Translations under genes and position numbers: made by a program
Assembly: GCA_038087875.1 (NCBI GenBank)
Contig: CM075993.1
Coordinates: forward strand, 11,782,001-11,846,000
Source: Malacoraja senta
Lineage: Eukaryota
DNA length: 64,000 bases
Direction: 5' to 3'
Part shown: in pieces, positions 1-64,000 of the stretch
How the letters are laid out: every line of letters begins with the position of its first letter
Position numbering within the stretch: the first letter of the stretch is position 1
Notes under the pieces: generated by a model
The model's input: only the letters and a program-made list of their open reading frames with translations
Database searches by the model: none
Told to the model about the DNA's origin: nothing

Positions 1-376
1 CCAGAGCACCACTTAAACGTTACTTAAAACACAACAACAGAAAAGAAAGCTGCTTTGGGGAAAAATACTGTTCCAATAGACACCATTGTCTGTTAAGAAC
101 ACAGCTGATAGTTTCACCACAGTAGGCCATGGAAATAGACAAGCAATTGCTTTTTTTGACACGTGCAACAATACTATTAAACTATGTAACATAGTGTCTA
201 GTATTTTAATACATCTAAAATACATTTATACCTATTAAAAAGACCTTTATTTTGGAAATGCGGCAGGAAAAATAACTATCATTGCGAACCTGAAACTTTA
301 TGATCCCTAAAACTCCCATTTTCTCTGTTGACACGCGTTTTTAATAATGCAATTCTCCATACGAATAGATTTCTTA

Positions 377-545
377 AGGGCCTGTCCCACTTACGCGATT
401 TTATCGGCGACTTCCCGGCACCCGCCAGTCGCAGCAGGTCGCTGAAAATGTTGAAAATCCAGCCGCGACCAGAAAAAGGTACGACTCTTTGGGCAACTAC
501 TTACGATCATACAGGCGTCACCTGTCGACATGTTACAATATCCCT
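377..545. mobile_element. Truncated PIF/Harbinger-type MITE (one end only)
   Basis: TTA|AGGGCCTGTCCCACTTACGCG terminus shared with the other MITEs; no partner TIR seen. Confidence 0.6.
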
Positions 546-573
546 ACAGTTTTGTAGATGCAGTAACCTTCTA

Positions 574-830
574 GCACGGTGGCTCAGCGGTAGAGTTGCT
601 GCATTACAGCACCAGAGACCCTGGTTCGATCCTGACTACAGGTACTGTCTGTACGTACTATGTACGTTCTCCCCATGACCACGATTCCCCAGGTGCTCGG
701 GTTTCCTCCCACACTCCAAAGACGTACAGGTTTGTAGATTAATTGGCTTTGTTAAGGATTGTAAATTGTCCCCAGTGTGTAGGATAGTTTTAGTGTGCGG
801 AGATTGCTGGTCGGCGCAGACTTGGTGGGG
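574..830 (+). mobile_element. tRNA-derived V-SINE (HE1-like)
   Basis: A box GGTGGCTCAGCGG, B box GGTTCGATCC, V domain GGTTTCCTCCCACACTCCAAAGAC. Confidence 0.85.
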
Positions 831-1300
831 AGAATTGGGAGAGTAAAGAAACAGGCCTGTAATTTGTGAAATGGTGTCTATCCCCAGTTTTATATAATGG
901 TATTACTTTTGCTATTTTCATTTTGTTCGGAAATTTACCGGATTGAAGACAAGTTACAGATATGAGTTAATGGTTCTGCAATTTCTTCAATAATGTTTTT
1001 TATTATAATCATATCAATAACATTCCAATCAGTAGAGGATTTGCTTTTACATTTTCTTACAGTGTCTATGATTTAATTTCCTTCGACTTCTCTAAGGAAG
1101 ATAGAACTAGTATTTCTATCCCAAAGATCAGTATCCGCCCCTTCTTTTGTTTCTGGGTCATTCATTTTTTCTGCCAAATCTGGTCCCACATTTACAAATT
1201 TGTTAAAACCATCAACCGCATCATCCATATTATTCATTGTCTTGCCTTTCTCAATAAAATACTCAGGGTAGCCTGTATTTTTGATCCATTTCTAATAATA
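831..1300 (-). mobile_element. LINE reverse-transcriptase remnant (Crack/Daphne-like, CR1/L2 group)
   Basis: FVNVGPDLAEK...[50 protein letters not shown] with frameshifts. Confidence 0.75.
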
Positions 1301-1590
1301 CTATTTAGAGGTGGCTGTGAAGTTGAGAACCAGCAGCCATGGTCTAAAGATGTAGAAATTTCAATTTATGCTGCGTCGATTATTAACTTTAAACTGGAGA
1401 AGCAGAGAAGTTAACCACAGTGTACTCGGGACAGGCAGGAGAATGTGCAAGGATTCAGAGTTTCACCCAATGCCACAACTGGACCAAAAACCTAAACCAT
1501 CTCCACTGCTGTTCCTAATGTTTGTAATTAACAGTCCATAAAGTTTCCCCCTTCAGGTAGTTTTCTTTTAATAATAGGAACTTGACCTAC

Positions 1591-1754
1591 CCGTAGCAGG
1601 CCTTTTCCCCCTTTGGCCAAACTGTCTCCAAAGTCCTTGGGTTGGCGGTTCATTTCTTCCCTCCGCTTCTGCTGATACTCTTTATCCATTGTGATAGCAG
1701 CCAAACCTTTGCCGACTGAGCCGGTGATTCTCGACACCACACCAGCTGCACCAC
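1591..1754 (-). CDS. VPS13C: VPS13C coding exon (164 nt; last in window, gene continues beyond position 1)
   Basis: (G)GAAGVVSRITGSVGKGLAAITMDKEYQQKRREEMNRQPKDFGDSLAKGGKGLLR; ctacag / gtaggt. Confidence 0.96.
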
Positions 1755-2473
1755 CTGTAGTTAAGATCATTTGTATTCTGCATCAGTATTGGGGCTGTAG
1801 ACAAGTTTCAAATCCTGTGAATGACCGATTCTGAAACTATCCGAAAAATATGGACTTTATAGTGTAGGAAGGAACTGCAGATGCTGGTTTACACCGAAGA
1901 TAGACACAAAATGCTGGAGTAACTCAGCAGGACAGACAGCATCTCTGTGGTCATGCTACTTATATATTAAGTAAATGAGGAGCTCTGTAATGAGAGTTAA
2001 TATTTTAAGGACATAAAGTGCTGGAGTAACTCAGGAGAGAAGGAATGGGTGACGTTTCGGGTCAAGACCCATCTTCAGACCCATTCCTTCTCTCCAGAGT
2101 TGCTGCCTGTCCTGCTTTTGTGTCTATTTACGTCAATGAGCTGGATGTGGATCACAGATACGAGATCGGTAACTGTGAACACGAAGATTGGCAGGGTTGT
2201 TAATTGTATGGAATATCATATGGAATATATGGAATTGTTTGGAATATCGTCATTTTAGGCTGCAGGGATGCTGGAGTAACTCAGCAGGACAGGCAGCATC
2301 TCTGGATAGAAGGAATGGGTGACATTTCGGGGCAAGACCCATATTCAGACTAAGAGTCAGGGTAGAGTGAGACATAGAGATATGGAAGAGTAAGGGTGTA
2401 TAATGGACTTATAGTCATCAGCTTCGCAGTGCATCTAAACCAAAGACTGAGTCAATAGAAAGCTGGTACCTAC

Positions 2474-2549
2474 CGACTGTGTGCCCCAGCAAGCTCCTCA
2501 CTCCGATCACAAAGCCCTCAGCAAATTCCTCTGGTCCCTGCACCGCTCC
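2474..2549 (-). CDS. VPS13C: VPS13C coding exon (76 nt; ATG2_C region)
   Basis: GAVQGPEEFAEGFVIGVRSLLGHTV+G; ttccag / gtaggt; preceded by an 87-nt intron. Confidence 0.96.
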
Positions 2550-2636
2550 CTGGAATGATCACAGTCGCCAATGTATTATGAGCATTAAAACATGGAGAAA
2601 CTTTCAAAATGATGGATAGCATTTTCACTGCCTTAC

Positions 2637-2750
2637 CTGGAAAGGCTCATAAAAGAATGCTTCAACTCCTTCAGAAAGACCTCTGATGAGGCCAAACGGG
2701 TTTCCAAGAACATCCAGCCCCAAAACAAGCACGTACATTTGCTTGAGAAA
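2637..2750 (-). CDS. VPS13C: VPS13C coding exon, 38 codons
   Basis: [38 protein letters not shown], the highly conserved VPS13 C-terminal motif; cacag / gtaagg. Confidence 0.97.
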
Positions 2751-3324
2751 CTGTGAGGAAGCGGGAGAGGGTTTGGTTAGTGATTGTTGCCCAGGCTTAA
2801 GGCTGGAGCACTGTGAGAGACAAGGCCGTTTCACACACAGTCCTACTGCCGCAGCGAGGAAACAGGCCCTTCGGCCCACCGAGTCCGCACTGACCAGCAA
2901 TCACCCAAACGCTAGTTCTATGCTACACTAGGGAAAGAGCTCTGGATTGTTTACTATCTACTGCCAGTCACAAACAGTTAGTATAAGACTTGGTGCCATC
3001 TACCTTCACATGGATGGATTAGAGGAGCCCACTGGTTAGTATAACGGTTTGACAGGAAGCGCAACAGTTTTCTCTCTCACACTTATACTCAGAGAGTCAT
3101 ACAGCACGGAAACAGGCTCTTCGGCCCAACTCATCCATGCCCACCAAGATGTCCCATCAAAGCCAGTCCCATTTACTCGCGTTTGGCCAAGAGCATTGAC
3201 ACACAGCTGGCATGAGAGGAAAGCTTCAGGAATGCCAGCATCTGTGGCCATTTATCCATCAGCTATGTGATCATTCTCAGAGCTGAAGTAAACTGCAGGA
3301 CAATTGGACAGAGAAAGCACTTAC

Positions 3325-3406
3325 TTGTTCTCCATAATGTCTCCCCGCTGCCAACATCAACTGGTCTCTCTTGTAGAATTGACATTTAGTTTCGAAGAAG
3401 GCAAGC
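3325..3406 (-). CDS. VPS13C: VPS13C coding exon (82 nt)
   Basis: (K)LAFFETKCQFYKRDQLMLAAGRHYGEQ; ttccag / gtaagt. Confidence 0.94.
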
Positions 3407-4344
3407 CTGGAACCCAACAAACTCACTATCATTTCTTTGAAAATGGTAACAGCAAATACTTAAGGACACTCATTCATAAATGTAGTACAGTTTTATACTA
3501 TGTTAGGTTTTTTATTCATTAGACATCTTTTTTGTTTGTTTATCATATGATCTATTGAGTTCAGTGTCCTCTCACCATCTAGAGTGTGGTCCTGATCTCC
3601 CATATATCTCATTGGAGACCTATTAACTATCTTTAGACTTTATCTTGCACTAAATGCTGTATCCTTTATCACTGACCTGTATACTGTGGATGGCTTAATT
3701 GTAATCATGTATAATAATCTCTTTGACAGGATAATACGCAACAAAAGCTTTTCACTGTACCTTGACATGCATGCCAACAATAAACTAAACACGCAAGCCT
3801 GGCCACACTCTCGGCTACAATTGGGATGAAGGTAAAAGAGTTTGAGAACTATTGCCTCCAGGCTCCAGAACAGCATCTTCTCATCGACGACCAGGCTCTT
3901 GAATCTTAACTACAGCCCAACCACCTCAACTGGCTCCTATTCTCCTCAAATCCTTATCCATGCCATTGGTTCCTTCAGATTTCAATACTCCAACATTCAC
4001 TGGTCCTTACTCTACGTTTACAGAAGATAAAAAATAAAGCAACTGCAGAAAAACTGAAATAAAAACAAAAACTTTACCAGACACCTAGCAGATTGGGTGA
4101 CATTAATGGGAAGTCAATTCAGAAGCAAGACATATCCACTTTCCCCCCTAATTCCCCCCTAATTGTGAATCTCACACTTATCTCACCCCAAGAAAGATAA
4201 ATCTAAGATTCAGCTGAAACCTGAAAGCAATAGTCTATTTATTCCAGTGGTCCATGTGATTGAGGACTTTGGGCTCAATGATAAAAAAAATCATCTTTCG
4301 TCCTTGAAATTGCAGTTTAAAACCCTTCATGGATACACTATTAT

Positions 4345-5108
4345 TACAGTGTAAGAAGGGACTGCAGATGGTGGTTTAAACCGAAGATAGACACAAAATG
4401 CTGGAGTAACTCAGCGGGACAGGCAGCTGTGACAGTTGAGGAGGAATGGGTGACGTTTCGGGTCGAGACCCTTCTTCGGTTAGGGATAAGGGAAATGAGA
4501 GATAAAGACGGTGATGTGGAGAGATAAAGAACAATGAATGAAAGATATACAAAAAAGTAATGATGATGAAGGAAATAGGCCATTGTTAGCTGTTCGTAGG
4601 GTGAAAACGAGAAACTACTGCGACTTGGTTGCGAGCGGGATAGAGAGGGAATGCCGGGGTTACCTGAAGTGAGAGAAAACAATATTCATACCACTGGGCT
4701 GTAAGCTGCCCAAGCAAAATATGAGATGCTGTTCCTCCAATTTGCATTTAGCCTCACTCTGACAATGGAGGAGACCGAGGACAGAAAGATCTGTGTAGGA
4801 ATGGGACGGAGCATTAAAGTGTCCAGCAACCGGGAGATCTGGTTGTTTCAGGCGGGCTGAGTGAAGGTGTTCTGCGAAACGATCACCCAGTCTGCGTTTG
4901 GTCTCGCCGATGTATAAGAGTCCACATCTTGAACGACGGATACAGTTGATCCATTTTTTGCATATCTTTCATTCATTGTTGTTTATCTCTCTACATCACT
5001 CTCTATATCTCTCATTTCCCTTATCCCTAACTAGTCTGAAGAAGGGTCTCAACCCGAAACTTCACCCATTCTTTCTCTCCAGAGTTGCTGCCTGTCCCGC
5101 TGAGTTCT
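4345..5108 (-). mobile_element. Penelope-like element 3' part plus an inverted partial copy (4951-5108)
   Basis: GIY-YIG-type remnants (YIGETKRRLGDRFAEHL; KLEEQHLIF.LGSLQPSGMN) and a 3' terminal repeat with a hammerhead-like core. Confidence 0.8.
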
Positions 5109-5495
5109 CTTATTACTGTCTCTCCTTAAACTTCCACCTCTTTTGTTTAATATTTCTTGACTGATTTTTATTTCCACCCCTGAAGAAATGAAATGTGGTG
5201 CTCATTTTCTCTACTTCTGTATTATCCTGTTGTTCATATTGCTGCTTTTATCTTGTACACCTCTTCCATTTGTTCTTCTACCTCATTAAAATTCAAATGT
5301 GGCTGTTCACTCCTCCATAATTGCATGTTTACTGTAGAGAAATTAATTTCTCATCAGCACGTACATTTCTGCAATATTATAAAAGTATTAAAATAAATAC
5401 AGTTACGTTCATCAGACAGCTATTCCCCCCAACTTCAGCATTAAAACATTGTGGGACAAAATACCCCAAATGTTAAGACAGCTTGTGCTGCTTAC

Positions 5496-5635
5496 TTAAA
5501 GATCAGGTCATCAACGTCTGTTAATGTTGCTCCAATGCTCGTGAGCAAAACATGGATAGTCTGGAGTCGCATTGCTTCCTGCTTTGTACCTCTTGACTCC
5601 TCGCCTCCCGAGTCCAAAGACAAGCTTAGATGCAA
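5496..5635 (-). CDS. VPS13C: VPS13C coding exon (140 nt)
   Basis: LHLSLSLDSGGEESRGTKQEAMRLQTIHVLLTSIGATLTDVDDLIF(K); tgacag / gtaagc. Confidence 0.95.
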
Positions 5636-6009
5636 CTGTCAGAAAAGAACAGAATGACTACAATCAACTTGTGACAAATAGAATCCAGAGTAGGAATAAG
5701 CTTGTGATATGCTTGTAGAAAGGTGGAGGTGACATTTTTATGGAAACCCCAATACTTCTCAGGTTCAAATGCAGAAACAAGGATAGACACAAAGTGCTAG
5801 AGTAATCCTGTGCCCTTTTGTGTAAACCAGCATCTGCAGTTCCGTGTTTCTACTAGACGAATCAAGAACCAGGGGATCTAGGTTTCAAGCAAGAGGTGAA
5901 AGATTTAATAGAAGCAAATGTTTCCACACTGAGTGGCGGGTACATGTAATGAGCTGCCAGAGGAAGTAGTTAAGGCAGGTACTATAACAACAATTAGTTT
6001 GGTTGGGTC

Positions 6010-6582
6010 CTGTACACTGGCGAGACCAAACATAGACTCGGCAACTGTTACACTGGACACTTGTGCTCAGTCTGCCTACGGGATCTCCTGGTTGCCAACA
6101 ATTTCAACCTCTTCCCATTCTGAACCTTCTGTCCTGGTTGAGCCAGATTGAGGTCACACCCAAATTGGTGGAACAGCACCTCATATTTCACTTGGATTGC
6201 TTATAACCCAGCAGTATGAACATTGAATTCTGTAATTTTAAGTAACGTCTACTTACACTCCCATCCCCCTTCCCCCTTCCCCCCACCCTAGTCATTTTAC
6301 AAGTTCCACAGCTCTCCATATTGTATCCCCCTTGAGATCATACCTAGCCAACAATGGGCCTATCAGGGCACCGCCTTGCCTGAGGTAATTTGTGTCCAGC
6401 TCTGGTTGGCCCTGGTCTTTTCTCACCTCCAGCTCTTCACCCCCCCCTCCTCCAGGTAGGGTCCCAACCCGTAACATCACCCCATCCCTTTTCTCCGGAG
6501 ATGCTACCTGACCCACTGAGTTACTCCAGCACTTTGTGTCTATCTTTGGTCTAACCCAGCATCTGCAGTTCCTTGTTTCTAC
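6010..6582 (+). mobile_element. Degenerate Penelope-like fragment interrupting a CR1 remnant (5860-5995 / 6610-6735)
   Basis: TGETK..LG...H, KLVEQHLIFHL..L.PSSMNIEF and the family 3' terminus ...CCAGCATCTGCAGTTCC. Confidence 0.7.
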
Positions 6583-7086
6583 ATTTGGTTCAGTTTAGTT
6601 TATCCAAAAATACATTTGGATAGAAGCATGGATAGGAAAGGTTTACAGGGATATAGGCCAAACATGGGCAGGTGGGACTAGCATAGATGGGGCATACTGG
6701 CTGACATGGGCAAGTTGGGCCATGCTACATAACTCTATTAATTTATTCGACAGCAATTTTCATTACACCAGCGACTGAGCTTTAGTTAGCAATGTGGAAA
6801 TTGTACCCCGGCTAAGTATAACATTGCCTCCAATTTTCCTTTCTTTCGAAATAATGAATAAAAAAATCATCAGTGGCAACTGTTCAATTTTCTAATATTT
6901 ATGCAAAGCCTTCAGTGTTAGAGCAAACTTGGAAAAAGGACAAAACTTCAGCTGAGAAATGTAATATTTATATGCAAGAGGGAAAACAAATCAAAGCTGT
7001 GTTATCACAATTAACAGTTATGCAAAAAGAGAAACAAATATGAATGAGGTTAAAATGAGCATATTATTAATACAATCTATCTGAGA

Positions 7087-7382
7087 GGCACGGTGGCGCA
7101 GCAGTAGAGATGCTGCCTTACAGCGCCAGAGACCCGGGTTTGATACCGACTACTGATGCTGTCTGTATGGAGTTTGTACCTTCTCCCCGTGTCCGACGTG
7201 GGTTTTCTCCGAGAGCTTCGGTTTCCTCCCACACTCTAAAGACGTACAGGTTTGTAGGCTAATTGGCTTGGTACAAATGAAAATTGTCCCTAGTGTGTGT
7301 AGGATTGTGTGCGGGGATCGCTGGTGGGTGCAGACACGGTGGGCTGAAGGGCCTGTTTCGGCGCTGTATCTCTAAACTAAAC
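7087..7382 (+). mobile_element. Full-length V-SINE (HE1-like)
   Basis: A/B boxes, V domain, CR1-like 3' end GAAGGGCCTGTTTC...CTGTA and (TAAAC)n tail. Confidence 0.9.
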
Positions 7383-7469
7383 ATCGATACTGTAAACCAA
7401 CTTTAATTCTGTATCAAATGTAAACAACTTTAATTCTGATTCAAATCGACAAGGAGTCAATCCATTTAC

Positions 7470-7583
7470 CTTGATTGGTGAGATGTGGAAATACTCAAAG
7501 AAACTCAGGCTCGAGGCATCAGTTATAAATGTTTCTATCAATTCGGCATTTATCGATTCCATATCTCGGTCTATCAAACTAGT
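7470..7583 (-). CDS. VPS13C: VPS13C coding exon, 38 codons
   Basis: TSLIDRDMESINAELIETFITDASSLSFFEYFHISPIK; ttgtag / gtaaat. Confidence 0.95.
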
Positions 7584-7756
7584 CTACAAAAGAAACCAGA
7601 AATAACATCAAAATAACCTTATCATTGCCAGGTGCGATACAATTATTGTGCAAGGAAGCAATTAAAATATTAAGCAATGGCCACACTACATTAGTGCTAC
7701 TATAACTTTCATCTAAAGGATACTTTTCACCTCTAAAGTGTCCTTCTCCTTTAATT

Positions 7757-8315
7757 CTCCTTCCCATTCCTACACAGACCTTTCTGTCCTCTGTCTCCTC
7801 CATTGTCAGAGTGAGACTAAATGCAAATTGGAGGAACAGCATCTCATATTTTGCTTGGGCAGCTTACAGCCCAGTGGTATGAATATTGATTTCTCTCACT
7901 TCAGGTAACCCACGCATTCCCTCTCTCTCTATCCCTCCCCCACCCAAGTCGCACCAGCTTCTCATTTTCACCCTACAAACAGCTAACAATGGCCTGTTTC
8001 CTTTATCATCGTTACTTTTTTGCATATTTTTCATTCATTGTTCTTTATCTCTCCACATGACCGTCTATATCTCTCATTTCCCTTTCCCTAACCAGTCCGA
8101 AGAAGGGTCTCGACCCAAAACGTCACCCATTCCTTCTCTCCAAAGATGCTGCCTGTCCCGCTGAGTTGAGATTTGAACACTTTGGTTTGAAGAAGGGTCT
8201 TAATCAGTAATGTCACCAATCCATGTTCTCCACATATGCCCCCTGACGCCGAGTTACTCCAGCACTTTGTGTCCCTTTGTGCATTAACCAGCATCTGCAG
8301 TTCTTTGTTTCTACA
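7757..8315 (+). mobile_element. Penelope-like 3' fragment with tandem terminal repeat
   Basis: CKLEEQHLIFCLGSLQPSGMNIDFS followed by two GAAGAAGGGTCT terminal-repeat units. Confidence 0.78.
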
Positions 8316-9188
8316 TCCATAATCCTGCATTATCTGCATATCCATCTGCCTATCCACATGTGCCTTAAATGCCACTACTGTATCTTCCTCCACCACCACT
8401 CCTGGCAGCAAGTTCCTGGCACTCACCACCCGCTGTGTTGAAAAACTTGCCTAGCACATCTCCTTTAATCTTTGCCCCTCTCACCTTCAAGCTATAAAAT
8501 ATTTAACTGTCTGGCTTTCGATGGTATTGTACAGAGAATGCCAAGGAATACTTAATTTGCATGTGAAATGAGTTTAAACGGGTATGGATATGATTCAATG
8601 ACAATACTCCCATTGATCCTAGATACAAAATCCTAGCATCTTGGCTCTCAAGTCAGGCTGGTATACAATGTTGGAATTCCTACAAAAGTATGGTTGTACA
8701 CTGTACTCATTGCACCCTTAGTGCCCTCGTAATAATGAACTAAATGTGTTTTGGTTCACATCTCACAACGCTGTCACAAACAGCAAAGCACTCTCCTTTC
8801 CAAGCAGACTTTACTCATCACCTAAAGGCTGAGGAAAAGCCCTGAGACTCCTGTAATCCATCAAGTCCTGGCATGCATCTTGGTTAACCTACATTTCCCA
8901 AAAAGCTGGTCACGGCAATAATTTTCTTTACCCCTACGAGCTAAAATAATGACCACACCAACAGATTCAGGTGGAGTCAGTGAGCTTTAGGAAGCCAAAT
9001 AAGTTGTGTTCATAGGTAATGGCAACACTTTTCACCCACTTAAGTTGTACAAAATGATAGAACGGGCAATTTTAGCAAGAGGAAAACCCTAAAAATGAAA
9101 CAGCTGTTTAATGCAGCTGTGCCGCGACGATTGTGAGTGAATGTGAACGCAGCAACGTTACCAAGAATGATTATTGTGCTGAACTTAC

Positions 9189-9297
9189 CTTCTGGGTTCC
9201 CACCAGGTCTGAAGCTGGAGTAAACAGTGTAATCAGTGCGTTGAGAAATCCCTGGTCAATCTTCACCGCCATTTCCTGAATCAAGACCATAAAGTAT
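9189..9297 (-). CDS. VPS13C: VPS13C coding exon (109 nt)
   Basis: (K)YFMVLIQEMAVKIDQGFLNALITLFTPASDLVGTQK; tttcag / gtaagt. Confidence 0.95.
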
Positions 9298-9480
9298 CTG
9301 AAAGGGAAATGAAGTCAACGATGTTGTGTAAAAAAGCTTGGTTATAAAGATCCAGACACTTTGCAAAATATCTATCTCAGGAACAGAATAAGGGCACATC
9401 ACAATGTCCTGACTGTCCAACTTGTATGGGTTTTGTTTTAAATGAGATCTCAAAGCGACACAAAGGTGTAATAGATGACC

Positions 9481-9786
9481 TTTAGTTTAGTTTTGAGATA
9501 CAGCGAGGAAACAGGCCCTTCGGCCCACCGTGTCCGCACAGCGATCCCCGCACATTAACACTACCCTACACACACTGGAGACAATTTTTACATTAACCAA
9601 GCCAATTAACCTACAAACCTGTACGTCTTTGGAGTGTGGGAGGAAACCGACGATCTCGGAGAAAACCCGCGCAGGTCACGGGGAGAACGCACAAACTCCA
9701 TACAGACAGCACCTGTAGTCAGGATGGAACCCGGGTCTCTGGCGATGTGAGGCAGCAACTCCACCGCTGGGCCACTGCGCCACCCT
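9481..9786 (-). mobile_element. Full-length V-SINE (HE1-like)
   Basis: Reverse complement of the same consensus, with a (GTTTA)n tail at 9481. Confidence 0.9.
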
Positions 9787-10349
9787 CATAAACATAAATC
9801 AGTATGAAACTATCGACCTGAAATATTAACGCTATTCTCAAACGGCCGAATGTTTCCAGCATTTTCTCGCCTTATCCATTCTCAGAAAGATGTCAGGAAC
9901 AGGGTCATGGTTCGGGAAAAAAGGTAAAAGATGGAGAAAATTACATTTGGTTTCCAATGAATCAATTGGAGAAAACTTCCAGCTACTCAGTTGTTGATTG
10001 TTTGACTAAAAAGGTAATGGAGAGGTCCAGAGATGTAATTGTAAGGCAGAGCGGGCATCGGCAGTATAAGGTGAAGAATGACTCTGTTAGATATTGGTGT
10101 CAACTAGAAATAAATAGGAACAAGGTATAGATCCTTGCTGACAGCAAAAGTCGACGTTGAATGAGAAGCTATTACTTGTGACCTGCAGGCTATTACTGGG
10201 CACCATTTGAACACTGATGGAGAGGCAGTGCAGGAGGAAGGTCGATAAACACCATTAAAGAGCACAAGGAAGTACAAAGTATTTTTGACTTAATAACACA
10301 GGAAGGGAAGGAGGTGACAGACAAATAGAACACCAAACAGTGCAGCCCA

Positions 10350-11340
10350 GGAACTGTACCTATGCCTCATAATGTCAGTACCAAACATGTTACCAAGATA
10401 ATATTTCTCATCTACCTGCACATGATCCACATCCTTCCATTCCCTGCATATCCGTGTGAGCCTTTTAAACTCCACTGTTGTACCTGCCTCCACCACCATC
10501 CCTGGCAACGCATCCCAGGCACCCACCATCCTCTGCATATAAAACCGGCCCCACACTTCTCCTTGAAAAGTTACCCCTCTCACCTTAAAGCTGTCGCCAT
10601 ATCCACCCTGGGGAAAAAGTTTCAGGAGTGTCTACCATATCTCATAATTTTTATACCCCTCAGGTCTCCACACAGCCAGAGAAAACAATCCATGTTTGCC
10701 CAACCTCTCATCGAGTCATAGAGTGATATAGTGTGGAAACAGGCCCTTGGCCCAACTTGCCCACACTGGCCAACATGTCCCAGCTACACTAGTCCCAACT
10801 GCCCGCATTTGGTCCATATCCCTCCAAACTTGTCCTATCCATGTACCTGTCTTACTGTCTCTTAAATGTTGGAATAGCCCCAGCCTCAACTACCTCTTCT
10901 GGCAGCTTGTTCCATACACCCAACACCCTTTGTGTGAAAAAGCTACCACTCAGATTCCTATTAAATCTTTTGCTCTTCACCTTAAACCTAAGTCCTCTGG
11001 TCCTCGATTCACCTACTCTGGGCAAGAGACTCTGTGCATCTACCAAATCTATTCCATTTATGATTTTATACACCTCTATAAGATCACCCCTCATCCTCCT
11101 GCGCTCCAACGAATAGAGTCCGAGCCCACTCAACCTCTCCCTACAGTTCAGACCCTCTAGTCCTGGCAACACCCTCTCCTTATAATTAATATCATCCAAT
11201 CGATGCAGCATTCTGTAAACCTCCTCTGCACCCTTTCCAAAACCCACACTCATCCTTCCTGTAGTGGGATGACCAGAACTGCACTCAATGCTCCAAATAT
11301 TAATTAATCCTAACCAAATATGCCTGACCAAAGTCCTGTA
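10350..11340 (-). mobile_element. Cluster of nested CR1 3' fragments
   Basis: LERRRMRGDLIEVYKI...FFTQRVLGVWNKLPEEVVEAG; (TATGACTC)-type tail at about 10712. Confidence 0.85.
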
Positions 11341-11479
11341 AAGCTATCTTAGTATTAGCCTTAATCTGAGTTGCAAAGTAGTTTATGAGCTTTATACACT
11401 TCAGTAGCTCATCAGCAATCCATCCAAGGGGTGGTGGGGACGGGGAGGTAAAGTCCTGGAAACACTTCATTACTCATCT

Positions 11480-11822
11480 CTCATCGGGCAAACGGTATAG
11501 CAGTGTGAAAACGCACATCTCCAGATACAGGGACAGTTTCTTCCAAGCTGTTATCAGGCAACTGAACCATCCTACCACAACCACAGAGCAGTCCTGACCT
11601 ACTATGTACTTCGTAGGAGACACTCGGACTATCTTTGATCAGACTGTACTGGCTTTACCTTGCACTAAACGTTATTCCCTTATCATGTATCGATATACTG
11701 TAAATGGCTCGATTGTAATCATGTATTGTCTTTCCGCTGACTGGTTAGCACGCAACAAAAGATTTTCACTGTACCTCGGTACACATGACAATAAACTAAA
11801 CTGGAACTAATCTGAACTGGAA
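11480..11822 (+). mobile_element. Rex1/Babar-type LINE 3' end (related tails at about 3580-3790, 17545-17605(-) and 49590-49825)
   Basis: LSSGKRYSSVKTHISRYRDSFFQAVIRQLN stop region; 3' UTR ending GACAATAAACTAAACT. Confidence 0.78.
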
Positions 11823-12085
11823 TAGTGTTTGGGCGATCTGAAGGAAGGCAGGGAGTGTGTAGCAAGTCAAAATTGAACTATTGAGCCTAATGACTCGCAG
11901 TAGAATTCAATGAGTCCCTGTGTAAAGTTGCTTGGCCAGCTCTTCGTAGCGTCTGGCCACAGTAACAGTAAACAGGACAATCTGTATCCAGATCCCCAGA
12001 CTATGTGGATTATTTAATGTTTAAAAACTGCACATTAGCATCATAGATTGAACAACTCCACCAGGAGCAGAGACATTTTACTCAC

Positions 12086-12155
12086 TTGAACTGTGTCACT
12101 TGACTGTGTTCATTAAATCTTGTGATGATACTTATGTCAACAAATGGTTTTGGTT
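12086..12155 (-). CDS. VPS13C: VPS13C coding exon (70 nt)
   Basis: (E)PKPFVDISIITRFNEHSQVTQF(K); ctttag / gtgagt. Confidence 0.95.
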
Positions 12156-12385
12156 CTAAAGAGAGCAAATATAAAATATGAAGATTTGTAATGTTATTTA
12201 TAGATAAACACACTGACTGACAATGCTGGAGTAATTCAGTGGGACAGGCAGCATCTCTGGAGAAAAGGAATGGGTTACGTTTCAGGTCGAGACTCTTCTT
12301 CTGACTGAGTTACTCCAGCATTTTGTGTCTGTCTTTGATTTAAACCAGCATCTGCAGTTCTTTCCAACACACTGACTGAGCTCAC

Positions 12386-12467
12386 CTGAATCCAATGCGA
12401 TAGACTTAGGAGGGAGCACAGGATAGAATGCTGTTGGAAATATCGCTCCGGCCAGCTGATTATCAAT
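12386..12467 (-). CDS. VPS13C: VPS13C coding exon (82 nt)
   Basis: IDNQLAGAIFPTAFYPVLPPKSIALDS+G, completing the conserved LQ(I/V)DNQL motif; tgacag / gtgagc. Confidence 0.95.
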
Positions 12468-13932
12468 CTGTCACAGAAAAACAAGTTAAATAGGCTGAAA
12501 GTAATTTATTCTACCATTACAGAAACATAACGAGAATTCTGGGGCTAATCATGTCAAATTGTTCTAATGAAGGAGAAACGTTTTCTCTTTCAAAGATGCT
12601 GTCTGACCTGCTGTTTCCAACATTTCCAACTTCTGATTTCTAACATCTGCAGATTATTTTTATTTGTACCGATTGTTGAGAGTTTATTACTCGTGGACTC
12701 TATATAAATATCTTTATTTTAATATCTCAAAGATCAAAAATGGCATGACAACCTCAAACTGAAGCATAACATTTCACCATTTTCAGGAAGTAATTAAAAT
12801 ATATTTACATTGCATTTTTAAAAATGAACCCTGGACAATTTAAGTCTGAAGAAGGGTTCCGACCCAAAACGACACCCATCCTTTCTCTCCTGAGATGCTG
12901 CCTGACCCGCTGAGTTACTCCAGCACTTTTTGTCTATCTTTGGTTAAAAACCAGCACCTGCAGTTCCTTCCTACACACTTGGACAAAATAAAGAAGTTTA
13001 TATTTATTTGAAGGAAAAGTACTGCCCATACTGTCACGTTGAATAGAGAATCTATTTTAATGATAATGACTGTAGGATAAATATTGGACAATATATATTA
13101 CATTGTGACTTAAAGCCACAACTTTTGTTTCAGGGAGGAAATTGTGCATCTTTGTGTTGGAATTACTGGGCAGTGAGAAAACAGTAGTAGATTGTAAAAA
13201 TACTAATGTATTGTTAAAAACAAAACCCACACAAAGTAACTCAGCAGGTCAGGCAGCATCTCTGGAAAATATGGATAGACGATGTTTCACATTGGGACCC
13301 TTCAGCAGACTCTCAGAAGGGTCCTGACCCGAAACGTCACCCGTTCCTTTTCTCCAGAGATGCTGCCTGTCCGTTGAGTTACTCCAGCACTGTGTGGCTT
13401 TTTAAAAATAAACCAGCATTTGCAGTTCCTTGTTTCTACTAGTTGTCCAAAATGCCAGAGGACATTACTCAGAGGAGAGTCAGCATGTGGAATACGGAGG
13501 TCCATTTTTCATACCAGAATCTTGCGTAAAATAATCTTGCGAATCAAATAATCAGTAACAAACTTGATTATCTGAACAAAATTCTCACAAAAAGAAATCT
13601 ACATGACTTTAGACAAGGACCAATCTGCTAAAATGTTCCATCTCCACCTTAGTTGTCAAGTGTCTTAACTCCTCAAACTGTAATTGACCAACTAGTGAGC
13701 TCTCCTAATCCCAAAGGCAAACCAACCTTCACAAAGCAATAGAGTCCAACACAGAGACAGGCCCTTCAGCCCAACTTGCCCATGCCGACCAAGATGCCCC
13801 ATCTAAACTAGTCCCATTTGCCAATGTTTGCCCCATGTCCCTCTAAATCTTTGCTATCCATGCACCTGTCCAAAACTCTGTGACACTGCCAGAAGGACAA
13901 TGAATCACTGAACATACAAGCTCCATGGTTAC

Positions 13933-14067
13933 CTGTAACCAGTATAATTGGGCACGCACGCTCCTGTGGTGAGCAGACTGTTTGTATTCAATGTGAATCC
14001 CAGATAAAAAGTTACGTCGGATGCTCATTGGATGCGGCAGCCGCGTCTCCATCCTGTGAAAATCAGC
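13933..14067 (-). CDS. VPS13C: VPS13C coding exon, 45 codons
   Basis: ADFHRMETRLPHPMSIRRNFLSGIHIEYKQSAHHRSVRAQLYWLQ; ctttag / gtaacc. Confidence 0.94.
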
Positions 14068-14751
14068 CTAAAGTGAAAAAAAAACCACGGGATAATTTGT
14101 CATCATAGCAGAAATAGCAGCGCATTAATAAACCAACTGTGGTACATCATCCTGTACTCACACACTGTGAGAGATACAGGGCTGTTAGTCAAATGTAAAT
14201 GGGTAAACATGTAATTCTGCTACAACAGGTATTGGATATAACAAGAGTGATGAATTCGGGAATACTATTTGCATTACATGGGCTGTTTTGGTTAGAACAC
14301 GTTTTCGATCCGGAACTAGTGAACCACGTAATATTTACTTTGGAGATTGCCATGCAGAAAAAATGGTGTCTTGGATTTAAATAGTACAGGTCCACTACCG
14401 ATTTAGTGGCACCTACTTTAACCCAGACAAAATTACAAGAGTGCACTTGAAATCCCCCCCGGAAGTCCCAACAAAAATGTTGCACTTAGGCCGGGTGAGG
14501 CACCCGATCTCGACCTCATCGGGACTTCCGCGACCGATCGGCGGTTCGAATTTGCCCCCTGCGACTGGGGCTCCGAAACTCCGGAATTCCAGCCCGGCTG
14601 GAGCCGGCAGATCCATTCCCATTGCCATGTTCCACGGTCGACTTTGTGGGCCGGTATATTGGCTCCCCAAGGCAATGACCACTGTTGGTACACAAAAATG
14701 CTGGAGAAACTCAGCGGGTGCAGCAGCATCTATGGAGCGAAGGAAATAGGC

Positions 14752-14779
14752 AACGTTTCGGGCCGAAACCCTTCTTCAG
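14752..14779 (-). ncRNA. Minimal type-I hammerhead ribozyme core of the Penelope terminal repeat (representative copy)
   Basis: CUGAAGA-A-GGGU[UUCG]GCCC-GAAA-CG-UU; an identical core lies at about 43036-43063. Stem I pairing is weak and activity is not shown. Confidence 0.55.
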
Positions 14780-16016
14780 ACTGATAGGGGGTGGGGAGAA
14801 GACTACTGAATGACCACTGTTGGTCTGGCAAAAAGGATAATCCAGCAATGATACACACAAAAAGCTAGAGTTACTCAGCGGGACAGGCAGCATCTCTGAT
14901 GAGAAGGAAAGGGTGATGTTTCAGGTCGAGACCTTTCTTCAGACTAGTTAGGGAAAAGGGAACCGAGAGATATGGACGATGATGTAAAGAGATAAAGAGC
15001 AAGGCTCTGGGACCAAGGGTGCCGGAAAATTGGTGGTGGACTTGTAAAGGGGAACAAATCTATTTCCATATAACTCCCTACAGTGATCAGACACCATTGA
15101 CTCTCCTGACACAGGTGCATTAACCGTGGGTGGCCATTGAAATTGACAAGCGATCGCTTCCATTGACACTGGTGCAAGGATACTCTATTAAACAACGTAA
15201 CATACAGTATTAGGTAAAGTATAATAGAAATACTATTGTTCATGACTACCTAGAAGAGAAGGTTGCAGCTGCATGACCAATTTATATTGTGTAGTTTTCT
15301 TTAAAATCTGCACAAACCTTTATCTCCGAATTTCTACATGTTGGAAGCAGAAATTGAGGAAGAGAAAGAAATTTAGTTTCATTATCCAACTGAGCATATT
15401 TACAAACAGCCCATCAGTTTGTGGTGGTTCATTTAGCTTGTTTGCCAATTTATATAATCACTGTAAATTGTACTGATCCACAGTGAAAGTGCACAACATA
15501 AATAATCAGAAAATGTCATGTTTTTGTTGTTGAAAAAGTAACTTTAAAATAAATAATCTTTCAAAGGCTGTTGACCTGACAAATGAGGGTGGCTGAATCA
15601 ATGGAGGGGAAGAGGGGAAGCCTGGTTCCTTTATCACCTTAACTATTTTGCATATTTTTCATTCATTTGTTCTATATCTCACTACATCACCGTCTATATC
15701 TCTTGTTTCCCTTTCCCCTAACTCTCAGTCTGAAGAAGGGTCTCAACCCGAAACATCGCCTATTTCTTTTCTCCAGACATGTTGTCTGACCTGCTGAGTT
15801 ACTCTAGCTTTTTGTGTCTATCTTTGAGGGGAAGAGAACAATGTTTGACAAGGCTTATTAAATGAAGGCCCATAAAGGAAGAAGGAAATTCATGAGGCAA
15901 CCTGTTAATGTTTGAACATTGGAACAATTCCAGGAACAGAGTCAAGAATTTCTACTATTGTGAGCTGGCACATTCATTGGAGCCCAGCTTCAACAAGACA
16001 AGAACTCTTATGTTAC

Positions 16017-16161
16017 CTCCAAGTTACTGTCCAACTTTATCCAGTGTTCGACGGTCTTTGTAGTCAGGTGTTTCTGGTAGGCCTGCTCCAAAAGGTTGAT
16101 GTGCTTTTGACTAAAGGGCTTCCAGCGTTGCTTGCGTTTCATTTCCCAGACAACACCAGAG
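16017..16161 (-). CDS. VPS13C: VPS13C coding exon (145 nt; WWE-like insert)
   Basis: (S)SGVVWEMKRKQRWKPFSQKHINLLEQAYQKHLTTKTVEHWIKLDSNLE; attcag / gtaaca. Confidence 0.95.
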
Positions 16162-16215
16162 CTGAATTTAGAATGAAAGACTGATTAAAAAATAAAATAT
16201 TGATAAAAAGTTAAG

Positions 16216-16502
16216 GGCGGCGCGGTGGCGCAGCGGAAGAGTTACTGCCTTACAGAGCTTGCAGTGCCAGAGACCCGGGTTCCATCCCGACTACGAGTGC
16301 TGTCTGTACATTCTCCACGTGACCGTGTGGGTTTTCTCCGAGATCTTCGGTTTCCTCCCACTCTCCAAAGATGTACAGGTTTGCAGAATAATTGACTTGG
16401 TATAAATGTAAATTGTCCCTAGTGTGTGTAGGATAATATTAATGTGCAAGAAATCGCTGGTCAGTGTCCGTACTGTATCTCTAAACTAAACTAAAACTAA
16501 AC
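16216..16502 (+). mobile_element. V-SINE (HE1-like)
   Basis: A/B boxes, V domain, (TAAAC)n tail. Confidence 0.88.
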
Positions 16503-16764
16503 TTAACTATTTGTCTAAGACAAGTGTTGAGAGATGGACTAAAAAACTCAGAAATAGTCTCTTTATTACCCCAATCCTACCTATATACTTTTCAATGTTT
16601 TAATTTTCTCTCTATCCAAACACAAGCTTTTCTTCGAACCATTTATAGAGGCCACTTCATTAAACTACCTCAACACGCTCATCTTCTGCAAACATACTCA
16701 GCTTCACTTTTCATTTTTTAATTTCCTAACATTTTTTACATTTGTATTCTGAATTAATTGAATG

Positions 16765-17047
16765 TTTAGTTTAGTTTAGTTACAGCACAGAAACAGGCGC
16801 TTCAGCCCACTGAGTCTGCGCAAAACAGCGATCCCCGTACAGTAACACTATCCTATGCACACAGTAGGGACAATTAACAACTTTACTGAAGCCAATTAAC
16901 TTACAAACCTGTACGTCTTTGGAGTGTGGGAGGAAAACGGTCACAGGGAGAACATACAAACTCTGTAAAGACAGCACCCATAGTCAGGATCGAACCTGGG
17001 TCTCTGGCGCTGTAAAGCAGCAACTCTACCACTGTGCCACTGTGCCA
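16765..17047 (-). mobile_element. V-SINE (HE1-like), tail-to-tail with 16216-16502
   Basis: Reverse-complement consensus. Confidence 0.88.
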
Positions 17048-19989
17048 TACTGCTATGAAGAATTTTAGAAATACATAGTTCTCTCAACTTTCTCAGAAGT
17101 TGTAACAAGTTTCCAAGGTTAGTTGAGAACTGCACTCAGGACAGCATTGCTGCTCACGGTTTTGGAGAACCAGGCTGGATTGGGTGCTGTCGGAGTCTGC
17201 ATATTAAATGATGGTATGCTCCAGTTGCCTCCCATTTCCACAAGGTAAACTGACAACTATAAACTATTTTAGTGTAACATTGTGGCAAAAAAGAATCAAA
17301 GGGGAAGTAGATATGAATGAGTCAGTAAGTTGCTGAAGTACTGGGGATAAGCAGATGGAGAGTACAACTAACCTACTGTGATACAGCATGGGTCTGATGG
17401 TCTTCGGTGTTGTGACGAATATTACATGCAGTAGGGATTTGATCAAGCCTGACATTGAAACATGTCCAGCATTGGAATACACATTTATACCTAACCAACT
17501 TCTTGCTTTTAAAACAAACTGTCCCAGCTTGTGATTCCTCACTTGAATTGAGTTTAGTTTATTGTCACGTGTACCGAGGTACAGTGAAAATCGTTTGTTG
17601 CGTGCACTTGCTCTGAAGATAAAGCATTTATCAACCTCACCGTTCCTTCTAATCATTCACTTTCTTCCTTCAATTATTCACCTGCTAATTTTTTCAATAA
17701 AATTACTGGTTCTTTTTTACAACGAAAGGAATTATTTTAAACACTTTCTGATTTTCAACCGCATGTTTCCACAAAAGCTACCTTTAGTTAAAATTTGCGT
17801 GCCCATTTCCTTTAAAACCTGATTTGTCTGTTCAATCTTTTCATGATCATCCACTTGTATTAGTTTAATTTGAGGTGTTGTTTTATGCTGCTTGTTTTAT
17901 GCTTTGCTCTTTTATAAAGAACCTGGTCAATTGGGAAATAATTACCTACTGCTTCATTACCTGGTAGAAGCAGACCATGTTTTTTAGAGACGGATCATCG
18001 TTAGGTTTGGTGTGTTGTGTACTGTTATCAGTGATTGTACTTGTTTTTTTCTCTGATCTTTTGAACCCACTTTTGCTTATCAATTTATTCAATCTTCCCA
18101 CACACCAAATATTTTGTATGCTTTGAAAATTGTCAGTATATATTTTTAGTACGTCAGCTCCAACTACATACTCTCGATTCTATAGCATTTTGTTTCTGAT
18201 TTAACTTGCAAATATTTCAACTCGTGTTTAACTCTGAGCTTAACAAGGGTGCTCACAGTGGCACAGCCAGTAGATCTGCTGCCTTGCAGCTCCAACCACC
18301 CAGGTTCAATTTGCACATTTTCCCTGTAACCACATGGGTTTCTTCGGGGTATCTGGCTTCTTGCCACGGCCCAAAGGCTCGAATGCTGGGAAGTTAATAG
18401 GTCCCTAGTGGCACGCAAATTATAGAATCGGCAGGAGTTGGTGAGAATGTGGGGAGAATTAAAAAGGGATTAGTGTAAGATTAGTTTAAATGAATAGTTG
18501 ATTAATGGTGCAGACAGTAAACTGAAGTACCCATTTTCATGCTGTATCTCTCTATTACTAATGTTCAGAAAAACAGCCCGCATAACATAATGTCTAAGGA
18601 ATGCTCTTTCTGCACACAAGATTAAGTTATAATCTTGCTTGTTATATCACACAGCTTCTGAAAGGCTTTACTAAACAGCTTGTATTCTGATCCCCTCAAA
18701 AATATTGCATGCTATTAAAAACCAAACGCTTGATGAGGTTTACCAGAATGCTGCCCGTGTTAGAGATATTAAAATTAAAGAGAGTTTAGCCAAACTTGGA
18801 TTGTTTTCTCTGGATCATTGGAGTTAAGGGGAAACTCAAGTGAAGAATATAAAATTATGAGAGGCATAGATAGGGAAGACAGTCAGAACCTATTTCCCAG
18901 GGTGGAAATGTCAAAGAGCAGAGGGCATAAGCTTTAAGGTGAGGGGAACATAGTTTAAGGGAGATATGCAGGGCAATTGTCTTTTATATACAGATAGTGG
19001 TGGATGCCTGGAACGCGCTGCCAGGGCTGTTGGTAGAAGATACAACAGCAACGTTGAAGAGGGTTTTAGATAGGCACATGAATATGCAGGGAATGGAGGG
19101 ATTTGGATTTTGTACAGATAGATGAGATGGTCTTGGCATCATGTTCAGCACAGACATTGTGGGCTGAATGGCCTGTTCTTGTGCTGTACTGTCCTACGTC
19201 CTATGTATGCAATTGTACAGCTCAGTTTTACCACCTGGTGGAGCAGTTTGACACAGTTCCTTCTGTGGAGAAAACATTCTTCATCACAGACAGCACACAA
19301 TTTGAACTTCATATGGATCACGTGCAGGCAGAGCAGTTAGTTTATCCTGGTACCATGTTCAGCCAGACATTACGGGCCAAGTGGACCTGTCCCTGTGTTG
19401 CTCTTTGTTATAATTTAACAATAAAAAATATAAGCACAGGCAGCATCTCTGGAGAGAAGGAATGGGTGACATTTCGGGTCGAGTCTGTCTGAAGACATCT
19501 CAGTCTGAAGAAGGGACGCAACCCGAAACGTCACCTATTCCTTCTATCCAGAGATACCGCTTGTCCCGCTGAGTTACTCCAGCATTTTGTGTCTATCTTT
19601 GATGTAAACTAGCATCCAGGATTCAGTAGGACGGTAAAGCATACAAAACAAAGGCTCACATCCAATCCAGACTGCACTGTATCTACTCAGAACATTATAT
19701 ACTTCCAGTCATAAAATCAAAACCAAGAATCACAATTCTCAACACTTGACACGCATTTCGCCATTCAAAAATTCATGTTATTCCGCTTTTTGCTAGTTAT
19801 TATAGTTATCTGTCACTGAAATTGCTTCATTAAGTTCAGTTCAGTTACTAAACTTGAGTTACGAAGTGAAATTTTGTAAATTGAACAGATTAGGAAAATG
19901 CACACTAAGTTTTTTTGATGCAATGTATTCATGGGGGGATGGAATCAATGATGATGTATAATTTTGATGCAATGTATCAATCGGGTAGA

Positions 19990-20350
19990 TGGGGCTTGTC
20001 AGCCTGGGAAGGCAGTCCATCTAGGAGAGGGAAAACTCTGATTTAAAACCTCCACTGCCTTGTGGCCATATCCAGTCATGGAAAAGGCTCCAGGAGTAAA
20101 CCTCAAGGAAATCCGGAGTCAGAGCCCCTAAGGCAGTTTGTCGTTGTCTACAACCTTGCTCTGGCAGCTCCTGCGATGGCACTGGTGCCAAACTGTAACG
20201 GCCCTGCTGTTCCTTTGGATCGATCAGCGACGTGGAGAGGGGGGACGTGCTGCATGGGCAACAGCCTGTGCTCCATATGACATCGCCCAGGCTTGCATCC
20301 GACCAGGATGCATCACCCATGGTCAGTCATGACCGAGGGGGGCCTACTAT
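19990..20350 (+). mobile_element. Probable RTE-derived short non-autonomous element
   Basis: GGCAGTCCATCTAGGAGAGGGAAAACTCTGATTTAAAACC resembles a motif I recall from RTE-clade 5' regions; GC-rich island in AT-rich intron. Recognised from memory only. Confidence 0.4.
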
Positions 20351-21617
20351 TAATGTGGACAGAGAAGTGTGCTATTCATAACTGTGAAGAATAGGTTTAG
20401 AAAGACAAGTATCCCAGAGAATTATGGGCAATGTAGCATAAATCTGTAAATTCAATGCTCCCAATAGCGAAAATTATGACATTAAAATGGCTTCAATTAA
20501 TATTTTAGACGTAGTATTGTAAATTGTCAATGCCTCAAATCAACAATACTACAGTAATGCTACAATACTATTTACAACTATGATAGGTGCAACTTCTCAA
20601 TATCACATTGAGGTGATTAAAGGAGAAATGCCAGACCAAACTGTGGAATGTTTACCAGCACAAGGTAATTAGAATTGATCCACATCTCCTTATTCTATTT
20701 CTGATGGGGTGGTTTTCAACAAAGCATCTTATATGTATCTCAAATAATGCAATAAGTTTGCGATTCACTGTAAATCACAACTATGACTAATTGTAATCGT
20801 TCACTTAAGAAACACCCACGTGTTTAAGTAAAAAAATAATTAAACATGTATTAGCGATGTTACAAAACCTACCTTCAGCGGCGCTGCCGTTCTGCCACTG
20901 GCCGTGCGCGCGACTTTGGCGCCTTTGGGGGGGGGGCGGGATTAAAATGCAGGTTTGTATCGCTTGTCGGAGAGGGATTTCCTCGGGCTGCTAGTCGATG
21001 AAGAAAAATCGATCGGACTTCCGTTCCCGGTTTTAAAAAAAACGCTGGACAATTTAATAGTTGGATTAAAGTAAAAAGCAACTTCGAACACCCTCAACGT
21101 CTATAACGTGACGGATCGTAATATCAGGACAAAACAAAAGGTAAGTTGTGTATTTCACATATAATCTTGCTTCTTGGGGTGGCTTTAATCTAATTTTACA
21201 ACGCGAAAATGCTATTTGGGCCCCATACGAACCGGCAGTGTCTTTGCCTACTGATATGGGGTTTAAATTCACAGCAACGGCAACGTTCCGATCGATCGCA
21301 TTCCAGAAACACCCACTCGCAAGATAATTTAAATCCTCTTTTTTTTTGGACGATCATGTCATAAGAGGATCTAAATCGGCAATATTTTGTGTTATTGTCT
21401 ATCCATAATCAATATTTTATACTAAATATCCACAACAGTTTGTGCAAAAAATAATAATTTTGATTATATAGAGAGTGGATGTTTCCAGATTAATTTATGG
21501 GAATTAAACATTAAATTCCTTCCATCTGGCATACAAGTTCATGATAGTGAGATTTAAAAATCATGTTATATTGTGAATTCTTGTGTGAATGGGATTAGTT
21601 TGTTATTTGGGTACTTA

Positions 21618-22135
21618 AAGGCCTGTCTCACGAGTCTGCGGTCATTGGCGGTGATACAGGAAGTATCTACCGCTTGTGGGCCGCCAGAGACCGCAGGTTC
21701 GGTCAAACGCACACTGCCGAGGCCGTGCGGCGTTGGTCCCAACACCGCACGGTGCTCACAAAAAATCAACACTGTCTAAAAATAATTTCTTACCGCACAG
21801 CCGCCGCCAGTGAGGCACGAGTGCGGCACGGTCACCGCCAGTGCGGCACGAGCGCCGTGAGTCGAACTCTCACCGCCACAGCCGCCGCCAGTGAGGCACG
21901 TGTGCAGCACGGCCGCCGCCACAGCCCCGCGATCAGAAAGACGTCATCGCGTAGCGCGTCGCGTTGCGCGATGACGTCATCACCCGACGCCGCAAGCTCG
22001 TGGAACCGGCCGTACGAAGATCACTCGGCCCCCGCGCAGCATCCGTGCGCTGCTCTCGTGGTTGCCGTGCGGTCCCCTCTTCCGGCGACGCCGCGCTTCA
22101 CCGCCTATGACCGCAAACCTGTGGGACAGAGCCTT
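21618..22135. mobile_element. PIF/Harbinger-type MITE nested in the TIR element
   Basis: TIR of about 35 bp (AAGGCCTGTCTCAC.../...GTGGGACAGAGCCTT) inserted at TTA; absent from the second copy of the host element; CpG-rich interior. Confidence 0.8.
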
Positions 22136-22382
22136 TTGCCTATATAAAAAAATTATCCTTTTCTTAAGAAATGGATAGATGTTTAGATCTAGTAATTGAA
22201 TTTAGATGAATTTAATTGATTAGATGAATTGATGAAACTGATGAATATGACATTTTTGTTGGGTATTTACTATTTGTTTTAGCGTTTAACTTTATCATTT
22301 CTACCTTTTTTCTAAAACTGCAAATAATAACTTGTTTCTGTTAATGCTGTTCAGTGTTTATTTTCCTTTACATTTTAAACAG

Positions 22383-22715
22383 ATGTCTCCGAAGAAGAAA
22401 TGCAAAATTGTCAATCCAAATGCCCAGCAAAAGAGGCTGATTTAGACAGCATTCGCAGAGATTATCCGAATTTGGACTATGCCAAATGTGATGATCTACA
22501 GGACATTCTTAATGGGAAAGTAGTGGGCAGAAAGGCATGTCATGCGTGGTTTGAAGAGCAAAAGCTTGTGGTTTACAATGCCAAAATTGAAAAGTTGAGG
22601 AAAAACAGTTGCTTATTGATTACAATCTGAGGAGTATGATGATGCTACTGATTATGATATGCCAATGTACCAGCTAGCAACAGATCTTCTCCATAAAGAC
22701 CTGGTCTATTGCTAG
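22383..22715 (+). pseudogene. Residual terminal exon inside the TIR element, with a Tudor/Spin-Ssty-like peptide
   Basis: Polypyrimidine tract plus AACAG acceptor at 22382. Reads DVSEEEMQN...VVGRKACHAWFEEQKLVVYNAKIEKLRK / TVAY*LQSEEYDDATDYDMPMYQLATDLLHKDLVYC*, with one frameshift and one stop; ATTAAA downstream. Confidence 0.55.
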
Positions 22716-23301
22716 AAATTGTAATTTATTTACCTATCTGTTACGGACTTACAGCATATAATACAATAATATTAAAGTTCTGATCTTGAGAATATCACAT
22801 TTTTGAATTTTCAAGGCAGTCTGGGTGTTTATTACTATTTCCGTCACAACGGTCAATTTTGTAATTAGCTACAATTAGGTAACTAACTAATATGCTTTAA
22901 TTTCAGGTCATCCAAGTAAGATGTTTTATATTTGTTTCAGAATGCTTCAATCTATAATAACTGAACATTTCATTCAGTTTTCTTAATTTTTAAGAAAGTT
23001 ATGGGCTTTTAACTGTCCTAGATCACAGCTTTTGTGTTACGTCAATGGAAAAGCAATAGGGAACAAGATGCTAATTTCCGAGTATGAAAATGGCCATAAC
23101 TTTTTTAATACTGAAGATATGAAAGTGAATTAGATGTCAAATTAAACTTCTTTTTATGCTTTATCTGATGGGATAAATTGCAGACTTGATTTTTAAAATC
23201 TCAAAATGTTGTAACATTGCTACATGTATCAAACAAATTAAAAACCTTTTCTCCTCTCCAATGCAAGCTCATCTTGAATCAAAGAAAAATGTTTGCATAG
23301 T

Positions 23302-23584
23302 TGCACAGTGGCGCAGCGGTAGAGTTGCTGCCTTACAGCGCCAGGGACCCGGTTCGATACTGTCTGGATGGAGTTTGCACGTTTTACCTGAGACCTACGT
23401 GGGTTTACACCGGGATCTCCGGTTTCCTCCCACACTCCAAAGACGTACAATTTTGCAAGCTAATTGGCTTGGCATAATTGTAAATTGTCTCTAGTGTGTG
23501 TTAGTGTGCGGGCATCGTTGTTCGGCGTGGACTCGGTGGGTCGAAGGGCCTGTTTCCGCACTGTATCTCTAAACTAAACTAAAC
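23302..23584 (+). mobile_element. V-SINE (HE1-like)
   Basis: A/B boxes, V domain, tail. Confidence 0.87.
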
Positions 23585-24055
23585 ATTATTACAACAGCAA
23601 TAAGCAAATCTGTGAGGATTGTTCTATCTGATGCATGGGAACCGAGTTCCCTCATCCTCAAATCAGTGCCACGTTACAGATTCTATGCCAGAGCTCAGGG
23701 CTGTGATTTTTCATTAAAACTGAGGGTGTGAAAACGGTAGCTCAGCATTAAAGCCTTGGGCAGAGACCAGAGCAGAAACATGGTATTGGTTTACTGCTGT
23801 CATGAGTACCTCAGTATAGTGAAGAACTTTGTTCTGCATGCTCTCCAGACAAGTCATACCTCACACAAGCACAATCCAGCCATACAGAATATAGTGTCAC
23901 AGCAATAGGTCTACATCCCTTGGGACCATTGACAAACCTCCCCATGTCAAACTTGCTCTGAATGAACTGCACTCCGATATCAACAACCTCAAGCTTAAAC
24001 ACCCTGGAGCCCTGGCCATTGTAGCCAGGGACTTCAATCATGCCAACCTCAAGGG

Positions 24056-24372
24056 TTTAGTTTAGTTTGGAGATACAGCACGGAAACAGGTCCTTCGGCC
24101 CACCGCGTCCACGCCGATCAGGGATCCCTGCACATTAACACTATCCTACACACACCAAGGACAATTTTTACATTTACCAAGCCAATTTATCTACAAACCT
24201 GTACGTCTTTGGAGTGTGGGAGGAAACCTAAGATCTCGGAGAAAACCCACGCGGTCACAGGGAGAATGTACGAACTCCGTACAGACTGCACCCGAAGTCG
24301 GGATCGAACCCGGGTCTCCAGCACTGCATGCGCTGTAAGGCAGCGACTCTACCGCTGCGCCACTGTGCCGCC
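24056..24372 (-). mobile_element. V-SINE inserted in a Rex1/Babar endonuclease remnant (about 23900-24410); a further SINE at 24504-24778
   Basis: SINE consensus; the flanks read ALNELHSDINNL..KHPGALAIVA.DFNHANLKG / VLSKYYQHV. Confidence 0.82.
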
Positions 24373-27253
24373 CTAGGGTGTACTATCAAAGTACTACCAG
24401 CATGTCAACAGGTCAAGAATCCAGTTGCTGATCACCATGTCCTGATGTTTGCAGAGTTTTTATAAAAACATAAAATAAATTTAAAATTGTGATAAAATTG
24501 GGCTTAGTTTAGGGATATAGCATTGAAACAGGCCCTTTGGCCCACCGAGTCCGCACTGACTATTGAACACATATACAATAATTCTGTGTTTTTGCATCAT
24601 ATCCTACACACTTGGGGCAATTTATAGAAGATAATTAACCTACAAACCTGCATTCTTTGGAAAGTGGGAGGAAACCAGAAAAACGCAGAGAAAATCATGG
24701 GGAGAACGTACAAACTCCACACAGACAGCACCCATAGTGAGGATCGAAGCTGGGTCCCTGGTACCGCTGTGCCACCCCAATTTGTTTGACCAAATACAGT
24801 AATTCCTGAACTTTCAAACACATTTTAAAACCTGTCACCGCTCACATAACAATTGCAGATTAGAAATCCATTACATTATGTGTTTTAGACACAAATTATA
24901 CTTTGAATTGCACATTATAAATATTGTACGAATGCCATGCCAATCTTTTCTTGTACATCAATGTAATTTTGCAGAATGATGGTATGTTGCTCACAGGCAC
25001 ATTGAACTTCTGCATCAACTACACCAATTGCTTTATCAAATACTAGAGGGCACAGAATTACAGTGAGAGGGGCAAAGTCTAAAGAAGATGTGTGGGACAT
25101 AAAGAGTGGTGGGTGCCTGGAACATGTTGCCTGCCTGCTGGTTGAGGCAGTTACGATAGTGGTATTTAAAAGGCTTTTCGATAGGCACATGGATATGCAG
25201 GGGATGGAGGGATATGGGTTATGCACAGGTCTTGGCATCATGCCCGGCACAGACATTGTGGGCTGAATGGCCTGTTCTTGTGCTGTACTGTTCTACATCC
25301 TATGTATGCAATTGTGCAGCTCAGTTCTGCCACTTGGTGGAGCCGTTTAACACAGTGCCTTCTGTGGAGAAAAAATACAAATTCTCAGAAACAATCCCAA
25401 TTCTTCATCACAACCTGTACCTCAATTTATCCACATGCTTCTGAAAGCAGATGAATGCAGATCAGAGGCATTTTAAATGATTCCAAGCGATCTGAAGCTC
25501 TGCTGTGCAACAAGCACTATATTTCATTGCAGTGACTGCCATGCAGAATTAAATGCTTTTTCTGGGAACAGCCCATACTATGCAGCAAATGATAACTGCA
25601 TCAGTATCACAATCGATTCTCAATCTCAAGTATTCTGAGGCTTTGCTGACACAAACTTCAAGACTTCATTGTTTTAGAGTTTAGAAGACTAGCAGCAGAG
25701 ACTCGGCCTCAGTCTACAATACTTTTTCAGAGGAATTGTAAGCTATTGCCGAGGTATAAAATATAAATATCTGTGAACAATGAAAAGGAACAGAAGAAAA
25801 AAGTTGGTGGCCATTGAAAAGCGGAGATGGGGCGGTGATACTAACATTCACTTTAAGCTTCTCAAACAGTGCACCCAAAATGCAGCAACATGCAGGTGAC
25901 ATACACCCTCATAACCATATAACCATTACAGCACGGAAACAGGCCATCTCGGCCCTTCAAGTCCGTGCCGAACACTTTTTTCTTTATTTTTTCCCCTTCT
26001 TTCTTCTTACTTCCCCCTAGCCCCATCTACCTGCACTCAGACCATAACCCTCCATTCCTTTCCCGTCCATATACCCATCCAATCTATTTTTAAAGGATAA
26101 AATCGAACCTGCCTCCACCATATAGGTAGACCCAAACATTCCAGAGGACAACCTATAATTCTTAAGTTCATAAGTTCAAGGAGCAGAGTTAGGCCATTCG
26201 CCCCATCAAGTCTACTCTGCCATTCAATCATGGCTGATCTATCTTTCCTTCTCAACCCCATTCTCCTGCCTTCTCCCCATGACCCCTGACACCCGTACAA
26301 ATCAAGAATCTGTCAATCTCCACCTTAAAAAAACGTAATTGACGGCCTCCACAGCCGTCTTTGACAATGAATTCCACAGGTTCACCACCATGTGACTAAA
26401 GAAATCCCTGCTCATCTCTTTTCTAAATGTACATCCTTTAATTCTGAGGCTATGGCCTCTGGACCTAGACTCTCCCACTAGTGGAAATATCCTATCCACA
26501 TTCACTCTATCCAGTCCTTTCACTATTCGGTAAGTTTCAATGAGGTCCCCCCCTTTCATATTGAATTCTCTCTACTAAAGCACTAAACACAATATTGTTT
26601 GACGTACACTGCTACAATTTTCATCTATTCAGGTTTGAAATATTACCATTATTAACCAGCTGCTTCACTTTTACAAACCATGCATTTACTTTGAATCATC
26701 CCCATTGACTGCTCACTGAAACTTGACCGCTTGCTGGCTGTCTCAATGCCCTCCAGCAGGTTAGAAATTATCTTCTTTCAGTCCTAAGCAGAGATAAATG
26801 TTCACACAAGTGTGGATGATACACCCAAGCTATGAACGCATGCTTCAGTTGTAGATCATTCATATGGCATTCCAACAAGGCTCGGCTTTTACCAAGAAAC
26901 ACTAACCTCCAGTCAGCAGGTTTCTCTTCTTCATCTAGTTCATCCATTCTTAATCTTTACGTGCCCAGATACAGTGGAAAGATTTCAAGTGAAAAAGGAA
27001 ATGCATCTATTCACGATTCTGCATCGCAAATGAAAGGACATTTCTGCATGCAAATCTCATCTTCTGACGGTGTTGCCATTGAGATATACACTAGCATTTG
27101 TAATTGTTAGTTCACAATCTGATGTAATGTGAACTCATTCCCACATGCAATGACCTTGTCGGCCAGCTGTAGGTCTGCCAGAGCTATGCTTTAATGTGGG
27201 CTGTATTTTCACATATTGTACTTCGATTATCATACAAGAAGAGAAACAGTATT

Positions 27254-27460
27254 ATAGACACAAGAAGCTGGAGTAACTCAGCGGGACAGGCAGCATCTCT
27301 GGAGAGAAGGGATGGCTGACGTTTCGGGTCAAGACCCTTCTTCAGACCCAAGACATCACCCATCCCTTCTCTCCAGAGATGCTGCCTGTCCCGCTGAGTT
27401 ATTCCAGCTTTTTGTGCCTATCTTCGGTTTAAACCAGCATCTGCACTTCCTTCCTACACA
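27254..27460. repeat. Fold-back (inverted pair) of the Penelope terminal repeat; similar structures near 2010, 12221, 13236, 19436, 32733, 39619, 45176 and 55970
   Basis: GCTGGAGTAACTCAGCGGGACAGGCAGCATCTCTGGAGAGAAGG followed within about 50 bp by its reverse complement. Confidence 0.85.
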
Positions 27461-28246
27461 GAGATAATATTATCATTGTTTCGGCATTACTATAGAAGAA
27501 TGACATGCACTTTAACGAGAAGATGCAACATTCAGAGTAAGGCCACAACCACCAGTCTTCAAGACATGAGTGTATTCATACAACTCCTATCCACCTTTGC
27601 CTCCCAGCGATCAGCTTTCCTGAGGCTTCAGAAAGCCGACTACCCATTGTCAAACATGCAAAACACTCTCGGTCAGAACTGCCAATTTCTTTCAAATAAC
27701 TTCCTAACCTGCTTCATAGAGTCAGGGAATCTCCTGGGAACAAGTTGGGTACCAGCCCTAGTCATCTCTATTAACCACAAAATGGTCAGATTAGAGTTTC
27801 AACGTTTAACTTCTGAACGGAACCCATCATGCCCATTTTTGTCAGCTAAAACTGAGTTGATAGCACATGACAGGGAAACAAATGTGGGATGATAGAAAAC
27901 ATCAGGCAACATATTAGAGCAATAATGTCAGGATAGATGGGGCATTGCGTGGGACTACTTCACTTCCAAATGTGCAAACTCAATGGAAGGTATGAAATAT
28001 ATAAGATGCCAAACTACAAGAGAATCTGAATGGTGCGATTTAAATTACATGGTGGCCCAAATAATTGTGTTTGAAGGAACATGCAAATTGTGTGCACCAT
28101 AAACAGTGTTGACAGCTGAAGGGGAAAGAGACTTTAGATTCATAGTTGCCACCAAAGTTAAGATAGCCAAAGCCAAAATATACACAACCAGACTTTAAAC
28201 CAAGGCCGAGAAACTAGCACAATGTGACTTGGTTTCATATAACCAT

Positions 28247-28760
28247 ATAATATAACCATATAACCATTTACAGCACGGAAACAGGCCATCTTGGCCCTTC
28301 AATTCCGTGCCAAACTTTTTATTTCTTCTTTTTTTTCCCCCTTCTTTCTTCTTACTTCCCCCTAGTCCCATCTACCTGCACTCAGACCATATCCCTCCAT
28401 TCCTTTCCCGTCCATATACCCATCCAATCTATTTTTAAAGGATAAAATCGAACCTGCCTCCACCACTTCCACTGGAAGCTCATTCCATACAGCTACCACT
28501 CTCTGAGTAAAGAAGTTCCCCCTAATGTTACCCCTAAACTTCTGTCCCATAATTCTCAAGTCATGTCCCCTTGTTTGAATCTTCCCTATTCTCAATGGGA
28601 AAAGCTTATCCACATCAACTCTGTCTAACCCGCTCATCATTTTAAAGACCTCTATCGAGTCCCCCCTTAACCTTCTGCGCTCCAAAGAATAAAGACCTAA
28701 CTTGTTCAACCTTTCTCTGTAACTTAGTTGCTGAAACCCAGGCAACATTCTAGTAAATCT
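28247..28760 (-). mobile_element. Young CR1 3' fragment (same subfamily as 36364-37287 and 25911-26118), back-to-back with a + strand CR1 end (28785-29040)
   Basis: RFTRMLPGFQQLSYRERLNKLGLYSLERRRLRGD...GYGLSAGRWD nearly identical to the 36362 ORF; (TATGGTTA)n tail. Confidence 0.9.
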
Positions 28761-30175
28761 AATAAATTTCAGCATCAAAAAGCGATGTTTTTCACCCAGA
28801 GAGTTGTGAATCTGTGGAATTCTCTGCCACAGAAGGCAGTGGAGGCCAATTCATGGAATATATTCAACACAGAGTTAGATATAGCTCTTACGGTTAACGG
28901 AGTCAAGGGACATGGGGAGAAAGCAGGAACGGGGCACTAATTTTGGCTGATCAGCCATGATCATATTGAATGGCTGTTCTGGCTCGAAGGGCCGAATGGC
29001 CTATTCCTGCACCTATTTTCTATGATTCTATGGTTCTATGTTTAGGAGTGATAATAATAAAGTTTTGGAAGAGAGTCGTTAAAGGATATGGAATAATTTC
29101 AGAAATACAGATCTTTCCCAGATTACGCCTGACTTGTGCACACTGATGAACGTAGCGGGGAACGGGTGATTTAGGTTTGCCAGCTGCTGTGGGACTGTAG
29201 ACATTGTCTATGGTGGAGCGGAATGAGAGTGGGGCTAATGGGCAAATGAGAAGGCAGGGCCAGAGGTGGGGAGGGGGGGTGGGAGGAAAAAGAATGATCG
29301 GATCTGGGGAGGGTAACAGTGTCTGGGAAGAAGGTGCCGCTGTGGGAAGAAGGATACGTATGACAGGACCAGGGTAGTCTGCTCAGATGGCCTACTACCC
29401 GACAGCATGGACAATGAACTCTCCAATTTTTCGATACCTTTCACCCTGTTTCTTTCTCTTTCCTCTTATTTAGCCCGATCCTCCCACACACGCACACCTT
29501 ACTTCTGACGATATCCCCTAGCCTCCTATACCCTGGTTTACTCCCCTGCCCCCTCCTACTTTGGCCGCCCATCCCCTACCAAATGGAAGCAGAACCTTCA
29601 GCCTACCGTGTTCCTTGCTAACCACCAAGCACGCACTGTTGAGGTAATCCTCCCCTAACTCATTGTATTTTCAATGCATTTCTTTATTTATTCTCCCCAG
29701 ATTCTACCATTCCCCCAAATACTCAGCCAAATACAGTGGCCAGGTAACCTACCAACCCACACATCTTTAAGAAGTGGGAGGAAACTGGAGCACTAATAAG
29801 AAAACACATGCAGTCACAGGGAGAACGTGCAAACTCCACACAGACAGCACCAGTGGTCACGATTGAACCGTATCACTGGAGCCTTGCTTGTTTCTTCACT
29901 AGCTGCACCACCAAGTGTTTCCAACAAGGTCAAGTGTTTCCAACATTTTCTGTTTTTATTCCCGTTCATTTAAAACCGTTTCATTTGTCGTGCATTTTAT
30001 AATTATTAAATACAAAGTGACTTTTACTTAAAATACAGATTTCAAATGACTGGTTGAGTTTAACCTTTCAAGCCTTGTCAATAGAGAGTTATTGATCACT
30101 CAAGATCGTCGTTGCTGACCATTTCTTGCAAGTCATTTGCTGAAACCATTCTTGTACAGAAAATGCAAAACTAAC

Positions 30176-30411
30176 CTGGTGATTCCTACGTAAGCAATTT
30201 CCTGCTTGTTTTCGTTGTTAACAAGCGATAAGCCAAGGCTGTGAAGGGAAACAGTAACTCCCTTTTCAAACTGTTTCAAGTCCTCGGCCTGCCGTGCTTT
30301 GGAAACAATGGCCAGGTCTTCAGTGAACAGCAGTACGCGCTGTCGCCCATCAAGGAAGGAAACCCAGTGAATCTGATTGTTCTGATTCCAGAGAAATTGC
30401 CCAAACTGATC
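30176..30411 (-). CDS. VPS13C: VPS13C coding exon (236 nt)
   Basis: DQFGQFLWNQNNQIHWVSFLDGRQRVLLFTEDLAIVSKARQAE...SLHSLGLSLVNNENKQEIAYVGIT; ttacag / gttagt. Confidence 0.96.
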
Positions 30412-30654
30412 CTGTAAAGTATAAAAATTCTATCAATGAACAGAGAATGTCCTTAAAGGTAAAGATTTTATATATTATGCTGATCAAAAAATATTGTATT
30501 TGCTATAGAGGCTCTATAATGGGCTGATAAATTGTATAGGGAAGAACTGCAGATGTTGGTTTAAATCGAAGGGAGACACAAAATGCTCAAGTTACTCTAA
30601 CTCAGCGGGACAGGCAGCATCTCAGGAGAGAAGAAATGGGTGACGTTTCGGGTC

Positions 30655-31620
30655 AGTTACTTCTATAAGGCGCTGGTCAGGCCGCATTTGAATATTGTGA
30701 GCAATTTTGGGCACCATATTTGAGGAAGGATGTGCTGGCTCTGGAGAGGGTCCAGAGGAGGTTTATAAGAATGATTCCAGGAATTAGTAGCTTAACATAT
30801 GAGCGTTTGTCAGCACTGGGCCTGTACTCGTTGGAGTTTAGAAGAGTGAGGGGGGGACCTCATTGAAACATAGAATAATAAAAGGCTTATAAAAGGCAAT
30901 ACAAATAGAGTGGATGTGCGGAGGATGTTTCCACTAGTGGGAGAGTCTAGGTCCAGAGGTCATAGCCTCAGAATTAAAGGACGTTCTTTTAGGAAGGAGA
31001 TGCGGAGAAATTTCTTTAATCAGATGGTGGTGAATCTGTGGAATTCTTTGCCACAGAAGGCTAAGAGGTCAAGTCAGTGGATATTTTTAAGGCAGAGATT
31101 TGTAGATTCTTAATGAGTACGGGTGTTAAGAGGTTATGAGGAGAGGCTGGAGAATAGGGTTAGGAGGGAAAGGTAGATCAGCCATGATTGAATGGCGTAA
31201 TAGACAATAGACAATAGACAATAGGTGCAGGAGTAGGCCATTCAGCCCTTCGAGCCAGCTGATCATCCACAATCAGTACCCCGTTCCTGCCTTCTCCCCA
31301 TATCCCCTGACTCAGCTATTTTTAAGAGCCCTATCTAGCTCTCTCTTGAAAGCATCCAGAGAACCCGCCTCCACCGCCCTCTGAGGCAGAGAATTCCACA
31401 GACTCACCACTCTCTGTGAGAGAAAGTGTTTCCTCATCTCCGTTCTAAATGGCTTATTCCTTATTCTTAAACTGTGGCCCCTAGTTCTGGACTCACCCAA
31501 CATCGGGAACATGTTTCCTGCCTCTAGCTTGTCCAAACCCTTAACTATCTTATATGTTTCAATGGAGATTTGATGGGCCAAATGGCCTAATTCTGCTCCT
31601 ATCCCTTATGATCTTTTGAT
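30655..31620 (+). mobile_element. CR1 remnant with an oppositely oriented CR1 (31201-31563, (TATTGTC)n tail) inserted in its 3' UTR
   Basis: LYKALVRPHL...FWAPYLRKDVLALERVQRRF; the 3' UTR resumes at about 31565 (TTGATGGGCCAAATGGCC). Confidence 0.8.
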
Positions 31621-32220
31621 ATCTAAACTAAGTACAAAGTTCTGACAAAGATCTTTGACTTCAAACATTGAGTATTTCTCTTCCTAGAAATGCTGCCTGA
31701 CCTGCTGAGCATTTCCAGCTTTTTCTACTTTTATTGTGTAATAGTGTTTGACTCAATACTATATTTAGAAACAAGAAACTTGTGGCAAGTGACTTCCTTC
31801 CTGCTTTGTATCAGATAGTATTTAGTAACAGAGCAAGGTAGGTGTAAGGGTCAGAGAATTGTGGGATGTAGTTAATGGTTTGGTGCTATTTCAACCATGG
31901 TCTTTGAAAACAGGCAGAGCCCAAGCATCCGATGACAAGCATCTGATGATTCTCTCCAATTTCCAGGCATGATTGGAAAACCGCTCAAGCTCTTGACAAT
32001 CACTTAGTGCCAGAATCCTTTCTCATTTATTCATTCTCAAAAGTGACAAAACTGGCAAGATTGACATTTGTTACTCATCTTTAGTTCCACTGAAAGGAGG
32101 TTACAGACGGCCTCTTGAACCACTCCTGTGCAATAGTTACTGGCCTGATGCAAGCGTATATCTTGTGTGGGACTTGGGTCACAGACTGGCCAGGCTGGGG
32201 CATCAGGCTTCCCTTTCTAA

Positions 32221-32537
32221 AGGGGCTGTCCCACTGTACGAGCTAATTCAAGAGCTCTCCCGAGTAAAAAAAAAAAATCAAACTCGTGGTAAGGACGTAG
32301 AATGCACGTAGCGGGTACGCCGGAGCTCGGGTCGTCTCTTAGCGGCTCGTAACGCTAACCGCAGGTACTCGGGAAATGCGGTAAGCTCGGGAAGACTCGT
32401 GAAGATTTTTCAACATGTTGAAAAATGTCCACGAGAGCCCCGAGTACCTATGAGCGGCTATTACTGTTATTCTCCGAGTTCAAATCAGGGGAAACTCGGG
32501 AGAACTCTTGAATTAGCTCGTACAGTGGGACAGCCCC
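32221..32537. mobile_element. PIF/Harbinger-type MITE
   Basis: GGGGCTGTCCCACTGTACGAGCTAATTCAAGAG ... CTCTTGAATTAGCTCGTACAGTGGGACAGCCCC long TIRs. Confidence 0.85.
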
Positions 32538-33635
32538 ATCAGACTCTATGCACACCAGTTAGGTTATCAAATTACAAAATAATAGCTTTATGACTCATTT
32601 GTTTTCACTTTCAGCTGTGTACTTTTTGTTAAAGCATTTTAGGAACTGAAGCTCCAGCTGATAGTTAATCTGTACTTTATCTGTGTCTACGTTGTGGGAT
32701 TCATCATCTTCACAGGCTTCATGAAGATCAAATGTGTAGGAAGGAACTGCAGATGCTTGATATGAGTCAACGATCTTAATGAAAATAGACACAAAAAGCT
32801 AGAGTAACTCAGCGGGTCAGGTAATATCTCTAGAGAAAAGGAAGTCTGAAGAAGGGTATCGACCTGAAACGTCACCTATTCCTTTTCTCCAGAGATACTG
32901 GCTGACCTGCTGAGTTACTCCAGCTTTTTGTGTCTATTTTCATTAAGATCGTTGACTCACATCAAGCAAGGCTATTGAAGGAGTGGGGAGTTGGTGCTAA
33001 CGAGCGAGTACAGGTGTATTCAGTTTTGTCCATTTTCATTAAGGGATGGTCAAATGTGCTCATTTAGCAAAATTAATTTGTCCCAATTGATGTTCTTGCA
33101 GCATGGCACCAACTGGCAGTGCTCTCATCACTCTAAAATTCTGGTCACAAATGAACAGCTAGCCTTCACCAAAGGTGGCGCAGTAGTGAAGTTGGTAGTG
33201 CTGCTGTCTCACAGCTCCAGAGACCTGTTTTGAACCTGACCTCACTTTCCCACCCTTTGTGGAGTTTGCATGTTCTCCCCATGACCACGTGGGTTTCCTC
33301 CCACATTCCAAAGACGTGCGGGTTTGTAGGTTAGTTGGCCCTTGTAAACAACGCCTAGTGTGTAATGTGGGGATAACAGAGCATTAGAGTCAATGAGTGC
33401 ACTCGGTGGGCTGAATGGCCTATTGCTCGGAACGAAACACTGGTCATTTATATTGGTGGATGTCACATAAAGAAAACTTTGGCCAGTGGGCTAATCCAGA
33501 GCACTAAGAGGCAGCTGAATATTACAATCCAATCACAGAAAAAAGCATCAATGCAATATTGCGCTTCAAATGTTAGTAGGTTTATCAATGGGGACTTTGG
33601 TCAGGTACTCATTGTTACACTCAATATCAACAGAC

Positions 33636-33762
33636 CTTGAACAGGTCCAGTTCTCCGGTTTTCCATGCACAGCCCCAGTCAAGCTTCCTGATGCCAGCAG
33701 GGTCGCTCCATGCAAACAACCGAGCTTCTCCTGGATCAAGTATCGTCTCTTCCTGTGCTTCA
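33636..33762 (-). CDS. VPS13C: VPS13C coding exon (127 nt)
   Basis: (S)EAQEETILDPGEARLFAWSDPAGIRKLDWGCAWKTGELDLFK, with the VPS13 FAWxDP motif; ccacag / gtctgt. Confidence 0.93.
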
Positions 33763-33814
33763 CTGTGGAAGAGAAAGATATCAATGGACCATTAAAGTAA
33801 TCATAATTTAAAGG

Positions 33815-34145
33815 TCTAGTCAGCAGAAGGTAGAATAACATCTCGATTTCCTCAGGAGGCTGAGGAATTTGGCATGTCTCCAATGACTCTTACAAACTTC
33901 TACAGATGCACCATAGAAAGAATACTGTTCGGTTACATCACAGCTTGGTTTGGGAACAGCTCTGCCCAAGCCCACAAGAAATTGACCAGACTCACTACTA
34001 CTGACTCCAACTACACTTCACGTTGCCTCAGAAAAGTAGCCAACTTAATCAAAGATCTTCCCAACCCTGGTCATTCTTTCTTCTCCTTGCAGTCGACACC
34101 ACCAGACTAAGAAACAGCTTCTTCCCTTCAGTGTCAGGCTTGTGA
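33815..34145 (+). mobile_element. Rex1/Babar-type LINE RT C-terminal remnant
   Basis: FLRRLRNFGMSPMTLTNFYRCTIERILFGYITAWFGNSSAQ. Confidence 0.75.
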
Positions 34146-35103
34146 ATGGTCTTTCCATGAGCTATGGTACTGTCCAATTCACCTCTGCACTACTGCAGAC
34201 ATTGCAGCAGTTGCACTACAAAGCACTCTATCTTAGACAGAAAATGCTGGAGTAACTCAATGGGACGGGCAGCATCTCTGGAGAGAAGGAATGGGTGACA
34301 TTTCGGGTTGAGACCCTTCTTCAGCCCACAAGTAAAAATTCTGCTTTGGGACAAGGACAACTTCAGAAGGTACATTAGACAGGAACTTGCTAAAATGTAA
34401 TAAAAATATGATGACAAGAGTTTGGGGCATGCATGTTCCTGTTAGAGTGAAGGCAAGTGGGTGTAAGAAAGCTAGGATGACAAGAGAAATTGAGGCTCTG
34501 GTCAGGGAAAAGAAGAAGGCATGGGATAGGTACAGGTAGCTGGGATCGTGTATCCCTGCAGGGGTTTCTGGAACTGAGGTGCATACTTAAGGTGGAAATC
34601 AGAAGGGCACAAATGGGGCAGATAGTTCTGGCAGATATTATCAATTTGATGTATATTAAGAGAAAGAGGGTAGCTAGAGAGGGAATAGAGTCCCTCAGAC
34701 ACCAAAGCCACAGGAGATGGGCAAGGTCCTCGAAGAGTATTTTTACCGTGGAAAAATACATTAAAACTGGGGAACTTGGGACAGTTAAAGGCGATGTATT
34801 GAGGACAGTCTGCATTACTGTCGAGGAGGTGCTGAATGTCCTAATGCGTATGCAGGTAGATAAATCTCCCCAGCCTGATAAGATACAGTGGCTTGCAAAA
34901 GTTTTCATACCCCTTGAACTTTTCCACATTTTGTCACGTTACAACCACAAACGTAAATGTATTTTATTGGGATTTTATGTGATAGACCAACACAAAGTGG
35001 TGCATAATTGTGAAGTGGAAGGAAAATGATACATGGTTTTAAAAAAATTTTACAAATAAAAAACTGAAAAGTGTTGTGTGCAAAAGTATTCAGCCCCCCT
35101 GAG

Positions 35104-36124
35104 TCAATACTTTGTAGAACCACCTTTCGCTGCAATTACAGCTGCAAGTCTTTTGGGGTATGTCTCTACCAGCTTTGCACATCTAGAGTCTGAAATGTTC
35201 TGCCCATTCTTCTGTGCAAAATAGCTCAAGCTCAGTCAGATTGGATGGAGAGCATCTGTGAACAGCAATTTTCAAGTCTTGCCAGAGATTCTCAATTGGA
35301 TTTAGGTCTGGACTTTGACTGGGCCATTCTAACACATGAATATGCTTTGATCTAAACCATTCCATTGTAGCTCTGGCTGTATGTTTAGGGTCGTTGTCCT
35401 GCTGGAAGGTGAACCTCCGCCCCAGTCTCAAGTCTTTTGCAGACTCTAACAGGTTTTCTTCCAAGATTGCCCTGTATTTGGCTCCATCCATCTTCCCATC
35501 AACTCTGACCAGCTTCCCTGTCCCTGCTGAAGAAAAGCATCCCCACAGCATGATGCTGCCACCACCATGTTTCACAGTGGGGATGGTGTGTTCAGGGTGA
35601 TGTGCAGTGTTAGGTTTCCGCCACACATAGCGTTTTGCATTTAGGCCAAAAACTTTAATTTTGGTCTCATCTGACCAGAGCACCTTCCTCCACATGTTTG
35701 CTGTGTCCCCCACATGGCTTGTGGCAAACTGCAAACGGGACTTCTTATGGCTTTTTTTCAACAATGGCTTTCTTCTTGCCACTCTTCCATAAAGGCCCGA
35801 TTTGTGGAGTGCACGACTAATAGTTGTCCTGTGGACAGATTCTCCCACCCAAGCTGTGGATCTCTGCAGCTCCTCCAGAGTTACCATGGGCCTCTTGGCT
35901 GCTTCTCTGATCAATGCTCTCCTTGCCCGGCCTGTCAGTTTAGGTGGACGGCCATGTCTTGGTAGGTTTGCAGTTGTGCCATACTCTTTCCATTTTCGGA
36001 TGATGGATTGAACAGTGCTCCATGAGATGTTCAAAGCTTGGGATATTTTTTTATAACATAACCCTGCTTTAAACTACTCCACAACGTTATCCCTGACCTG
36101 TCTGGTGTGTTCCTTGGGCTTCAT
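35104..36124 (-). pseudogene. Tc1 DD34E transposase, disabled
   Basis: MKPKEHTRQVRDNVVE* (TAG at codon 17), GRPPKL linker, WSDETK / QQDND / SPDLNPIENLW with 34 residues between D and E. A +1 frameshift precedes the SRCAKLVETYPKRL...GGSTKY* tail. Confidence 0.93.
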
Positions 36125-36363
36125 GATGCTGTTTGTTCACTAATGTTCTCTAACAAACCTCTGAGGCCTTCACAGAACAGCTGTATTTATACTGAGATTA
36201 GATTACACACAAGTGGACTCTATTTACTAATTAGGTGACTTCTGAAGGCAATTGGTTGCACTGGATTTTATTTAGGGGTATCAGAGTAAAGGGGGCTGAA
36301 TACTTTTGCACGCGACACTTTTCAGTTTTTTATTTGTAAAAAAATTTGAAAACCATGTATCAT

Positions 36364-37287
36364 GTATCATCAAAGTCTACAGAGAGATTTAGGCCATTTG
36401 GAAGAGTGGGCTGAAAGATGGCAGATGGAGTTTAATGCTGACAAATGTGAGGTGCTACATCTCGGCAGGACAAATCAAAATAGGACGTACACGGTAAATG
36501 GTAGCGAATTGAGGAATGCAGTTGAACAGAGGGATCTAGGAATAACTGTGCATAGTTCCCTGAAGGTGGAATCTCATGTAGATAGGGTGGTAAAGAAAGC
36601 TTTTGGTGTGCTGGCCTTTATAAATCAGAGCATTGAATATAGAAGTTGGGATGTAATGTTAAAATTGTACAAGGCATTGGTGAGGCCAATTCTGGAGTAT
36701 GGAGTACAATTTTGGTCGCCTAATTATAGGAAGGATGTCAACAAAATAGAGAGAGTACAGAGGAGATTTACTAGAATGTTGCCTGGGTTTCAGCAACTAA
36801 GTTACAGAGAAAGGTTGAACAAGTTAGGTCTTTATTCTTTGGAGCGCAGAAGGTTAAGAGGGGACTTGATAAAGGTCTTTAAAATTATGAGCGGGTTAGA
36901 CAGAGTGGACGTGGATAAGCTTTTCCCATTGAGAGTAGGGAAGATTCAAACAAGGGGACATGACTTGAGAATTAAGGGACAGAAGTTTAGGGGGGACATT
37001 AGGGGGAACTTCTTTACTCAGAGAGTGGTAGCTGTGTGGAATGAGCTTCCAGTGGAAGTGGTGGAGGCAGGTTCGATGTTATCCTTTAAAAATAGATTGG
37101 ATGGGTATATGGACGGGAAAGGAATGGAGGGTTATGGTCTGAGTGCAGGTAGATGGGACTAGGGGGAAGTATTTATTTTTAATTAAAAAAAAATAATTAA
37201 AAAATAAAAATTAAAAAATAAAAATGTTCGGCACGGACTTGAAGGGCCGAGATGGCCTGTTTCCGTGCTGTTATGGTTATATGGTTA
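36364..37287 (+). mobile_element. Young 5'-truncated CR1 LINE nested in the Tc1 right TIR
   Basis: Open 266-aa ORF2 C-terminus (WQMEFNADKCEVLHLG, LEYGVQFWSP, LERRRLRGDLI, FFTQRVV.VWN.LP); (TATGGTTA)n tail; TATCAT duplicated at both ends. Confidence 0.93.
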
Positions 37288-39924
37288 TATCATTTTCCTT
37301 CCACTTCACAATTATGCGCCACTTTGTGTTGGTCTATCACATAAAATCCCAATAAAATACATTTACGTTTGTGGTTGTAACGTGACAAAATGTGGAAAAG
37401 TTCAAGGGGTATGAATACTTTTGCAAGCCACTGTATTAACGGGGACATGCTGGGAGGCTAGTGAATAAATTGCAGGGGCCCTCGCTGAGATATACGAGTC
37501 ATCATTATACGTGGGTGGGTGCCAGAAGACTGGAGGATGGCTAATATTGTAACTCTATATATTAAGGGCTGCAAGAAAAAGCCTGGGAACAATAGACCAG
37601 TGAACCTAACATCTGTGGTTGGCAAGTTATTGGAGAGAATTCCGAGGGAAAAGATATATATGCATTTGGATAGTTGGGCTGATTAGGGAGAGTCAGCATG
37701 ATTTTGTACATTGGAAATCGAGGAAGTAACCACAAAGGTTGATGAGGCCAAAGCCCTCAAGATTGTCTATATGGACAGTTGAAAAACACCCGAAGGAGCT
37801 TGCCCATGCTGACCAATGGGCTTCATCTACACCAGTCCCACCTGCCCACATTTGGCCCATATTCTTCTAAACCTTTTCTATCCGTGAAGGTGTATAAAGC
37901 CCCATGAGATGAGACTATCTGCCACGTTTGATATCCAAATTAAATTCAGTCATTGCACAATTTGTAATTTGATCGCTTTGATGTGAGAACTATTTTGAAC
38001 GTGAACATTAAATTTAAAATGGAATTAGGCAAACAGTTCAACCATGGTGAGTGGTTCATTTGCATAAAGCAATTTTTTTTTCAATTATAAAAGTTCATCC
38101 ACTTCTCAATTACTGAGTGCAAGTTGCTGTTTGTTGAAGACTAAAATCTGTGTTCAATTATGGTCCAATGAATGCGATACCAGAAGTGAAGCAAATATTC
38201 ACTCTGTTCTATGTCAATGGTAGTAATCAGAAGCATCTACTGTTTTGAGCAGAGCAGGTTCGTGAGAAAACTAGTTCGTGAGGAAAGAAAAAATCCTGCG
38301 ATGCAAAAATGTATAAACTTCAAGTAACTCTTGCTTTCCCTCTCTCTCCATCCCTCCCCCTTCCCAGTTCTCCGACCAGTCTTACTGTCTCCGACTTCAT
38401 TTTATCTCTGTTTGCTTTGTTGTTACCTTCTCCCAGCTAACAATGATCTATTCTACAGTTTCCTTGAACTTAATTCCCAAAATTCAAACACCAAATGCAA
38501 ATGATAGAAATCGGAAATGAATATTTGTTTATTTTGGAGTAGGTGGCACAGTGGCGCAGAGGTAGGGCTGCTGCTTCACAGCGCCAGGGACCCAAATTTA
38601 ATCCTGGCTTCGGGTGCTGTCTGTGTGGAGTTTGCACATTCTCCCAGTGATCACGTGGGTTTCCTCCCACATCCCAAAGACATATGGGTTTGTAGGTTAA
38701 TTGGCCTCTGTAAATTGCCCCTAGTGTGTAGGGAGAGGATGAAAGTGGGGCAACATAAAACTAGTGTAACAGGTGATGGATGGTTAGTATGGTATGGACT
38801 TGGGTGGGCTGAAGGGCCTGTTTTCATGCTGCATCAGTAAACTAGACTAAACGAAAAACAGGAAGATTACTAACCCAAAACATTGACAGTTCCTCTTTCC
38901 GCAGATTCTGCCAGCGTTAAAGATTTTCTAACATTTTGTTTTTGTCACCAACAATTGCGCTCGGTCTGACAATTTGCTAACCACTGCCATAGGGAGACCA
39001 CAAACAAACTGCAGGAACAGCATCTCATATTCCTCTTGGGTAGCTTACAACTTGAATTCTCCAACATCAAATAGTTCCTCCACTCTCTTTCCCATATCCC
39101 TCACCACCAACCTAGTGTGCACACATTGCTCCGACCATCTCCCTCCCCCCTGGTCTACCTGCTCCTTACCCCTCCTCTGTACTCTCATCTCCCATCCCTC
39201 TCCTCATCCCATTTCCCCTCCCCCCTGTCCCATTTCACGCCGATCCCACGCTCTGGCTTCACATTTCACTCATCCTCTTCTTTCCTCGTCTGATACCCTT
39301 TTGAGGGCAGCACGTTGGCAGATTTTAATCGCAAGAAGTCCAAGTCGATGCAAATTGGGAAGTCATAAAGTGTAGGACATGTACGATAAATGGGACAGCA
39401 CTGTTGAATAGAGAAACCCTGGGGTTCAAGTCCATAGATGCCTAACAGTGGCAACACAGCTGGATAGAGTGGGTAAAACAATATCTGGCACACTTTCTCT
39501 GATACATTGAGGCATAGAACATGAAGAAAAATAGGACATTATGTTGGAACTTTACAAAATGTTGGTTAGGCTGCACTTGGAGCATTTGTGCAGTTCTGGC
39601 TTTGACACTTTATTAGGAAGATAGACACAAAAAGGTGGAGTAACTCAACGGGTCAGGCAGTACCTCTGGAGAAAAGGCCCGAAGAAGGGCCTCAACCCAA
39701 AATGTCACCCATTCCTTCTCTCTAGAAATGCTGCCTGTCCCGCTGAGTTACTCCAGCTTTTTGTGTCTATCTTTGGTTTAAACCAGCATCCTTCCTACAC
39801 ACTTTATTAGGATGTGATTGAGTTGAAGAGAATGAGAAAGAGAAGTTCTTTGGATTGCAGGACATGACTTATGAGGAGGGGATGGAAATGCTAGGCTAGT
39901 TTTCCCTGGAGCGAAGGAGGCTGA

Positions 39925-40375
39925 AGGGGTTGTCCCACTGCGGCGACCTAATTGGCGAGTTTAGAAGAGTTTAGGAGAGTTTGAAAAAATGTCATGTTGA
40001 AGACCTCCTTCGACTATGTAGAAGACCTCCTTCGACTATGTTGAAGACTATCTACGACTACCTTCGATTACCTTAGACTACCCTCGATTACCTACGAATA
40101 TCATGCCGACCTACTATGACCTACTTCGACTAAACCTACGAGTAAAAAAAATATAGATTTTAACCATGGCGACCTTTATTTACTCGCGGGCATTTTTCAG
40201 CATGTTGAAAAATACGCCGCGACCGAGCTGAGGCCTTGAGTACACGGGGACTACTCGAGCATGAAGGTGAGTTACAAAGACCTCCTAGGACCTCGTGTCG
40301 ACCATGCTGCGAGTATGAGTCGAAGGCAAACTCTTCTAAACACGCCAATTAGGTCGCCGCAGTGGGACAGCCCCT
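39925..40375. mobile_element. PIF/Harbinger-type MITE inserted in a CR1 remnant
   Basis: TGA|AGGGGTTGTCCCACTGCGGCGACCTAATTGGCG ... CGCCAATTAGGTCGCCGCAGTGGGACAGCCCCT|TGA; 3-bp TSD; internal short (CGACTA)-type repeats. Confidence 0.88.
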
Positions 40376-40984
40376 TGAGGGATATAAAATAAGAAGTCTT
40401 GAATGAATAGATAGCTAAAATATTTTCCCAGTATCAGGATATCAAAAACAAGTGGGCATAGTTTTAAGGTGAAAGGTAGGATGTTTAAAGGGAATCCTGG
40501 GGCGAACCTTTTTGTTTTACACAGAAACTGGTTGATACCCAGGAATATGCTATATCTAGGAGATAATTAGGCAGACACATATGGGTAAATGTGTGGAAGG
40601 ATATAGTTCTAATGCAAGCAAATGTGATTAGTGCAGGTCAAAATGGGATCAAGGGATATGCGGAGAAAGCAGGAACGGGGTACTCCTGCACCTATTTTCT
40701 ATGTTTCTGTTTCTAAAATGATCATCATAGACGTGGTGGGCCGAAGGGCCTCTTTCAGTGCTGTAAAATGCCAGGACTATGATTTACAAACTCATTTTTC
40801 ACTGTAACAATTAGCGCACTATTAACCGTGCATTGTACGAAGATTCTCATGTTCACCTGGTCTTTTCAAATATAAATGTTTCTTTCACAGAATGTTTGCC
40901 AGGACTACATCCCGTTTGTAAATTGACTAATGGCTGTAATTGGTGATTCAGCATCTTTTTAAAAACCATTTGCAAGGTTGATGC

Positions 40985-41580
40985 AAAATGCTGGAGTAAC
41001 TCAGGCAGTATCTCTGGAGAGAAGGAATGGGTGACGTTTCGTGTCGAGACCCTTCTTCAGAGGAGTGGGCGGGACAGAGATAAAATGTAGTTGGAGACAG
41101 TACGACTGGTTGGAGAACTGGGAAGGGGGAGGGGATGGAGAGAGAGGGAAGGTAAGGGCTAGTTGAAGTTAGAGAAAACAATGTTCATACCGCTGGGGTG
41201 TAAGCTGCCCAAGCAAAATATGAGGTTCTGTTCCTCCAATTAGCGCTGGGCCTCACTCTGACAATGGGGAGACCCAGGACAGAAAGGTCAATGTGGGAAT
41301 AGGAGGGGAGGTTAAAGTAATGAGCAACTGGGAGATCAGGTAGGTTTTGGCGGACTGAGCGGAGGTGTTCAACGAGCCTGCGCTTGGTCTCGTCAATATA
41401 TATGAGTCCACACTGAACAGCAGATACAGTAGATGAGGTTGGAGGAGGTGCAAGTGAACCTCTGCCTCACCTGAGAAGAGTCCTTGGACGGAGTGGAGGG
41501 GGGAGGTATAGGGACGGGTGTTGCATCTCCTGTGGTTGCAGGGGAAAGTACCTGGGGAGGGGGTGGGAAGGGTGGGAAGG
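40985..41580 (-). mobile_element. Penelope-like fragment with a GIY-YIG endonuclease remnant, ending about 40 nt from a VPS13C donor
   Basis: PGTFPCNHRRCNT.PY...QVRQRFTCTSSNLIYCICCS, LEEQNLIFCLGSLHPSGMN, and the terminal repeat. Confidence 0.82.
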
Positions 41581-41621
41581 GACGACAAGGTTGGCAGAAG
41601 TGTTGTGCATGTTTTACAGAC

Positions 41622-41755
41622 CTTTGCTTGAAGCGAAACTTCAGCGCTGCGGTATGATTAATGACGAGTGCGGGTGCCGATCCATCGTAGTAGTCTGTGA
41701 AGGTGATCACTGCGGCGTGGTCTGCAACATTCACGTCCACTATAACTCCACCACA
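41622..41755 (-). CDS. VPS13C: VPS13C coding exon (134 nt)
   Basis: CGGVIVDVNVADHAAVITFTDYYDGSAPALVINHTAALKFRFKQ+AG; gtcag / gtctgt; phase 2 matches the next exon. Confidence 0.93.
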
Positions 41756-42625
41756 CTGACAAAACAAAAGCTGCATCAGATCGACTGCAAGCACTGTCCT
41801 TTACTTCCAAAATAACTGCAAAACATCCGTCATAAATTTGTAGGAAGAAACTGTAGATGCTGGTTTAAACCGAAGATAGACACAAAAAGCTGGAGTAACT
41901 CAGCGGGTCAGGCAGCATCTCCGGAAAAAAGGAATCGGTGACCTTTGAGGTTGAGATCCTTCTCCAGACATAAATTTGTACCTAATCTGACCAGTCTCGA
42001 CTAAAGTCTAGTCGTATTTAAAATGATGAAAGTGATACTTTTAAAAATCTGTATTACACAAAACTGAGAGGGTGAGAGGATTTTTTGTGGAAACATGGTA
42101 TTTACCATTTTTATTCCTTTACCTGCAGACTAAATTGAGTAAGAATGTCACAATTCAATGCAATTTCATTAATCCTGTCATGTGGGAGGCAGGATTCCCG
42201 TTTCTAAGCAATTCAATGACTCAACCGTTGGGAAACATGTACGTTAATTTCTGCAGCTATACCACTAAACTGTGGAGATTATGAGAAATGTTTGGAGAAT
42301 ATTGTTACTCTTCGATTGTATGTTGAACATAATGATAATCACGATATCAAACTATAAAGAATACAATGCAAGTAGCTGTGACATTGATATGAAGTAGCAA
42401 AACGTGCCTCCAAGATCCTCTGCTTTTATTCCAATGTTGTATGAAAGCAGAAGATTTTGGAGCCACCTTTTGCATTGTAAGTTTAGCTCTTTGTAGTCTT
42501 GCCGCCATCAGGTTGTTAGGCTGGCAGAGTGGTGCAGCTAATGGAGCTCACAGCTCCAATTCAGGTGCAGTCCCGATCTCAGGTGGCGCCTGTGTGGACT
42601 TCACACATTCTCCATGTGAGTATAA

Positions 42626-43086
42626 AGGGCCTGTCCCACTTTCCCGAGTTACTCACGAATTCTCCCGAGTTTTCGCCTTGATTCAAACTCGGAGAATGTC
42701 CGTAGCGAGTACGTAGGAGGCCGTAGGACTCCGTAAATATATCATAGCAGCTCGTTATGCCAGCCGTAGGTACTCGGGGCATCAGGTAAGTCGGGACGTT
42801 TTTTTTTTTTCAGCATGACAAAAAAGTCCACGAGTAAAAAGATAGTCGGGAGGAGGAGTTCGTAGATCACAAAAATCTTGATTTTTTTTTAAGGTCCTTT
42901 CAACTCGGCAGAGGACTCGGGAAAGTGGTTAAGAGTTTAAGAAGGAACTGCAGATGCTGGAAAATCCCAGGTAGACAAAAATGCTGGAGAAACTCAGCGG
43001 GTGCAGCATCATCTATGGAGCGAAGGAAATAGGCAACGTTTCGGGCCGAAACCCTTCTTCAGACTCGGGAAAGTGGGACAGGCCCT
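42626..43086. mobile_element. PIF/Harbinger-type MITE inside an old V-SINE, itself hit by a Penelope fragment (42929-43061)
   Basis: AGGGCCTGTCCCACTTTCCCGAGT ... ACTCGGGAAAGTGGGACAGGCCCT; TAA/TTA flanks. Confidence 0.85.
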
Positions 43087-43867
43087 TTAGTTTTCCCCAG
43101 TGCTCCACTTTCCTCCCACATCCCAAAGGATGTGTGGGTTGATCGTTACACTGGGAACGTTAAGATGCTCCCGGTGTGTAATGAGTGCACTAGTATTGGG
43201 GTTATCAATTTATGGAATTGTGTTTATTATGTATTATCCACATCTACGTGTGTGTATTGTGTTACTGGCCTGTTATGCTGCTGCGTAGGAACGCCATTGT
43301 TCCTTTGTCGGTACATAGGACAGTTAAACACTCTTCACTCTCTCTTTATCTTTGAGTGCTTGCAGTGGCGGTTTCACAAAAACTTCTTCTTGTAAAAGAA
43401 GGTCGTCTGACTACATATATGTGTCCCAATCATGCTCATGGTCATGGTAGAAAACTGTTCCATCCCATGGCCCGACGTCTGCGCCAGAATCCTCCAGCTA
43501 GAAACACGCCCCAGACTACGTATAAAATCCCACCCACATTAACACAGGCAGATAATAACTAAAGGTAACTAAACATGACCATAATAAACTTACTTAAGCT
43601 TAATGGCTCCAACAGTGCTGGAATCTGGGAATTAATAAAGCTGCACACACTGGAAATCTACAATGAAAATAGAAAATACTGGACTAAAGAGATGCAGCCT
43701 GCTCTGCCCAGTATTCCAGCATTTTCTATGTTTATGATAGGACCTGGGAATTTGATGAGAATTAAATTGCATCAATGTAATTGCATCCTGTGCTATGTGA
43801 CTATGTACTGTTACACACGGGAAGTCTAATCAACGCACAGTAACACTCTCACACTTTTTCATTCACT

Positions 43868-43927
43868 AAGCGACTTTGAGTCCTGAAAAGCGCTATATAA
43901 ATAAAATCTATTATTATTATTATTATT
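43868..43927 (+). repeat. L2-type retroposon 3' tail with (TAT)n microsatellite
   Basis: AAGCGACTTTGAG...AAAAGCGCTATATAAATAAAATC(TAT)n. Confidence 0.65.
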
Positions 43928-44015
43928 CACAACCTCCAGCGTCCAGCAGGCACCTGCTGCTCTTCTGACTAGCCTGCCTTTCTGTATTATCATCGTCATA
44001 CAACACATGGCACTG

Positions 44016-44336
44016 GGCAGCACGGAGGCGCAGCGGTAGAGCTACTTCCTTACAGTGCCAGAGACCCAGGTTCAATCCTGACTATGGGTGCTGTCTGTAC
44101 GGAGTTTGTACGTTCTCCCCGTGACCTGCGTGGGTTTTCTCTGGGATCTTCGGTTTCCTCCCACACTCCAAAGACGTACAGGCTTGTAGGTTAATTGGCT
44201 TGGTATAAATGTATAAAAATGTAAAAATTGTCCCTAGTGTGTGTAGGGTAGTGTTAATGTGTAATGATCGCTGGTCTGTGAGGACTTGGTGGGCCGAAGG
44301 GCCTGCCTCTGCACTGTGTCTTTAAACTAAACTAAA
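44016..44336 (+). mobile_element. Full-length V-SINE (HE1-like); older copies near 18250, 29730(-), 33173, 38541 and 59693-60470
   Basis: A/B boxes, V domain, (TAAAC)n tail. Confidence 0.88.
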
Positions 44337-45530
44337 CATGACCATCTATTCTGATCGGAATTGGTCTTTTGCCGCATTGTGCCTATCTTTCAGGACTGCA
44401 GGACCTGAGTTGTAGGGATAGGTTGGGCAGGCTAGAACTTTATTACTTGGCTGAGGAGTGATCCTATAGAGGTGTAAAAAAATCGTGAGGGGAACTGATA
44501 GGGTGAATGAGCAGAGTTGATTCCCCAGGGTAGATGAATCAAGAAGTGGAGGACCCAAGCTTAATAAAACATTTTTGTTTTTAATTAATAGGAACCAGGG
44601 TACAACTTTTTCCCCACAGGCACGCAGCCACAGGTAGGCAAATGCAACAAGCTGCCAAAGGAAATAGTTGAAGCAGGTATAATAAATGTCATCAGGAGAT
44701 TCATTCTAGAATGGTAGGGATGAGGTCATGACTGTTTAATATTTGGTTTCTTTGTTCACCAGAAAATGTTCTGTCCTTTTGAGCTTGAGGCTGAACTCAG
44801 TTAGAAGTGTTGCCACTCAGCTCTATTTGGTGATGAACATTAAAGTCCCACATCTAGGCTGCTACAACCTGTAAGGGGCACAGTCTGGATGGGGGTCTTC
44901 AAAATGGAGCAACTTTGCCTTGTTCTTGTCAGATAGTCATTAGTCCTTTTGTGCTGTAACGCTGCAGTCATGGAACAACGGAGCCGTTTCAGAAGCATTT
45001 AAGAGTTAACCACGAAGAAACTGGATCTACATATAATCCAGATTGGGTAACGATGGTAAATCTCCAACCCTGAGGGACATTAGTGAACTTGGGGACTTCA
45101 CACAACAATCCACCACTTTCATGTACAGCATTACTGTGGCTGCATTTTATTTTGTATTCCAAATCATTAACTGAATGTAGGAAAGAACTGCAGATGCTGG
45201 TTTAAACCGGAAACAAATGCAAAAAGCTGGAGTAACTCAGGGGGTCAGACAGCATCTCGGGAGAAAAGGAATAGGTGATGTTGCGGGTCATGACCCTTCT
45301 TCAGACCTTCTTCAGTCTGACCTGCTGAGTTACTCCAGCTTTTGGTGTCTATTTTCAAATGAATTTAAAGACTACACCTGAGTGCACACCTCTGGACAGT
45401 TACCAGTCTGGTAATTTTGACCAATACACCAGCACCATATCCACATTTTTACTTTTGATTCCAAATGACCAAGCTCTAACTTCTGTCAACATCAACCAGA
45501 CTATAAACCACATCCAATGCACAAACTTAC

Positions 45531-45659
45531 CACATAGTCAAGCTTCAGCAATGTGCCATTGTCTTGCTTGTTGTAGAAGATCGATTTTGATGACAGTTCA
45601 GAGCCAACTACTCTGACATGAAGCTTGTTTGAAATGGCTTCAGGCCAGAAAGGAAGACA
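45531..45659 (-). CDS. VPS13C: VPS13C coding exon, 43 codons
   Basis: CLPFWPEAISNKLHVRVVGSELSSKSIFYNKQDNGTLLKLDYV; ttgcag / gtaagt. Confidence 0.95.
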
Positions 45660-46458
45660 CTGCAACAAAATGAAGGAAATGTTAGTGTTAGATTGGAAAG
45701 GACACAAAGCATCATGGACTGATTAGTGCTAGATCTGCAATTTTAATATATCAACTTCAAACAGGTAACATAAATTACTCCATATCAAACATAACTAAAT
45801 ATAAATGTATTTATCATAAATAGCTAAAATATTAACAAAAACATTCAGGATCACTTGCAACAAGAGTTGTCAAATCAATTATAGACACAAAGTGCTGGAG
45901 TAACCCAATAGGTCAGGCAGCATCTCTGGATAAAAAGAATGGATGATGTTTCGAGTTGGAACCCTTCTTTAGACTGAAAGTAGAGGGGAGGGATTTGGCC
46001 AAGGGCACTAAATGCCACATGTCTGAGTTTGCTGATGATGGAAACAAGAGGTGGATCACTGGTGTGGAGGAGGATATTTATTTACTGAAGGGAATGTTGC
46101 TGGAGGTCGGACAAGTCACTCCCTTGCTCAATACATGGAATAAGGATAAGAACAAGATCACACCAGTCAGGGTAACCTCTGCAATGGAAGATATATATTG
46201 GAATCCGAAACAAAAACACAAATGCTGGAAGAACTCAAACTCAAACAGTCAAGCAACTAAGAAATAAGTTAACGTTTCAAGGCAAAGATTATTTATCAGA
46301 ACTCAGAAAGAAAGCAAGTTGGACTCAGTTACAGAACAGTTACAAGGTGAGGCTGGAAACAGTATCTCAGGAGAAGACTGGATGGAGATCTTAGATAAAC
46401 ATTTCAAATGACGATGGTCTGAGCAGGAGGATAGTGGGTGCTGTTGGTGGAAGATTGA

Positions 46459-47343
46459 TAGGCCTGTGCCACTTAAGGGCCTGACCCACTTGGACGTCAT
46501 TTGCGCGACATCATTCACGCGTCACGATGCACGATGCGAGCGTCGTGACGCGCACATGATGCGCGTATGGCGTGCATTACGCGCGCATGGTGCATGGTGA
46601 GGTGTGGTGGCGTAGGCAGTGACGCGCGGTTGTGCACGGCGCCCCAGGATTTGGGGATTCACGAAATGTTCACGTGGCACGAGCGTGACGCGCTAATGAC
46701 ACCTAAGTGGGACAGGCCCTTTAGGCGATTGTTCTAAAACGGCAACTGCAACTGTCAGAACACACACACATACACACACACACATCGCTTCCTTCACCAG
46801 CCCGTTATGCAGGCAGGGGACAGGACAAGCAGCGGGAGTGCTGTCTGAGTGAAATTCAAACGGTGCAAAGCCAAGGTGATACAGACACACACCGCGATGA
46901 ACAGGAAGGTCGGCGCTGTAATTAAGATGACTAAAGCACAGTAAGTCCTTTAAAAGAGGGGGGGCAGGGGGGGAGAAGGAGTGGAGACAACTTTTTTTAC
47001 CCGAGCCAATTTCCCACCGGTCAGCACCAGCTACAACCTATGAGAACCCTCGACCTCCTGGCAACCCACTAGGACCTCCTGGCGACCCACCTATGGCACG
47101 AGAATTCTCGCTACTCTCCATGGCGGCTTCATTCTGGTCGACGCTAATTTTTCAACATGTTGAAAAATTCGCGACGACCTTAATGAGGCCGCGACTAGTT
47201 CCCAGAATGCGGGAACTCCTCACGACCATGAAGGCGACTCCCCGACAACCACCCGCGAACATGCGGCGACCAAGAGGCGACCAAGTGGCGACTGCATAGT
47301 CTCCTGCAGTTGCCTAAAGAGTCGCCTAAGTGGGACAGGCCCA
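46459..47343. mobile_element. PIF/Harbinger-type MITE (outer) containing a second MITE (46476-46720) in its left TIR
   Basis: Outer TAGGCCTGTGCCACTTA[...]GGCGA / TCGCCTAAGTGGGACAGGCCCA; inner TTA|AGGGCCTGACCCACT...AGTGGGACAGGCCCT|TTA. Confidence 0.85.
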
Positions 47344-47624
47344 TAAGGATCAGAGGGGGAGAGAATTAAGAATTCCATGAGGGAAAGTTTTTTATGAACA
47401 TAGCTTGCAGCTGGGATATTGAATTCACTGCCTACAGCTGCGATGGTGGCAGAGCCCACTGTGGCCTTCACGAGCAAGTGGAAACAAGACTGCAGAGGTG
47501 GGACTGCACCTTGGAACCAGCGATTATTCTGACAGAAAGCCTGCAGAGGCAAAGCCCCAAGCAATTTCCTTCCCTGCTCTGACCATTCTGTGGTTCTACA
47601 AAAGAGGATTGAAGAAGATCTCAG

Positions 47625-48045
47625 AGCTATAGGGAGAGGTTGAGTAGGCTGGGACTCTATTCCTTGGAGCACAGGAGGATGAGGGGTGATCTTATAGAGG
47701 TGTACAAGATCAAGAGAGGAATAGATCAGGTAGATGCACAGAGTAGAGGAATCACGGACTAGAGGACATAGGTTTAAGGAGAAGGGGAAAAGATTCAATA
47801 GGAATCTGAGGGGTAACTTTTTCCTCACAAAGGGTGCTTGATGTATAGAACAAGCTGCTAGAGGAGCTAGTTGAGGCAGGGGCTATCCCAACATTTAAGA
47901 AACAGTTAGACAGGTACATGGATACGACAGGTTTGGAGGGATAGGGACCAAATGCTGGCAGGAGCGACTCGAGTATATGGGACATGTTGGTCGATGTGGG
48001 CAAGTTGGGCCAAAGGACCTGTTTCCACACTGTATGACTCTATGA
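47625..48045 (+). mobile_element. CR1 3' fragment
   Basis: RERLSRLGLYSLE.RRMRGDLIEVYKI; (TATGACTC)n tail. Confidence 0.82.
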
Positions 48046-48762
48046 CAAAGATACAGACAGGGGAAAAGAATAAGCAGACTGGACCTACAATATCTACAGT
48101 CTTAGAATCTAGAAGAATAAGAAACAATCATATTGAAATACACATTCAGAAAATAAGATTAGTGGAAAGATCTTCAGAGAGTGGGAAGCAATGTTTTGGA
48201 TGTCTCCACCCAGGAGACTGTGTAGATTCAGTCGTTGGGTGCATCTTATGATGAGATTGAAAGTTGTTTGGATAATGAGGAAAGCAGACGATTTGGATTT
48301 AGTCCAGAAAAGTAAAGTTGAGGTCAACAAACTTTGAACTTGGCAAATGCCAGAACAGGCTGAAGGGGCCAAATGGCCGACATTTCATATGCTAATACTG
48401 CAGGTCTGTACCAGACTCTGAAAATGCAACTAAAGAGTACCAACTTGTTGAAAACTTTACACAATACCTAACACAGAGAACAAAAGTATTGTTCTTAAGC
48501 TTCCAATTCATAGAATGTCCCTGCATACCAAAGAATATACTGTCCACCCATGCGCAACCCATCCCATGGTATTGAACAGTTACTGTGTTAACAGACATTT
48601 ATAAGACGATTTTGTCTTTGTCAGAGAGTACACAGACATAATTCAACATAATGAATGGCATCAAAAGCACAAGCCTGACAGGAAAGATCAATTATTAAAA
48701 ATGGTGAGAGAGAGTAGTTCTGACATTCTTTGAAATATGGATGTACATCCGCCAGGCGTTTG

Positions 48763-49295
48763 AAACATAGAAACATAGAAAATTGGTGCAGGAGTAGGCC
48801 ATTCGGCCCTTCGAGCCTGCACCGCCATTCAATATGATCATCGCTGATCATCCAACTCAGTATCCTGTACCTGCCTTCTCTCCATACCCCCTGATCCCTT
48901 TAGCCACAAGGGCCACATCTAACTCCCTCTTAAATATAGCCAATGAACTGGCCTCAACTACAGTCTGTGGCAGAGAATTCCAGAGATTCACCACTCTCTG
49001 TGTAAAAAATGTTTTTCTCATCTCAGTCCTAAAAGATTTCCCCTTTATCCTTAAACTGTGACCCCTTGTTCTGGACTTCCCCAACATCGGGAACAATCTT
49101 CCTGCATCTAGCCTGTCCAACCCCTTAAGAATTTTGTAAGTTTCTATAAGATCCCCCCTCAATCTTCTAAATTCCAGCGAGTACAAGCCGAGTCTATCCA
49201 GTCTTTCCTCATTTGAAAGTCCTGACATCCCAGGAATCAGTCTGGTGAACCTTCTCTGTACTCCCTCTATGGCAGGAATGTCCTTCCTCAGATTA
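48763..49295 (-). mobile_element. CR1 3' fragment
   Basis: 123-aa ORF LEFRRLRGDLIETYKILKG...FFTQRVVNLWNSLP; (TTTCTATG)n tail. Confidence 0.88.
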
Positions 49296-51061
49296 GGGTT
49301 TGAGTTGAATAAGACGAGGGTGCTCGTTCATATAGCTGTGTGATTTCAACCCGGGAACGGCTTGTCATGATTATGTCCTTGTATAATCCAGAAATTTATA
49401 ACGTAAAGCATTGTAAAAGTTTGAACTGACATGAGAAATGTCCATTTTACTTCTTCATTTGGGACATATGAAGGCAGCTTGAAGCCAATTGCAACAAGTC
49501 TCCTACAGGTTGCATTTGGGTAAGTCCAGATAGAATTGAATAATATTTATGCGATCTCTAGGCTGGGCATTTGTAACCCAACCTGTACCTTAACCATCCT
49601 AACACCAACTAGAGAATGGTCCTGACCTACCATCTACCCCAATGGAGACCCTCTGACTATCTTTAATCAGACTATATTAGACTTTATTTTGCACTAAATG
49701 TTATTCCCTTTATCTTGTATCTGTACATGTGGATGGCTCGATTGTAATCATGTATTGTCTTTTCACTGACTGGATAGCATGCAACAAAAAGCTTTTCAAT
49801 GCCTGTGACAATAAACTAAACTATACTGATCTAGATTAAATATCCCGTCAACGTTAAATGTTTGGAGAATATGTCATAAAAGAATTCTACACAGATATAT
49901 ATCAGCCAAGATAAGAATAGGGAAAAGTATGGACAGATTGTCTTTGACATGCTTTACCGCTACAACTTATATTTTGAGCTGAATGACTCAGAAAGAGGTA
50001 TACTCTGGGAAGCTTCAAAAGCCTATATTAGGGGCCAACTTATCTCTTTTGTCTCCAACCTGAAAAGAACCGAGACGTCCCAAACGGCAGACCTGTTACA
50101 AAAAATAAAGGACATTGATGATAAATATGCATCTGACCCAGACCCTAACCTTTATAGAGAACGCCTTAGGTTACAAACAGACTTTGACCTCACGTCTACT
50201 AATAAAGCCAAGCTATGACTGCTTAAATCTAGGCAACACTTTTTTTGAATCTGGGGATAAAGCTGGGACGCTTTAGGCCCATCAGGCCAGAACCGAGGCG
50301 ACTTCACGGCTAATTTCAGCCATTAGATCCAGCTTAGGGTAGAATCATACTGATCCTCTTAGAATGAATGAAGCATTTGCTAAATTCTACGCTGAACTAT
50401 ACGCTTCCGACTGTCCTCCCACTGCAGGTGACATGTTCAGTAGTATGACGTTTCCCCGAATTGACAATGAAGCCACGAGAGACTTGGGTGGTCCCATAAC
50501 TGTTGCTGAGGTCCAAGCAACCATCACATCGCTGCAAAGCGGAAAGTCACCCGGCCCTGACGGCTTCACTGTAGAATATTACAAAGCTTTCTCTGCTCTC
50601 CTCGCACCAGTCCTGAGAGATATGTACAATGAGGCGTTTTTACATCGTCGCCTACCGCCCACCTTGTCGTGGGCTACTATCTCCCTAATTCTTAAAAAGG
50701 AGAAAGATCCCCTGCTTTGTAGTAGCTATAGACCAATTTCACTCCTGAATGTGGACCTCAAAATCCTCTCTAAAGCCCTTGCGCTTCGTCTTCAACGAGT
50801 GATGCCCTCTATTATCTCGTTAGATCAAACAGGGTTCATACCAGGCCGACAGTCTTCCCACAATACTAGGCGTCTCCTTAACATCATCCATTCTCCGAGT
50901 AGTGAGACCCCGGAGATAGTGGTCTCCCTCGACGCCGAAAAAGCTTTCGACAGGGTCGAGTGGAGGTACCTATATGAGGCGATGGACAGGTTTGGCCTCG
51001 GTAACAAGTATATTCTTTGGGTCAGTCTATTATACTCGTCCCCGGTGGCCTCAGTACAAAC

Positions 51062-52028
51062 TGTGGGAGTGGCGGCGCCTAACGGCAGCGGCTCAACTAC
51101 AGGCTCAACTACAGTCGTCCGTCTTTTTTTTAAATTTTTGTCTTGTTAAATGTATGTCCTGAGCTTAGTTTTTATTATTTTTTAGCTGTGTATATGTGGG
51201 GGGTGGAGGGGGGGATGTTGGGAAACCGTTAATCTCTTCCCTGTACGGGGACCCGACTTTTTCCGTCGGATCTCCGATGTCATTGGGCCTAACATTGTGG
51301 AGCCGGCGGCAGCCTCCGGCCGGGACCAACCTAAGGGCTCCGGTCGCGGAGCCTGGGACCTGACATTGCGGAGCTGGCCGGCTTTGGAGCGGGGAGAGCT
51401 GTGGTGGCGCTCGGCTGCGACCCGACTTTGGAGTTTCGGAAGCTCCGGCTGCGGGCCCGATGGACAGGAACATCGGGAGCTCCAGGTCCCTGGTGGGAGA
51501 CGGCTTTTCGGAGCTCCCGCAACGGCAACTTCTCCCGTTGGAATCGCGAGGTTTGGAGGACACGGAGCGAGGCCTAACATCGCCCGGCGCGGGTTGGCAG
51601 CCACGGGACTTACCATCGTCTGCCGGGGGCTCTAACATCGGAGCCCCAGTTCGCCTAGACGCTGCAGTTGGACTGCGGGTTGGACTGCTTGAACCGCGGG
51701 GTTTGAAGGACACGGAGCCGGGACCTGGCATCGCCCGGCGTGGCTAAATGGCCACAGGACTTACCATCGTCTGCCGGGGGCTTTAACACCGGAGCCCCAG
51801 TTCGCCTAGACGCTGCAGTTGGACTGCTGGACCGCGGGTGAAGAATAAAGGGAAGAGATAAGACTTTGCCTTCCATCACAGTGAGGAGATGTTGGAGACT
51901 CACTGTGATGGATGTTTATGTAAACTGTGTTAAGTGTGGGTCTTGGGTTTTTTTGTAATGTAAAAAACTGTAGTAATGATATTTCGTTCAAGCCTAGGTT
52001 TGAATGACAATAAATAGTATTCTATTCT
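51062..52028 (+). mobile_element. GC/CpG-rich non-autonomous element inserted in L1 ORF2
   Basis: Removing it restores ASVQT-NGTLSPHFTLQRGTRQG. It has an internal tandem duplication with about 150-bp period and ends GACAATAAA...(ATTCT)n like a retroposon tail. Confidence 0.8.
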
Positions 52029-54213
52029 AAACGGCACACTGTCGCCCCACTTCACCCTTCAGAGAGGTACCAGACAGGGTTGCCCGTTATCACCACTCCT
52101 GTTTGCTGTCGCGATAGAACCCTTGGCGGTCTGGTTACGCTCAGAGAAGGGCTTTAAAGGTATTACACGGTTCGACACAACTCATAAAGTCTCATTGTAT
52201 GCGGATGACCTGCTCCTGTACATCTCGAACCCAGTCAGTTCTCTCTCTGTGATTACGAATATTTTAGAACGGTTTGGTGCGTATTCTGGTTATAAACTTA
52301 ACTAGCAAAAGAGTGAGCTATTACCGATTAACTCATTGGCTAAGCAGCTCCCTCGCTCTTTAACCTCATTCAAATGGGCAGAGGACGGGTTCCGCTATCT
52401 CGGTGTTTTTATCACAACACCCTTATCTGATATGTTCCGCACAAACTTTCTGCCTCTGGTTGAGAAAGCCGAAAGAGATTTTGACCGCTGGTCAGTTTTA
52501 CCGCTATCCCTCGTGGGCCGGATAAATCTGGTCAAGATGGTCGTCCTACCCAAATTCCTGTATCTTTTCCAGCACGTCCCTATACTTATCACTAAATCTT
52601 TTTTTGATAAATTAGAAAGGGCAATATCTAAATTTTATGGGGTAGCAAACCGGCTAGAATCCGAAAGGCGATACTGCAGTCTCCTAAGAGTGACGGCGGT
52701 TTGGCACTTCCTGACTTTAGGCGATACTATTGGGCAGCTAACTTGCAAAAACTCCTGTATTGGATGAATGATGATTGCGACCACCTACCGACCTGGGTAC
52801 ACATGGAAAAGGCGAGTTCACGTCTCCCGTTGCGGTCTGTCCTATGCTCCCAACTCCCCCTTCCTATAACATCTGTGGGTGCAGGCCCAATTGCGCCCCT
52901 CTCGCTCAAGATATGGAGTCAACTCAGGAAAAACTTCGGTTTACAAGGCCCTTCCATCTTGACCCCACTGCTTAAAAATCACATCTTTAAAACCTTCAAG
53001 TACAGACCACGCATTCAAAACCTGGCATAGCAACGGTATCAGTAGTTTCAAAAACCTATACAAGGATGGCATCTTTTCGTCCTTTGCGGAGCTCTCGTCC
53101 AACTATAGCCTCCCAAACTCCCACCTTTTTCGTTTTTTTCCAGATTAGGGATTTTGTGAAGAAGATATTCCCCCATTTCCCAAATCGCCCCCCTGAAACC
53201 CTGACCGATACCATCTTAGCTGTAGATCCCAACCGGAAGAAATGCATCTCTATTTTGTATAACTTGCTAGGGTCGGTTATATTGAAACCTCATACCTCAT
53301 TAAAAAGCTGCGTGGGAGGGTGAGCTGAATATGAAACAGACCAGCAATGGGACTCTGCCCTTGGATTTGATCCATTCTTCCTCCATATGTGCCCGTCATG
53401 GCCTAATCCAATGCAAAGTCCTTCACAAAGTCCACTACACAAATGCAAGATTATCTAGAATTTACCCCGCTGTTAGGGACACCTGCAACAGATGTAATCA
53501 ATCCCCTGCCAACTACAGCCATATGTTTTGGTCTTTCCCTAAACTAGTAGCCTTTTGGAGGAGTGCTTTCGACTTGATAAGCAGAGCATACGGCCAGACT
53601 ATTCCTCCAAACCCAATGTCAGCCATTTTCGGTACCCCTCCCAACACCAACCTCTCTGTTGCGGTGAAACGGGTCCTAGCTTTTACAACCTTGTTAGCCC
53701 GGAGACTGATCTTGCTTTACTGGAGGCTTACCTGTCCCCCGACACACGCCCATTGGATTAAGGAGGCGCTTTACAATTTAAAGCTTGGAAAACGTAGGTT
53801 CTCTCTCAAAGGCTCTACCAAGACATTCCTAGATACATGGAACCCTTTCTTGGAACTTGTTAACTCTCTCAACTTGTCTCCGGACTCGGAAGAGGACTGA
53901 GTGCTCTCCACCATTGTTTTGCTCTACAGCAGCTGCTCTCCCCTAAACCCCCCACCCTCCACAATTATTATTTAATTACTTACTTATTTACTGTTGTTAG
54001 TGACCCCATTTTTAAAATTATTTTTTTAGTACTTTTTGTTTTGTTTACCTTACCATATGTGTGTGGATGTGTACGTATGTGAGTGTTGTTTGTCCCCGTT
54101 TGGTTCCGACCTGATTCGGGTGGGTTGAAGGTGGGTAAGGGTAAGGGCTTTGAGGGTCGCTTACATACTGTTGCACAATTATGCCTTGACTGTCACTGTC
54201 TGTTATCATAGTA

Positions 54214-55252
54214 TATCAATGTTACAAAATTTTGAGATATTTAAAAATAAAGTCTGCAACTTATCTCCATCAGATAAAGCATAAAAAGAAGTTTAATTTG
54301 ACACTTAATTCACTTTCATATCTTCAGTATTAAAAAAGTTATGGCCATTATCATACTCAGAAATTAGCATCTAGTTCCCTATTGCTTTTCCATTCACTTA
54401 ACACAAAAGCTGTGATCGAGGACAGTTAAAAGCCCATAACTTTCTTAAGAATTATGGTAACTGAAAGAAATTTTCAGGTATTATAGATTGAAGCATTCTG
54501 AAACAAATATGAAACAATCTTACTTCGAAGACATGAAAGTAAAGCATATAATTAGTTAGTTACCTAATTGTAGCTAATTACAAAATTCAATTACTAGATC
54601 TAAACATCTATCAATTTCTTAAGAATAGATTAACATTTTTAAATAGCCTAAGTGTCCAAATAACATTCACACAATAATTCACAATATAACATAATTTTTA
54701 AATCTAATTTTCATGAATTTACAGGCCAAATGGAAGGAATTGAATGTTTAATACCTGTAAATTAATGGGATTTAAATCATCTTGTGAGTGAGGATTACTG
54801 GAACGCGATCTTTTGGAACGTTGATTTGCGGTGAATTTAACCCCGTATTGGCATGAAAAATACTGCCGTTAATTCGGGGAATAAAATCACCGTGTCGCAT
54901 GACAAAATGTGAATTAAAGGCTTCTTAAGAAGCACTTTTATACATTTAAAGAAAGCACTTTCGTTTACCTGTCCATTGTGTGAAATCCGTCCCCGTTATC
55001 GGCGTTGACGCTTCAGGAGCTGCTTTTAAAATGACTGTAGCGCTGACATTGACGATTTAATAAAAATAAAAAATTCACAAAAAGCCGGTAGGAACGATTT
55101 TGTCAGCCAAGGTTTGTACTCCAACAAAATATTTCCAGGACAAGGGAGAAACCCGCGTTTTAACCCCGCCCCCCCTTAAAGGCGCCAAAATCGCGTACAC
55201 GGCCAGTGGCAGAATTACAGCGCGACTGAAGGTAAGTTTTGTAACATACCTT
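54214..55252 (-). mobile_element. Non-autonomous TIR DNA element (short copy of the 20852-23222 family) inserted in the L1 3' UTR
   Basis: ATGTTACAAAA...TTTTGTAACAT termini; collinear in reverse orientation with both arms of 20852-23222. Confidence 0.85.
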
Positions 55253-55447
55253 TAGTATGTATGCAAATTGCTGTGAAATTCAAATAAAAAGATTTAAATA
55301 AAAGAATTCTACACAGATATATATCAGCCAAGATAAGAATAGGGAAAAGTATCCTGGATATCGCTTGGGATTTTTGTTAATACAGGAGATTGCATTGTTA
55401 AAACTTCTGGCATAATCAGACTTGAAAACTGAAATCCCATACTGTAC

Positions 55448-55612
55448 CTCAGCTGATGAAATATAAATCCATTTCCCACTTTTTGCCAAGTTACTAGATT
55501 GCTCTTCTCCAACCTCCAGCTCGTAGGAAGATTTATTGACCAAAGTGTAGAATGGAGTTAAGGTGACAACTTTTGTCATGTTGAAACTGCTCACTTTAAT
55601 GGCTACTCCAAC
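55448..55612 (-). CDS. VPS13C: VPS13C coding exon, 55 codons
   Basis: VGVAIKVSSFNMTKVVTLTPFYTLVNKSSYELEVGE...KWIYISSAE; cgcag / gtacag. Confidence 0.94.
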
Positions 55613-56089
55613 CTGCGATTTAGAAAAAAAGTTAATACCGAGTCAAGTATATATATCTTAAATTATCAAGGAGTGACTACGGAATGAATTACTCTTCCCA
55701 AACATGAAATCTAACTGGATAATTCAGATTTCCAAAATGTCAGAATCCTAGGATCCCATGTACGTTAAGGCCATGTACATTATAATAATACAAAAGCCAA
55801 GTACTTGAAGTGTCACAAAGAAGCAGCAACACATTCAGCCTGAAAAGAAGGGAAATATTTGCAGCATATTTCTTCACAGGGAACATGTAGCTAGAAGTAT
55901 TCTGTACATGGAACTGCAGATGCAGGTTTATAATATTAACAGTCCTGGAATAACTCCACCGATTAGTGCTGGAATTAGTCAGTGGGTCAGGCAGCATCTC
56001 TGGAGAACATGGATAGGTGATGTTTCGAGTCCGGACTCCAAAACGTCACCTGTCCATGTCCTCCAGAGATGCTGCCTAACCTGCTGTAT

Positions 56090-57390
56090 CTTGTAGAGGT
56101 GTACAAAAACACGAGGAATAGATCAAGTAGATGCACGGAATCTCTTGCCCAAAGTAGGGGAATCGAGAACCAGAGGAAATAGGTTTAAAGTGAGGGGGAG
56201 AGATTTAATAGGAACCTGAGTGGTAACTTTTCCACACAAAGGTGGTGGGTGTAAGGAACAAGCTGCCGGAGGAGGTAGTTAAGGCAGGGACTATCGCAAT
56301 GTTTAACAAATATTTAGACAGGTACATGGATAGGACGAGGTTTAGATGGATATGTGCCAAATGCAGGCAGGTGGGACAAGTGTAGATGGGACATGTTAGT
56401 CGGTGTGGGCAAGGGGCAGAAGGGTCTGTTTCTATGCTGTAAGACTCAATGACACTGTGTCTTTTTCTGTACTAGTGGCTTGACCAAGCTCTTTGACAAG
56501 GTCCTTCATGGTAGTCTGGTCTAGAAGGTTAGATTACATACGATCCAAAGCAAGTATCCAATAAGATAAGCAATTAGCAGTGATTGGAGGTAGAGGATGA
56601 TATTCAGGAATTGGATGCCTGTGACCACAGGAGTTGATTATCAACTATATTAGTTTACTGGATACAAAGGTAAAGTTGTAAGCTTGTGGATGACATTGAT
56701 GAAGAAGGTTGTCTAAGGTTACAACAGGATCGAAATCAACAGGGAAACCAGACCAAGTTCAAAGTGAAGCTTTTTGGATAGTTGAACCAGGACAACACCT
56801 ACAGTTGCCATTGGTAAGTGTTGTAGTACAGAGAAGTTGAGGGGGAGCAAGAGTGGTGAGGGTAGTGCATGGCACTGAGTAAAGGTGAGAGCACACCTGG
56901 ACATGTGTGCAGTTTAAGTTGCCATGCTCGTGGAAAGTTGCGACTAAGCTGGAAAGGATGCACAAAGGATTTACACGGATGTTACTGGGACTGGATGGTC
57001 TGAGTTACAAGGAGAGGCTGGGCCAGTTTTTCTTGGGGTGAAGGATGCTCATGGGTGAACTTAGAGATTTACAAAACCATGAGGGGCACAGAAGCTGAAT
57101 GGTCAGTCGTTTTTTTCCCCACAGGGCAGTGCAGTCATCTAGAAAGCATCGAGAGAGGGGGATGAATTTAAAGGGGAGCTACAAAAAATGTTTGTTCACA
57201 GAGGGTGGCGGGTATATGGAATGCCTTGCCAGTGTTCGAGGCAGGGATAATTACAGCGTTTTAAAGACATTTGGACAGGTATATGGTAGGGAAAGGTTTA
57301 GAAGGCAGGCAAACGGCACTAGTTTAGTTGGCATGAAGGCTGGGCTGAAGGGCTTACATTTGTGCTGTACATGTCTCTTGCTCTATGATG
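56090..57390 (+). mobile_element. Degenerate CR1 fragments
   Basis: FDKVLHG.LV.KV, LQQD, LVRAHL, FTRMLLGL and CR1-type 3' ends. Confidence 0.7.
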
Positions 57391-57561
57391 GAACTAAATA
57401 GTGCACGCAGTCTTCACAACAAATCAATCAAGCGAAAAATGGAGAAATATAAACTATTATAATAACTTGGTATTGACACTGCAAATCTATTTTAACCGTA
57501 CACTGATGCAGAACCTGCAATCTAAATTAATTCAAACTGCAATGTGACTCTGAACACTCAC

Positions 57562-57666
57562 CAGATATTCCTTATTCTTTGCAGGACACTTCACACATCC
57601 ATAACTCCCCACAGTGTCTAATGAAAACCCATTAGACCAGCTACTGGTGGATACGCAGAGCTGAAT
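57562..57666 (-). CDS. VPS13C: VPS13C coding exon, 35 codons
   Basis: IQLCVSTSSWSNGFSLDTVGSYGCVKCPAKNKEYL; taacag acceptor, gtgagt donor, phase 0/0. Not in the ORF track. Confidence 0.95.
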
Positions 57667-57929
57667 CTGTTAGTGAAAAGAAAGATGCATTTTACCAACC
57701 CCTCAATAAATAACTTGTGTGTATTTTCAGAATAGAACAGTTATTACATGGTCCAATTCCAAGGAAGCTTAATCCAAATTCTCACCAACCTTATATCCTT
57801 TATTTACTATCATATACAATCTGATATGCAGCGCAGTAGATATTAGGGCAAAATATTCTGACTGTAAATTAATACGTTCATGATTTCTGATGCACGAGAC
57901 GGGGAAATAGACGATACAAAATTGAAGAG

Positions 57930-58371
57930 GGGGAGTAGCGTAAGCTTGGCGATCGTTTCGCCAAACACCTCCGCTCAGTCCGCACTAACCAACCTGACCT
58001 CCTGGTGGCTCAGCACTTCAACTCCCCCTCCCATTCCATATCCGACCTCTCTGTCCTGGGCCTCCTCCATGGCCAGAGTGAGCAACACCGGAAATTGGAG
58101 GAACAGCACCTCATATTCCTGCATCCATGTGGCATGAACATTAAATTCTCACAATTCTGTTAGCCCTTGCTGTCTCCTCCCTACCTCTCCCTCAGCCCTC
58201 GGGCTCCTCCTCCTTTTTCCTTTCTTTTTCCTTTCTTCTCCCCGCCTCCCCCCCCCCCCCCCCCCCCCCCCCCATCAGTCTGAAGAAGGGTTTCAGCCCG
58301 AAACGTTGCCTATCTCCTTCGCTCCATAGATGCTGCTGCACCCACTGAATTTCTCCAGCATTTTTGTGTAC
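57930..58371 (+). mobile_element. 5'-truncated Penelope-like insertion with a 16-bp TSD
   Basis: ATACAAAATTGAAGAG at 57914-57929 and 58372-58387; RKLGDRFAKHLRSV, RKLEEQHLIF; CTGAAGAAGGGTTTCAGCCCGAAACGTT core; internal poly-C run. Confidence 0.85.
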
Positions 58372-60719
58372 ATACAAAATTGAAGAGAGTTTTGATCCCT
58401 AGAAAAAAAATTAGTTGGTTTTTACATCACAGGGCAAAATATTGAAAGTTTTTCTTGAAGGTATTTGATAAATTTTAATTAAAGTATATTGAAAATATAT
58501 ATTCTTCAATCTTTTAATTAATTTCTGGGATCAGGCATTGTTGGCAAAGTCACCTTTTATTGACAATCCTTAAATGCTTCTTTGAACATAGGTCGGCATG
58601 CTCAGTTTGTTGTGGCTTAATATGTCAGTGTATTTCATATTTATCATTTGGCCATCAGTCCAGAAAAGAATTAATAGGAATCTGAGGGGTAACTGTTTTG
58701 ATACAAAGGGTGGTGGGTGTATGGAACAAGCTGCCTGAAGAGGTAGTTGAGGCTGGGACTATTCCAACGTTTAAGAAACAGTTAGACAGGTACATGGATA
58801 GGACTGGTTTGGAGGGATATGGACCAAATGCTGGCAGGAGGGACTAGTGTAACTGGGACATGTTGGCCTGTGTGGGCAAGTTGGGCCTGTTTCTACACTG
58901 TATCACTCTATGACTAAGATGGGGAAAAGATGGTGAAAATAATGTATTTCCGTTCTCCCTCTTCAAGCTTCATTGCTATGTGCCCTGGTCCTCAGCATCC
59001 ACACTTGGTTCAGTGTGACAGAACCTGCAAGGCATGATTATACAGAGAAGTACAAATCCTTCAACGTGATCATATATACCCCAATATTTTGACATCAAGA
59101 TGGGGAGTAAATCCACCACTAATTGGGGCAAAAGATCTTTAACGTTCTGATGGCTAACATGGTTTAAGGACCTTCAGTGAAGCTTGGGTGCAAGTAGGGA
59201 AGGATGTTGTGAAGATTTGTTCCCAGAGAAGACAAGCAGAAATTTGATAGCAGCCTACAAGATTTTGACTATCTTAACTAGACTCGAGAAAGAGGCAGTT
59301 GCCATTAATGGGTTGTTCAAGGAACAAGTGGTGGATTTCTAGGGGGAAATGCACGTGAATTGTGAGGAAAATAACATATACTCGGAATGCAGTTGTGATC
59401 TGAAATTTCTTGTGCGTAGGGGCGAATGGTACAGAATGTGACAGGGCAAGAGAATAAATGACAAGGCCTTCGGTGAATGTGAGCCATCACAATCCTTCAA
59501 CAACTGTCTGATTCTATTCCAGCCTGGATTCACCCAGTCAGTCACAGGATCTCCTAATGAACAGTCGGCTTTCAAATTGAAAGCAAAAGCAGAAACAGAA
59601 TGTAGAAAGAATTAAAGAGAGCATGACAGAAGAATGGTGTTGAACTTAGGAAAGTCAAAAACAAATAAAGAAGGGAAAGAGGAATGACACATCTGGTGGC
59701 AGATGGTATATCCAGTGGAGCTGCTGCCTCACAGCATCAGTGACTACTAGATGCATGGGTTTTCTCTGGGTGCTCCGGTTTCCTCCCGCACTCCAAAGAC
59801 AAACAGGTTGATAGGTTAATTGGCTTCGGTAAAATTGTAAATTGTCCCTAGTGTGTGTAAAAAAAAAATGTTAATGTGCGGGGATCGCTGGTTGGCGCAG
59901 ACTCGGTGGGCCGAAGGGCCTAAGTCTCTAAACTAAACTAAACTGGAGGCCAAGGTGTGTGGAGTTTGCATGTTCTCCCTGGGAACTGTATGCTCCAGTT
60001 TCCTCCCACAGTCCAAGGACGTGCAGGTTGGTGTGTGCATTGGTTGCTGAAAATTGCCCTTAGTGTGAGTGGAGAACCTGGGCGTTGATGAGAATGTGGG
60101 GAGACTAAAATAACATTATACTCGTGTAGGATCAGTGTAAACGTGTGTTTGAGTGTGGACTTGGTGGGCCAAAGAGCCTGTTTCTGCTGTGTATCTCACT
60201 ATGACTCCATAATTTAGTGCAGAACAGCCCCTTAAAACCAGGGTTGAACTGTGACCTTGGATGCTCTCGATATGGAGTTTGCATGTCCTCCCTATGAGCT
60301 CCAGTTCCCCCCCACATCTCCAAGGTGTGAGGGTGGGTAGGTTAATTAGCCACTGTAAACTGCCCCAGTATGTTGGTGAGGGGATATCAAAGGATGGTTG
60401 GTGGGAATGTGTAAATGGGTGCTAGATGGCCAATGTTCATTCAATGGGCCATAATCTTATTTCCATGCTGTGAGACTTGACAATAGTCATGACTTCAATG
60501 GCTTCCCAATGCACACTTTGGGTGCAATGATGCACGGTTTCCTCAAACGTCTGAATATATCCATGCTTTAGTCTTATAGTGTCACTTCCTGGATGTAAAC
60601 GGCTATCCAAAATCAGTAATTTCAGAAACCCATAACACATCGTTCAATTACTGTGTCATTTTGCAGAATATCATGCATGAACAGCAAGGGTATTTCTCTA
60701 TCCTGAGAGAGGTTTGTTA

Positions 60720-61085
60720 CGAAGATAGACACGAAATGCTGGAGTACCTCTGCAGGACAAGTGAAATCTCTGGAGAGAAGGCATGGCCGACGTTTCGGGT
60801 TGAGACCTTTCTTCAGACTGAGAGTCAGGGGAGGGGGAGATTCAGAGTAAGGAAGTGTAAGGTGTGAGAACGAGACATCAAAAGGGGTGAAGCTCAAGGA
60901 AAGTGTAGAGTAGAACATTGTTAGCTCGGAGAAGTTAACAACAAAGCAAACTGAGATCAAATGTTATCTGGGACAGTCGGACTGGTCGGAGAACTGAGAA
61001 GGGAGCGGGGTTGGATAGAGAGGGAAAGCAAGGGTTACTTGAAGTTAGAGAAATGAAATATTCAGACTGCTGGGGTGTAAGCTTC
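60720..61085 (-). mobile_element. Penelope-like 3' fragment
   Basis: Terminal repeat (GACGTTTCGGGTTGAGACCTTTCTTCAGACT) plus the end of the GSLHPS coding remnant. Confidence 0.72.
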
Positions 61086-61364
61086 CCATGCAAACCTACT
61101 GTCCAAATAACAAGTTACTATTGCTGTTCTTTAAACCATCTTCCATTAACTATGTATGTGATAGTGAGAGTATTGTCAAACCTTTGTGGCTAATTCTGCA
61201 TTTACAAACAATTGAGAAGAGATGTAAAACAATGAAGATGCTCCCTTAATAAAGCCTGTCTTCAATTGCTTTTTTCTGTGCCTTTATACCTTTGCCTTTT
61301 AAGAAATATAAAATTGAATATATTGTTTCCATTAAATTAATTGACCAACAGGAATTGTACATGC

Positions 61365-61748
61365 CTTATTTTTGCTGAAAATATTTTTCCGCTTGAAGGA
61401 AAACAGGATGACGTCGCTGAAGTCGGCAGGATGCTTCACGTGGATATCTTCTGCCCGATATTGCAGAACTCTTGAGGTCTTGTTAATGATCCAGTATGGG
61501 CTGTAAACAGACAGAACTAGCAGGCCACGAACTTTCCCAACGTGGATAAGCAAGTCGATGCTCATGCCAACTTCGGCAGTGAAGCAGACTGGGAAAAACT
61601 CGGGCAGTGCAGCTTCAATTTTAACCCGGCTGGTCCAGTTTCTGCCCTGATATTTAACGAGGCCCAGTTCCATGATTTCGCCCTTGGTTCTGCAGCGCAG
61701 TACATCCGCTGAACAACCCTCGGCCAGTTGGTAGGATTCCGCTGTCCC
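61365..61748 (-). CDS. VPS13C: VPS13C coding exon (first in window; VAB/SHR-BD repeat region), 128 codons
   Basis: GTAESYQLAEG...SPYWIINKTSRVLQYRAEDIHVKHPADFSDVILFSFKRKNIFSKNK matches recalled vertebrate VPS13C. Acceptor ttgcag; donor AAG|GCATGT (GC donor). Confidence 0.93.
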
Positions 61749-62289
61749 CTGCAACAAGAAAAGATGGGTGAGTGGAAGTTCAAAACGCTTCAGAAAAAAT
61801 GAAAGCAGTTGCCATTGCATCTTGGAAGAAAGCCAGGAGAATGTTTAAGGGGGTGCAAGAGTTTCAGAACTGACATGTGGAAAATTTCAAGTATGGCAAA
61901 AATAAATAAGGTAATTAAAATGGATGTGGATTCCGTAGCATTATGAGCATGAGACAAGGAGCTCTGAAACAAATTAGTTCAGAAACAAGTAGGTCCTTCA
62001 AGCCTGCTATAATCATAACTAATTAACTATCTTCAGAGTCATATCAGAAACATTGAATTCTCCAATGTCAAGTAATACATCCCTCCACTCACATTTCCCT
62101 CCATCTCAGACTTAACTCCACCCATCTGCCATGTGCCCCTGACCCTCAGCAATAGTCACTTCTCACATGCCAGGCTTTGCCCCACTCCCACCCCTTTTCC
62201 AGCATTCTCTCCCCATCTCTATCAGTCTTTTAGCCCAGCGTATACACCTCTGCAAGATCTACCCTCATCCTCCTGCATTACAATGAATA

Positions 62290-63370
62290 AAATGCTAGTC
62301 AACCCAACCTCTCCCCAGCTCATGCACTCATGTCCTGGCAACATCCTCGCAAATCTGCTCTGCACTCATTACAGCTGAACATCATCTTTCCTGCAGCAGG
62401 ATGACAAAAACTGAACACAGTATTTAAAATGTGGCTTCACCAACGTCTTGCACAACTCTAACATAACATCCCAAATGCTATACACAATACCCTGACTGTT
62501 AAAGGCCAATGGGCTGAAAACCTTATTGACCACCCTATCTACCTGTGATGCCACTTTCAAGGATTTATGCACCTGCATTCCTAGATCCCTCTGCTCCACA
62601 ACACTCCACACAGCCCGAGATCCACTGTGAAGTTCCTGCCCTGGTTTGAGTACCCACAACTCCGTTAAGCAACTGATCAAGATACTGCTGTAATTTTTGA
62701 TAACCATTTTTACTATCTACACCACCTACTTTAGTGTCATCTGCAGACTTACTAATCATGCCGTGTACATTCTCATCCAAATAGTTGATATAAACCACAA
62801 ACAGCAATAGGCCCAACACCAATCCCTGAGGCACACCACTAATCACAGGCCTCCAGTCTGAAAACTCCATCATCCTCTGCTTCCTTCCATGAAGCCAATA
62901 TTCTATCCAATTGTCTAGCTCCCTAGATCCTATGCAATCTAACCATCCAGAGCAGCTTACCAAATGCCTGATGAAATCCTTGTTGGTTCGTTTACGGCTC
63001 TGCCCTCATCAATCTTTTTGGTGCATATTCAAAAAACTCAGATTTATGAGACATGATCGCCCACATACATGGTTATCCCTAATCAACCCCTGTCTATCCA
63101 ATGCATAAATATCTTATCCCTCAGAATCCTCACCAGTAACTTGCCTACCACAGATATTAGGCTCACTGGTCTATAGTTCCCAGGCTTTCCTTGCAGCCCT
63201 TCTCAAATAGAGGCACAAGATAAGCCATGCTCTAGTCTTCCGACATCACACCCGTATCTAATGATAATTCATATAACTCAGCAAGGCTACCTGTCATTTC
63301 TTCTCTAGCTTTGTAGTGTCCTCGGATATATCTTATCAGGTCCAGGAGATTTGTCTACCTTCATACGCCT
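62290..63370 (-). mobile_element. Degenerate CR1 RT fragment (another CR1 RT on + at 63515-64000)
   Basis: SGVPQGLVLGLLLFVVYINYLD...ISKSADDTKVGG...QRDLGMQVHKSLKVASQVDRVV. Confidence 0.82.
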
Positions 63371-63700
63371 TGACGTTCAGATACAGATACAGTAGATGAG
63401 GTTGGAGGAGGTGCAAGTGAACCTCTGCCTAACCTGAAAGGACTGTCAGAGTCCCTGGACAGAGTCGAGGGAGGAGGTATAGCGTCAGGTGTTGCATCTT
63501 CTGTGGTTGCAGGGGAATCTTCTGGAATATTTTGAGGATGTAACTAGGAAAATGGAGAAGGGAGAGCCAGGAGATGTAGTGTACCTGGACTTTCAGAAAA
63601 CCTTTGATAAGGTCCCATCTAGGAGATTAGTAGGCAAAATTAGAGCACATGGTATTGGGGGTGGGATACTGACATGGATAGAAAATTGGTTGGCAGACAG

Positions 63701-63889
63701 TATTGATTTAGAGTCCTTGTAATAATAATGACCTCACACCATGTCAGGTTATAGAGTTTATTAGGAATAAGCAACTACAACTTCTCACTTGAGAGTTGAC
63801 TTTTTAGACTAACGGAGTGCAGTAGAACGCGACGCTAACAAGCTAGTGGGCGTACCTGCATGACTCGTAGCATGAGCCACTAATCTACA
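63701..63889 (-). mobile_element. Probable short solo LTR inserted in a CR1 fragment
   Basis: GACAG 5-bp TSD. Minus strand starts TGTAG and ends CAATA (degenerate CA), with an internal AATAAA. Removing it restores CR1 ENWLADRKQ. Confidence 0.65.
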
Positions 63890-64000
63890 GACAGGAAACA
63901 AAGTGTAATGATTAACAGGTCCCTTTCAGGCAGGCAGTGACTAGTGGGGTACCGCAAGGCTCGGTGCTGGGACCGCAGCTATTTACAATATATATTAATG

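Follow-up and report, generated by a model that had tools for sequence, protein, structure and literature searches.

A dead transposon remnant in Malacoraja senta whose parent transposase is predicted to join a hAT-type core to a spindlin-type Tudor domain

The remnant, its element and the autonomous parent

We analyzed a stretch of 64,000 nucleotides from Malacoraja senta (contig CM075993.1; hereafter, the window), in which positions 22383–22715 lie within a non-autonomous transposable element. Its features are given below in window positions; the target-site duplications, stop codon and ATTAAA motif were read directly from the sequence.

20845–20851 (unstranded): 7-bp target-site duplication, left copy
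20852–23222 (+): non-autonomous deletion derivative of a predicted hAT-type element, 2.37 kb (usual family length ~1.88 kb)
20852–20865 (+): left terminal inverted repeat (TIR), TAG end; 14-nt arms, 93% complementary
21141–22382 (+): likely 5'-UTR intron, GT donor at 21141 and AG acceptor at 22381–22382, with the nested element inside
21619–22134 (unstranded): nested, unrelated non-autonomous TIR element, ~516 bp, AGG...CCT ends, TTAA-like target; a later insertion
22383–22427 (+): first 45 nt of the transposase frame from its ATG; this reading stops after 20 codons at 22443–22445
22428–22430 (+): junction of a ~2.6-kb internal deletion by which the catalytic core was lost; same junction in 30 of 30 loci
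22430–22715 (+): 3' end of the transposase frame (~95 codons plus stop), not in frame with the ATG; identity to the parent is 93% from here to the right end of the element
22508–22712 (+): remnant of a predicted spindlin-type Tudor domain (parent residues 907–978), interrupted by the loss of 11 bp near 22606 and by a TGA codon at 22617–22619
22713–22715 (+): stop codon
22771–22776 (+): candidate poly(A) signal ATTAAA, also present in the parent
23209–23222 (+): right TIR, CTA end; 14-nt arms, 93% complementary
23223–23229 (unstranded): 7-bp target-site duplication, right copy

The initial annotation had described a TAG-ended TIR element at 20852–23222 with a splice acceptor ending at 22382, a stop codon and an ATTAAA motif, and all of these were confirmed, the TIRs being flanked by a 7-bp duplication. 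The element measures 2.37 kb instead of ~1.88 kb because the nested element, which the initial annotation did not mention, sits inside it; sister copies have TAG...CTA ends, 7-bp duplications and a length of ~1.88 kb, and they lack 21619–22134. Across the 1.94-Gb genome, there are 1775 candidate places for the stretch 22383–22715. Apart from the window copy, 39 matches were listed; they are 93–95% identical to it, and most are 342–346 bp long versus 333 bp in the window copy (9–13 bp longer). The peptide originally quoted is indeed readable in two frames, across one frameshift and one TGA. The frameshift results from a deletion of 11 bp that, among the copies read, only the window copy has. 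We read 17 plus-strand sister loci, three of which are frameshifted at the TGA position, and all 14 in-frame copies left for comparison carry a Trp codon there, in line with the suggested origin of the TGA. Given the copies throughout the genome and an intact parent, the window peptide is not a product of chance.

Two database proteins with the same terminal peptide led to an autonomous element in the host genome, with 129 genome matches, 12 of which retain an uninterrupted 978-codon frame. The domain was found, as had been anticipated, to travel with the TIRs and a transposase. The parent copy (L043:2193-6463) is 4,271 bp long and encodes a 978-aa transposase in one coding exon. Out of 31 autonomous loci examined, two were incomplete, and all 29 complete copies are flanked by 7-bp duplications; their identity to the parent copy is 91.5–99.8%. 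Because most copies exceed 98%, the family appears to have moved recently.

In the parent, the acceptor directly abuts the start ATG of the single 978-codon frame, so we placed the intron in the 5' UTR. The offset of the splice donor nearly matches between the window (289) and the parent (287), and one contig from a related organism (run X3, guessed to be RNA) joins sequence like 21110–21140 to the exon starting with the ATG. A 5'-UTR intron is therefore likely in both the window element and its parent, with splicing weakly indicated by this one contig. The stretch 22383–22715 is the start of the transposase frame fused out of frame, through the ~2.6-kb deletion, to the last ~290 nt of that frame; the first 15 residues in the originally proposed reading are the parent's N-terminus in the wrong frame. 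The window copy is an ordinary dead remnant.

The remnant family decays neutrally. Variants across 23 copies, taken as the best-scoring and not as a random draw, comprised 14 synonymous, 42 missense and 8 nonsense changes, with a dN/dS of about 1.07. When a single young parent copy was compared with a single remnant copy over the last 98 codons, 3 synonymous and 10 nonsynonymous differences were counted, and this pair showed no sign of constraint on these codons within the host genome. Over its 5' part, the window family resembles an older subfamily more closely (77–89% versus 69–85%), with a left end common to the copy at L070, and its direct parent was not found in the host genome.

Several other observations concern the surroundings of these elements. 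A ~1.04-kb non-autonomous member of the same family lies at 54214–55251 on the minus strand, with the 5' end of the younger subfamily and no coding remnant. At 2 of 12 loci (L045 and L050), a shorter family member lies within a few hundred bases of an autonomous copy, which may reflect local hopping. Several insertions are in TA or GATA microsatellites (L048, L071, L078 and L054 were noted), and L048 and L078 have identical junction flanks, so that they are probably a segmental duplicate. The nested element, which we take to be Kolobok-like, has 3943 candidate places in the genome; its copies are in tandem at L137 and L150 and adjoin a similar end at L122, L138 and L148. Elsewhere, the window holds a Tc1/Sleeping Beauty-like transposase frame of 296 codons (35186–36073, minus strand), fragments of LINE reverse transcriptase (50343–51146 and 53304–53897, plus strand), a segment resembling a LINE tail by eye that has no Pfam match (36350–37159, plus strand), and, immediately to the right of the element, a pair of SINE-like copies in inverted orientation (23303–23584 and 24055–24368).

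The transposase core

Pfam assigned no family to the 978-aa parent protein, the window pieces or the intact remnants, and neither the Dimer_Tnp_hAT domain nor a BED finger was matched in the 978-aa protein or 58 relatives. Searches of PDB sequences with the single sequence or a full-length profile returned only chance or coiled-coil matches. At E <= 0.001, 130 relatives of the transposase were found, all uncharacterised save one fused model; the named ones come from sponge, Hydra, molluscs, priapulid, sea spider, brachiopod, echinoderms and teleosts. In a quick tree of the core, the host element falls beside P0005, a placement on which we base no claim of transfer. The ESM Atlas returned two clusters for the core (0.94 and 0.93), and no informative match for the remnant (best 0.80).

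The full-length model (pLDDT 86) points to hAT transposases. The first ten Foldseek rows were all Hermes (E 1e-6 to 1e-4), and VIA superposed the model on Hermes with Z 17.3 and an rmsd of 4.0 over 345 residues, followed by ISCth4 (10.3) and the P element (8.5). The residues D429/D506/E784 and the motif C531xxH534 are kept in 80–83 of 83 relatives, with C531 and H534 present in all 83. Based on these data, the parent transposase is predicted to be of hAT type, with a Hermes-like core and an atypical 7-bp duplication. According to the available text of PMC12730594, hAT elements usually duplicate 8 bp of target, and hAT5, hAT6 and fungal hAT7 are exceptions inside the superfamily. Because subgroups with 5-, 6- and 7-bp duplications are known from that text (PMC12730594), a 7-bp duplication excludes only the typical hAT groups.

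The parent resembles Hermes and other hAT transposases (PDB 6dwz, 4d1q, 8edg, 8sjd) in its predicted RNase H core with an insertion domain, its DDE triad and CxxH motif, and its short TIRs. It differs in the 7-bp instead of the usual 8-bp duplication, in the lack of a Pfam hAT or BED match, and in its sequence, which is only 11–12% identical to Hermes and is extended by a long coiled region at the N-terminus and a Tudor domain at the C-terminus.

The hATw group of Repbase and RepeatModeler has 7-bp target duplications. The parent is like this group by description, in its 7-bp duplication and in the many Hydra members among the relatives of its transposase. The element family is probably already catalogued, the likeness to hATw being one of description only. 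The label hAT-hATw has been applied to Hydra and amphioxus elements, and the available portions of the two sources make no mention of a Tudor or spindlin domain with elements so labelled (PMC13465017, PMC12905397).

The C-terminal domain and its relation to spindlins

The last ~70 residues of the parent transposase were modeled as a Tudor-like barrel with a closing helix (pLDDT 91). The initial annotation had predicted a spliced parent protein with a C-terminal spindlin-like domain; the splicing was not borne out, as there is a single coding exon, and the spindlin likeness was upheld by fold and, more weakly, by sequence profile. Foldseek placed Spindlin1 at rank 1 (E 0.043). A wide VIA search gave a tie among RDM15 (7.3), Spindlin-4 (7.0) and the TraI barrel, which is not a reader (6.8), all below Z 8. 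A second look with VIA placed repeat 2 of SPIN1 first (Z 8.7, rmsd 2.2 Å, 66 residues), ahead of RDM15 (7.3), BAHCC1 (7.1) and the N-terminal barrel of Tn7 TnsB (6.9); the superposition on SPIN1 residues 123–193 ranged from Z 8.0 to 8.7.

Sequence profiles gave a concordant picture. With a profile of 91 tail sequences against 177,635 PDB sequences, the first 15 rows were all spindlins (E 0.023–0.17). Profile-profile comparison of the tail with spindlin repeat 1 reached 93.6% (pairwise E 2e-7; reversed control, 0.35%), versus only 22% for repeat 2 and nil for repeat 3. Repeat 1 of the host's own spindlin scored 14.4 bits against the tail, the best of 2000 shuffles being 7.3.

The proposed membership in the Pfam Spin-Ssty family (PF02513) was not confirmed, since no match was obtained for the remnant, the parent, 58 relatives, 91 domain sequences or the genome copies of the element. 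The only Pfam matches to the tail were weak ones, below the cut-off, to PTM/DIR17, BAHCC1, SMN and Agenet Tudor families, and PF21743 had no match anywhere in the host genome, a negative of little weight. We thus regard the tail as spindlin-like but not a Spin/Ssty member by the Pfam rule, because its closest fold and profile are those of spindlins and the PF02513 cut-off was never reached. The parent tail is predicted to be a single spindlin-type Tudor domain.

Spindlin-1 to -4 (PF02513; PDB 7e9m, 4h75, 4uy4) are the closest known proteins in fold and sequence profile, and their cage and acidic positions align with residues of the tail. However, spindlins carry three tandem repeats in a host gene, while the tail is one copy fused to a transposase, is only 15–17% identical to them, falls below the Pfam model and has more residues separating its third cage position from the helix. 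The Tudor domain of Arabidopsis RDM15 (7de9, PF21743) and the tandem Tudor of BAHCC1 (8ye8, PF21744) are nearly tied in fold (Z 7.3 and 6.2–7.1), with weak Pfam matches in 4 and 2 of 58 relatives, respectively. Unlike the tail, they belong to host proteins, and both were absent from the list of PDB sequences found with the tail profile.

The tail domain is conserved across the transposase family. It is complete in 83 of the 120 relatives listed and partial in 7, and 29 of the other 30 end before it; its position is equivalent in relatives ranging from cnidarians to fish. When 1.84 billion representatives were searched, the domain gave 188 matches, nearly all C-terminal among those listed, and no tandem domains were found among the 150 listed of these 188.

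Possible reader function and origin

In SPIN1, the methyl-lysine cage consists of F141, W151, Y170 and Y177, and D184 and D189 bind R2 and A1 of H3, as given in the available text of PMC7864079; we checked the numbering on P0164. The profile alignment pairs W920 of the parent with F141, Y929 with W151, Y946 with Y170, D969 with D184 and D974 with D189. It leaves F959 unpaired and sets Y177 opposite P962, so the role of F959 is deduced from strand order. The tail would thus hold a putative four-residue aromatic cage, with three positions supported by sequence and the fourth uncertain. An aromatic residue is present at each of the four positions W920, Y929, Y946 and F/Y959 in 75 of 84 sequences across animals, and the cage aromatics occur together with the acidic D969/D974 in 72 of 84. 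Residues Y946, D969, W920 and H918 vary no more than the catalytic residues do. A complex prediction of the tail with the host's unmodified H3 tail, run without an alignment, scored 0.01, which counts neither for nor against binding.

Because the tail is predicted to fold like Spindlin, the enzyme is likely to grip methylated chromatin. We consider it probable that the tail binds methyl-lysine, and a more tentative suggestion, somewhat short of an even chance, is that it reads an H3K4-type mark at the free N-terminus of H3. Under the proposed mechanism, the tail, borne on a long helix that follows the catalytic core, would read methyl-lysine, most likely at the H3 N-terminus, and would tether the transposase to nucleosomes; the window copy would supply only ends that the parent's enzyme could move. 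An effect of the tail on where the element inserts, the chromatin-guided targeting suggested in the initial annotation, is doubtful. The CpG observed/expected ratio was higher in the flanks of 28 autonomous insertions (0.49) than in 40 random stretches (0.42; p 0.02), but it did not differ from that in the flanks of 26 copies of a control element (0.50; p 1.0), and 22 non-autonomous 3' flanks showed no CpG difference (p 0.6). One duplicate autonomous locus and four control loci (self, duplicate or tandem) had been dropped, and canonical hAT copies proved unsuitable as a control, being too old and heterogeneous. The initial difference from random DNA vanished against the control element. Flank composition, a crude test that is blind to histone marks, gives no Tudor-specific targeting signal.

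Other readings of the tail were weighed against this one. The tail may be a structural Tudor/SH3-like module whose partner is DNA, a methylated protein other than a histone, or the transposase itself, in the manner of the TnsB and TraI barrels. These barrels lie within 2 Z of spindlin (6.9 and 6.8), the strand at 931–940 is rich in lysine, and the flanks show no targeting signal. Nevertheless, the sequence profile is topped by spindlins alone, conserved aromatic and acidic residues occupy the ligand-binding positions of spindlin, and the other top folds, RDM15 and BAHCC1, have also been solved with methyl-lysine peptides, so that we regard a structural role as unlikely, at roughly one chance in four. 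It is far less probable that the short copies are kept for a free 108-residue Tudor protein starting at ATG 22400, which would compete with the enzyme or with host spindlin. Among the 17 plus-strand sister loci, 9 keep this frame open, and three proteins (P0245, P0294 and P0307) fuse the N-terminal part to the domain without the core; however, variants across the 23 copies are neutral and include 8 nonsense changes, an upstream start at ATG 22383 lies in another frame, and the window copy is broken twice.

The remaining alternative starts from the initial annotation. The stretch would be a separate terminal exon that either joins an upstream transposase exon by splicing or was captured from a host spindlin gene. 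A clean acceptor does lie upstream, and a phase-1 reading is open in intact sister copies. Yet the parent is a single 978-codon coding exon with the acceptor before its ATG, 30 of 30 loci share one deletion junction, relatives ranging from cnidarians to fish carry the domain at the corresponding position, and the tail is only 15–17% identical to spindlins, the host spindlin gene itself being multi-exon and located elsewhere. The spliced terminal exon is thereby refuted, and we give the alternative as a whole almost no chance. Overall, the reading that we prefer, and hold to be probably correct, is that the stretch is a dead remnant of the tail of a hAT-type transposase, no longer in frame, and that the intact tail is predicted to fold as a single spindlin-type Tudor domain, likely a reader of methylated H3 that would tether the enzyme.

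As a separate observation, P0245, P0294 and P0307 are in-frame joins of the N-terminal part and the Tudor domain with no catalytic core, and may represent repressor-like deletion forms.

In the literature searched, which does not include Repbase Reports, we came across no DNA transposase bearing a domain of the Tudor or spindlin type. Gypsy-10_Ec32 of Ectocarpus is called the first reported transposable element with a Tudor domain in the accessible part of a 2025 paper (PMC12477816). As in Gypsy-10_Ec32 and in chromodomain Gypsy elements, the integrating enzyme of the parent ends in a chromatin-reader domain, here a predicted one; Gypsy-10_Ec32 is, however, an LTR retrotransposon of a brown alga, while the parent is a cut-and-paste DNA transposon of an animal with a spindlin-type domain.

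The tail domain is the nearest relative of Spin/Ssty outside host genes in the present searches and offers a lead on the origin of spindlins. The repeat of the host's own multi-exon spindlin is 92–95% identical to those of shark, ray and chimaera spindlins, which marks the host as a cartilaginous fish, and has 322 relatives; each of the 120 listed carries PF02513, and the named ones come exclusively from vertebrates. Among 141 new tail matches (50% representatives, from the 150 of 188 listed), 86 are preceded by transposase sequence, 47 do not extend far enough to judge, 6 are unusual but resemble fragments or deletion forms, and 2 are chance; two-domain proteins numbered 0 of 139. The initial annotation had suggested a link to the origin of vertebrate spindlins. 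The transposon domain resembles the spindlin repeat and is the more widely distributed of the two; no intermediate between spindlin and transposon was found among the 120 spindlin-repeat relatives listed or the 141 new tail matches, and the data give no direction of descent. In the boldest version, an animal-wide, active hAT lineage would read H3 methylation to pick its sites, and vertebrate spindlins would be its domesticated and triplicated domain; we consider this improbable. A preprint reportedly describes SPIN1 as silencing young transposable elements. If that version were true, a host reader said to silence young transposons would descend from a transposon's own targeting module. The near-identical intact copies make both the mark bound by the domain and its steering of insertion directly testable, with a bearing on vector design.
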